Position numbers and translations under genes: made by a program
The notes under the pieces: model-generated
Told to the model about the DNA's origin: nothing
Database searches by the model: none
The model's input: the letters and a program-made list of their open reading frames with translations, nothing else
In this document: positions 1 to 27,766 of the stretch, one piece after another
How positions within the stretch are numbered: the stretch's first letter is position 1
Layout of the letters: each line of letters begins with the position of its first letter
Assembly (NCBI GenBank): GCA_038826135.1
Contig: JAWBON010000009.1
Location: forward strand, 829 to 28,594
Source of the DNA: Candidatus Odinarchaeota archaeon
GTDB taxonomy: Archaea; Asgardarchaeota; Odinarchaeia; Odinarchaeales; Odinarchaeaceae
Direction: 5' to 3'
Length of the DNA: 27,766 nucleotides

Positions 1-4
1 ATTA

Positions 5-1147
5 GTGATGAAGCATAAAAAGGAATCAGTTGATGCGATTAACGGTTCTAGGATAGGGGAAATTGTCACCGCTGATAAAAATAAGTTAGGGGCGCTTCCG
101 GCTGTTAAAAAAATAGTTCTTAAACCTGTAGGTTATCCTCTGAGAACCGTTGATGAAGGTAAATCACCTGAAATCACAACAGACGACGTTGAATTATTTA
201 GCGCTTATGCAGTTGATCAATGGAACGGAACCTTGGTTAAAAAGAATAGTTTTCTCTTCGACCAGTATATTTACCCGGACTTCGCGTTTAAAGTTGTTCA
301 ATGCGCACCTAAAGAGGGTCATATAACTTATAAAACAAAGATTCTGATTGATATAAATGTTAGAGCGCCCTCTGTTAGTGGAATTAAAATAAGAGCTGAT
401 GATATTATCGGTCAGAATAAAGCTAAAGAGAAGTGTCTTATTATAAAAAAATATTTGCTTGAACCAGCTAAGTTCGGAGAGTGGGCTCCAAAAAACGTGC
501 TTTTCTACGGTCCACCTGGTACAGGTAAGACGATGATGGCTTTAGCTCTTGCAAACGAGACTAAAGCATCTATATTTCTCTCGAAGGCTACGGATCTGAT
601 AGGTTCTCATGTAGGGGGAGGAGCTCGCAGAATACATCAACTTTACGAAAACGCTGTAAGCCAAGCCCCGTCAATAGTTTTTATAGATGAGCTTGACGCT
701 ATCGGTTTAGACCGGCGGTTCCAATCTATTAGGGGGGATGTCTCCGAGATAGTTAATGCTCTATTATCCGAGTTAGACGGTCTTAACCCGAATTTAGGGG
801 TTGTAACAATCGGTGCTACTAACGCACCTGAAATACTAGACCCTGCTCTTAGAAGCAGATTCGAAGATGAAATTGAATTCACTCTCCCTAACAGAGAGGA
901 GAGGATTAGACTAATAGAATCCTATGCCAGCCGGCTGCCTTATGTGATAGAGATTGAGGCTGATAAGATAGCTGATATGCTGGAAGGTTTTTCAGGTAGA
1001 GATATAAAGGATAAATTTCTTAAAGCTCTTCTCCATAAAGCTATAGTTCAAAACCGCACTGTTATAGATTCTAAGATGGTTATGGATCATTTGAATACTT
1101 TAGTAGCTTTTAAAAACGATAAGAAAGCAAGGCAGTTGTATATGTGA
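5..1147 (+). CDS. AAA+ ATPase, AMA / COG1223-type, with C-terminal HbYX motif
   Basis: N-domain GYPL motif (KPVGYPLR), Walker A GPPGTGKT, Walker B FIDELD, SRH ATNAPEILDPALRSRF, single AAA module, ends QLYM*. The start is GTG at 5 or ATG at 8, and upstream context lies outside the window. Confidence 0.85.
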   Translation: MMKHKKESVDAINGSRIGEIVTADKNKLGALPAVKKIVLKPVGYPLRTVDEGKSPEITTDDVELFSAYAVDQWNGTLVKKNSFLFDQYIYPDFAFKVVQCAPKEGHITYKTKILIDINVRAPSVSGIKIRADDIIGQNKAKEKCLIIKKYLLEPAKFGEWAPKNVLFYGPPGTGKTMMALALANETKASIFLSKATDLIGSHVGGGARRIHQLYENAVSQAPSIVFIDELDAIGLDRRFQSIRGDVSEIVNALLSELDGLNPNLGVVTIGATNAPEILDPALRSRFEDEIEFTLPNREERIRLIESYASRLPYVIEIEADKIADMLEGFSGRDIKDKFLKALLHKAIVQNRTVIDSKMVMDHLNTLVAFKNDKKARQLYM

Positions 1148-1162
1148 TTTGGAGGTGGCTTT

Positions 1163-1726
1163 ACGGTTAAACTTATCGGTTTAACAGGGATGCCTGGTTC
1201 AGGTAAGAATGCGGCTCATAAAGTAGCTCAAGAATTAGGTATACCTGTAATATCCATGGGTGACATAGTCAGAGCAGAGGCTGAAAGGCTTGGTTTACCT
1301 TTAACATGTGAAGTTTTAGGCGGGGTAGCTCTTTGTTTAAGAGCTGAAGGTCAGGATGCTATCGCAAAAAGAGCTCAAAGACAGATAGCTAGGCTGATGA
1401 AATTAAAACCACCGCCGCGGATAATATTAATAGACGGGATAAGAAGCATTGAAGAGTGGAAATATTTTAGGCGCGTACATAAATACATTACTCTTGTTAG
1501 CATCGTATCATCTCCGAGAACAAGGTTTGAAAGACTTGTTAAACGTAAAAGATCCGACGACTATGATAACTGGTCTTCTTTTGAAAACAGGGATTTAAGA
1601 GAGATACTTTTAGGTATAGGCGGTGTGATAGCGTTAGCTGATTACACTGTTGTAAACGAGTCTTCACTTGAAGATTTAATGAATAATCTGCGCAACGTTT
1701 TTAAAAAAATAATTAGTGAAGCTTGA
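1163..1726 (+). CDS. CoaE-like P-loop nucleotide kinase (UPF0200-type); substrate uncertain
   Basis: KLIGLTGMPGSGK P-loop, SMGDIVR, IDGIRS, RLVKRKRSDD and ENRDLRE motifs. The ORF-track ATG (1190) lies inside the P-loop. The open frame extends upstream to a stop at 1145-1147, and SD GGAGGTG (1151-1157) points to ACG at 1163. Confidence 0.75.
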   Translation, partial: TVKLIGLTGMPGSGKNAAHKVAQELGIPVISMGDIVRAEAERLGLPLTCEVLGGVALCLRAEGQDAIAKRAQRQIARLMKLKPPPRIILIDGIRSIEEWKYFRRVHKYITLVSIVSSPRTRFERLVKRKRSDDYDNWSSFENRDLREILLGIGGVIALADYTVVNESSLEDLMNNLRNVFKKIISEA

Positions 1727-1739
1727 AGGTGGGTGATAT

Positions 1740-2183
1740 ACGGTTAAAATAGAGGTGAGGACTAGATTAAATCCCACTGAGAATAAGGATAGAGTATACG
1801 ATGCGATAGGTAACGTCATAGATCTTAAAGCTGATGTTATAGATCTTTCAAATGACGACTTTCTAACTTTCACATCTAGTAATATTAACTCTATTAAACC
1901 TCTTTTCGAAAAGTTAAGGGAGCAGAAGATACTGGAAGCCGCGCGTTCTCTGCTTCTAAGTGTTAAAACCCCTGATTTTATAATGTTTCACGTAAATAAG
2001 CAGGCGGCTTATGCTAATAAAATACATTTATGCGCGGAGGCCGGGGAGTCTCCGCTTGGACCTATAACAGTAGTTGTCTACAGTAAAAATATTGAAAAAT
2101 TCATAGACTGGCTTACCCCTCCTACATTTAAAGGACGGCCGGTCAGTCTTGGTAGGGAACAATTATCTTTAGAAGATCTTTAG
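1740..2183 (+). CDS. UPF0201-family putative RNA-binding protein
   Basis: VKIEV..LNPTENKDRV, LREQKILEAAR, FHVNKQAAYANKI, ESPLGPI and WLTP match the archaeal UPF0201 pattern. The first canonical start is GTG 1755, but the conserved-looking strand begins at ACG 1740 behind GGTGAT. Confidence 0.8.
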   Translation, partial: TVKIEVRTRLNPTENKDRVYDAIGNVIDLKADVIDLSNDDFLTFTSSNINSIKPLFEKLREQKILEAARSLLLSVKTPDFIMFHVNKQAAYANKIHLCAEAGESPLGPITVVVYSKNIEKFIDWLTPPTFKGRPVSLGREQLSLEDL

Positions 2184-3057
2184 CTATTATCGTGTTATCA
2201 AAATATTTTTTAGCGTTTTCAAGCATTGTAGTTGTATCCGTATAGCGGGGGCTTATATGAAAGAGTATTAGTTTTTTAGCCCCGGCTTTGCTAGCTGTCT
2301 GAGCAGCTTCAATAGCTGTCGAATGACCGTATTCTTGAGCTTTATCCGAATGTTCTTCATTAAATGTGCTTTCATGAATCATAATATCCGCTTCACTTGA
2401 TAACTCTTCAAGCTTAGGACTCGGTCTTGTATCCCCGCTGTATACTATTTTAAGACCTTTACGCGGCGGGCCTAACACTTGCTGAGGTGTGAAAACAATA
2501 TTGTTAAGCACAATTTTCTCGCCAGCTTGAAGTTTAGACCATAACTCTCCTTCAGGTATACCTAGCTGAGCAGCCTTCTCTGGGTGAAATCTCCCCGGCC
2601 TGCTTTTCTCCTCTAAAATATATGAGTAGGCTAAAATATCTTTATGGAATGCTTTAACCGCGGTTATTTTAATTCTCCCCAGATTAATTTCCTCCATACT
2701 CTCGTTTAACTCTGCGACTTTAATAGGATATGTTATGCCGAGTTTAACAGTCTCTCTCAGACATTGTATGAATCTAAATATTCCCGCCGGGCCTATGATA
2801 AGTAGAGTATTATCTTTGTTAAGCAGCCCCATGCTCATGAGAAGCCCGGGTAACCCTGCAATATGATCTCCGTGGAGATGTGAGATTAATATTGTTTTTA
2901 TCTTGGTGATGCTCAGCCCCGCTCTCTGCATCTGTATTTGAGCGCCCTCCCCGCAATCTAAAAGTATTATTTCACCGTTTTTTCTCAGTGCAATAGCAGG
3001 GCCGGTTCTCTCAACAGTCGGCATGCCGCCTGATGTTCCAAGAAAAATTAACTCCAT
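2143..3057 (-). CDS. rnz: Ribonuclease Z (tRNA 3' processing)
   Basis: FLGTSGG.PT, LLDCGEGAQ, metallo-beta-lactamase HLHGDH, exosite GP-rich arm, YSGDTRP, HESTF, GHST, LFHISPRY. Confidence 0.96.
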   Translation of the reverse strand: MELIFLGTSGGMPTVERTGPAIALRKNGEIILLDCGEGAQIQMQRAGLSITKIKTILISHLHGDHIAGLPGLLMSMGLLNKDNTLLIIGPAGIFRFIQCLRETVKLGITYPIKVAELNESMEEINLGRIKITAVKAFHKDILAYSYILEEKSRPGRFHPEKAAQLGIPEGELWSKLQAGEKIVLNNIVFTPQQVLGPPRKGLKIVYSGDTRPSPKLEELSSEADIMIHESTFNEEHSDKAQEYGHSTAIEAAQTASKAGAKKLILFHISPRYTDTTTMLENAKKYFDNTIIAKDLLKIIVPYQD

Positions 3058-3058
3058 G

Positions 3059-4084
3059 CTATCTCCTCAAGACAACTATTTTCCTAGTTAAACTTTTATG
3101 AACATATAATTCGAATACGTCAACCACCTTCAGCTTTAGGCCTTCAACTAATCTTTCTAAATTAATTTTTGCTGGAAAAGCGATTGTGAAATACCCTCCA
3201 GGTTTTATTATATTTTGAATGTTCTTAAGAGTTTCTTTTATAAGTCTCCGAGTCTCATCTCCCAGTGTTGAAGTGGATACACCGTAGGGGGGATCTGTCG
3301 CACCGCCATCCGCTTTAGTGAAAGGTATACTGCGGGCGTCACCTATTACTAGGTCATATCTTACCTTGTAATAATTCAAATTACTTTTTGACGCGTAGAT
3401 CATTTTCCTCTTGATCTCTAAACCTATAACACGGCATCCTTGAACACCAGCCTCTATACCTATCCCGCCTGTTCCGATAAAGGGCTCTAAAAACACGTCC
3501 CCGCATCTTACACGCGCTAAGTTTACCATGGCTCTGGCTATCCTAGGGTTTATGACGCCGGGGTAAAAATAAGGTCTATATTTTCCACTTCTTTTATCTA
3601 TGGCTCTCCTATCAATCTTTGACAACAGTAAGCCGAAAAACAGTTTTCCACCCGATACTATTCCTATAAATTCAGTGCATGGAGATTGGAGCTGAACCTT
3701 TAAGCCGCCTTTACTAGCCGCTATTACTTTTCCTCCTATAATTCTTTCAAGCTCTAATTTATTATGCTCTCCACTATCTTCACCAATAACGTAGACTCTA
3801 ACAGAAAAAGTCTCACCGCCGGATAGCTTTAATCCGCTAAGATCTTCTGATTTAAAATACGTCATCCTCGAATCGTATACGCCTATTAATTTGCAAACCA
3901 TGTGAGTGTAAGCGGCTTTTTCAGCGACAATTCTTGCAGCCTTCTCCTCAGTATCTAATACTATAATTTGAGCGGCTTTCATAATTACACTATATTTAAT
4001 TTTCTCCCCTTCTAATATGGCAATACACTCCGCTACGGGTAGAGTCTGATGCTCGCCTGATAGATAAAAGAAGAGGCATGTCAT
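3059..4084 (-). CDS. trm11: tRNA (guanine10-N2)-methyltransferase (THUMP + Rossmann MTase)
   Basis: N-terminal SGEH..LP, THUMP-like middle, RPYFYPG, ARAMVNLA, EPFIGTGG SAM motif, TDPPYG, VHKSLTR. Confidence 0.88.
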   Translation of the reverse strand: MTCLFFYLSGEHQTLPVAECIAILEGEKIKYSVIMKAAQIIVLDTEEKAARIVAEKAAYTHMVCKLIGVYDSRMTYFKSEDLSGLKLSGGETFSVRVYVIGEDSGEHNKLELERIIGGKVIAASKGGLKVQLQSPCTEFIGIVSGGKLFFGLLLSKIDRRAIDKRSGKYRPYFYPGVINPRIARAMVNLARVRCGDVFLEPFIGTGGIGIEAGVQGCRVIGLEIKRKMIYASKSNLNYYKVRYDLVIGDARSIPFTKADGGATDPPYGVSTSTLGDETRRLIKETLKNIQNIIKPGGYFTIAFPAKINLERLVEGLKLKVVDVFELYVHKSLTRKIVVLRR

Positions 4085-4086
4085 TT

Positions 4087-4962
4087 TTAAACTCCTCTGA
4101 ACTGTTCCGCGATCAGAGGAGCTACTGAAACCACGCTAATTTCAGATGGAATAGTATCTGTCCCGATAATATCCGCCGCTCCAGCGGATAGTATTTTAGA
4201 CTTAGCTTCACCGATTAGAATAGTATGCGTGGCGGCAACATATACGTTATTACCGCCCTGACTCTTTATCATCTGAATAGCTTTAATCATAGTTCCGCCC
4301 GTGCTTATAATATCATCAACAATTACCGCGTCACGGTCTTTAACGTTAAGCTTCTTATAATCCATTGTAATCTCCCCCGTATCCTTATCCCTGAACTTGT
4401 CGAAGCTTACGTATTCTGAACCTAATACTTTAGCAACAGTTTCAGCGCGGTGGATCGCACCGTCGTCGGGGGCTATTATCAAAGGCTTGCTTAAATTTCT
4501 CTTCTTAAAGTATTCACCGAAAAGACGCATTGCGCTTAAGTCTTTAGCTTTAATCTTAAGGTAATCTAAGACTCTCGGTTCATGTAAGTCAATCGTGTAT
4601 AATTCATCAACCCCTAAATATTCTAAAATATTTTCTATAACTTTAATGCTTAGAGGCTCGCCTTTTTTAAACTGTTTATCCTGTCTAGCATAAGCGAAAT
4701 ATGGTATAACCAGTCTTAATCTCGCTGGATTCATCTGTTTCACGGCATCTATTAAAAGAAATAATTGTATCAGATTCTTGTCTTGAGGACTGTACGTTGA
4801 CTGTATTAGGAGAACATCCTTGTTGTTCAACTCGCCTTCAACTCTAACATATGTTTCCCCGTCGGGGAAGTCTTTGAAGTTTACGTTAACCACTTCGCTC
4901 TTTAGAAGCCGTGCTACTTTTACACCGAGTATTTGAGATGCAGGCCCGGGTACAATTATCAT
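4087..4962 (-). CDS. prs: Ribose-phosphate pyrophosphokinase
   Basis: FPDGETYVR, PYFAYARQD, DLHE, IAPDDGA, PRPP-binding VDDIISTGGTM. SD GAGGTG lies 5 nt before the ATG. Confidence 0.96.
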   Translation of the reverse strand: MIIVPGPASQILGVKVARLLKSEVVNVNFKDFPDGETYVRVEGELNNKDVLLIQSTYSPQDKNLIQLFLLIDAVKQMNPARLRLVIPYFAYARQDKQFKKGEPLSIKVIENILEYLGVDELYTIDLHEPRVLDYLKIKAKDLSAMRLFGEYFKKRNLSKPLIIAPDDGAIHRAETVAKVLGSEYVSFDKFRDKDTGEITMDYKKLNVKDRDAVIVDDIISTGGTMIKAIQMIKSQGGNNVYVAATHTILIGEAKSKILSAGAADIIGTDTIPSEISVVSVAPLIAEQFRGV

Positions 4963-5221
4963 AAATCCACCTCATAAACTCCTTAATTAACAAACTATTT
5001 ACCTTATTTTAACTTTTAACTGTGAAATTAACACGGCTTAAATATTTAAATCATTTCCAAATCAGTTTAGCTTCATCAATCAAGCGCCTTACAACAGTTA
5101 TTTCCTCTCCTTCAAACTTTAATAAACCCCGGTGAAAGCTGTAAGAGCATAGTATGATTCATCATTAATTATTAATATAAGACGTTACTTAACATAATAA
5201 TCATAGCTACTGGTGGTTTAA

Positions 5222-6283
5222 GTGGTTTATCTTGTTAAAGATAAAAAAGTTAAATTCGGTTTAGAGCTTCTCCCAGACGGTGGGTCTAAAAAACCCTACG
5301 AGCTCATATTCGAGTATGCTAAAATAGCTGATAAATGGTTTGATAATATCTGGTTAACCCACCACCCCTGGAATGCTGATCCTTTTACAACAGCCGGTTA
5401 TATGGCTTCTATAACCAGATACACGACTATCGGTTTAGGCGCGACAAACCCTTTCGTCATACCGCCCGTGTATATAGCTGAGACGAGCGGGACCCTGTTC
5501 AGACTCTACTCTAAGAGGTTTATTCTAGGCGTGGGAGCTGGGGACCCTGAGTCTCTTAATTACATAGGGGTTAACAGGCCTAAAAAATTAATTAAGTACT
5601 TCCGGGAGGCAATCTCCGAGATAAGGGATCTTCTCTCAGGTAAGAGTGTTCGCGGTAGGAGTTTCTCCTGGATTGAACAGGTTGATTCAAGCCCCGGGGT
5701 TTATTATCCTAAAATTTTTATAGCAGCGCAGGGTCCTATGATGCTGCGTTTAGCCGGGGAGATAGGTGACGGGGTTTTAATAAATGCATCTCACCCGCTT
5801 CAAATAAAAATGGCTATAGATAAAGTTGTTGAAGGGGCTAGAAAAGTTAACAGGAAAACTCTTCCGGAGATAGTAGCATATACGTGTTTTTCAATGGATA
5901 GCAATCCTGAGAAAGCATATGCTGCGAGTAAGCCTCCAGTAGCCTACATTGTTTCAGGTGCTAATGATGATGTCCTTAAATATTTTAGCATAGATATGAG
6001 TAGAGTAGAATCCATTCGTTCACTTCTCAGGGATAAAAAGTTTGTAGAAGCATTTAACATGGTTGATAATAGTATGATTGACTTTTTCTCAATATCAGGG
6101 GATTGTGACCAGTGTATAAGTAAGATCGAGGAAATTGTCAGTGTAGGTGTCGACCAAGTGGTTTTAGGCTCTCCTTTAGGTGTTGAATCCGAGGGTAAGT
6201 GGCGTGGGAAAATTGTTTACTCAAAAGAGGAGGCTTTAAGAAAAATAATTAAAAAAATATTGAGTAGGTATAAACGCGGATAG
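5222..6283 (+). CDS. Luciferase-like F420-dependent oxidoreductase, Mer-like (methylene-H4MPT reductase family)
   Basis: ATNPF, ILGVGAGD, AAQGPMMLRLAGEIGDGVLINASHP, AYTCFSMD and LGSPLG resemble Mer. WLTHH replaces the usual W.TDH, so exact activity is uncertain. Confidence 0.75.
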   Translation: MVYLVKDKKVKFGLELLPDGGSKKPYELIFEYAKIADKWFDNIWLTHHPWNADPFTTAGYMASITRYTTIGLGATNPFVIPPVYIAETSGTLFRLYSKRFILGVGAGDPESLNYIGVNRPKKLIKYFREAISEIRDLLSGKSVRGRSFSWIEQVDSSPGVYYPKIFIAAQGPMMLRLAGEIGDGVLINASHPLQIKMAIDKVVEGARKVNRKTLPEIVAYTCFSMDSNPEKAYAASKPPVAYIVSGANDDVLKYFSIDMSRVESIRSLLRDKKFVEAFNMVDNSMIDFFSISGDCDQCISKIEEIVSVGVDQVVLGSPLGVESEGKWRGKIVYSKEEALRKIIKKILSRYKRG

Positions 6284-6293
6284 GTGTTATTTT

Positions 6294-7394
6294 TTGAAGG
6301 TGCTATCCTTCGATGAGAAAAAATGTAGGATGAAAATTAAAATCGAGTCACTAGATGATTTATGGATTATTTATAATATTATTTCAAAAGGGGATATTGT
6401 TTACGGTAAAACTTTCAGGAGGATCAAGCAGTCTGATGAAACTATAAGAGCTGATAAAGGAGAGCGTGTTCCTGTTTTCCTTGGGATTAGAGTTGAAGAG
6501 ACTTCTTTCCACGGGTTCTCTGATCGTCTTAGGATTAAAGGCAGAATTGTTAGTGGACCTGAGGACCTGGTTAGTATAGGTTCCTTTCACACACTTAACG
6601 TGGACGTAGACTACCAGATTGAAATAGTCAAGGAAAAATGGTCTAAGACTGATCTTAAAAGAATCGATGATGCTTTGAAATCAAGCTCCGCTCCTGTTAT
6701 AATACTGTGCGCTGTTGACAGTGATGAAGCCACTATTGCTTTAATGGGCGGTTTTCAAACCAAGATCGTATCTAGGATAACTGAGAATATTCCAGGTAAA
6801 CGGTTATCTGATAAAGATAATATTGGAGCTTACCAGCATTTCTACTCATCTATTATGAATGTTATTGAAACATTATTATCCTCTAATAAGATTAACTATA
6901 TTGTTATCGCAGGTCCGGGTTTTGTTAAAGATCATCTCCGCGATTACATTTTCAGCAAGAAACCTGAATTAAAGAATATGATTATTACGGATACTGTAAG
7001 CGGAGGTGATGTGAGCGGGATTAATGAAATAATTAGAAGAGGGGTTGCGATCTCGGCGATATCCAAGATGCGGGTAATTGAACATTCTAATCTGATAGAA
7101 GATGTTCTAAAACGTTTAGCTAAAGATACAGGCGACGTAGCCTATGGGATTCACTCCGTCAAGGAAGCTGCTGTTAAAGGCGCTGTTGAAACTCTTATTA
7201 TCACCGATGAGTTGCTGAGGGCTGGTGATGAGGTTCAAAGAAGTGAGATTCACAGTTTACTGGAGACCGTTGAAAGCGCGGGGGGTGATGTAAATATTTT
7301 CAGCATTGAAACACCACCCGGGGAGCAATTGAAGGGCTTAGGCGGTGTGGCGGCGTTACTTCGCTTTCAACTATTCAAAGATAATAAGACATAA
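6294..7394 (+). CDS. pelA: Pelota / Dom34 ribosome-rescue factor
   Basis: ESLDDLWIIYNII, GSFHTLNV, IPGKR, AGPGFVKD, YGIHSV, GAVETLII, QLKGLGGVAALLRF. TTG start follows AGGTG. Confidence 0.95.
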   Translation: MKVLSFDEKKCRMKIKIESLDDLWIIYNIISKGDIVYGKTFRRIKQSDETIRADKGERVPVFLGIRVEETSFHGFSDRLRIKGRIVSGPEDLVSIGSFHTLNVDVDYQIEIVKEKWSKTDLKRIDDALKSSSAPVIILCAVDSDEATIALMGGFQTKIVSRITENIPGKRLSDKDNIGAYQHFYSSIMNVIETLLSSNKINYIVIAGPGFVKDHLRDYIFSKKPELKNMIITDTVSGGDVSGINEIIRRGVAISAISKMRVIEHSNLIEDVLKRLAKDTGDVAYGIHSVKEAAVKGAVETLIITDELLRAGDEVQRSEIHSLLETVESAGGDVNIFSIETPPGEQLKGLGGVAALLRFQLFKDNKT

Positions 7395-8457
7395 CTATGA
7401 ATCTATCATCCGTCGGATGGGATTTCACTATACCGGTTTTAATATTGATTTTAGCAAGCTCGCCGGCTAATTCTTCTATAATATACCAGGCAGTGTAAAC
7501 CTGTTTTTTAAAACAGTCAACTTCAAGCATATCCTCAGGTACCTCGTATTCTTTAACAAGCATATTCTTAACTTCTTCAATATTATGGGTCTCATCTAAA
7601 TAGACAACTCCTCTAACCAGCAATCCCTCCCCGTCCACTTCCTCATATGTTTTTCTAACGTTTCGCGCTCTCCTTAGAAACCTGTTTCGAAGTTGAACTC
7701 CATCTTTAATCCAGGATGGGCAGTAATGAACTGATATTTTTTCAGTGTTTTCACGACACCAATCTAATATTTTGAGAGCGGTCTCCTCGCTTCCTTCAAC
7801 AGCGGCGATAGAATCTTTTTTAAGTTTTAAACCTCTTTTTTTAAGCTCCGAAGCGTTTGTTTCAGAAAACTCGAATTCATTTATATTAATGAATTCAGCG
7901 CCCACGCTCTCCAAGAACTTTACAAGATTTTCAACCCGTATCTCATCCCCGGGTATGGCTGGGATCTCACACCCGAATTTTATTTCAGTTCCTTGAAATA
8001 ATTTGATTTTATCTGTTACATCGCCTATAGGGTGGAATCTTATCTCATCTAGCCCGTTTCTAATAAGAGCGTTCGCTCTCTCACGGTTTAAATTATAGCC
8101 GGTTGTGTACAAATGTATATGGAATTTAGGGCCGAAGTTGTCTTTTAAAAGTTTAATATATTTTAATGTTTTATCAAACGTTAGGAGAGGGTCTCCTCCT
8201 GTTAAGCCAGCGCCCTCAGCCTCTATTAAAGCAGCCTCTCTTATTATAATCTGATCCGACTCTGCTTTCACTTCGTTAACATACACTGTGTCACTGTTCT
8301 TTCTAATATCTGAAAGAGGACAATAATAACATTTGGCGAAGCATCTACCTGTCATAAAAACTACTAGCTTAGAACCTCTCATACAATATTCACAACCCTT
8401 CGGTAATGAACCCAGGAGAAGTGAGCCCCCTGTCGTCTGTGAAAAATCATCTCTCAT
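7375..8457 (-). CDS. Radical SAM protein, archaeal COG2108-like, function unknown
   Basis: CxxxCxxC (CFAKCYYC) preceded by LPKGCEYC, TGGDPL, HLYTTG, DEIRFHP, FININEFEFSETN, VHYCP. Confidence 0.85.
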   Translation of the reverse strand: MRDDFSQTTGGSLLLGSLPKGCEYCMRGSKLVVFMTGRCFAKCYYCPLSDIRKNSDTVYVNEVKAESDQIIIREAALIEAEGAGLTGGDPLLTFDKTLKYIKLLKDNFGPKFHIHLYTTGYNLNRERANALIRNGLDEIRFHPIGDVTDKIKLFQGTEIKFGCEIPAIPGDEIRVENLVKFLESVGAEFININEFEFSETNASELKKRGLKLKKDSIAAVEGSEETALKILDWCRENTEKISVHYCPSWIKDGVQLRNRFLRRARNVRKTYEEVDGEGLLVRGVVYLDETHNIEEVKNMLVKEYEVPEDMLEVDCFKKQVYTAWYIIEELAGELAKINIKTGIVKSHPTDDRFIVMSYYL

Positions 8458-9164
8458 ATGCCATCATCCGTATATCTGTGTCTAATAGCCGGATTCTCGT
8501 CAGCTAATTTTTTAAGAACCTCCTCAAACACTTCGTCAGGAGCAAGCGTTCTATTCAGAAATATGCCGGTTCTACCATATTTATCTCTTTTTAACAATAC
8601 CGTTATCCTCTCTCTAATTATCGAAGGCTCCACGTTAAGTATTTTACGAACTCTCCCCTCTTGGTTGATAATAGGGAACTCTATATGCCCTCTCTCAGTA
8701 GGCTGAATTAATACTAGTTTTTTATTAACACCCGCCACCCGCTTATTAGCCTCTAGCTCTTGTAGTGTTATAAGCCCCCCAAATTTATAGAATTCATATT
8801 CTCTGTTACTGTATCTGGCTAGCGGAAACGTTATAGTGGTGGATTCATCTATGTGTATGTGGCCTTTAATACTATGGTTCGGAGTGGCCTGGATTATTTG
8901 TTTACTATATATGCTATAATTTTCTTGTATGATAAGCTCTATGATGAAAGATGGTTCTCTTCTAAGTATGACGATATCTATATCGCTTTTAGGTTTCACG
9001 TCACCTCTTGCAAGACTGCCGTGTAAAAACGCTTCTATGTTATGTTCAGCTAAAGCTGATAATATAGGCTTAGCTTTACCGCGCATTTCAGCTAATAGCT
9101 TCCAATGGTTTTCATCGTAGATTATCTCCTTATCGTCACCTATTCTAACCGTTTTCTCCCTCAT
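8454..9164 (-). CDS. Pol-beta-superfamily nucleotidyltransferase, archaeal COG2413-like
   Basis: HGSLARGDVKPKSDIDIV (GS + DxD) signature, EFYKFGG, RVAGVNKKL. ATG 9164 is preferred over TTG 9191, which would overlap cutA. The stop overlaps the radical SAM start as ATGA. Confidence 0.82.
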   Translation of the reverse strand: MREKTVRIGDDKEIIYDENHWKLLAEMRGKAKPILSALAEHNIEAFLHGSLARGDVKPKSDIDIVILRREPSFIIELIIQENYSIYSKQIIQATPNHSIKGHIHIDESTTITFPLARYSNREYEFYKFGGLITLQELEANKRVAGVNKKLVLIQPTERGHIEFPIINQEGRVRKILNVEPSIIRERITVLLKRDKYGRTGIFLNRTLAPDEVFEEVLKKLADENPAIRHRYTDDGI

Positions 9165-9171
9165 GGCTATG

Positions 9172-9486
9172 TTACCCTTTAACGCTTTCAAGTATCCAGC
9201 TCAAGTACTTACTCGCACCAGCGTTTATTTTAATACTTATTACTTCAGGTGTCTCGTAACTGTGGTTTTCAATAATCACCTTCTCTAGTTCACTGTATTT
9301 TTCTTCAACCGTCTTTATTATTAGAAGGCACTCGCTTGATCTTTCCACCCGCCCCTTCCAAGTATATATCGAGGTTATATCTCTTATTATACTGACGCAT
9401 GCGGCGAGTTTACTCTCAACTATTCTTCTAGCTATATTCTCCGCTTCCACTGGTGTGGGGGTTGTAACGAAAACTATTATATACAT
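9172..9486 (-). CDS. cutA: Divalent-cation tolerance protein CutA
   Basis: VFVTTP, IARRIVESKLAACV, SIYTWKG, IKT, HSYETPEVI; 104 aa. Confidence 0.95.
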   Translation of the reverse strand: MYIIVFVTTPTPVEAENIARRIVESKLAACVSIIRDITSIYTWKGRVERSSECLLIIKTVEEKYSELEKVIIENHSYETPEVISIKINAGASKYLSWILESVKG

Positions 9487-9564
9487 TTCTAACCCTCAAA
9501 TTCTATTAGTCCTATATGCTGATTAAAATTTATATTGATAATCTGATTTAAAAGCCTGAGGTAA

Positions 9565-10800
9565 ATGGGATTGATATATGATGTTTTAACTAACCCGTTT
9601 TTTATTCTATTATTCTTCTGGATATGCCTGTTTTTAATAGGCCAGTTTTTTCATGTTGAAAAATGGGGGGTTCATATATCTCCATTACTTTTAATGTTTA
9701 AAACAAGGCGCGCTAACAGATTTATTGCTAGAATAGCTAGAAAATACCCTCGCGCATGGATTACTATATGGAGTCTAGGTGCGGCTGTAAGCCTGATTGT
9801 GATCGGCTTCGTCCTATATTTTCTCACAAGTAATCTTTTCAGCTTATTTCTTAAATCACCAGCAGCATCCCCCTTGATTCCTATAGTCCCGGGGATAACC
9901 GTGACAGGTTTAACATTAGTGTACTTTATAATACCTCTTTTCTTAGTTATTGTATTCCATGAGTTCTCTCACGGTGTGGCGGCTCACGTTAATAATATCC
10001 CTGTAAAAGCTGCTGGATTATTTTTTGCAATATTCTTCCCCGGGGCTTTTGTTGAACCTGATAGTAGGAAACTTAACGAGAGCAGTGCTAAAGCTAAACT
10101 CATGGTTTACGCTGCAGGCTCTTTCTCAAATCTAGGCTTAGCCGTGGTCGGGCTTCTTCTCGTTAACACGACTGTTTTCAATATTGTAATTTCACCTTTC
10201 TACAATTCTTCAAACGGTGTTATATTTCAGGAGACTGTAAGCGATTCTCCTATCTCCGCTTATTTAACACCTCCGTTTGTATTAACAGGGGCCTCTATAA
10301 ATGGTAGCGCATTCATCTACCATATTAACAGTATGAGTGACTTCATTAACTTCATGGATTTAACGAATCCATACACTAATATCACTCTCTACACTGATAA
10401 AGGAGTTTACACCGTTCCTCTTGAAGAGAATCCTAATAATCCTGGGAAAGGCTATTTAGGGGTTATTCTAACCACCGCGTTCCCATATTATCCTCCACGT
10501 CCATGGGCGGAATGGTTGGGGCCACTGTTTCCATACCACCTCTACCAGGTTTTTAACTGGCTTTGGGTTATTTCATTCAGTGTGGGAATATTTAATCTAC
10601 TGCCGATCCCTGTATTCGACGGTGATAAAATATTATCAGTGATATTGGATAAATTTATTCCATCGGAGAGAATAGTTAAAGTAGGTGGGAGAACAGTTTC
10701 GCTTAGAAAACTTATTCTAAACTCTTTGAGAATATTCTCTATAGCCCTCCTGAGCCTTAATATAATATTATCTTTTATTATATTCCCGATCCTGTTTTAG
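9565..10800 (+). CDS. Site-2 (M50) intramembrane metalloprotease with degenerate PDZ-like loop
   Basis: HEFSH (HExxH), GAFVEPD, AAGSFSN, NLLPIPVFDG, multiple TM helices. SD GAGGT. Confidence 0.92.
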   Translation: MGLIYDVLTNPFFILLFFWICLFLIGQFFHVEKWGVHISPLLLMFKTRRANRFIARIARKYPRAWITIWSLGAAVSLIVIGFVLYFLTSNLFSLFLKSPAASPLIPIVPGITVTGLTLVYFIIPLFLVIVFHEFSHGVAAHVNNIPVKAAGLFFAIFFPGAFVEPDSRKLNESSAKAKLMVYAAGSFSNLGLAVVGLLLVNTTVFNIVISPFYNSSNGVIFQETVSDSPISAYLTPPFVLTGASINGSAFIYHINSMSDFINFMDLTNPYTNITLYTDKGVYTVPLEENPNNPGKGYLGVILTTAFPYYPPRPWAEWLGPLFPYHLYQVFNWLWVISFSVGIFNLLPIPVFDGDKILSVILDKFIPSERIVKVGGRTVSLRKLILNSLRIFSIALLSLNIILSFIIFPILF

Positions 10801-10811
10801 GGGTTCATTAA

Positions 10812-11768
10812 ATGATGAAATGTTTCTACTGTAAAAATCCGGCTGTAACGTTTAGACCGTATTCAGGCGAGTATCTCTGTAAAACCTGTTTCTCAAAGTC
10901 TATTGAGAGAAAAGTTCAGAGGACAATTAACAAATATTCTCTTTTAGAAGAAACCGACACTGTGGCTGTAGCGGTCTCAGGTGGTAAGGACAGTTTAACC
11001 CTACTTACTATTCTAAGTAAGCTGGAGCGGCGTTTCCGTGAAACTAAGCTTATAGCCGTAACAATCGATGAGGGGATTAGAAACTATCGTGAAGAATCTC
11101 TTCGTTTCGCTAAGCTAATATCAAATAAGCTAGAAATCCCCCATAAAATTTACTCGTTTAAAGAATTATTCGGGTACAATTTTGATGATGTAATCGGCCT
11201 GCTTAGAGACTACGGTTTTGATAAATCCTCTCCGTGTTCCTACTGCGGTTTATTGAGAAGAACAGCGCTTAATACCGCTGCTAAAGCTGTTGGAGCTACT
11301 AAATTAGCCACAGCTCATAACCTCGATGATGAAGCTCAAACCGTGATTATGAACTTTCTTAGAGCTGATTATATGCGCGTTCTTCGAACAGGCGCTAAGC
11401 TTGAAAAAATACATTCAGGGTTTGTACCGAGAATAAAACCGTTAATAGAAGTTCCGGAACGCGAAATAATATTATACGCTTATTTTAATAATCTGCCTTT
11501 ACATAGTCAAACCTGCCCGTACGCGCAGGATGCTTTTAGAAACGATGTGCGCGCTTTTCTAAACAAGATGGAGGTAACTCGGCCTGAAGTTAAATATAAT
11601 ATTTTACGCGTGAATGAGAGGCTTCGAACGGTTTACAAGTCTTTAGAAGGCGAATTAGATTTAGGTGTCTGTGTTGAATGCGGGGACCCCTCCTCTCAAG
11701 AATTATGTAAAAAATGCCAGTTAATCAAAATTTTAGATCAATTAAAAGATGTAACGCGTAAAACTTAA
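10812..11768 (+). CDS. ncsA: tRNA 2-thiolation protein, NcsA/TtuA/Ctu1 family
   Basis: N-terminal CxxC..CxxC zinc finger, PP-loop SGGKDS, PCSYC, TAHNLDD, CPYA, C-terminal CxxC..CxxC. Confidence 0.88.
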   Translation: MMKCFYCKNPAVTFRPYSGEYLCKTCFSKSIERKVQRTINKYSLLEETDTVAVAVSGGKDSLTLLTILSKLERRFRETKLIAVTIDEGIRNYREESLRFAKLISNKLEIPHKIYSFKELFGYNFDDVIGLLRDYGFDKSSPCSYCGLLRRTALNTAAKAVGATKLATAHNLDDEAQTVIMNFLRADYMRVLRTGAKLEKIHSGFVPRIKPLIEVPEREIILYAYFNNLPLHSQTCPYAQDAFRNDVRAFLNKMEVTRPEVKYNILRVNERLRTVYKSLEGELDLGVCVECGDPSSQELCKKCQLIKILDQLKDVTRKT

Positions 11769-11772
11769 TAAT
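11765..11772 (+). promoter_or_regulatory. Probable TATA box of the SRP RNA gene, overlapping the ncsA stop codon
   Basis: TTAATAAT preceded by CGTAAAA, ending 22 nt before the first nucleotide of SRP helix 1 (11795). Confidence 0.5.
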
Positions 11773-11794
11773 TTGATTGCTTAATTAAATACTT

Positions 11795-12114
11795 GCAGCA
11801 ACGGGAGGTCCGGGGAGTTTGCCCTGCCCTGTAACTCGAAACGGGCATTATGCGAGGGACAGTAACCATTAAGGCGGTGTCAACTCTAAGAGTGAAGACT
11901 GCTTATTCAACTATGAAATCCCGTCCTGCCGGGCTTATGGTGAATATGCCTCTTCTGTAGGGAAGAGTGCTATATTCTTTATGGGGTGAACCGGCTAGGC
12001 CTGGGAAGGAGCATCCTAAACCCCAACATACAGCGTTGGTAGGGTGCGGGATCGAGATCGAGTATGCAGCCCCCGGCTCTTAGAGTTGACATCCACTTAA
12101 TGGAGCGTTGCTGC
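11795..12114 (+). ncRNA. ffs: Archaeal SRP (7S) RNA
   Basis: Terminal helix GCAGCAACG (11795-11803) pairs with CGTTGCTGC (12106-12114). Alu UGUAA motif. Perfect 15-bp helix-5 segment 11878-11892/12077-12091. Helix 6 with GUAG tetraloop. Helix 8 UAGG-CCU-GGGA-AGG-AGCA. Confidence 0.96.
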
Positions 12115-12118
12115 GCTT

Positions 12119-13273
12119 CTAGTATTCGTTTTCTTTAAAAACTTTCGCAGCGGCTTTGACGGCTGTTCTCCTCTTTACGCTTAAGCCCTTAATTATTAAA
12201 CTATCCTCTAAAGCGTTTAATGTGGTTTTCACCTGCTGCTGGTTAATGTTTCCAATAGTCCCGATTCTTATAATCTTTCCTTTAGTTGGGCCTATCCCAC
12301 CTGATATCGCGATCCCGTACTTTTCTAATAAATGCTTTTTAATATCACTATCTGTAATATTAGGTGGCAGATGGAATGCGTTCACAGTAATTGACGCGTA
12401 GTCTTCACTTTTAGGGAAGAGTCGGAATCCTATGGCTTTAGCCCCCTCTCTTAAAGCTTTTGAACATATCCTATGCCTTAAAACTCTTCTCTCAATACCC
12501 TCCTCTGATATTATTTTCAAAGCTTTTTTCAACGCGAAGAACAATGATACGGCTGGCGTGAACGGTGTCTCGTTTTTCTCATGGAATTTTCTAATTTTCT
12601 CAAGATCCCAGTAATAATTTATATGAGGCTTGCTACTCTCAACTTTCCTCCAAGCGTTATCGTTTAATGTTATAAAAGCTAGCCCGGGAGGGCATGCTAT
12701 GCACTTCTGGCTTCCTGAAACAACTATGTCAAAACCCCATTTATCAGTGTACAGTTCATCGCCGCCTAGGTTACTTATAGCATCACATAAAACCATTACA
12801 CCGCACTGTTTCCCCACCCTCGCTAGCTCTTTAGCATTATTCCTGACACCTGTAGATGTTTCATTATATACGAATGCTAATATTGAGGTGTCTGGGTTTT
12901 TTTCAAGTGTTTCTTTAACGATATCAGGGTTCGCGCATTCACCCCATTCAGCTGGTATTCTAACCACTTTCGCCCCGTAGACTTCAAAGATATCGGCAAG
13001 TCTGATCCCGAATTCACCGTTAACAGGCACAGCCACCACGTCATCTTTCTTAACTAAATTGCTAGCAGCGCATTCAACAGCCCCTGTTCCAGATGATGTG
13101 AGTATATATACCGGGTTTTTTGTTTGAAATAAATATTTTAAACCCTCCTGTAGCTCTTCATAGAGGAGGTGGAACTCTCCCCCTCTATGATTTATCATTT
13201 TTCTAGCTTCCTCCACTCTAATCTCATCCGGTACATTTGTCGGGCCTGGTAGCATTAATAAATCTTCATTCAT
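12119..13273 (-). CDS. Class V PLP-dependent aminotransferase (alanine/serine-glyoxylate type)
   Basis: MLPGPTNVP, SSGTGAVE, NETSTG, DAIS, SGSQK (PLP lysine intact), CPPGL, PFTP, IRIGTIG. Confidence 0.9.
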   Translation of the reverse strand: MNEDLLMLPGPTNVPDEIRVEEARKMINHRGGEFHLLYEELQEGLKYLFQTKNPVYILTSSGTGAVECAASNLVKKDDVVAVPVNGEFGIRLADIFEVYGAKVVRIPAEWGECANPDIVKETLEKNPDTSILAFVYNETSTGVRNNAKELARVGKQCGVMVLCDAISNLGGDELYTDKWGFDIVVSGSQKCIACPPGLAFITLNDNAWRKVESSKPHINYYWDLEKIRKFHEKNETPFTPAVSLFFALKKALKIISEEGIERRVLRHRICSKALREGAKAIGFRLFPKSEDYASITVNAFHLPPNITDSDIKKHLLEKYGIAISGGIGPTKGKIIRIGTIGNINQQQVKTTLNALEDSLIIKGLSVKRRTAVKAAAKVFKENEY

Positions 13274-13338
13274 ATATGAATCCCCTCTTCAACTATCTCC
13301 GAATCTTAACTAAACATGTTGATAAGCTTTTCTTCTAT

Positions 13339-15558
13339 TTAATCCCGGTAATTCTCTAAATTCTGTTGACTGTCACTATCCCCCTCCTCCAGTCTTCTCC
13401 AGGTTTCACGGTTTAAAACCCCCCCGATTTGTTCTATTATCTTTTTAGCAACCCCCGTTCCTATTGACGGTATGCAAATAAGATCGTTTAAACTTGCTTT
13501 TTTAAGCGCTACAATACTTTTGTAACCTGCATTGAACAGGATTCTCGCTCTCACCCGGCCTATTCCTTTTAACTGGGTTAATTCCATAACCTCTTCTTTA
13601 ACCCCTTTGCTTATCCTCTTTTCTAGAACCGCCAGCTTTGTTAGGAGTCCATCATATTTGAAGAGTTTCGATATCTCATAGCAGGCGTGGATAAGCCATT
13701 CACCAAGCTCCACCATTCTCTGCAGGTCACCGGCGCCTATATCATATTTCTCCTCTAATTTATCCTCAGGCTCCTCGTTTATCCAGTCATTGATCAAGGA
13801 AGCTGTTTTAAGCTCTGATAGAAAGAACTCGTATGCATATATATTCTCCCACCTGTCCGGTATATCCACTAGTACTTCATCTTTAACTGTATTTGCTAAT
13901 AGCTCTAAATCATCATAATCTCTTTTTCTAAGATATAGAGGCTCCATATCTGGTGTGTGGGCTATTAAATGTAGGAAGCTGAATTCCGTGATATTCTTAT
14001 TATTTGATGCGAATAACGCGTCTTTTATTATTTCACCTGTTTTAGGGTCTATGTATAGCTCCGAGACTTTTTTACCAAACGGTGTTGCTTTAAAAACCCC
14101 CTCCTTGGAGATTACCATCTCCTCTTCTACAAGGTAATCTATAATTTTCTGAACCACGCTGGTGATAACCTCGTACCTGTATTGTTGAGCATAGAATGTT
14201 TCTTTTAAGAAATCTATTAGTTCATCGTAGGTTTCTGTGAATTTTGTAGCTATAGATGATAGTATATGCGTTCTCAGAGCGGGCTCTGACGCTAGTTTCG
14301 ACCATATTCTCTCAGGCTCCCCGAATACGTAGTTTGTCATTAGAAAATCGAATTCACGTTTATCACCTGATATAAGGATAGCTTCACCTATCACATCGTA
14401 TTTAGGTCTGCCCGCCCTCCCCGCCATCTGTTTTATTTCTAGAACTGAAATCGGCATGTAACCTAAACCCGCATCGTATCTTCTGTAATCTTTGATTATA
14501 ACTCGGCGGGCTGGCATGTTTAATCCCGCGGAGAGTGTTGGTGTGGCGGTAACAACTTTTATTAAATTATTTTTAAACCCTTCTTCAACTATACGCCGGT
14601 ATTCATACGGTAACCCTGCGTTATGGAATGCTACTCCTCTTCTAATAGTTTCAGCCAGGGTTCTGCCTAAATTTGTCTGTTCTCTAGAGTTTAAAATCCT
14701 CTCAGCCACCCGTTCCAGAACCTTCCTCTCATTCCTCTTCAGCAAAGATTCTATAGCTTTACTGATTTTTCTGGATAAGCTGACGGTTGATTTACGTGTG
14801 TTAGTGAAGATTAACACTTGACCGTTTTCATTCACGGTCTCTACGGTTAAATCTAATAAGCTGTCTTCATATACATTGTTTAAACTCTTACATTCACCTG
14901 TATTGAACGTGATCGTATCGTAGAGTAAGACTCCCTCTTTAAGTTTTACAGGTCTCCAATCACTTTCAACAAGTCTTGCATTAAGCCAGTTTGCTATTTC
15001 ATTCGAGTTACTGATTGTAGCGCTTAAACCCAGTATTTTAGCTTGAGGCGCGACTCTTCGCAGTTTCGCTATAATAATCTCTAATGTAACTCCTCGTGAA
15101 GCATCGTTAATTATATGGATTTCATCAACCACGATTATAGATATTTCTCTAAGCCAGTTGACGTTGTGTCTTATCAGCGAATCCATTTTTTCATTCGTCA
15201 TTATGATTATATCATATCGAGCTAGATACGGATCCGCTGTGTCAAGATCTCCTGATGTTAGTGCCACTTTGAACCCGAGATTGTTATATTTCTTGAAGTC
15301 CTCGTATTTTTCAGACGCTAAAGCTCTTAAAGGTAGTAAGTAAACCGCTTTACCGCCTTTTCTCATCAATGTGTCGATAATGCAAATCTCGGCTACGAGC
15401 GTTTTACCTGAAGCGGTCGGACATGCTAAAACCAGGTTTCCTTCAGCTAACGCGCCTGTTTTAAAAGCTTGTTCCTGAGTAGGGTACAGTTCACTGTAGC
15501 CTTCTTTTTTTAAAAGATCTATGAGCCTGCTATTAACATCCAACTCATCTATTAATAT
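13339..15558 (-). CDS. hel308: Hel308/Hjm Ski2-like DNA helicase
   Basis: Q-motif LYPTQ, PTASGKT, DEIH, SAT, QMAGRAGRP, HhH GIGRVRAR. The first canonical start is TTG 15543; SD GAGGTG and family N-terminus suggest ATA at 15558. Confidence 0.93.
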   Translation of the reverse strand: MLIDELDVNSRLIDLLKKEGYSELYPTQEQAFKTGALAEGNLVLACPTASGKTLVAEICIIDTLMRKGGKAVYLLPLRALASEKYEDFKKYNNLGFKVALTSGDLDTADPYLARYDIIIMTNEKMDSLIRHNVNWLREISIIVVDEIHIINDASRGVTLEIIIAKLRRVAPQAKILGLSATISNSNEIANWLNARLVESDWRPVKLKEGVLLYDTITFNTGECKSLNNVYEDSLLDLTVETVNENGQVLIFTNTRKSTVSLSRKISKAIESLLKRNERKVLERVAERILNSREQTNLGRTLAETIRRGVAFHNAGLPYEYRRIVEEGFKNNLIKVVTATPTLSAGLNMPARRVIIKDYRRYDAGLGYMPISVLEIKQMAGRAGRPKYDVIGEAILISGDKREFDFLMTNYVFGEPERIWSKLASEPALRTHILSSIATKFTETYDELIDFLKETFYAQQYRYEVITSVVQKIIDYLVEEEMVISKEGVFKATPFGKKVSELYIDPKTGEIIKDALFASNNKNITEFSFLHLIAHTPDMEPLYLRKRDYDDLELLANTVKDEVLVDIPDRWENIYAYEFFLSELKTASLINDWINEEPEDKLEEKYDIGAGDLQRMVELGEWLIHACYEISKLFKYDGLLTKLAVLEKRISKGVKEEVMELTQLKGIGRVRARILFNAGYKSIVALKKASLNDLICIPSIGTGVAKKIIEQIGGVLNRETWRRLEEGDSDSQQNLENYRD

Positions 15559-15621
15559 CCTAAGCCACCTCTCTTAATAAAGCAGTAAACTTCAACCATT
15601 CTATTCTAGATTATTTTTAGT

Positions 15622-18600
15622 TCACTCGGTTCTTTTAATATAGCCAGGCTCCGGTTCAAATATCGTCCCATCGTTGAGCAGTCGCTGAAGAGCTTCTTTA
15701 ACGAATCCTTCTTCAAGCTGATATTCTTTAGCTCTATCTATGACGTCTTGGAGTGGGACCGTTCCTTTCTGCTCTTTTTCAAGGTTGGATATAATATCTA
15801 AAAGTGTGCTAAGCCTGTCACGTTGACTTTTAGGCGCCCCTGTCATTAATATGTCGATATCCATTTTACCAGTCTCCTTGTCCACGCCAACCTGGTGGAG
15901 GCATGATTTAACTAGTTTTATCACAGCTTCCGTATCTTCAACAGTAGCCTCTTTTTTAAGAGCCATTCTAGCTCTGGCTTCAACAAGACGTATTAAAGCT
16001 TCTAATTGACGGGCGGTTATGGGTACAGGTGAATCCTCTCCCTCCCCGGATTTTCGCATCTCTAAATAGAATTCCTGTATTTTTTTAGCAGCTTCAGGGC
16101 TTATTGAAGGCGAACAGTTTCTTTTAGCGTATGTTATATATTTTCTCAGAAAATCTATATCTAAGGGTGGCTCAACGCTCTCTCTTCTGTGAAGGGATAG
16201 TATGTGCTCAGCTATTTTACGATCTTTTTCTACATCCGGCTTATCAGTCACTATGAATATTAAATCAAATCTGCTTAGCAAGGTTACTGGTAATTTTATG
16301 TTATCCGCTGGGGTTCTATACTCGTTGTATCTTCCTAAAGCCGGGTTTGCAGCTGCAAGAATACTTGTTCTAGCATTCAGCGTGGCGATAATACCGGCTT
16401 TTGCGATACTTACCGTTCTCTGCTCCATCGCTTCATGTATCGCCACTCTATCCTGGGGGTTCATCTTATCAAACTCATCTATACAGTTATGCAGCCAGAC
16501 GCCGTTGCCATAAAAGTTGTTGAATCCAGGAACATAAAGGTCATAGACAAAGCCTTTATATGATTTTTTTCTAATGGCGACTATTTTATCCAAAAAATAG
16601 TCTCTTTTTGTAATTGTATTTATTTCATTATTAAGCCCTGCGGGAAGATAATTCGCCAGTTTGTCTCTGATTTTTTCTAATTGGATTCTAGACGGTTGAT
16701 TCTTTTGTTTATTATAAGCATATAAAGTGCTCCAGACTCCTTTTTTCACCAGAATCGATTTATTTAAATTACTTATAGCTTTACTTATTCTTGACACTGC
16801 TTGGCTTGGTAATTTATCGCTGTCTGATGAAACTTTATTTATAGAAGGAGGAATTTTCGTCTTTTGAACTTTAATACTATGTTCTTTCATTAATTTACAG
16901 AAATTATTCACGTCAGCTCTTCCAGTTATTCTAATTATATTCGCATTCTTTTTTATTAATAATTTAGAATAGACATCTAATCTTCTCAGAGCTTGCATAA
17001 AGGCTAAATCTTTTTTCTTATTATCAGAAAGAAGAAATTCTATATGTGCCGTATAATATTTTTTATCTTTTTTTCTGCTTTTCTTAATAGATACATAACC
17101 GTCAGAATCAAAGGCTCCTGCTATAAATTCTTTAAGACAGTTTTGAGGTAATTCTAAAATATTTTTCAGATTCTCTTTTAAAAAGTAATCAATAATGAAA
17201 GTTAATAGATTCGAGCGAATAAATAATTCAGTAAATTTTTCTGAAACTTGTTGATCCTTAATAATTGAATTATTCTCTCTCTGGTGTTCCCATAATTTTC
17301 TATACGAAATTTTTTCTATACATTTCTTTAATTTATCGATAATTTCTTTTTTCTTTATTGGTTGTTTTATTTGAATCATCGATCCTCTTTTATTAATTTG
17401 ATAAGTTCCATCACCATATACAACGCCTAAAAGATAAGAGAGTTCCGGTGTTATTTTGCTAATTTTTAAGGTTTCACCCATCTTTTTACGTGCATATTTA
17501 ATAGGTTTATCTTTCCATTCGTCAATTAAATTGAAATAATTTAAAATTTCTTTGAATTTTCCTAACTTAAAGTGTTCATTACCTGAAAGAATTCCTCTCT
17601 TTATATTGAAAGCTTTATTGAATTCGCTGACGCTTCTAAAGTTTTGTAAAATTATTTTTTTCAATTTTTGTTTATCACTTTTTGACAGAATAACCAGCCA
17701 ATCTTCAGGTATGATATCGAATAAATATATTTCCCTCTTAGGCTCGCTGATTTTTAAAGGGGCTATGATATAATCCCCTACTTTAAATTCCTGGGCCGAT
17801 CTCCATGTAATACTATTTCCATCTATTAATTTATGGTCGGGTGTTAAATTCAACTCAAACCCGGAATTTAATTTAATATGAATAATTTCACCGTCATATT
17901 TCTTTCTTCTAATAATATTCGATTCTGTCTGAGTGGACTCAAATTTTTCCAAGTTAAAGGTTTTAATCTCACCGTTAATTGGGGCGATTTGAATTTCTTC
18001 ACCATTACTGTACCTGATTTGCATTAAATCTTCATTAAATAATTTCTCAATCGATATAATTCTATTATTAAAAATTATATCGGTGTTTGGATGTAAACAT
18101 GCTAAACCTTTATCAGCTAAAACTAGTGCCCCTGCTTCAAGAGCCATCGCTCCGGACTCATCTTTTAAAACAGCGGCTGTGTTATGAACTAGTAATCCGT
18201 TAGCTATGAAGCTGTGGCTGTCTTCAACAGTGACATCGTATACCCATTGATGAATGTTAGAGTTTGAAAACTCAATTTTTTTAACTTTATCCCAGAAAAT
18301 ATCTGTCTCTTTCAAATCTTCTGGTGCATATGATGGTTGACTTGAGGTTTCGGTTATACTCGTCTCCTTGTGTGTTAGCGGCGTGGTATAAATTTTATAG
18401 TATGGTGGTTTATTGTAAACGCTATTTTGTGAATTAATCCAGGTTTTCTGTAGATGTTCAACTGCTTTTTCAAGTTTTTCTCTTTTCAACTTTGATTTTG
18501 AACCTATCCTGTCACGATAAATTATTAATTCAAAACCGTTTATAGTAAGTGTTTGAGCTTTATCCTGGGATGTCTTATCTGATTTAAATTCTTTTTTATC

Positions 18601-21591
18601 AGAATCTGTTAATCCTTCACCCTCTATTCTCGCTATAATACCGTATCTGAGAAGTGCTAGTTGTATTTTTCTAGCTATAAGCTTGTTTGGTAGACTGATA
18701 CTTATGTTAGGTGTTCCTTCTCTTGTTAGTGAAATATCAGCTAAATAGTCGAATAGACCTGATATAAATGCTGCCATCTCTTTCTCTCTTAGTGAAAGAG
18801 TTAGTTCGCTTAAATCTATTATTTCATTATCTTCGGTGGCTAAACCAGCTTTATTAAGGATTTTTGCTATTATTCTCGAACTTATTACTAATTCTAGTCC
18901 GTTTTCAGTCTCTTCCGGTAGGATGTTGAAAACTCTTTTTACTGTTTCACTGAATAAGTTTATTAACTCGCGTGAACTGGTTGCGAATCGGATTCTATCT
19001 GCCTTCTCCGGAGTTTTATTGTATATACGGCTGCCTGCGACTAATCCTGTAATATACATGATTCCCCAGTTCAGGTAAGCGGGTATTTTAAGCCTATTCT
19101 CCCCACTTTCATAATACTCTCTTATATAGCGGGTTATATAATTTAAGCTGAATCCTGCGTTTTTCGAATATTTGATAAACTCTCTTAAAGGTATTTTAAC
19201 AGTATCACAACTTTCAACAGTTCTAGCATGCTTCTCTTTATCTAATTCGCTTATAGTCTGATTTTTTATATTTTCTAAAATATTTTTATTATTTAATTTT
19301 TCAAGGGTTTTTTTAAAAAATGTTTTCATCACGCCAACTTCAATGTTTTCATCATCGCCGATAAGCGCTAAAATATTTACTCTCTTACCATTATAGATTA
19401 TTCTCCGCGCCGCTGCTAAATAATCGTTGACTGTGAAGTCTGCGGCTTTCTTCCAGTATATTAAGCCGTTTTCTAATGTTTTCATTTTAGTTTCAGGTGT
19501 GAGTGTAATCTCTCGGCCAGTATATGTTAATATTTTAACAAGTTTTTCCGGTGTTTTTATCTTCCATAAACCAGTCACTTTTTTATCAACGTTTTTAAAC
19601 GGGTTGATTGTTTTAATTTTAATCTCAGTTTTAGGGTTAACTTTATACACTCCTTCCTGAATTTTTAAGGCTCCCTCGTTTAAGTGCTCTTCTACGAGTT
19701 TGCCGATTTCGTAAGGTGTTTCATCTTTAACTATTATCGTATCAGGCGCTACGCAAAGCCCGGCCGCGGAGGAGCCTTTACCGGAAGTGTATAGGCCTCG
19801 CGGCGCTAGTTGAGCTGTATATTGGAGGATTTGACTATTATGCACATAAAAATCGTTAGCTATGAAATTATTCGACCCTGGGACCTGCAGGTCATACACC
19901 CATTGAGATGTAGGTTTTATTCTCGCAATTTTCGTGATTCTATCCCAGAATATGTCAGTTTCGCATATTAGGCTTAATCGCTGGAGGCTTTCACTAGAGC
20001 CATGCTGTTTAACATGTTCAATAATTTTTTTAAGATGTGTTACATTCGCCTCTAAATCCCCGTTTTCATATTTCTTGTATAAGGGCTCTGGGATCCCCAT
20101 CTGATTTATTTGAAGATTTCTTTCCTCTCTGATTTTTTTAAGGAGTTGTCTTACACCTGGTATTATAGTTAAACCAGCCTTTTTATCTGTATTTTCCAGT
20201 CTAGATGTGGCGATAAAATCTTCTAAGGATAGTTCCTTTGCTTCCTTACAGAATATTAATCCATTATTCGTTGTGTAAAAAGGATGGGTTGGTGTTACCG
20301 TGATCTCTTTTCCATGCTCTGTTTTAATATTAATCATGTAGGATGGCGCGCTTCTCTTCCAGAATATATTCGCTTCAGCCGGTTCTATCCGACCTCTCCG
20401 GTTCATAGTTAATATTATAACAGAACCGTTAGCGTAGTATCCGTCATCTATTATGTTAGTGTTTTTTTCAAGGTTTTCTTCAACTAGTTCCTCTATTCTA
20501 CGTTTCTCCCCTGAAGCCATTAGAACAAGAGCGCCGGGTGCTAGGCATTTTGCTGTCCCCGGGTCTCCTACAAGTAAAATGTTTGATTCACCTCTGATTT
20601 TCATAGAGTCGGGTAGTACTTTACTAACACCGCCGAATAGTTGGAGTGCTATGGCTTCTTTGACGTCTTCTAATCCGTATATGCTCGGGGCTATGCTTTT
20701 AATTATCTTGTTATGGATTTCCGGATCCCGGCTTATTTCAAGTATCTTCTGCTCGTCTTCCGGTGTAATCTCTGTTTTCTCTAATTCTTTCTCTGTTATG
20801 TCGATATAGTTTGCTTCTAAATAGATCTTGAAGGTGCTTAGTTTAGTTCTGCCTGCATATTCCGGTGTGCTTCTCAGAATACCTATAATACTTACTCTGT
20901 CACCGGGTCTGGCTGAGTCTACAAGATCGTATGTTAGGATAGCGTCTATCGCTCTTGGTAGCTGGCCTGGCGGTAACTCCTCGGGTTTCTCTTGGACTCT
21001 TATTTTCTGCCAATCTTCAAATTTAGATTCTTCATTTATCAGTCTAAAAGGCCCGTTTCTTCTACAATTAGTGTTCTCGCATATTATTGGTTTAATTATC
21101 TCCGTGGTCTCCTGTCTCACAAAGTTTCTGTAATGGCATCTTAGGCATTCGAAGGCGGCCTCTACCAGTCTTGGTTTAACTTCACTCGCTCTAGTTAGTA
21201 TTCCATCTATCATTACTAGAATGCCGATATGTTCGCTTCTTATTTTACGGAGTGGTATATGATTAATGCTCGGTAGGTTTCTAAATCTCACAAAAAGCGC
21301 TCTATCCTCGTTTTTAAGCTTCTCAAAGTATTCTCGATCTTCAAGTTCTAGTACAGTCATAGCCGCTCGGTCTGCTGCTTTAATCACCTCTTCAGGTTTT
21401 AAAAGCAAATCTCTTGCTATCTCAGCGTCGTATCTTAGAAGATCGTCGAAATCAACTATTATAGATATTTTATTCTCTATGCTTAGCTGCTGAATTTTTC
21501 TTCGATATTTTAATTCATTTTTCTGATCTTTAAAGCTTTTAAAGAAGTCTTCAAACTTCTCTTCAGGATCTATTGCAGCCTCTTCACTCAT
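15622..21591 (-). CDS. mcm: MCM replicative helicase precursor (1989 aa) with three inteins; spliced product 689 aa
   Basis: Zn finger CLRC..CENTNC, IAPSIYG, Walker A GDPGTAK|S, GKGSSAAGL|T, ADKGLA|CIDEFDKM, SRFD arginine finger, ITARQLE, C-terminal wHTH. Confidence 0.97.
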   Translation of the reverse strand: MSEEAAIDPEEKFEDFFKSFKDQKNELKYRRKIQQLSIENKISIIVDFDDLLRYDAEIARDLLLKPEEVIKAADRAAMTVLELEDREYFEKLKNEDRALFVRFRNLPSINHIPLRKIRSEHIGILVMIDGILTRASEVKPRLVEAAFECLRCHYRNFVRQETTEIIKPIICENTNCRRNGPFRLINEESKFEDWQKIRVQEKPEELPPGQLPRAIDAILTYDLVDSARPGDRVSIIGILRSTPEYAGRTKLSTFKIYLEANYIDITEKELEKTEITPEDEQKILEISRDPEIHNKIIKSIAPSIYGLEDVKEAIALQLFGGVSKVLPDSMKIRGESNILLVGDPGTAKCLAPGALVLMASGEKRRIEELVEENLEKNTNIIDDGYYANGSVIILTMNRRGRIEPAEANIFWKRSAPSYMINIKTEHGKEITVTPTHPFYTTNNGLIFCKEAKELSLEDFIATSRLENTDKKAGLTIIPGVRQLLKKIREERNLQINQMGIPEPLYKKYENGDLEANVTHLKKIIEHVKQHGSSESLQRLSLICETDIFWDRITKIARIKPTSQWVYDLQVPGSNNFIANDFYVHNSQILQYTAQLAPRGLYTSGKGSSAAGLCVAPDTIIVKDETPYEIGKLVEEHLNEGALKIQEGVYKVNPKTEIKIKTINPFKNVDKKVTGLWKIKTPEKLVKILTYTGREITLTPETKMKTLENGLIYWKKAADFTVNDYLAAARRIIYNGKRVNILALIGDDENIEVGVMKTFFKKTLEKLNNKNILENIKNQTISELDKEKHARTVESCDTVKIPLREFIKYSKNAGFSLNYITRYIREYYESGENRLKIPAYLNWGIMYITGLVAGSRIYNKTPEKADRIRFATSSRELINLFSETVKRVFNILPEETENGLELVISSRIIAKILNKAGLATEDNEIIDLSELTLSLREKEMAAFISGLFDYLADISLTREGTPNISISLPNKLIARKIQLALLRYGIIARIEGEGLTDSDKKEFKSDKTSQDKAQTLTINGFELIIYRDRIGSKSKLKREKLEKAVEHLQKTWINSQNSVYNKPPYYKIYTTPLTHKETSITETSSQPSYAPEDLKETDIFWDKVKKIEFSNSNIHQWVYDVTVEDSHSFIANGLLVHNTAAVLKDESGAMALEAGALVLADKGLACLHPNTDIIFNNRIISIEKLFNEDLMQIRYSNGEEIQIAPINGEIKTFNLEKFESTQTESNIIRRKKYDGEIIHIKLNSGFELNLTPDHKLIDGNSITWRSAQEFKVGDYIIAPLKISEPKREIYLFDIIPEDWLVILSKSDKQKLKKIILQNFRSVSEFNKAFNIKRGILSGNEHFKLGKFKEILNYFNLIDEWKDKPIKYARKKMGETLKISKITPELSYLLGVVYGDGTYQINKRGSMIQIKQPIKKKEIIDKLKKCIEKISYRKLWEHQRENNSIIKDQQVSEKFTELFIRSNLLTFIIDYFLKENLKNILELPQNCLKEFIAGAFDSDGYVSIKKSRKKDKKYYTAHIEFLLSDNKKKDLAFMQALRRLDVYSKLLIKKNANIIRITGRADVNNFCKLMKEHSIKVQKTKIPPSINKVSSDSDKLPSQAVSRISKAISNLNKSILVKKGVWSTLYAYNKQKNQPSRIQLEKIRDKLANYLPAGLNNEINTITKRDYFLDKIVAIRKKSYKGFVYDLYVPGFNNFYGNGVWLHNCIDEFDKMNPQDRVAIHEAMEQRTVSIAKAGIIATLNARTSILAAANPALGRYNEYRTPADNIKLPVTLLSRFDLIFIVTDKPDVEKDRKIAEHILSLHRRESVEPPLDIDFLRKYITYAKRNCSPSISPEAAKKIQEFYLEMRKSGEGEDSPVPITARQLEALIRLVEARARMALKKEATVEDTEAVIKLVKSCLHQVGVDKETGKMDIDILMTGAPKSQRDRLSTLLDIISNLEKEQKGTVPLQDVIDRAKEYQLEEGFVKEALQRLLNDGTIFEPEPGYIKRTE
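16486..18099 (-). mobile_element. MCM intein 3 (538 aa, before Walker B) with apparently intact LAGLIDADG homing endonuclease
   Basis: Starts C (CLHPNT), block B TPDH, YLLGVVYGDG and FIAGAFDSDG, block F VYDLYV, ends WLHN followed by Cys(+1). Confidence 0.95.
18181..19755 (-). mobile_element. MCM intein 2 (525 aa) with degenerate LAGLIDADG domain
   Basis: Starts CVAPDT, block B TPET, degenerate YITGLVAGSR and FISGLFDYLA, VYDVTVEDSHSFIANG, ends VHN followed by Thr(+1). Confidence 0.94.
19837..20547 (-). mobile_element. MCM intein 1 (237 aa, in Walker A), endonuclease-free, with internal XRE-like HTH
   Basis: Starts CLAPG directly after the P-loop Lys, block B TPTHPF, VYDLQV, ends VHN followed by Ser(+1). 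No LAGLIDADG motif seen. Confidence 0.94.
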
Positions 21592-21592
21592 A

Positions 21593-22147
21593 TTAATCTC
21601 CTAGTATTCTATCCACCCATATTTTTATTATATGATTTATTTTTTCATAAAGCCATTTTTCCTCTTCTGTTAGGTTCTCTAAGATTTTAGGCGGGGCTCC
21701 TCTAAAAGATATTTTAAGTATTTTGCTTACGCGCGTTGATAAAAGATCGTTTAACTGCGTCTCTAAGCCCTCGATTTTTTTTATCATTGCAGGATTCGGG
21801 TTTAATTTAAACTCTTTTTTTAACCGGTTTAATATGTTCGAAATCTTAAGGTAAAATGGTCTCTCCAACTCTTCTAGCTGTGTCTTAGCTTTTTCGCTCC
21901 AAACTTTTTTCTGAATGTATGTTTCATCTAACTCCTCTTTTTCTATGAACTCCGCCAGACCCTCATCTACTAGTATTTTAGCTTTCCACCAGGGGATTTC
22001 AAGCTCTGAACCTGCGGGTTTCACCGGGATCTCAAGCTCCACTGCAACATCTTCACCTATCTCATTAGTTATTCTTACCAGTACCGGTATATGTATTCGT
22101 GAAAACAACATTTCATTAATTTCCTTTATCTCCAATTTCAAGACCAC
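21593..22147 (-). CDS. gins23: GINS subunit, Gins23-type (B-domain then A-domain)
   Basis: N-terminal beta domain (ELEIPWWKAKILVDEG), helical A-domain (FY, STRVSKILK, NLTEEEKWLY). Its stop lies 1 nt before the mcm ATG, the known gins23-mcm arrangement. Confidence 0.85.
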   Translation of the reverse strand: MVLKLEIKEINEMLFSRIHIPVLVRITNEIGEDVAVELEIPVKPAGSELEIPWWKAKILVDEGLAEFIEKEELDETYIQKKVWSEKAKTQLEELERPFYLKISNILNRLKKEFKLNPNPAMIKKIEGLETQLNDLLSTRVSKILKISFRGAPPKILENLTEEEKWLYEKINHIIKIWVDRILGD

Positions 22148-22270
22148 CGGTGAATAGTTTTAGAACGAGTTTGAACACAATAATTTGATAAATATTCTAT
22201 TACTTAATTCTATTTTTATGTTTGACGAAATTATTTTTGAGATTTTAATTAAGCTAGCTTGGGGTTAAAC

Positions 22271-22278
22271 TTTTATTC
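22271..22278 (+). promoter_or_regulatory. Probable TATA box for a leaderless transcript starting at about ATG 22301
   Basis: TTAAAC-TTTTATTC ends 22 nt before ATG 22301, which fits archaeal promoter geometry. Confidence 0.4.
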
Positions 22279-22300
22279 AACCTATTTATTATAATTTACT

Positions 22301-23317
22301 ATGGAAAACCAGTGACTGAATCCTAGTAGACTTATCATACTAGTTTTAATAACAGCTGTTTCAGGGATTTTAATAGGTCATTTTCTCCCTTGGGTGTCTG
22401 CGTCTCTTTTAAACCTCCAATTTATGAACATCTCTATACCTATAGCTGTTTGTGTTATCGCTCTTTTAACCCCTCAGTTCATGTGCTGGAATATATGTAA
22501 AAAAGAATTTTTTAAAGCGGTTAAAAGACCGCTCCCTTTAATCATCATTATATTATCTAACTGGCTTATCTCACCTTTAACCGGTATTTTATCAGCCAGT
22601 ATTTTTTTAACCGCTAATCTCTCTTTTAAGTTAGGGGTTTCATTATTATTTTTAGGGCCATCGATATCCATGGTCATATATTGGAATAAGCTTGCAGGGG
22701 GTTCCCAAAACCTAGTTACGGCTGCTACTTTATTAAATTTAATTATCATAATCACGGTGTACCCTTTTGCAGCGTATATTTTAATCGGTCATATAGCTGT
22801 ATGGGTTCCTTTAGAAATTGTTTTCTTAACGATCTTAGTATTTTTTTTAACACCGCTTTTCCTAGGTCTATTATTAAGAATATGCTTTAAGATTAATGTT
22901 GTTAGCAGGAACACCGTCATTTCTGTTAACCGTGTTTCTGACAAAATATCCGTTACAGTTTTTTTCGCACTGATACTTATTTTATACATTGTTCAAAGTG
23001 AAAATATTATTCTTCACACGCTTGATTTCATAATTTTATCTGTGCCTATAATATTTGGTTATATGCTGGTTTACGCGATGGTGTCAGCGTTATGTTTTAT
23101 TGCCCGTATTAGTCAAGCTGAGAGTGCGACCGCTATCATAGTAGGTTCCGGTAATCAATATGAAATAGCTATAGCGGCTTCAACAATCATCTTTGGTGTG
23201 CAATCTGGTGTAACACTCGCGGTTAGCATCGGGCCTGTGCTCGAGGCGCCTCTTATGCTACTTTTAATAAGTATAATATTTAGATTATCCAGTTTGCGCT
23301 CCTCTAAAAAATTATAG
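22301..23317 (+). CDS. Acr3-like (BART/SBF fold) secondary transporter; in-frame TGA at codon 5, so possible pseudogene or internal start
   Basis: SNWLISP, GPSISMVIYWNKLAGG, GNQYEIAIAA and GPVLEAPLML match Acr3. The ORF-track start GTG 22394 omits an in-frame TM1 (LIILVLITAVSGILIGHFLP), which follows ATG GAA AAC CAG TGA. Confidence 0.75.
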
Positions 23318-23390
23318 AATTTAATATTTTTAAGAAAATTTTAAGGTAACCGTCCTTATTTTTGTTTAAGATTTTTTTGTAGGGTAGAGG

Positions 23391-23398
23391 TTTAAATT
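23391..23398 (+). promoter_or_regulatory. Probable TATA box of the ThrC-like/PadR gene (leaderless)
   Basis: TTTAAATT ends 22 nt before ATG 23421; no SD before that ATG. Confidence 0.45.
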
Positions 23399-23420
23399 TA
23401 CTTATCTAATTAATTTATTT

Positions 23421-24836
23421 ATGGTTTCTATGCGGTTTAAGTGCCCTAGATGTGGTAAGATTTACGTGGCGGAGCGGGTTCTCTCCCTTTGCGAGGGGTG
23501 TGCTTCCCCCCTTATTTATTTTTATGATTATTCTAAAATCAAGGATACGCTCTCCTTTTCAGATGAGAAGTCTTTTTGGAGGTTCTCATCTCTTCTCCCT
23601 CCTATTGAATCCAAGTTTAGAATCTCATTGGGTGAGGGTGTTACACCCATCTTCAGGTCCACTCGGATGGGTTCTATTATAGGATTGAATAACTTGTTTT
23701 TGAAGGATGAATCACGTAATCCTACAAACTCATTCAGGGATAGAGCTGCCAGTCTACTGATCTCACATGCTTTAAGTTTAAATTTCAGTGAGGTTCTATG
23801 CGCCTCTAATGGGAATCTAGGGGCAGCTATTTCCGCTTATTGCGCTAGGGCTGATATTAAGAGCACGATTGTCACGCCCAGTCTGGTTGATATCGGTAAA
23901 CTATCTCAAATGAAAATGTACGGTGCTAATATTGTTTATGAGGGTGAAACTATTGATGAAGCTATCCGTTTTGTCCTTGAAGACTGGAAGGATAAAAATA
24001 TGTATCAGGCAACGTCGGGGCTTAACCCGCTTATATTAGAGGCTCAGAAGACAATCGCGTATGAGATTATTGAGCAGGTGGGTGTGCCTGATTTTGTCAT
24101 TGTGCCTATGGGGGACGGTGGAACTATTTACTCTATTTGGAGAGGTTTCAGAGAATTCTATGATTTAGGTTTATCTTCTAAGCTGCCAAAGATGATTGGT
24201 GTGCAGTCCCTCACGTGCTCACCTATCGTTAAAGCTTTTGAAAAAAACTCTGATGTGACGCGTTTTCCCGGTGGAACAACTATTGCTTTAGCTATACTGG
24301 TTTTAGAGCCTTTAAACGGGTGGTTGGCTTTATCAGCTTTGAAGGAGTCTGAGGGTGTTGCCTTATCGGTTTCTGATAAAGAGATTTCTGACTCTCAAAG
24401 ACTGCTAGCATTAGAGGAGGGGATATACGCTGAGACAGCTAGTTGCGCGACATTGGCGGCTGTTAGGAGGCTGGCTACGGATGGTGTTATAGGAAGAGAT
24501 GATCTTGTTACGTGTATAATTACAGGAAGTGGGTTAAAGGACCAGTACTTGCTGGCGGCTTTAACTGGGTTATCTAGGAGAGTTAATTTAGCTGATAGAG
24601 TTAATTTGAAGCTTCGAATATTAAGGTTGATTTCGCTTGGAGAAACTTACGGTTACTCGCTCTGGAATTCTTTATCGAAATCAGTTACTTTACAAGCTAT
24701 ATATCAGCATCTTAATGAATTAGAGACTCGTGGGCTAATAGTTTCTACGGATAGGGATAATCGGAGATATTATTCTATAACTGGTAGGGGTCTTAAAGTG
24801 CTTAATGCTTTAGAGGAGCTTGCGTTTCTTCTTTAG
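23421..24836 (+). CDS. Threonine-synthase-fold (PLP fold type II) protein with Lys-to-Arg at the PLP site, fused to a C-terminal PadR-like winged helix
   Basis: Zn ribbon CPRC..CEGC, SLGEGVTP, LKDESRNPTNSFRDR, ASNGNLG, VPMGDGG, TGSGLKD. Residues ~394-471: ILRLI..GETYGY, IYQHLNELETRGLI, RRYYSITGRG. Confidence 0.88.
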   Translation: MVSMRFKCPRCGKIYVAERVLSLCEGCASPLIYFYDYSKIKDTLSFSDEKSFWRFSSLLPPIESKFRISLGEGVTPIFRSTRMGSIIGLNNLFLKDESRNPTNSFRDRAASLLISHALSLNFSEVLCASNGNLGAAISAYCARADIKSTIVTPSLVDIGKLSQMKMYGANIVYEGETIDEAIRFVLEDWKDKNMYQATSGLNPLILEAQKTIAYEIIEQVGVPDFVIVPMGDGGTIYSIWRGFREFYDLGLSSKLPKMIGVQSLTCSPIVKAFEKNSDVTRFPGGTTIALAILVLEPLNGWLALSALKESEGVALSVSDKEISDSQRLLALEEGIYAETASCATLAAVRRLATDGVIGRDDLVTCIITGSGLKDQYLLAALTGLSRRVNLADRVNLKLRILRLISLGETYGYSLWNSLSKSVTLQAIYQHLNELETRGLIVSTDRDNRRYYSITGRGLKVLNALEELAFLL

Positions 24837-24841
24837 AAATA

Positions 24842-24880
24842 TTTATATAAAAGTTAACTCTTGTATACAAGTAATTACTT
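24842..24880 (+). promoter_or_regulatory. TATA box plus three abutting palindromes (candidate operator) upstream of the ECF S-component gene
   Basis: TTTATATA 24842-24849; AGTTAACT 24852-24859; CTTGTATACAAG 24860-24871; AAGTAATTACTT 24869-24880. Confidence 0.65.
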
Positions 24881-24894
24881 TAATATGTGGTCCT

Positions 24895-25440
24895 ATGATA
24901 ACGCAGTCTATTAAGGCAAGGTTCCCCAACTATCCAGTATCAGTCCAAGCAGCGTTAATAGGTTTATTCGCAGCGTTAACCATAATATTAACAATAATCA
25001 TTCAGATACCTGTGCCCGCTACAGGCGGATACATTAACATAGGCGACGCCGCTGTGATGCTCGCAGGCTTGTTGTTCGGACCTGTTATTGGAGGCATAGC
25101 TGGCGGTTTAGGATCTGCACTAGCCGATATAATCACCGGCTACGCGTTTTACGCCCCGTGGACGCTGATAATCAAAGGGGTTGAAGGCTTTCTAGCCGGG
25201 TTTATCAGTAGAAGAGACCGTTTCACATACTTTGATATCATAGCTTGTTTTCTAGTAGCTGGACCATGGATGATAGCAGGGTATTTTATGGTTGAAACCT
25301 TACTGTTTAGTTCAGCTGCAGCTATAGTTGAACTCCCGCTGAATGCGGTTCAATTCAGTGTAGGCGGGGCGGTCGCTTTACCTGTATCCATAGCTGCTAG
25401 GAAAATTACGCCGCCGCTGAACGCTTTTAAAGGTAGATGA
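24895..25440 (+). CDS. ECF transporter substrate-binding (S) component, COG4720-like
   Basis: AALIGLFAAL (AxxxA), IPVPATGGYINIGD, LFGP..GGIAGGLGSALAD, APWTLIIKGVEG; about 6 TMs. ATG 24895 is preferred over TTG 24820, which overlaps the upstream gene and its promoter. Confidence 0.88.
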   Translation: MITQSIKARFPNYPVSVQAALIGLFAALTIILTIIIQIPVPATGGYINIGDAAVMLAGLLFGPVIGGIAGGLGSALADIITGYAFYAPWTLIIKGVEGFLAGFISRRDRFTYFDIIACFLVAGPWMIAGYFMVETLLFSSAAAIVELPLNAVQFSVGGAVALPVSIAARKITPPLNAFKGR

Positions 25441-26107
25441 CCTCTATTTCTTTCTCTCTCCTTATTTTCGGGCCTTTTCTAGTAAATCTTCTATATAGTA
25501 ATGCGAATAAAATACCGGCTATGAACCCTCCTACATGCGCGAAGTGAGCTATACTAGACGCTGCGCCGAATAATCCAACTATACCTAAAACTGTTTCAAG
25601 AATAAAGAAGAGTGCTATAGCAATATAAGCTCGTACAGGCGCGAAAAAGAAGAGAAATAGATACTGGTTAGGGTAGTTGACTGCGAACGCAGCCATCACA
25701 CCGAATATAGCTCCTGAGGCGCCTATTGTAATAGTGTAGGCTTCAACTGGCATAAATATGTATGTAATATATGAGTGTATGAGTCCGGCTAGTACGCCGC
25801 AAAATAGGTAAAATATTATGAATAACGGTGGACCGTATTTTCTCTCAACAGCAGGGCCGAATATAAGCAGTATATACATGTTGAAGAAAATGTGGATAAA
25901 ACTTCCATGTATGAACATCGAGGTGACTAGTGTTTGAAGGTTAATCCCTGAAATTATCTCAAAAGGGATTAACCCAAAGTTTAGAACAAAATAATTATAG
26001 TATACTGGGCTGGCGCTTTGAATAAAATATATTATTACGTTGATAGCTATTATCCCTACTGTGGCATACGGGAAACTTCTTTTCGGAGCTGTAGGAGTGT
26101 AAAACAT
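25427..26107 (-). CDS. Rhomboid intramembrane serine protease
   Basis: SMFIHGSFIHIFFNM, GASGAIFG (catalytic Ser), AHFAHVGG (catalytic His). Confidence 0.95.
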   Translation of the reverse strand: MFYTPTAPKRSFPYATVGIIAINVIIYFIQSASPVYYNYFVLNFGLIPFEIISGINLQTLVTSMFIHGSFIHIFFNMYILLIFGPAVERKYGPPLFIIFYLFCGVLAGLIHSYITYIFMPVEAYTITIGASGAIFGVMAAFAVNYPNQYLFLFFFAPVRAYIAIALFFILETVLGIVGLFGAASSIAHFAHVGGFIAGILFALLYRRFTRKGPKIRREKEIEVIYL

Positions 26108-26118
26108 AGTTTTCCCCT

Positions 26119-27766
26119 TTAAGCAACTGTGACTGCTTTAGCTAGGTTCCTAGGCTTATCAGGGTCGAAACCTTTTCTAACAGCCATATAATATGCAAAT
26201 AATTGCAGGGGCACTATATATACCATGGGTTTGAAAAAGTTATCGGAGGTTTTAGGAATATGAAACACTGTATCTGACAGCCGTTTAATCTCATCATCAT
26301 CTTCTTCAATCACAGATATTATCTTAGCTCCTCTGGATTTCATCTCCATTATGTTACCTATTATCTTACTGTGAGTGGAATCCATGGGCGCTACGAATAC
26401 TACAGGAAAATCTTGGCTTATCAGCGCTATCGGTCCATGCTTAGATTCGCCTGCAGCATAACCCTCCGCGTGAATATATGATATTTCCTTTAGTTTAAGA
26501 GCGCCCTCCATAGCTACAGCCGAGTTAACACCTCTCCCTAAATATAGGAAGCTGCTTGCATTATAGTAGACTTCAGTTGAAGATTTAACTTCCCCCTCAG
26601 TTTTATTGAGAATCGCTTGAATTATTTCAGGTATCGTGTTTAATTCATTTAGACGTGTTCTATATTCATCTCTATCTATTACCCTCTTCAATTCAGCTAG
26701 CTTAGCGCTTATAATACTGAGTGCACCAAGCTGAACTAGAAATGTTTTAGTCGCCGCCACCCCGATCTCCGGACCGGCCTGAGTATACAGTGTAGAATCC
26801 GCCAGTCTCGTAAGAGAACTCCCGACAGTGTTGCTTATAGCAATAATCTTCGCACCTAACCTCTTAGCATATTTCGCAGCGCTTATAGTATCCGATGTCT
26901 CACCCGACTGGCTGATCGCCACCACTGTAGTTTCCTCATCGATCACATCCTTCATCGTATCTTCGAACTCGGATGATATTACCGCCTCCGCCCTAGTCCT
27001 TGATAAATTTGCTAAAAGATACTTACCACATAGACCTGCGTAAAATGAAGTTCCAGCAGAAGTGAATATTACATAGCCACTATCATTTATTAGTTTACAT
27101 AATTCAATAATTCTTTTCTCATCAACTCTTAGAGTGTTTTTCAAAGCCTTAGGCTGCTCAAATATCTCTTTAAGCATGAAATGGGGGAAACCCCCTTTCT
27201 TAGCCATTTCAGGGGTTAAATCCATATCTACAATCTCGCGTTGAACTCTACTCCCGTCTAAATTTTTAATTACAATATCATTCAGAGAAAGCTCCGCCAC
27301 CTCCCCGTCGTAAAGGAACATCACCCGGTTAGTGACGGGTAGAAACGCGGGAATATCAGAAGCACAGAATACGTAACTTTTATCCTTCACACCTATAACG
27401 AGCGGGCTTTCATTTCTTGCCACATATATTTTATCCGGGTGTTCACTTACCAATACCGCTATAGCGTATGAGCCTTTCAGCTCCTTAACAGTTTCTAAAA
27501 TAGCCGTAAAAACCGGTAGACCCCTGTTAAGATGCTCCTCGATAAGATGAGGTATTACCTCCGTATCCGTCTCTGATCTAAATATGTGACCTTTATGGCT
27601 TAAACGATCCTTTAACTCTGTATAGTTCTCTATTATTCCATTATGAACTACAGCGATTTTTCCCCCGCAATCAACATGAGGATGTGAGTTTTTCTTGGAT
27701 GGTACGCCGTGTGTAGCCCATCTAGTATGACCTATGCCAATCCTGCCGGGGACATCGGTTAAATCT
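26119..27766 (-). CDS. glmS: Glutamine-fructose-6-phosphate transaminase (isomerizing); 5' end beyond the window
   Basis: The frame stays open from the ORF-track TTG (27453) to the window edge, translating by hand as GHTRWATHG, NSHPH, VHNGIIENY, SETDTEV. SIS domains have SQSGETSDT, EGALKLKEISY, KHGP and PRNLAK. Confidence 0.96.
   Translation of the reverse strand, partial: DLTDVPGRIGIGHTRWATHGVPSKKNSHPHVDCGGKIAVVHNGIIENYTELKDRLSHKGHIFRSETDTEVIPHLIEEHLNRGLPVFTAILETVKELKGSYAIAVLVSEHPDKIYVARNESPLVIGVKDKSYVFCASDIPAFLPVTNRVMFLYDGEVAELSLNDIVIKNLDGSRVQREIVDMDLTPEMAKKGGFPHFMLKEIFEQPKALKNTLRVDEKRIIELCKLINDSGYVIFTSAGTSFYAGLCGKYLLANLSRTRAEAVISSEFEDTMKDVIDEETTVVAISQSGETSDTISAAKYAKRLGAKIIAISNTVGSSLTRLADSTLYTQAGPEIGVAATKTFLVQLGALSIISAKLAELKRVIDRDEYRTRLNELNTIPEIIQAILNKTEGEVKSSTEVYYNASSFLYLGRGVNSAVAMEGALKLKEISYIHAEGYAAGESKHGPIALISQDFPVVFVAPMDSTHSKIIGNIMEMKSRGAKIISVIEEDDDEIKRLSDTVFHIPKTSDNFFKPMVYIVPLQLFAYYMAVRKGFDPDKPRNLAKAVTVA

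Follow-up and report, generated by a model that had tools for sequence, protein, structure and literature searches.

The question raised by this locus is where translation of a kinase gene begins when its reading frame offers no ATG, GTG or TTG ahead of the P-loop. The gene lies in the window, the whole 27,766-nucleotide stretch of DNA analysed here (positions 829-28594 of contig C9 of genome G000), which comes from a 1.26-Mb MAG with 38% GC. G000 belongs to a comparison set of five species of Odinarchaeum, hot-spring Asgard archaea; the others are G001 and G003, both Odinarchaeia MAGs, G002, a closed chromosome of 1,418,269 bp whose protein is labelled Candidatus Odinarchaeum yellowstonii, and a fifth species represented by Logan contig L177. 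The features of the window that bear on the kinase start are as follows.

5 to 1147, plus strand: gene for a PRS2-type AAA+ ATPase (Pfam PRS2_N, AAA and AAA_lid_PRS2_C; list of open reading frames).
1151 to 1157, plus strand: Shine-Dalgarno (SD) sequence GGAGGTG, a 7-nt anti-SD match 5 nt before the ACG.
1163 to 1165, plus strand: ACG, proposed initiation codon of the kinase (ATG/ACG column in orthologs, PDB alignment, C1164 in contigs of other runs).
1163 to 1726, plus strand: predicted coding sequence of the kinase, a UPF0200 / SSO1041-like, AdkA-related P-loop kinase (187 codons plus the stop TGA at 1724-1726).
1175 to 1177, plus strand: ATC, where the public gene call apparently begins; it is 17 nt away from the SD and cuts strand beta-1.
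1190 to 1192, plus strand: ATG, first canonical in-frame start, encoding the Met within the Walker A motif GMPGSGK.

We consider it very likely, from the comparisons set out below, that kinase translation starts at the ACG at position 1163. The TGA at 1145-1147 that ends the PRS2 ATPase gene shares the reading frame of the kinase. After it come the 14 codons TTT GGA GGT GGC TTT ACG GTT AAA CTT ATC GGT TTA ACA GGG, and those from 1190 onwards are ATG CCT GGT TCA GGT AAG. The first-pass annotation had proposed initiation at the ACG on three local grounds, and the sequence bears out each of them. ATG, GTG and TTG are absent from these 14 codons between the stop and the P-loop ATG, on which the sequence and the list of open reading frames agree; GGAGGTG does lie 5 nt before the ACG; and the spacing equals that of the ribose-phosphate pyrophosphokinase gene (prs; 4087-4962, minus strand), which has GAGGTG, 5 nt and ATG at 4960-4973. 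The start region of the PRS2 ATPase gene itself adjoins a run of N immediately before the window.

The SD of the genus, derived from the 3' end of the 16S rRNA, is AGGAGGTGATCC. Among 409 conserved canonical starts (254 ATG, 99 TTG and 56 GTG) the aligned spacing between SD and start peaks at 5-8 nt, with a calibrated range of 4-9 nt, and an SD of at least 7 nt is present at only 10. The kinase ACG, with its 7-nt SD at an aligned spacing of 5, is therefore served at the normal distance for this genome, and the arrangement of GGAGGTG, 5 nt and ACG exceeds chance.

Sequence and structure comparisons identify the predicted product as a UPF0200-family, SSO1041-like P-loop kinase, although its substrate is unknown and kinase activity is inferred. 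A phmmer search against the PDB aligns it over its full length (E 1e-23) with the AdkA-like protein SSO1041 of Saccharolobus solfataricus, represented by 3LW7 (1.7e-23) and 3H0K (4.2e-23); query residues 2-183 fall on chain residues 1-177, and residue 1 of these chains (IKVILITGMPGSGKS) stands opposite the codon that follows the ACG. The two proteins have in common an N-terminal beta-strand with a GMPGSGK Walker A motif and C-terminal RSDD and GIG motifs, although their similarity is only about 40% and neither substrate is known. Counted from the codon after the ACG, the N-terminus reads VKLIGLTGMPGSGK, that is, a beta-strand followed by the Walker A pattern G-x-P-G-S/A-G-K. Pfam AAA_17 and AAA_18 alignments run from profile position 1, and profile positions 1-3 of AAA_17, AAA_18, AAA_33 and several NCBIfam kinase models fall on K/L/I of VKLIGLTG. 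The earlier argument that the strand VKLIGLTG must precede the P-loop is thus sound, with both the profile and the PDB alignments needing that strand.

These alignments also bear on the possibility that translation starts downstream, at the ATC at 1175 or the ATG at 1190, leaving the upstream codons as an untranslated leader. The ATG is the first canonical codon, and ATC is among the starts permitted by NCBI table 11, which lists TTG, CTG, ATT, ATC, ATA, ATG and GTG and does not include ACG. The public protein from the G000 contig (P0003, 183 aa) begins MGLTGMPGSGK, and its length and first residues are the basis for inferring a start at ATC 1175. Against this, either codon would remove all or part of the beta-strand ahead of the P-loop, which the solved homologue has from its first residue and which all relatives share, and the ATG is implausible as a start because its Met sits inside the Walker A motif. 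Their distances from the SD are 17 nt (ATC) and 32 nt (ATG), as compared with the calibrated 4-9 nt, the codons from ACG to ATC vary synonymously while encoding conserved amino acids, and three species have ATG exactly at the ACG column. A downstream start is in our judgement unlikely. Public records of the kinase from elsewhere in the genus begin at other points: one resembling G003 has 178 aa counted from the P-loop Met, and that of G001 has 191 aa counted from a GTG inside the SD. The public names of the relatives are automatic and mutually inconsistent (dephospho-CoA kinase, FliE, AAA family ATPase).

Across the five Odinarchaeum species the start column of the kinase is ACG in two and ATG in three. 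The ACG species are G000, with GGAGGTG and 5 nt, and G001, with GAGGTG and 6 nt; G002, G003 and the fifth species have ATG, the last with AAGGTGG upstream. Read from the sequences, the SD is 7 and 6 nt long in the two ACG species and none, none and 5 nt in the three ATG species. GTT AAA follows the start column in all five, and the next codon is synonymously variable (CTT, TTA or CTA), which shows that these codons are translated. In all the more distantly related Asgard archaea an ATG, TTG or GTG stands 6-10 codons ahead of GxPGSGK. The first-pass annotation had suggested that orthologous loci be checked for ATG at this codon, and had named orthologs starting at the Met of MPGSGK as an observation that would refute the ACG start; the aligned column is ATG in three species and ACG in one other, and no start at the P-loop Met was found in any relative compared. 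In G001 an in-frame GTG lies within the SD and could be the start instead of the ACG.

The comparison also disposes of two alternatives raised with the original proposal. Initiation at GTT 1166 has no support, this codon having two mismatches to AUG and showing no enrichment among start-like positions (see below). A base-call error is ruled out because the C at 1164 recurs in independent contigs of other hot-spring samples and studies: run X2 is from another sample, and runs X5 and X6 come from a second and a third study. These contigs do not differ at 1164 and carry ordinary strain differences elsewhere. Assembled contigs rather than reads were compared, without pileup frequencies, transcript ends or strand data.

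A related concern is that the ACG arose through mutational loss of the start or through faulty assembly, with the gene dead or misassembled in the G000 MAG. The window does come from an assembly of 105 contigs, and the closest relative of G000, G003, has ATG. However, contigs of three other runs have the same C at 1164, the ACG is shared with G001 at a dS of 1.27 from G000, and the perfect SD is kept. Comparison of the kinase with four orthologues gives dN/dS of 0.07-0.08 at dS of 1.1-2.5, a sign of strong purifying selection, and such values at dS above 1 mean that the ACG is not a recent knockout. The same ACG pattern is moreover seen on essential genes in the closed genome, and we regard loss of the start or misassembly as highly improbable.

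It is just as hard to sustain a reading in which the in-frame TGA at 1145 is read through to give a PRS2 ATPase-kinase fusion. The two genes share a frame in G000, G001 and G002, but the PRS2 stop varies between species (TGA, TAG or TAA) and the frames differ in G003 and the fifth species, on which grounds readthrough is rejected. A strong SD separates the stop from the ACG, and homologues of the kinase are stand-alone proteins of 180-195 aa.

The next gene in the window presents the same arrangement, with the following features.

1726 to 1737, plus strand: SD region of the UPF0201 gene, with overlapping AAGGTG and GGTGAT directly after the kinase stop (SD of 6 nt, aligned spacing 4).
1740 to 2183, plus strand: UPF0201 gene (Pfam RNA_binding, PF01877), with a putative start at ACG 1740-1742, one codon after an in-frame TGA.

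The UPF0201 gene opens with ACG GTT AAA, as the kinase gene does. The NCBIfam model NF001687 aligns from profile position 3 to 138 on residues 3-137 (numbered from codon 1737), and the first canonical codon, GTG 1755, falls within the profile match. At the start column G000, G001, G002 and G003 have ACG, the fifth species has GTG, and other Asgard families have ATG; G001 has no canonical codon nearby.

Genome-wide screens used about 1,050 ortholog triples built with the whole genomes of G002 and G001; ortholog columns were mapped gap-free, and candidate sites were selected partly through their own SD. An enrichment set was drawn up of in-frame codons that follow an SD and precede the first canonical start, restricted to places where homology extends beyond that start on its 5' side. 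ACG accounts for 9 of the 94 codons in this set, as compared with a background of 0.57% (17-fold, binomial p 4e-9), and enrichment is 6.6-fold for CTG and 2.9-fold for ATA. GTT is not enriched among these SD-preceded upstream codons, nor in a second screen that covered all 61 sense codons. This all-codon screen counted N-terminal columns at which each of the three genomes has either a given codon or a canonical start, requiring an SD of at least 5 nt at a spacing of 4-8 in the genomes with that codon and no SD-equipped canonical start upstream. ACG heads the list with 11 columns, followed by CTG (7), ATA (6), AAA (3) and ATT (2), and no other codon exceeds 2. The threonine codons ACA, ACT and ACC, which are commoner than ACG, yield no columns in the three-genome screen.

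In 7 of the 11 ACG columns ACG is mixed with ATG or TTG, and the partners at ACG start columns are always ACG or a start codon, i.e. the position is conserved as a codon and not as an amino acid. Internal ACG codons behave otherwise: 48% of them align with ACT or ACA, 11.8% with ACG and 1.4% with ATG, and ACG is retained in both other genomes in only 3.2%. Individual genes with putative ACG starts include the following.

aspS: ACG in four species, with a stop codon directly before it in two; NF003483 profile 3-438 aligns on residues 2-430.
Proteasome alpha: ACG in G001, G002 and G003, CTG in G000 and GTG in the sister family; NF003075 profile 5-238 aligns on residues 5-237.
mfnB: ACG in G001 and G002, ATG in G000; NF002573 profile 2-234 aligns on residues 2-234.
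uvrC: ACG in G000; GTG one codon downstream in G001 and G002.

In aspS, proteasome alpha and mfnB the ACG stands at profile position 1-3. As judged from these alignments, the Odinarchaeum kinase, UPF0201 and at least 12 other genes, some of them essential, very probably start at ACG where relatives have ATG or GTG. On the same evidence ACG is a regular but minor Odinarchaeum start, together with CTG, ATA and ATT, and appears to swap with ATG, GTG and TTG across species.

Two possible correlates of ACG starts were tested and gained no support. Compensation of the weaker codon by a stronger SD agrees with the SD lengths at the kinase, but is not supported by an unbiased test on mixed columns (mean 3.6 vs 3.5 nt, p 0.45, n small). 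A tie to coupling with the upstream gene is likewise not evident, 4 of 9 ACG sites being at most 32 nt from an upstream conserved ORF as compared with 31% of canonical genes; this comparison rested on an incomplete ORF list and gave no clear difference.

Initiation at the ACG is most simply explained by near-cognate decoding. The 7-nt SD would pair with the 3' end of the 16S rRNA and place the ACG in the P site, where the ordinary initiator Met-tRNA (anticodon CAU) would accept it in spite of the mismatch at its middle position, giving a kinase product that would begin M-VKLIGLTGMPGSGK... Each of ACG, CUG, AUA and AUU is a near-cognate codon with a single mismatch to AUG. Reading of ACG by the initiator tRNA, insertion of Met and initiation weaker than at ATG are inferred only. 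In E. coli, ACG initiates at about 0.1-1% of the AUG level and the product has an N-terminal Met (10.1101/063800); given this weakness, an essential gene with ACG would need either more tolerant machinery or a very low demand for its product. An initiator tRNA gene or other tRNA with a CAU anticodon was not found with ARAGORN (introns allowed), Rfam RF00005 or three regular-expression scans. These searches recovered only about 32 tRNAs per genome, and the initiator tRNA was probably missed owing to multiple or unusual introns. The only A1:U72 tRNAs found are tRNA-Gln, and tRNA-Thr(CGU) resembles an ordinary elongator.

The same column patterns might be produced by C-to-U RNA editing, which would change ACG to AUG and CUG to UUG in the mRNA, with initiation then being canonical. 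ACG and CTG, which show the strongest enrichment, would both become canonical in this way, and trustworthy RNA data to exclude editing are lacking; the X6 contig, from a library labelled metatranscriptomic but in a run flagged as probably DNA, keeps the C at 1164, which is weak evidence. However, all three genomes also conserve start columns with ATA and ATT, which C-to-U editing is unable to repair, and near-cognate initiation would therefore be needed anyway. Editing would also have to pick out more than 15 specific sites in a genome of 1.3-1.4 Mb. Each genome has one ordinary CDA-fold gene, and no match to DYW_deaminase was obtained in four genomes, although this is uninformative as control genomes also lacked a match. 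To our knowledge mRNA editing is not known in archaea, and we think it quite improbable here. Initiation of the kinase at the ACG by near-cognate decoding remains the preferred reading, and taken as a whole we hold it to be likely, while recognizing that for these uncultured organisms there is neither protein nor RNA evidence. The start at ACG 1163 advocated in the first-pass annotation is supported by ortholog, profile and PDB, SD and selection evidence, and none of the refutation tests that were run or approximated contradicted it.

Similar phenomena are known in other systems, and each differs from the Odinarchaeum case. Among non-canonical codons, near-cognate initiation in eukaryotes and their viruses draws most on ACG and CUG, and these too occur at the position of an orthologous AUG. 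However, the Odinarchaeum codon appears to be chosen by the SD, without scanning or Kozak context, and its ACG would be the sole start of ordinary, even essential, genes, whereas the eukaryotic counterparts give an alternative isoform or a uORF. Bacteria have SD-directed rare starts, such as the AUU of infC, which similarly combine a strong SD with a codon that has one mismatch. All 64 codons have been measured as starts in E. coli (10.1101/063800), where ACG falls in the 0.1-1% class and is no natural start, whereas in Odinarchaeum it is the leading putative non-canonical start and is conserved across species. Plant organelles with C-to-U editing also have a genomic ACG at the expected position of the initiator Met; in Odinarchaeum, unlike plant organelles, no editing machinery or RNA difference was seen, albeit in weak tests, and ATA and ATT starts coexist with ACG.

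The accepted archaeal start codons are AUG, GUG and UUG (PMC7531240). Ribosome profiling of Haloferax gave about 30% near-cognate putative sites, which were discarded as potentially spurious (PMC7261190), and our literature searches found no published account of ACG as a start codon in archaea or Odinarchaeum. New here, and supported by the genome comparisons, is the probable use of near-cognate initiation as the sole, species-conserved start of archaeal genes. We further propose, as a probable generalization made with some reserve, that Odinarchaeum, and perhaps archaea more widely, follows a relaxed, eukaryote-like start rule, in which ACG, CUG, AUA and AUU would be genuine primary starts of ~2-3% of conserved genes, including the essential aspS and proteasome alpha, swapping freely with AUG, GUG and UUG and probably setting low translation rates.

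If this is true, the archaeal start set of AUG, GUG and UUG is incomplete, as are all current gene callers. Gene finders are unable to call ACG, and such genes are consequently truncated, extended or misstarted in public records. Archaea and eukaryotes have a homologous core initiation machinery, as reviewed in PMC6412873 and PMC7531240, and the archaeal aIF1/aIF1A/aIF2 machinery would then tolerate the near-cognates preferred by eukaryotic ribosomes. The analysis contributes a genus of Asgard archaea for which a closed genome serves as reference, together with an explicit control over all codons, and the putative ACG starts on Asgard essential genes bear on the evolution of start-codon stringency and supply concrete sequences with which it may be tested.

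The gene directly 3' of the kinase, which belongs to UPF0201 (PF01877), also starts with ACG, and its opening, ACG GTT AAA, is identical to that of the kinase.

Window 1740-1742, + strand: ACG start of the UPF0201 gene.

At this codon four species of Odinarchaeum have ACG, and a fifth has GTG. Relatives of the kinase among public proteins (P0004, P0084 and P0101) carry the NCBI name 'flagellar hook-basal body complex protein FliE' and the JGI name 'dephospho-CoA kinase', two labels that were apparently assigned automatically and misname a kinase of the UPF0200 family. On the 5' side of the kinase, a run of 10 Ns (C9 819-828) just 5' of window position 1 falls where the PRS2 ATPase gene has its SD and start, and masks that start.

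Among canonical starts TTG is the second commonest genome-wide, accounting for 99 of the 409 conserved canonical starts (24%) as compared to 14% for GTG. CTG was found at the following start columns, i.e. N-terminal alignment positions with the given codon or a canonical start in all three genomes compared (G000, G001 and G002).

G000 C18, - strand: CTG start column, HisH-like gene.
G000 C42, + strand: CTG start column.
G000 C46, - strand: CTG start column.
G002 (the closed chromosome) 988465: CTG start column.

The HisH-like gene opens with CTG GTT AAA in all three genomes, and two further genes in this group have CTG in G000 and TTG or ATG in the other species.

One open reading frame has no evident start.

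G000 C4 12459-14001 (strand coordinates), - strand: 2-isopropylmalate/homocitrate synthase-like ORF.

It runs for more than 100 codons without a canonical start, and it has no SD-preceded near-cognate codon that is convincing as a start. Only ~30 tRNAs per genome were found in whole-genome searches of G000 and G002 with ARAGORN and Rfam, many of them with long introns, and neither program detected a CAU-anticodon tRNA (initiator, elongator Met or Ile2) in either genome.

ATA or ATT start columns are conserved in all three genomes at five sites, where the nearest canonical codon downstream is 15-100 codons away.

G000 C47, - strand, 503: ATA or ATT.
G000 C10, + strand, 14276: ATA or ATT.
G000 C39, - strand, 955: ATA or ATT.
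G000 C25, + strand, 3086: ATA or ATT.
G000 C1, - strand, 14109: ATA or ATT.

A putative ATA start also lies within the window.

Window 13339-15558, - strand: Hel308-like helicase gene (DEAD, Helicase_C and archaeal helicase domain 4).
Window 15556-15558, - strand: its putative ATA start.

Because AGAGGTGG stands 6 nt before this ATA, which is kept as ATA in all three genomes, with the first TTG five codons further downstream, the helicase gene probably starts at ATA, as judged from sequence.

Follow-up and report, generated by a model that had tools for sequence, protein, structure and literature searches.

How a protein built on the threonine synthase (ThrC) fold might serve a cell once the lysine of its cofactor site is gone and a DNA-binding domain has been joined to its C terminus is the question raised by one gene of Candidatus Odinarchaeota archaeon. 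The gene lies at positions 23421..24836 (+ strand) of the window, by which we mean the whole 27,766-nucleotide stretch of DNA analysed here. It is an open reading frame of 471 codons whose product matches the Pfam families PALP and PadR and no others. Our preferred reading is that this protein is not a threonine synthase but a PLP-sensing, dimeric repressor of a vitamin B6-uptake gene. We consider this likely (a probability of about 0.65), with the caveat that the ligand, the binding to DNA and the sign of regulation are all inferred, there being no biochemical or expression data for any member of the family.

A threonine-synthase fold without its lysine, joined to a PadR domain

All parts of the gene are given on the + strand. 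The N terminus forms a four-Cys zinc ribbon (C8, C11, C24 and C27; 23442..23501). Across 42 fused homologues each of these cysteines is either invariant or kept in at least 90% of sequences, and this genome's canonical ThrC, of the archaeal type, has a zinc ribbon too. The ribbon is followed by a fold-type II PLP domain (residues 68-369; 23622..24527), assigned to the threonine-synthase fold by Pfam PALP (E 2.9e-69), by TIGR00260 (196.9 bits against a cut-off of 167.1) and by Foldseek, which gave a TM of 0.88 to B. subtilis ThrC (6cgq_B). A phmmer search of the PDB matched 2zsj with E 1.3e-58. Residues 104-108 read S-F-R-D-R, and Arg106 (codon AGG, 23736..23738) occupies the position of the PLP Schiff-base lysine in alignments to the solved enzymes 2zsj and 2d1f. 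A flexible linker (residues 375-394; 24543..24602), the sole long stretch with pLDDT below 50 in an AF2 model whose mean is 90.1, leads to a PadR-type winged helix-turn-helix (wHTH) and C-terminal helix (residues 395-471; 24603..24833). The Pfam PadR match (PF03551, residues 400-461) spans profile positions 1-73 of 75 and scores 30.2 bits, the curated cut-off being 27 bits and the scores of homologues reaching 49 bits. The modelled topology (H395-405, H411-417, H424-436, E440-445, E448-453, H455-470) has pLDDT values mostly of 85-96, and within the domain G411, Y412, Y428, Q429, H430, L431 and G457 show little or no variation across the 42 fused homologues. A first-pass annotation made from sequence alone had already reported the reading frame, the SFRDR motif with Arg106, the zinc ribbon and a C-terminal PadR-like domain, and direct reading together with Pfam upheld all four.

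Loss of the lysine extends across the family. Arginine stands at this position in 120/120 of the closest fused homologues, encoded by AGG, AGA, CGA or CGT according to lineage, so that sequencing error and recent mutation can be rejected. The same survey removes the worry, attached to the original observation, that AAG and AGG are a single base apart. Among representatives taken at 50% identity, lysine is absent from 72 of 74 PadR fusions but from only 1 of the 78 proteins that have no such tail, and in this second group the column is 98% Lys. The earlier prediction that a residue other than lysine would co-occur with the wHTH therefore held, with the refinements that the substitute varies across the family (Arg, Leu, Ile, Val, Met, Phe, Thr, Ala and others) and that two small fused subclades have Lys. 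Given these subclades, loss of the lysine cannot be required for the proposed regulatory role. The PadR fusions form a single clade (SH-aLRT 97). Members of the Arg type are found in Thermococcus MAGs as well. Matches of about 620 residues that looked like lysine-bearing fusions proved not to be PadR fusions, their C terminus being a LeuA allosteric domain, and were left out of the count.

The active site has been retained selectively. The strings ASNGN, VPMGDGG and TGSGLKD are all found in the fusion protein. The cofactor-site columns (NPT, S104, D107, R108, G131-N132, the G231-x-G233 loop and T368-G-x-G-L-K) are kept, and at N100, P101, T102, S104, D107, R108, G131, N132, G231, G233, T368, G371 and K373 the fusions are as conserved as the enzymes. 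In alignments to solved ThrC, however, S-T-G-N-T has become S-N-G-N-L, N-S-x-N-P-x-R has become S-G-L-N-P-L-I and G-N-A-G-N has become G-D-G-G-T. The changes fall on what we take, from the T. thermophilus structures, to be the residues holding the phosphate of O-phosphohomoserine, namely the Thr of the first motif, the N-S and Arg of the second and the Asn of the third; a citable ThrC active-site paper assigning these roles was not found in the open literature that we searched. The initial claim that the substrate-pocket motifs persist is thus half true: the cofactor columns are kept, but the ThrC-specific substrate residues are replaced. A separate, lysine-bearing thrC, whose existence had been proposed as a check, was found in the same genome as two parts lying at the ends of contigs C83 and C89; it has the lysine and all three substrate motifs. 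The fusion protein scores 373.1 bits against NF004170 (PRK05638, named "threonine synthase"), below the cut-off of 421. Because this 442-position model aligns to residues 6-465, wHTH included, the proteins it captures seem to be the fused family itself, labelled as an enzyme.

Linkage to vitamin B6 genes and a candidate operator

The proposed target (24895..25440, + strand) encodes an ECF S component of the PdxU2/HmpT type. Its product scores 129.4 bits against PF07155, the PdxU/PdxU2 family (PMC9997740), and its only sequence match in the PDB is chain S of 4HZU, an HmpT/PdxU2 protein (E 9.3e-18) from which the extracted substrate was pyridoxamine (PMC4860826). The pocket residues E41, H84, Q87, Y120, N140 and Q143 of 4HZU_S correspond to D, K, E, Y, N and Q here, so that three of the six are identical and two more are conservative changes; specificity for B6 is inferred from this homology. 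The genome also appears to contain an ECF energising module, a view resting only on two CbiQ-type T-component genes (contigs C6 and C43). Across the family, a PF07155 transporter gene lies no more than 400 bp away in 31 of 40 fused loci, as against none of 41 unfused ThrC loci, and this linkage takes three different arrangements and spans Asgard archaea, Bathyarchaeia, Nitrososphaerota and Desulfurococcales. Other members sit with PLP synthase genes in the order fused-pdxS-pdxT, or in the order pdxT-fused with a 4-nt overlap. In 9 of the 40 fused loci no B6 gene adjoins the fusion; GINS, hydrogenase, GatE, FttA, ribose-5-phosphate isomerase, topoisomerase and other genes are found there, with no pattern that we could see.

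In four Bathyarchaeia loci the fused gene has a canonical thrC upstream of it, in divergent orientation. As all four belong to one subclade they count as a single event, and regulation of threonine synthesis through the adjacent thrC was rejected because the arrangement is confined to that subclade. A PurM-superfamily gene, weakly ThiL-like, also recurs near fused genes. PdxS was not found in the genome under study, in three congeners (one of them closed and 98% complete) or in three further genomes of the same order, while ThiC is present in all seven, which points to B6 rather than the thiamine pyrimidine as the ligand. The Odinarchaeia genus thus appears to lack the means of making PLP, in which case it would have to obtain B6 from the surrounding community.

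The intergenic region contains a TATA-like box, TTTATATA (24842..24849, + strand), whose position is conserved in four congeneric genomes and whose promoter function is inferred. The candidate operator, a 12-bp perfect palindrome, CTTGTATACAAG, followed by TA (24860..24873), sits downstream of this box and ahead of the transporter gene's start. When the intergenic regions of the four congeners are aligned, the resulting 14-mer is the longest stretch without a change. With 84% identity among the congeners across the entire region, however, the footprint seen within the genus is weak evidence by itself. Beyond the genus, related half-sites occupy this position in genomes of the same order, and in Bathyarchaeia the position is taken by clade-specific palindromes; a 22-bp palindrome is common to about 13 Bathyarchaeia loci there. 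Genome scans recover a clade's operator about once per genome and place every site at a PF07155 gene; the sole extra copy, in one relative, precedes a second, unlinked PF07155 (PdxU-type) gene. In the 1.26-Mb genome under study the exact 12-mer occurs once, and matches to the 14-mer with up to two mismatches are no commoner than those to a reversed control. A wider regulon in this genome was rejected on these grounds, and the protein looks like a local regulator without extra targets there. The result for autoregulation was also negative, the 103 bp that precede the regulator gene being without a copy of the palindrome. A flanking palindrome, AAGTAATTACTT, was set aside on finding that only the central 14-mer is conserved in the congeners. 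Separately, in two Asgard genomes where the regulator has no target next to it, the pdxS promoters carry conserved palindromes of their own, for which a link to the regulator is not established.

Structure prediction of the homodimer gave a score of 0.78 (best of three controls, 0.00). Of the proteins used for calibration, 20 of 30 solved as pairs of one chain reached the mark, compared with 1 of 23 solved as single chains. At least 62% of contacts are shared between runs, and the partner pLDDT is at least 84. The predicted interface lies in the ThrC-like domain and resembles those of solved ThrC dimers, so the pass may simply reflect likeness to ThrC. Sequence-specific binding of DNA by the PadR domain as a dimer is an inference, supported only indirectly by the conserved palindromes at target promoters and by the predicted homodimer.

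A model for B6-dependent repression and its rivals

We propose that a ThrC-derived fold-type II domain, having lost its Schiff-base lysine and its contacts to phosphohomoserine while keeping its cofactor pocket, would sense a phosphorylated B6 vitamer, PLP being the most likely one, by binding it reversibly and without a covalent bond. The protein would dimerise through the enzyme-like domain, leaving two PadR wings on flexible linkers to bind the palindrome CTTGTATACAAG(TA). Such binding would occur about 10 bp past the TATA box and would span the expected start of transcription. When B6 is plentiful, the liganded dimer would block transcription of the PdxU2/HmpT-type uptake gene, and when B6 is scarce it would release the operator. 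In relatives, the same family may control pdxS-pdxT instead or in addition. That the effect is repression rather than activation is inferred only from the position of the operator, and the identity of the ligand as a B6 vitamer only from genomic context and the conserved pocket. The idea of a one-component sensor made from an enzyme scaffold, put forward in the first-pass annotation, is thus supported, subject to the inferred status of both ligand and DNA binding. Of the ligands suggested there, B6 vitamers are favoured by the transporter and pdxS-pdxT neighbours and by the presence of ThiC where PdxS was not found, and phosphohomoserine is disfavoured.

The nearest competitor keeps the regulator and changes its ligand to hydroxymethylpyrimidine phosphate (which is PLP-like in shape), to a PLP-amino-acid adduct or to threonine or phosphohomoserine, with the S component importing the compound or a precursor. 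In its favour, HmpT was first predicted to be a hydroxymethylpyrimidine carrier (PMC4860826), the weakly ThiL-like gene recurs nearby and thrC adjoins the fused gene in the four Bathyarchaeia loci. Against it stand the distribution of ThiC (7/7) and PdxS (0/7) in the genus and order, the members within pdxS-pdxT operons and the single origin of the thrC-adjacent loci; phosphohomoserine in particular is disfavoured because the residues taken to hold its phosphate are replaced. We regard this alternative as unlikely.

A bifunctional protein, combining DNA binding with a lysine-independent activity or non-covalent PLP chemistry in the manner of BirA or archaeal RbkR, is less likely again and in our view very improbable. 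The cofactor pocket is indeed as conserved as that of true enzymes, the two fused subclades with Lys could be active, and enzyme-regulator hybrids exist for other vitamins. However, the assortment of residues at the lysine position fits no single catalytic role, the ThrC-specific substrate residues are gone and a canonical thrC is present in the same genome; moreover, fold-type II chemistry needs the lysine as aldimine partner and base. Finally, the protein might be an ordinary threonine synthase, its Arg an assembly error or recent inactivating mutation and its tail an annotation artefact. Public databases do name it so, its TIGR00260 score exceeds the cut-off and one base change would suffice. 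This can be almost entirely excluded in the face of Arg in every one of the 120 nearest homologues from four codons, a PadR domain that is in frame and confidently modelled, and the canonical thrC elsewhere in the genome.

Returning to the PLP-sensing repressor, a bolder version of it would make the family the missing regulator of B6 homeostasis in archaea. Removal of the lysine would have created a reversible PLP sensor, and the Lys-bearing subclades, if they are revertants from Arg as the tree allows, would be covalent-binding variants. The family would then control pdxU-type uptake and pdxST synthesis across Asgard archaea, Bathyarchaeia, Nitrososphaerota, Thermococci and Thermoproteota. 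On balance, we lean towards this extension rather than away from it.

Relation to known enzymes and regulators

How cells keep reactive PLP low yet sufficient has been called an open question (PMC9997740), and no description of a ThrC-PadR regulator or of an archaeal B6 regulator was found in the full-text literature that we searched. Hundreds of archaeal genes, and the curated model NF004170 itself, are named "threonine synthase", an annotation that our reading would correct. If the model is right, the B6-uptake gene of a B6-dependent Odinarchaeia genus is under the control of a ThrC-PadR switch, which would give the finding ecological meaning. It would also illustrate a route from enzyme to sensor in which removing a covalent anchor leaves a reversible cofactor site.

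The protein shares with ThrC (TIGR00260; 2zsj, 2d1f, 6cgq, 1uim) its fold (TM 0.88, 32-35% identity), an archaeal-type zinc ribbon, the PLP phosphate loop, the N1-contacting Thr and the predicted dimer interface. It differs in having no Schiff-base lysine, in the replacement of the substrate-phosphate residues, in the additional linker and PadR domain, and in a gene that is linked to B6 genes rather than to threonine synthesis. Its wHTH resembles the short, LmrR-like type of PadR protein (PF03551), with some 75 residues, one further helix at the C terminus and palindromic candidate operators. Known PadR proteins, however, are small and stand alone, and they detect drugs or phenolic acids at sites inside their own domains or between them, whereas the present wHTH follows a putative sensor of 390 residues that derives from an enzyme and is also predicted to provide the dimer interface. 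Enzyme-derived vitamin regulators are known from archaea in ThiR (ThiN domain) and RbkR (riboflavin kinase domain). These likewise join a DNA-binding domain to a vitamin-metabolism domain and control the synthesis and uptake genes of that vitamin, but the vitamin is different, the domains are unrelated, and our proposed sensor derives from a cofactor-using rather than a vitamin-biosynthetic enzyme.

The closest functional parallel is with the bacterial MocR/PdxR regulators (including GabR and TauR), one-component proteins in which a PLP-enzyme fold and a winged helix are joined and which sense PLP or amino compounds. PdxR regulons comprise pdxST, pdxK and pdxU (PMC5320631), and the same kinds of gene, PF07155 pdxU-type and pdxS-pdxT, are linked to the fusion gene. 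MocR proteins, however, combine a GntR-type wHTH at the N terminus with an aminotransferase-like domain of fold type I that keeps its PLP lysine, in contrast to the C-terminal PadR-type wHTH and lysine-less fold-type II domain found here, and they are reported not to be present in Archaea (PMC5320631). For these reasons, the fusion protein is an analogue rather than a relative of MocR/PdxR and, if our reading is correct, would represent an independent reinvention of the pairing of a PLP-fold sensor with a winged helix, drawn from a different enzyme fold and a different family of DNA-binding domain.

A threonine synthase fold without its Schiff-base lysine, fused to a PadR domain

The ORF at 23421-24836 (+) codes for 471 residues, in which Pfam recognises a PALP domain (residues 68-369, E 2.9e-69) and a C-terminal PadR domain (residues 400-461, 30.2 bits against a cut-off of 27). 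Its best solved-structure matches are threonine synthases (2zsj, E 1.3e-58, followed by 2d1f, 6cgq and 1uim), with whose Schiff-base lysine Arg106 aligns. The first-pass annotation had read S-F-R-D-R here with Arg106 encoded by AGG, and this held on direct reading (residues 104-108; codon at 23736-23738) as well as by Pfam and alignment. In the AlphaFold2 model (42 homologues as input, mean pLDDT 90.1), a zinc ribbon and a ThrC-like body are followed by a disordered linker (375-394) and then by a winged helix that closes with one further helix (395-470); the model matches B. subtilis ThrC with a TM of 0.88 (Foldseek).

Loss of the lysine is a family trait. The 120 closest homologues come from Odinarchaeia, at 75% identity, and from Bathyarchaeia, at about 48%; all are PALP-PadR fusions of ~466 aa carrying S-[FY]-R-D-R. 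An exhaustive search among 50%-identity representatives showed that 72 of 74 PadR fusions lack the lysine, which is kept in 77 of 78 relatives without the tail; the suspected co-occurrence of the substitution with the winged helix was thus borne out (non-Lys in 72/74 versus 1/78). The site is occupied in the fusions by Leu (18), Arg (17), Ile (14), Val (7), Thr (5), Met (4), Phe (3) and others. Excluded from this count were four ThrC-like proteins of ~620 aa (P0216, P0226, P0237 and P0238) that keep the lysine and end in a LeuA allosteric/dimerisation domain (PF08502, by Pfam for P0216 and P0238, from length and alignment for the other two); they represent another ThrC fusion, conceivably a feedback-regulated enzyme.

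When the tree is built from only the enzyme-like domain, the PadR fusions form a single clade (SH-aLRT 97) with two branches, one with hydrophobic residues at the lysine site and the other with Arg, inside which two small Lys subclades are nested. At least three changes at the site are required, although the tree came from a quick search with moderate support and we do not press their order. Arg is encoded by AGG, AGA, CGA and CGT in different lineages, which indicates selection for Arg in that branch. The caveat that AAG to AGG is a single-base change is removed by these varied codons and by Arg in all 120 closest homologues, and a sequencing slip can be rejected. The Lys-bearing subclades (loci L035, L036, L042-L045 and L115; proteins P0123 and P0124) are genuine fusions and might be covalent-binding sensor variants.

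The cofactor-site columns N100, P101, T102, S104, D107, R108, G131, N132, G231, G233, T368, G371 and K373 are equally conserved in fusions and enzymes. By alignment to solved ThrC, the motifs S-T-G-N-T, N-S-x-N-P-x-R and G-N-A-G-N are replaced by S-N-G-N-L, S-G-L-N-P-L-I and G-D-G-G-T; in the Thermus thermophilus structures, the residues of these motifs hold the phosphate of O-phosphohomoserine. The earlier claim that cofactor- and substrate-pocket motifs persist therefore held only for the former. Loci of one Bathyarchaeia subclade (L030, L037, L038 and L039) have a canonical thrC, with its Lys, upstream of the fused gene and in divergent orientation, possibly a trace of the founding duplication or a sign of co-regulation.

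Genomic linkage to vitamin B6 genes

On the same strand, 58 bp from the regulator, lies an ECF S-component gene (ATG 24895 to 25440, +; PF07155, 129 bits). Only three types of prokaryotic B6 transporter are listed in PMC9997740, and PF07155 includes two of them, PdxU and PdxU2/HmpT. The sole solved-structure match of the product is chain S of 4HZU (HmpT/PdxU2, E 9.3e-18), from which pyridoxamine was the substrate extracted (PMC4860826); of six pocket residues named in that study, three are identical here and two conservatively changed.

This neighbour, which follows the fused gene in both Odinarchaeia and Bathyarchaeia, is kept while the remaining surroundings vary. The comparison used 80 loci from representative species together with Asgard relatives, with 700 bp or more of sequence on either side: 31 of 40 fused genes have a PF07155 gene no more than 400 bp away, and none of the 41 unfused ThrC genes does. 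Related loci do not count as independent samples, but three arrangements over several phyla (downstream in the same direction in the Arg branch, upstream and divergent in the hydrophobic branch, mostly convergent in the Lys subclades) argue for functional coupling despite this kinship. Synthesis genes are also linked: in the Asgard genome G012 and a separate assembly (with P0133), pdxS and pdxT (PLP synthase) come directly after a family member that has Leu at the lysine site, and in another lineage pdxT overlaps by 4 nt a following member with Ala.

A PurM-superfamily protein (AIRS + AIRS_C, 306-335 aa) recurs beside regulator or transporter in four lineages (L014:8298-9218; L124:2842-3849; L130:2044-3051), with a 40% identical copy in the own genome away from the regulator (G000:C83:1984-2898). 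It falls under every NCBIfam cut-off, its best partial matches being HypE, SelD and ThiL, and could tentatively be placed in a B6 regulon, for instance as an unrecognised B6 kinase. In other Asgard genomes the regulator shares synteny with GINS, MCM and Hel308; the MCM gene here (15622-21591, minus strand) has a product of 1989 aa that contains three intein-splicing matches as well as LAGLIDADG endonuclease domains.

Palindromes at the putative transporter promoter

The transporter gene is preceded by a TATA-like box (24842-24849) and, ten base pairs past it, by a perfect palindrome, CTTGTATACAAG (24860-24871). The palindrome sits between box and start codon and spans the point at which transcription is expected to begin, a position from which many archaeal repressors work. 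Together with the two bases that follow, it forms the longest stretch without variation in the intergenic alignment of four congeneric genomes, a footprint that is modest by itself given 84% overall identity, and the own genome contains the exact 12-mer a single time. At the same place, TATACAAG and CTTGTATA form separated inverted half-sites in same-order genomes, and a 22-bp palindrome (consensus TAGTAwAGTTATAACTwTACTA) is common to ~13 Bathyarchaeia loci; in the hydrophobic branch, CCTATATATAGG-like sites occur within the divergent promoter.

The Bathyarchaeia palindrome occurs once per genome in five genomes scanned, with one exception, where the extra copy directly precedes an unlinked second PF07155 gene (L111:585-1499, minus strand; 305-aa product with ~145 extra N-terminal residues). 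No other observation speaks as directly for the inferred relation between operator and target. That gene adjoins what looks by eye like a tRNA gene and also a gene for a tyrosine integrase (1560-1670 and 1732-2961), and may sit on an integrated element. In two further Asgard genomes, G011 and G021, the regulator has no adjacent target and the pdxS promoters share TAAAGAAA-N-CTTTA-type palindromes between TATA-like box and start (L126:1845-2001, minus strand; L127:924-1023); these may be remote operators, although no link to the regulator is shown.

A putative vitamer-sensing repressor and its rivals

We consider it likely (probability ~0.65) that the protein is a dimeric, B6-vitamer-sensing repressor of the uptake gene. 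Architecture, lysine loss, pocket conservation, gene linkage and palindromes are shown; ligand, DNA binding and sign of regulation are inferred. The old cofactor site would hold PLP, or PMP/PNP, non-covalently, and without a covalent bond its occupancy could track the free vitamer pool. The liganded dimer would sit on the palindrome and block transcription of the uptake gene or, in relatives, of pdxST. Homodimer prediction scored 0.78 (best of three controls 0.00); in the calibration of the method, the mark was attained by 20 of 30 proteins whose solved structure is a pair of one chain, versus 1 of 23 solved as single chains. Contact agreement between runs was at least 62% and partner pLDDT at least 84. 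The predicted interface lies within the ThrC-like domain (residues 99-103, 139-145, 159-168, 327-336 and 370-373) and contacts pocket loops. Solved ThrC dimers exist, so the score may echo ThrC likeness, but the prediction is compatible with a dimer that reads a palindrome and would place the ligand site where two wings could be affected.

That the same regulator accommodates another ligand seems unlikely. HmpT was first thought to carry hydroxymethylpyrimidine (PMC4860826), a compound that resembles PLP. ThiC is present in 7/7 genomes (own, 93% complete; three congeners, of which one is closed and 98% complete; three same-order), and PdxS was found in none of the seven. The pyrimidine can therefore be made and PLP apparently cannot, which favours B6 uptake. 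From gene content, we infer that this genus and order of Odinarchaeia are likely vitamin B6 auxotrophs relying on their community; the own genome also encodes a ThiD/PdxK-family kinase and two ECF T components. Residual enzyme activity in the fused protein is very improbable, and that it is a plain enzyme is all but excluded. The separate Lys-containing thrC raised in the first-pass annotation does exist, split across the ends of contigs C83 and C89, with S-F-K-D-R and all three ThrC motifs; the cell thus has its enzyme, and the regulator is a paralogue with a conserved pocket but without the chemistry.

NCBIfam NF004170 (PRK05638), named 'threonine synthase', aligns along the whole regulator, tail included, so public annotation treats the fused family as an enzyme, and we found no description of a ThrC-PadR regulator in the full-text literature searched. 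The protein is a homologue of ThrC yet lacks its catalytic features, and its tail is a PadR-family domain. It failed all features of PdxR/MocR membership, having a winged helix of another type at the opposite end, another PLP fold type and no lysine. By analogy, however, it would work as these regulators do, and its family is linked to B6 uptake and synthesis genes as in bacterial PdxR regulons, where one regulator family is tied to both kinds of gene for one vitamin (PMC5320631).

Follow-up and report, generated by a model that had tools for sequence, protein, structure and literature searches.

Gene content of the locus

The window, i.e., the whole stretch of 27,766 nucleotides that was analysed, belongs to a Candidatus Odinarchaeota archaeon and also occurs in hot-spring metagenome runs. 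Gene R (23421-24836, + strand) is an open frame of 471 amino acids and is predicted to encode a pseudoenzyme similar to threonine synthase (ThrC) that is fused to a PadR-type winged helix-turn-helix (wHTH) and may be a B6-responsive regulator. Its product begins with a zinc ribbon (cysteines C8, C11, C24 and C27; 23442-23501, +), the cysteines of which are nearly invariant in A1 and invariant in A2 and A3. The ribbon is followed by a PALP domain of the fold-type II PLP-enzyme class (residues 68-369; 23622-24527, +; PF00291, 2.9e-69) and by the C-terminal PadR-type wHTH (residues 400-461; 24618-24803, +; PF03551, 4.6e-07), which scores 30.2 bits against a Pfam gathering score of 27 and contains the motifs YGY..W and YQHL, both invariant. 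Pfam matches to a GntR or an aminotransferase domain were not found in R. The AF2 model of R (mean pLDDT of 86.8) consists of two confident domains joined by a disordered linker (residues 371-393), with helices and a beta hairpin in residues 390-470. The structure closest to this model by Foldseek is that of Bacillus subtilis ThrC (6CGQ, TM of 0.86), and in a profile search ThrC 2ZSJ is matched at 2.5e-86.

Gene S (24895-25440, +) is predicted to encode a solitary ECF S-component of the PF07155/COG4720 type (PF07155, 1.3e-37) and a putative, PdxU-like transporter of B6 vitamers. The listed open reading frame of S starts with TTG at 24820 and overlaps R; we corrected the start to the ATG at 24895, because the resulting 181 amino acids equal the length of the closest homologues and cover them fully. 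S scores under the cut-off on all NCBIfam S-component models, and its sole match to a PDB sequence at E <= 10 is chain S of 4HZU (9.3e-18), which is HmpT/PdxU2 of Lactobacillus brevis and thus the only solved relative for the family placement that the sequence-only reading had called for. Both PdxU and PdxU2 are COG4720/PF07155 proteins (PMC9997740). S shares with HmpT the PF07155 domain, the solitary gene and the dependence on a shared EcfAA'T module. Six residues of the HmpT pocket are conserved, E41, H84, Q87, Y120, N140 and Q143 (PMC4860826), at which S has D, K, E, Y, N and Q, respectively. Hence, Y120, N140 and Q143 are identical and the residue at E41 remains acidic, as it does in all 121 R-linked S proteins (E or D), while the position of H84 is Lys in 119 and that of Q87 is Glu in 120 of them.

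The sequence-only reading had described R, a palindrome and S as consecutive and co-directional, had noted no ECF A or T gene beside them and had placed the shared module elsewhere. The coordinates and Pfam matches bear out the arrangement. The genes flanking R and S encode an ACR3/SBF-type transporter (+), a rhomboid protein (-) and GlmS (-), with no ECF A or T gene among them. An EcfA-EcfA'-EcfT module (ABC_tran, ABC_tran and CbiQ/EcfT, consecutive) is found on contig C43 of the same genome; EcfT matches are limited to this contig and contig C6, which carries a separate set of CbiM, a CbiN-like protein, CbiQ and CbiO.

Replacement of catalytic residues in R

Arg106 of R (codon AGG, 23736-23738, +) occupies the site at which ThrC has its PLP Schiff-base lysine and where SFRDR replaces SFKDR, and it aligns with the Lys of 2ZSJ and with that of the genome's own ThrC (NPTGSFKDRG). 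The position is Arg in 119 of 120 R homologues and invariantly so in A1, while in the sister clade of R the lysine is replaced by I, L, M or V. A point against reading the family as retired enzymes is its member L104, which has kept the lysine. R resembles ThrC in fold, in a zinc ribbon as found in archaeal ThrC, in the Gly-rich PLP-phosphate loop and in the TGxGLK motif, but differs from it by the additional wHTH, the missing catalytic Lys and changes in two further motifs: the ThrC motif NSxNPxR reads SGLNPLI in R and NSLNPWR in the genome's own ThrC, and SNGNLG of R corresponds to STGNTS. We take the Asn-Ser and Arg of NSxNPxR and the Thr of the GNT(S) loop to be the ligands of the O-phosphohomoserine phosphate, as in the Thermus thermophilus ThrC structures. 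With the residue roles assigned in this way, the substrate-phosphate residues of ThrC are predicted to be replaced in R. A true ThrC with SFKDR, whose gene adjoins thrB, is encoded on contigs C83/C89 of the same genome, and in a quick tree the R clade is separate from the Lys-bearing ThrC proteins of the same genomes (SH-aLRT of 96). As had been suggested from the letters of the window, R is, judged by its sequence, a former PLP enzyme and not a working one, with the Schiff-base lysine lost throughout the family, L104 excepted.

The S promoter and the conservation of the R-S pair

The gap between R and S is 58 nucleotides long and contains a TATA-like box, TTTATATA (24842-24849, +), which we assign to the S promoter as read from the sequence, and a perfect 12-bp palindrome downstream of it, CTTGTATACAAG (24860-24871, no strand), which is a putative operator and extends imperfectly over 24845-24886. 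The palindrome appears to sit where the transcription start of S would be expected. Palindromes of this kind with up to one mismatch are expected 0.07 times in the window; the exact 12-mer is present in a single copy in the 1.26-Mb genome, and the two one-mismatch sites genome-wide are apparently coding. An Rfam search of positions 23000-25700 yielded no family, and hence no riboswitch, at E <= 1, in agreement with the riboswitch-free circuit that had been proposed.

The palindrome is conserved in the Odinarchaeia loci L010 and L011. In Bathyarchaeia, TAGTATAGTTnnAACTATACTA takes its place at the same point of the promoter, adjoining the A/T box or overlapping with it, and is found once per genome in four Bathyarchaeia genomes. 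Thus, each lineage possesses its own palindrome at the same position of the S promoter, and in the related loci an equivalent A/T box precedes it. Further members of the regulon were sought by genome-wide operator searches, which gave one site per genome in the window genome and the four Bathyarchaeia genomes; consequently, the regulon provides no clue to the substrate.

S follows R in 74 of 80 genome loci, which come from Bathyarchaeia, Odinarchaeia and other Asgard archaea (71 directly downstream on the same strand and three within about 1.3 kb), while three of the other six loci end at or just past R. Together with most loci of the sister clade, these counts extend across archaea the neighbourhood noticed in the window. 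Each check named in the sequence-only reading that could be made by computation turned out in its favour. A point against the mechanism proposed below is that in genomes G016 and G026 an Arg-type R lacks both S and pdxS as neighbours; a remote target was considered for them, and inspection of the DNA ahead of their pdxS revealed no recognisable operator in common. A cultured carrier of R was also sought, and PRK05638 exceeded its cut-off in none of 14 control genomes. In Thermofilum, S is accompanied by a gene for an AIR-synthase (AIRS)-like protein and not by R. The AIRS-like gene is also located after S in some 50 loci of Bathyarchaeia.

Vitamin B6 as candidate signal and cargo

The most likely role of R is to sense vitamin B6 and to switch off the adjoining uptake gene. 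We propose that R would act as a ligand-sensing transcription factor, not as an enzyme, and that its ThrC-derived domain may bind PLP or a related B6 vitamer, probably in a reversible and non-covalent manner. R, probably as a dimer, would use its PadR wHTH to bind the one palindrome, which lies past the TATA box and ahead of the S gene. When B6 is plentiful, R would be on the DNA and block initiation of S transcription; when B6 is low, R would leave the DNA and the S-component would be made, dock on the EcfA-EcfA'-EcfT complex encoded on another contig and import B6 vitamers into a host organism that is apparently unable to synthesise B6. We regard this mechanism as a whole, in which R represses a PdxU-like transporter in response to B6, as probable. 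The domain make-up, the family-wide loss of the lysine, the conserved R-S pairing, the conserved and single-copy operator-like palindrome, the pdxST link of the sister clade and a distribution complementary to that of PdxS are observed; DNA binding by R, the identity of its ligand, repression as the sign of control and the substrate transported by S are the parts that we infer.

The sign of control is suggested by the place of the palindrome. Archaeal repressors usually bind around the transcription start, while activators mostly bind upstream of BRE/TATA, and repression by R is proposed because its palindrome lies at the usual place of an archaeal repressor. The same module with B6 as effector might also be run the other way round. 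Apo-R could switch S on with PLP as an anti-activator, or the ligand could release R from the DNA as in classical PadR proteins, whose release upon ligand binding is the opposite of the logic proposed here and is usual for the PadR family. PdxR acts on pdxST in the former way (PMC5320631), but an activator is disfavoured by the site of the palindrome, which in the window comes after the TATA-like box and covers the expected start, and which in Bathyarchaeia touches or overlaps the A/T box. We therefore consider either of these modes of control unlikely.

The assignment to B6, which the sequence-only reading had put forward as a possibility and left open, is strengthened by the sister clade of R. 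Among its 64 metagenome loci, the regulator gene is divergent to S in 40 and to pdxS-pdxT in five, and in one genome a sister-clade R, pdxS and pdxT are consecutive. The motif ATATATRAG-N7-YCYATATAT is found in 36 of the 40 S-linked and all five pdxST-linked loci, and in a quick tree the pdxST-linked regulators nest among the S-linked ones. The distribution of PdxS points in the same direction. In the window genome, ThiC is present and searches for PdxS and PdxJ gave no hit; a one-contig genome of the same genus likewise gave none for PdxS. R adjoins S in 13 of 31 Asgard genomes, a set of related, in part incomplete MAGs; none of these 13 has PdxS, and eight of them have ThiC. Because pdxS-pdxT lies beside sister regulators with the same motif, and because the R-S pair occurs only in genomes in which PdxS was not found and ThiC often is present, the substrate is narrowed towards B6. 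In addition, mass spectrometry identified pyridoxamine as the substrate of HmpT (PMC4860826). That nearly all of the R-linked S proteins (about 120 of 121) have Lys and Glu at the H84 and Q87 positions of HmpT is a point against this assignment.

The unlikeness of the S pocket to that of HmpT would also fit a module of the same kind that responds to another PLP-shaped metabolite, such as an amino-acid derivative or the thiamine precursor hydroxymethylpyrimidine (HMP), in which case HMP-P or TPP would be the effector. The initial prediction for HmpT was that it carries HMP (PMC4860826), and HMP-P is similar to PNP and would need no Schiff base. The AIRS-like protein encoded after S in Bathyarchaeia and Thermofilum scores on the ThiL model as well as on that of HypE, so that a link to thiamine is conceivable, and ThiC is missing from the four Bathyarchaeia genomes that were searched, as is PdxS. 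The AIRS-like protein, however, gives its better score with HypE, not ThiL, and stays under every NCBIfam cut-off, and its gene has two paralogues in the window genome and no orthologue in the R-S genome G003. With ThiC in the window genome and in many of the PdxS-free Asgard genomes with the pair, and with the shared operator motif of the sister regulators on pdxS-pdxT and not on thi genes, we consider a metabolite other than B6 quite improbable.

So far, B6 regulators are known from Bacteria alone, namely MocR factors of the PdxR type, and Archaea reportedly have no MocR factors (PMC5320631). Like R, PdxR has a former PLP enzyme as its sensor, and its regulons include pdxST, pdxK and pdxU (PMC5320631), the same two kinds of target as are found beside R and its sister clade. 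MocR factors, however, consist of a GntR wHTH and a fold-type I aminotransferase-like PLP domain, while R has a fold-type II sensor, a C-terminal PadR wHTH, an N-terminal zinc ribbon and no Schiff-base lysine. In those PdxR and GabR proteins that have been characterised, PLP is bound to the lysine. Given that fold, wHTH and domain order all differ, R is apparently an independent invention and no homologue of MocR, i.e., a pseudoenzyme that became a ligand sensor in convergence with MocR. The design of R, an enzyme domain fused to a DNA-binding domain, is shared by RbkR (riboflavin kinase and HTH), which controls genes of synthesis and transport in Archaea where the corresponding riboswitch is absent, as at the R-S locus (PMC5397151). 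RbkR has remained an active enzyme, in contrast to R with its missing catalytic residue, and the vitamin, enzyme fold and DNA-binding family differ between the two. ThiR, which reportedly consists of a ThiN-like domain and an HTH, follows the same design and likewise differs from R in vitamin, enzyme fold and DNA-binding family.

In literature searches on ThrC with PadR, archaeal B6 regulators and fold-type II transcription factors, which extended to sources other than subscription journals, no account of the R family, which is widespread in archaea, was found. It is rather more probable than otherwise that R represents the first family of vitamin-B6-sensing transcription factors of Archaea, independent of MocR/PdxR, in which a fold-type II PLP enzyme is fused to a PadR wHTH, PLP would be a reversible signal because the Schiff-base lysine is lost, and the targets would have been swapped repeatedly between B6 uptake (PdxU-like S) and synthesis (pdxST). 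Little is known of B6 transporters in any prokaryote (PMC9997740), and the R-S module offers candidates for an archaeal B6 sensor and an archaeal B6 transporter together with a defined putative operator.

In databases R is named threonine synthase, which follows from its PALP/ThrC fold and from a TIGR00260 (thrC) score of 196.9 bits, above the curated cut-off of 167.1, while PRK05638 gives 373 bits and stays below its cut-off of 421; that R is indeed a working, perhaps bifunctional threonine synthase with an accessory wHTH and a neighbour S of no regulatory meaning is very improbable in view of the Schiff-base Lys missing from its clade, the replaced substrate-phosphate residues, the separate thrB-thrC with Lys in the genome, and the adjacency to S or pdxST and the single-copy palindrome, both kept across phyla. 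A protein that passes the thrC equivalog cut-off without the catalytic lysine amounts to systematic mis-annotation, which distorts reconstructions of metabolism in Asgard archaea and Bathyarchaeia from which auxotrophy and syntrophy are inferred. If the proposed B6 mechanism is true, hundreds of archaeal threonine synthase annotations would be wrong, and the AIRS-like gene after S in Bathyarchaeia and Thermofilum might encode an unrecognised B6-salvage enzyme.

Architecture of R, a threonine synthase-like protein with a PadR-type wHTH

The ThrC-like/PadR gene R (23421-24836, + strand) encodes a protein of 471 aa in four parts: a four-Cys zinc ribbon, a PALP domain (residues 68-369; PF00291, 2.9e-69), a linker of ~25 residues that is disordered in the AF2 model and a PadR-type wHTH (residues 400-461; PF03551, 30.2 bits vs. 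a cut-off of 27). Solved threonine synthases are the best matches of the R-family profile (2ZSJ, 2.5e-86), and the AF2 model of R (mean pLDDT 86.8) aligns structurally with B. subtilis ThrC at a TM of 0.86. R also scores above the TIGR00260 thrC cut-off and is labelled threonine synthase by database sources. The housekeeping threonine synthase is not R and is another gene: the genuine ThrC (SFKDR) of this genome adjoins thrB and is split between contigs C83 and C89, at an end of each. At this locus (L204, on C83), thrB precedes thrC, and one of two AIR-synthase-like (AIRS-like) paralogues lies divergently upstream.

The Lys of SFKDR carries PLP in every ThrC. In R this position is occupied by Arg106; of the 120 best homologues, 119 likewise have Arg, which is invariant in the alignment. 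This supports the proposal of the sequence-only reading that the putative sensor domain is a retired PLP enzyme. R has SGLNPLI and SNGNLG where the genome's own ThrC has NSLNPWR and STGNTS, residues that hold the substrate phosphate in ThrC, as in the T. thermophilus structures. The Gly-rich PLP-phosphate loop and the TGxGLK motif are kept across the R family. With the Lys and the substrate-phosphate residues replaced and the loop and TGxGLK kept, the pocket of R looks able to hold the phosphate of a PLP-like ring but unable to carry out chemistry.

One full-length ThrC-PadR member (L104:4085-5548; contig C60 of genome G018) retains the Schiff-base lysine (SFKDR), is convergent with an S-component gene and is placed inside the Arg clade in a quick tree. 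This member could represent either a reversion or an intermediate that is still catalytic.

R resembles MocR/PdxR in combining a former PLP enzyme as sensor with a wHTH and in its putative targets, genes for the synthesis and uptake of B6. It differs in its fold-type II rather than fold-type I domain and in its PadR rather than GntR wHTH, so that MocR/PdxR membership fails on both defining features. MocR factors are reported to be absent from Archaea (PMC5320631), and R, as a putative vitamin regulator, shares with RbkR the archaeal pattern of building such regulators from enzyme domains (PMC5397151). A literature search for a description of the ThrC-PadR fusion family found no paper.

Linkage of R and its sister clade to S and pdxST

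The source of the window is a hot-spring Odinarchaeial MAG; among named relatives, Ca. Odinarchaeum yellowstonii is the nearest (75% identity). Genes for an ACR3/SBF-type transporter, a rhomboid and GlmS surround the R-S pair. S, the ECF S-component gene (PF07155, 1.3e-37), has its most plausible start at ATG 24895, which gives 181 aa. The previously claimed order of R, palindromic promoter and S is confirmed, as is the absence of a recognizable riboswitch: the genes are co-directional, the 58-nt gap contains TTTATATA (24842-24849) and the perfect palindrome CTTGTATACAAG (24860-24871), and an Rfam search of the R-S region matched no family.

Relatives of R were sought in one genome per species, yielding 216 with the Arg motif, and neighbourhoods were taken from the 80 best loci, sampled from Bathyarchaeia, Odinarchaeia and further Asgard lineages. 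In 71 of these 80, an S-component gene immediately follows R in the same orientation, and in three more it is within ~1.3 kb; three of the remaining six loci end at or just past R. In genomes G016 (L106:2687-5490) and G026 (L107:2645-5478), a DUF4147/MOFRL (glycerate-kinase-like) gene replaces the S-component gene after an Arg-type R (SYRDR); both genomes carry pdxS-pdxT elsewhere and are without a strong PF07155 match.

A sister clade of R (~500 aa), found in other Asgard genomes and metagenomes, has I, L, M or V in place of the lysine. Its 64 metagenome loci include 40 divergent from an S-component gene of the same kind, five divergent from pdxS-pdxT (two near-identical), 12 with neither and seven without upstream sequence. 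The bipartite motif ATATATRAG-N7-YCYATATAT, a portion of which may be two back-to-back TATA boxes, occurs in the shared upstream region of 36/40 S-linked and 5/5 pdxST-linked loci and in just 2/12 loci with neither target. In genome G017, R, pdxS and pdxT follow one another on a single strand, with a degenerate copy of the motif upstream of R. In a quick, midpoint-rooted ML tree, the R family and Lys-bearing ThrC fall into separate groups (SH-aLRT 96), with support of 100 for the Arg clade and 91 for the hydrophobic clade. Because pdxST-linked members nest next to sisters linked to S (pairs L165-L144 and L181-L187, 100 each), closely related regulators have swapped putative targets.

Putative operator

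The exact 12-mer palindrome has a single copy in the 1.26-Mb genome; with up to one mismatch, the window is expected to contain 0.07 matches. The putative operator sequence varies in step with regulator lineage: Odin loci retain (A)CTTGTATACAAGT at the S promoter, and Bathyarchaeia loci have TAGTATAGTTnnAACTATACTA immediately 3' of an A/T-rich box. Four Bathyarchaeia genomes, including at least three that are complete or single-contig chromosomes, each contain the Bathyarchaeial 22-mer exactly once, even at three mismatches. Two Promethearchaeota loci (L012:3224-3338 and L013:3079-3193) keep the half-site but differ in architecture, with ATATACAAGTT-N19-AACTTGTATAT split around the A/T box rather than placed 3' of it.

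The palindrome lies downstream of the TATA box and ahead of the start codon, the usual place of an archaeal repressor site, and only from this position do we infer that the sign of regulation is repression. Classical PadR proteins and PdxR follow regulatory logics other than that proposed for R.

Putative substrate of S and neighbouring genes

S had been assumed to be solitary, and an EcfA-EcfA'-EcfT module was indeed found on a separate contig (C43), with a distinct CbiMNQO set on C6; S is thus of the group-II type, and the predicted S transporter could work with the EcfA-EcfA'-EcfT of the same genome. The only solved chain matched by S at E <= 10 is 4HZU_S (9.3e-18), which is HmpT/PdxU2, whose identified bound substrate is pyridoxamine (PMC4860826). 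The COG4720/PF07155 proteins known to transport B6 are PdxU and PdxU2 (PMC9997740), and bacterial PdxR regulons include pdxST, pdxK and pdxU (PMC5320631). Counting against B6, the S pocket differs from that of HmpT in that the H84/Q87 positions are Lys/Glu in ~120 of 121 R-linked S proteins.

Searches of the window's genome (93% complete) detected no PdxS and no PdxJ, and PdxS was likewise not detected in the remaining three members of its genus (one a single-contig genome) or in five further R-S genomes. Among 31 Asgard genomes, the 13 with R next to S include none with PdxS and eight with ThiC. The seven PdxS-positive genomes all lack the R-S pair; one has R-pdxST, and in two an Arg-type R adjoins a DUF4147/MOFRL gene and PF07155 gives no strong match. 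As the 31 genomes are mutually related and some are incomplete, this distribution is a pattern and not a statistical test. Five lines of evidence, the HmpT/PdxU2 match, the pdxST linkage of the sister clade, the common motif, the tree nesting and the PdxS pattern, narrow the putative substrate to B6 with moderate confidence, strengthening the earlier suggestion that the vitamin is possibly B6. The earlier interpretation, R as a putative sensor-regulator of S, is supported overall. In Bathyarchaeia the compound could also be HMP or thiamine, since ThiC as well as PdxS was not found in the genomes searched.

In ~50 Bathyarchaeia loci an AIRS-like gene lies directly 3' of S (e.g., L047:6219-7253), and in complete Thermofilum genomes (CP006646 and CP007493; L208/L209:4518-5510) it directly follows the S-component gene with no R beside the pair. 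The protein (AIRS + AIRS_C, ~330-345 aa) scores best against HypE (133 bits) and ThiL (94 bits), reaching no cut-off, and might be a so far unrecognised enzyme that salvages the compound imported by S. The second AIRS-like paralogue of the window's genome (L205:1388-3006, contig C44) has ThiL as its best model (98 bits) and adjoins a 192-aa protein whose sole match is to the ThiN-like C-terminal region of ThiDN (PRK08573); the pair could be the archaeal ThiL with ThiN or ThiR.

Elsewhere in the window, an MCM helicase ORF of 1989 aa (15622-21591, - strand) is followed by a GINS (Sld5) gene (21593-22147), and its translation contains three inserted blocks, bounded by Cys...HN, that look like inteins with homing-endonuclease parts.

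Follow-up and report, generated by a model that had tools for sequence, protein, structure and literature searches.

The bacterial regulators most similar in kind to the system described here are those of the PdxR/MocR type, one-component proteins in which an N-terminal, GntR-like winged helix-turn-helix (wHTH) is joined to a fold-type-I, aminotransferase-like PLP domain. PdxR regulons comprise pdxST, pdxK, and the transporter gene pdxU (PMC5320631). In Archaea, the repressors MDR1, LrpA, and Phr recognise dyads that coincide with the TATA box or lie immediately 3' of it, and repressors so placed prevent the pre-initiation complex from assembling or the polymerase from being recruited. PadR-family operators, such as those of B. 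subtilis PadR and of LmrR, are of the ATGT-N8-ACAT type. Among transporters, the substrate of the S-component HmpT/PdxU2 has been identified as pyridoxamine (PMC4860826), and the PdxU/PdxU2 family has been listed under PF07155 (PMC9997740). How individual genes are regulated in Asgard archaea is, to our knowledge, almost unstudied. In the literature searched, no account was found of a regulator of the ThrC-fold/wHTH, ThrC/PadR, or fold-type-II PLP kind, of the dyad motif detailed below, or of any B6-responsive transcription factor in Archaea.

In the window (i.e., the whole 27,766-nt stretch of Candidatus Odinarchaeota archaeon DNA that was analysed), a gene for a ThrC-like (PALP) protein with a C-terminal wHTH, hereafter the fusion, is followed by a solitary ECF S-component gene. 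Our main reading, to which we would assign a probability of roughly 0.66, is that the dimeric fusion represses this PdxU/HmpT-type B6 transporter gene via an operator reaching from the TATA box to about +13; the binder, the repression, the start site, and the ligand are each inferred. Fusion and dyad would thus represent a one-component regulator that senses through an enzyme fold and acts at a dyad operator overlapping the promoter, a proposal in which binding itself remains an inference. What is new is the operator anatomy, its conservation across two archaeal phyla, and its link to pdxST.

As with PdxR/MocR, the fusion combines a PLP-enzyme fold with a wHTH in a single component, the operators in both systems are built of repeated boxes, and the content of PdxR regulons is paralleled by that of the dyad-bearing genes, namely PdxU/HmpT-type ECF S-components and pdxS-pdxT. 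The two differ in that (i) the sensor fold of the fusion is of type II (ThrC/PALP) as opposed to type I, (ii) its wHTH is C-terminal and PadR/ArsR-like, so that the MocR architecture is not matched, (iii) its hosts are Archaea and not Bacteria, (iv) its operator is a strict 9-4-9 inverted repeat placed over TATA/BRE elements, whereas direct and inverted repeats often occur together in MocR motifs, and (v) the PLP lysine has been lost in most lineages of the fusion. Moreover, (vi) PdxR activates pdxST, whereas the position of the dyad suggests repression by the fusion. With MDR1, LrpA, and Phr, the locus shares a palindromic site between the TATA box and what is, here, an inferred start, from which occlusion of TBP/TFB or a block to RNA polymerase recruitment would be expected; it differs from them in protein family and motif, in having two tandem dimer sites 18 bp apart, and in the fusion of the left arm to the TATA box. 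With the PadR family, it shares a domain scoring above the Pfam PadR threshold and, as proposed here, a dimeric wHTH reading an inverted repeat. However, the half-site is AAGT with N4 between the cores and does not conform to ATGT-N8-ACAT, and the helix xAIYQHLxEL of the fusion resembles that of ArsR/HTH_5 proteins, unlike the PadR family. The closest solved relative of the S-component, L. brevis HmpT/PdxU2 (PDB 4HZU chain S), belongs to the same PF07155 family; that relationship is nonetheless distant, the Odin S-component is solitary with EcfT encoded elsewhere, and the archaeal substrate is only inferred.

The gap between the TAG stop codon of the fusion gene (24834-24836) and the in-frame ATG at 24895 spans 58 nt and, read directly, consists of AAATATTTATATAAAAGTTAACTCTTGTATACAAGTAATTACTTTAATATGTGGTCCT. 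A preliminary description of the locus had reported three abutting palindromes here (AGTTAACT, CTTGTATACAAG, and AAGTAATTACTT) with nothing comparable in other intergenic gaps, cautioning that AT-rich DNA inflates the number of chance palindromes. The palindromes and their positions held, all being perfect reverse-complement palindromes; their abutting held in part, as AAGTAATTACTT and CTTGTATACAAG in fact share 3 nt (AAG); and the array proved to be two tandem 9-4-9 dyads, as opposed to three separate palindromes. Two palindromes absent from that description, AAATATTT and TTTATATAAA, extend the unbroken palindrome cover to 44 nt (24837-24880). The claim that nothing comparable exists was also supported, this run being the longest in the 1,264,822-bp assembly (1.26 Mb, 38% GC), ahead of the next at 28 nt, in a ranking that took in 6,864 palindromes of at least 8 bp. 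As to the caveat, 20,000 dinucleotide-preserving shuffles of the 58-nt gap were run: at least one 12-bp palindrome arose in 5.2% of them and at least two in 0.085%, while a covered run of at least 44 nt arose in 0/20,000. By both the shuffles and the genome-wide ranking, the dyad symmetry is beyond chance. The central CTTGTATACAAG occurs once in the genome. Contigs from four hot-spring runs, compared over 24600-25100, carried only two differences (24761 and 24901), neither in the gap, a divergence too small to be informative.

The unit of the array is a 22-bp dyad, TATAyAAGT-N4-ACTTrTATA, composed of 9-nt arms and a 4-nt spacer and present in two tandem copies with centres 18 bp apart (Table 1). 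The central palindrome marks where the inner arms of the two dyads overlap by 4 nt, which accounts for its being the best conserved; its outer neighbours are perfect palindromes only because the spacers of this Odin lineage happen to be self-complementary and, since spacers differ between species, that perfection is specific to the lineage. Measured against the consensus TATAYARGT-N4-ACYTRTATA, both dyads score 16/18, a value that no other site in the genome exceeds. The left arm of dyad 1 overlaps the TATA box, as seen directly in the sequence and in the genus alignment, and dyad 2 covers the predicted transcription start. The latter, behind which there are no RNA data, follows from adding 26.5 nt to the centre of TTTATATA, a distance calibrated on the leaderless upstream gene; this places the start near 24872 and predicts a 23-nt leader. 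Relative to this inferred start, the dyads would begin in the TATA box, in its 3' half, at about -26 and reach about +13, a placement from which archaeal repressors are able to act. The Shine-Dalgarno (SD)-like motif of the predicted leader has GTGATCC, GGTGGT, GGTGAT, or GGTGC at its position in relatives, a conservation which, from sequence alone, suggests a leadered mRNA for the S-component gene. The upstream fusion gene, for its part, appears leaderless (window 23389-23420): GTTTAAATT is centred 26.5 nt before its ATG without an SD motif, an arrangement conserved in one of the other species of the genus (G001).

Table 1. Features of the fusion-to-S-component interval, in window positions.
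Feature	Position	Strand	Remark
ThrC-like (PALP) + C-terminal wHTH fusion gene	23421-24836	+	Proposed trans-acting regulator; from Pfam domains
Purine-rich stretch AGAAATA	24835-24841	+	Directly 5' of TATA box; BRE-like, assignment as BRE inferred
Palindrome AAATATTT	24837-24844		
TATA box TTTATATA	24842-24849	+	Perfect palindrome; centre 24845.5, 49.5 nt before ATG
Palindrome TTTATATAAA	24842-24851		
Dyad 1, TATAAAAGT-taac-TCTTGTATA	24846-24867	unstranded	Core AAGT-N4-TCTT at 24851-24862
Palindrome AGTTAACT	24852-24859		Perfect reverse-complement
Central palindrome CTTGTATACAAG	24860-24871	unstranded	Identical in 5/5 genus sequences
Dyad 2, TATACAAGT-aatt-ACTTTAATA	24864-24885	unstranded	Core AAGT-N4-ACTT at 24869-24880
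Palindrome AAGTAATTACTT	24869-24880		Perfect reverse-complement
Predicted transcription start	24872 (about +/-2 nt)	+	TATA centre plus 26.5 nt
SD-like GTGGTCC	24887-24893	+	Within predicted leader
Solitary ECF S-component gene, PdxU/HmpT type	24895-25440	+	Proposed regulated target; PF07155

Within the genus, five sequences were compared (four genomes and one metagenome contig, at 74-92% protein identity). Invariant among them are TAGAAA at the BRE-like stretch, AAGT, CTTGTATACAAGTA, CTT, AATA, the GTG of the SD-like motif, and the start-codon context TATGA, and the TATA box is conserved as TTTATAT in four of the five and as TTTTTAT in the fifth. Two 4-nt blocks vary freely (taac/taag/ataa/taaa/ttat and aatt/ataa/atct), and these are the dyad spacers.

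Across Asgard lineages, one to three dyads lie 5' of ECF S-component orthologues, spaced 16-26 bp apart, with AAGT-N4-ACTT or AGGT-N4-ACCT as the core. Single-copy dyads, namely TATATAAGTAATTACTTATATA in G016 and TATTCAAGTTTTAACTTGAATA in G009, confirm the unit, and in G008 two dyads are likewise 18 bp apart, recreating the same junction CTTGTATACAAG. Of the 27 fusion-bearing Asgard representative genomes, 20 carry a dyad at one of three places (S-component gene, fusion gene, or pdxS); of the genomes that encode an ECF S-component homologue without a fusion, 0/6 do. Within the regions examined, the remaining 7/27 had no clear dyad; fusion-bearing genomes lacking one in the regions read include G011, G021, G022, G017, G028, and G031, as does the adjacent ECF S-component gene of G040. 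Pattern counts over 41 genomes were not used, as TAYAAGTNNNNACTTRTA with at most one mismatch was as frequent as its reversed control; only exact or tandem TAYAAGTNNNNACTTRTA matches were kept from that search. In G025, two adjacent dyads with CGGT/ACCG cores, TATATAGGAATGTACCGATATA and TATATCGGTTATTACCGATATA, lie 5' of an ECF S-component homologue (L017:1841-1880) 30 kb from the fusion gene, and could be either a variant or a different operator.

The fusion and S-component genes are linked in tandem in both Odin genera, convergently in Loki-type genomes, and divergently in several other Asgard families. Regardless of whether the fusion gene is tandem, convergent, divergent, or distant, the dyad remains at the ECF S-component promoter, being kept in G029 and G032 although the fusion gene is far away. 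Autoregulation is not indicated in Odin or Loki genomes, as the window (23250-23435), G001, and four Loki loci all lack a dyad 5' of the fusion gene; a dyad does precede the fusion gene in G012 and in divergent arrangements. In four Asgard genomes (G011, G022, G032, and G040; L056, L057, L058, and L060), the fusion gene lies divergently beside a GINS (Sld5-domain) gene, with no dyad between the two. In G008, the dyad-bearing S-component gene is directly followed by a gene for a 539-aa double ABC ATPase in which two ABC_tran domains are fused (L054:3076-5582), in contrast to the solitary S-component of the Odin window.

Outside Asgard archaea, all six contexts sampled (46-49% identity; three named Bathyarchaeia/Bathyarchaeota) show a PF07155 gene after the fusion gene and, between the two, a 9-4-9 dyad of the form TAGTAwAGT-N4-ACTwTACTA. 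This dyad is single copy, lies 21-43 nt before the start, and has arms matching at 7-9 of 9 positions. Conservation at orthologous promoters while spacer and flanking bases drift is thus seen in the genus alignment, the Asgard lineages, and the non-Asgard contexts. The preliminary description named, as what would refute it, a lack of conservation in relatives together with a failure of the fusion protein to bind; as to conservation, the dyad was found to be conserved and the perfect outer palindromes were not.

The fusion matches Pfam PALP over residues 68-369 (2.9e-69) and PadR (PF03551) over residues 400-461, the latter a marginal pass (E 4.6e-07; 30.2 bits where 27 are required). It therefore carries a PadR wHTH domain by that threshold; the domain also resembles ArsR-type wHTH proteins, with some fusion orthologues matching PF01022 as well, so that the earlier labelling of the protein as PadR held only in part, the wHTH being as much ArsR-like as PadR-like. 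At the position of the PLP lysine, the fusion has Arg (NPTNSFRDR), whereas the canonical ThrC of the same genome retains SFKDR. Across the family this position is Arg in Odin, Arg, Ile, Val, Leu, or Asn in most other lineages, and Lys in Loki-type orthologues; it is possible, given the latter, that a sensor-only reading does not hold family-wide. The recognition helix xA(I/V)YQHLxEL is near-invariant from Odin to the non-Asgard (Bathyarchaeia-type) proteins, its YQHL being invariant in 12 sequences from both groups, and a loose pattern of this helix is matched in the Odin genome of the window (G000) by the fusion and one ArsR-like protein only. Modelling of the fusion as a homodimer gave an ipSAE of 0.78 against 0.00 for the best control, with pLDDT of at least 84 and runs agreeing in at least 46% of contacts, a mark reached by 20/30 proteins solved as pairs and by 1/23 solved as single chains. 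The modelled interface lies within the ThrC domain (residues 50-373) and resembles that of solved ThrC dimers; the homodimer pass may therefore reflect that likeness.

We consider it likely that the dyads are the operator of the fusion, since the dyad is conserved while its spacers drift, tracks the presence of the fusion, and precedes pdxS-pdxT, and since the recognition helix is near-invariant. In the absence of binding data, however, this is inferred from co-occurrence and helix conservation; the earlier suggestion of an operator for the adjacent fusion regulator is to this extent supported, on comparative evidence. What is shown comprises the palindromes and their rarity, the conservation of the dyad, its link to ECF S-component genes and pdxST, and its co-occurrence with the fusion.

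The target gene product matches PF07155 at 1.3e-37 (129.8 bits against a cut-off of 26.7), and thus qualifies as PdxU/HmpT-type; its closest solved chain is 4HZU_S (E 9.3e-18). EcfT genes and a Phos_pyr_kin kinase are present elsewhere in the genome and in the genome, respectively. The B6 synthesis gene pdxS was not found in G000 (93% complete), in its three congeners (G001-G003, one of them a single contig at 98% completeness), or in G005 or G013; it is present in 10/41 Asgard genomes. In G012, the dyad is at the promoter of a fusion-pdxS-pdxT operon headed by the fusion, and in G040 it is found 5' of pdxS, between a TATA box and the ATG, with pdxT downstream. Of the pdxS genomes without a fusion, 0/5 have a dyad 5' of pdxS; G011 and G021 encode a fusion, yet show no dyad at pdxS. 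With dyads at both PF07155 S-component genes and pdxS-pdxT, the pattern is that of a regulon of B6 synthesis and uptake. That the S-component transports a B6 vitamer is inferred from context: its gene is linked to that of a PLP-fold regulator, has its dyad in common with pdxST, and occurs in genomes where pdxS was not found.

Within G000, the S-component promoter appears to be the sole target. Exact AAGT-N4-ACTT sites number nine, of which only dyad 2 is located at a promoter, the other eight lying within ORFs or at a 3' end. Scores of 16/18 occur only three times genome-wide: at dyads 1 and 2, and at C5:12636, where the core differs (ACGT). Neither the core-pattern search nor genome-wide consensus scoring returned any other promoter site, and hence no further regulon member in G000. 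The C5 site is a 22-bp palindrome within TATATATATACGTTATAACGTATATAC (C5:12632-12658; L076:1133-1159), outside the window, with 9-4-9 geometry like that of the B6 dyad; it is situated between a DUF4332/HHH gene on the minus strand and a metallo-beta-lactamase-fold gene, and might be the operator of a related wHTH.

In the mechanism we propose, the 58-nt gap would be the BRE/TATA promoter of the S-component gene, overlapped by the two tandem dyads. A ThrC-like/wHTH homodimer, held together by its threonine-synthase-like domains, would bind each dyad with one wHTH per arm, and two dimers on the DNA would block TBP/TFB or RNA polymerase such that the transporter gene is repressed. The ThrC-like domain, its PLP lysine lost here, would act as a B6-vitamer sensor that sets DNA affinity, with uptake being switched according to B6 supply. 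A broader reading, on which we find the evidence evenly poised, is that Asgard archaea and Bathyarchaeia share a B6 regulon in which a ThrC-derived PLP-fold sensor, mostly without the catalytic lysine, and a wHTH reading a 9-4-9 dyad (...AGT-N4-ACT...) on the core promoter are wired, according to lineage, to uptake or to pdxS-pdxT.

If true, the system would be a fold-type-II archaeal counterpart of bacterial PdxR, and among the first regulator-operator-regulon sets reconstructed for Asgard archaea. The finding also indicates that hundreds of genes annotated as "threonine synthase", the annotation borne by the fusion family (613 matches at E up to 1e-30), probably encode regulators; it suggests a dependence of Odinarchaeia on imported B6, and it supplies a motif with which the B6 regulons of uncultured archaea could be predicted. 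As the DNA target (40 bp) is defined, a candidate binder is named, and the candidate ligands are few, the hypothesis is directly testable.

The alternative that survives best, though we regard it as unlikely, is that the dyads are the operator of another transcription factor, either an ArsR-type wHTH or an unlinked regulator, with the fusion linked by metabolism only. In its favour, an identical 22-mer adjoins ArsR(HTH_5)-type genes in G033 and G008; G033 has neither a fusion nor an S-component match, so that the motif alone does not name its binder; and G000 itself has a pair of ArsR-like genes, the product of one carrying the helix SQPTTSHHLQML. Against it, orthologues of the ArsR-like protein flanked by the 22-mer (E below 1e-20) are confined to G033, G023, and G008; neither the Odin genus nor most of the genomes with a dyad at the ECF S-component gene gave a match at 1e-8, so that these proteins cannot serve the dyads elsewhere. 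The ArsR-like genes of G000 have no dyad upstream, and dyad presence follows the fusion, not ArsR. The stand-alone wHTH proteins of G033 and G008 are homologous to the wHTH of the fusion, with the helix QH in common (E 3e-09 for a Loki fusion); being flanked by the identical 22-mer, they therefore lend support to a wHTH clade that reads the dyad. The fusion thus remains our preferred binder. Two other candidates were rejected: an ArsR-type protein, on account of its distribution, and the stand-alone PadR paralogue of G000 (C26), whose recognition helix is different. The ArsR-type regulators of G033 (L051:2980-3490, L050:1130-1170) and G008 (L053:3380-3860) have a Cys-rich C-terminal tail, adjoin SAM-methyltransferase or membrane-protein genes, and have on their flanks TATATAAGT-N4-ACTTATATA dyads, single or in tandem, that agree exactly with the B6 operator consensus.

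A second alternative is that the palindromic, TATA-like arms are core-promoter elements, i.e., alternative or back-to-back TATA/BRE elements, and not a regulator site at all. The arms do read TATAyA and overlap the TATA box, the central TGTATACA lies about 29 nt before the ATG, and in divergent arrangements a single dyad is placed between both genes, about 25 nt before the fusion start (L009). However, AAGT/ACTT cores are absent from any general promoter, with one promoter site among the nine exact ones in the genome; the dyads form tandem arrays of two to three copies and are specific to ECF S-component and pdxS genes; and the non-Asgard (Bathyarchaeia-type) arms TAGTATAGT are not TATA-like, the 9-4-9 geometry being kept there 3' of a separate TATA box. 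We thus hold this explanation to be very improbable, without its being fully excluded, and retain the operator reading.

No better supported is the view that the palindromes act in RNA, as a 5'-UTR hairpin, a riboswitch-like element, or a terminator for the gene that precedes them. A start near 24872, or read-through from the upstream gene, would indeed place dyad 2 and some of dyad 1 in a transcript. The predicted RNA fold is, however, no better than that of shuffles (-7.4 kcal/mol, z = -0.33), Rfam gave no match at E up to 1, the stems would be of only 4 bp in a hot-spring organism, and the dyad overlaps the TATA box and, in other lineages, lies upstream of the TATA-to-start interval; a role in RNA therefore seems highly unlikely. 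Finally, chance in AT-rich intergenic DNA, for which the AT-richness of the gap and the 5.2% of shuffles with a single 12-bp palindrome could be cited, is all but excluded by the rarity of two 12-mers, the absence of any 44-nt run among shuffles, the genome-wide rank of that run, and above all by the conservation of the dyad across genus, class, and phylum.

Apart from the operator proposed for the fusion, G000 contains a different 22-bp perfect palindrome, TAGTAGGAAAATTTTCCTACTA, outside the window (C14:6915-6936; L075:916-937). It lies 3' of a TATA-like GGTTTAAATA and 5' of the ATG of another S-component gene, whose 193-aa product is a PF07155 paralogue (E 1.2e-07). Judged from sequence alone, it may point to a separate operator and regulator for another vitamin transporter.
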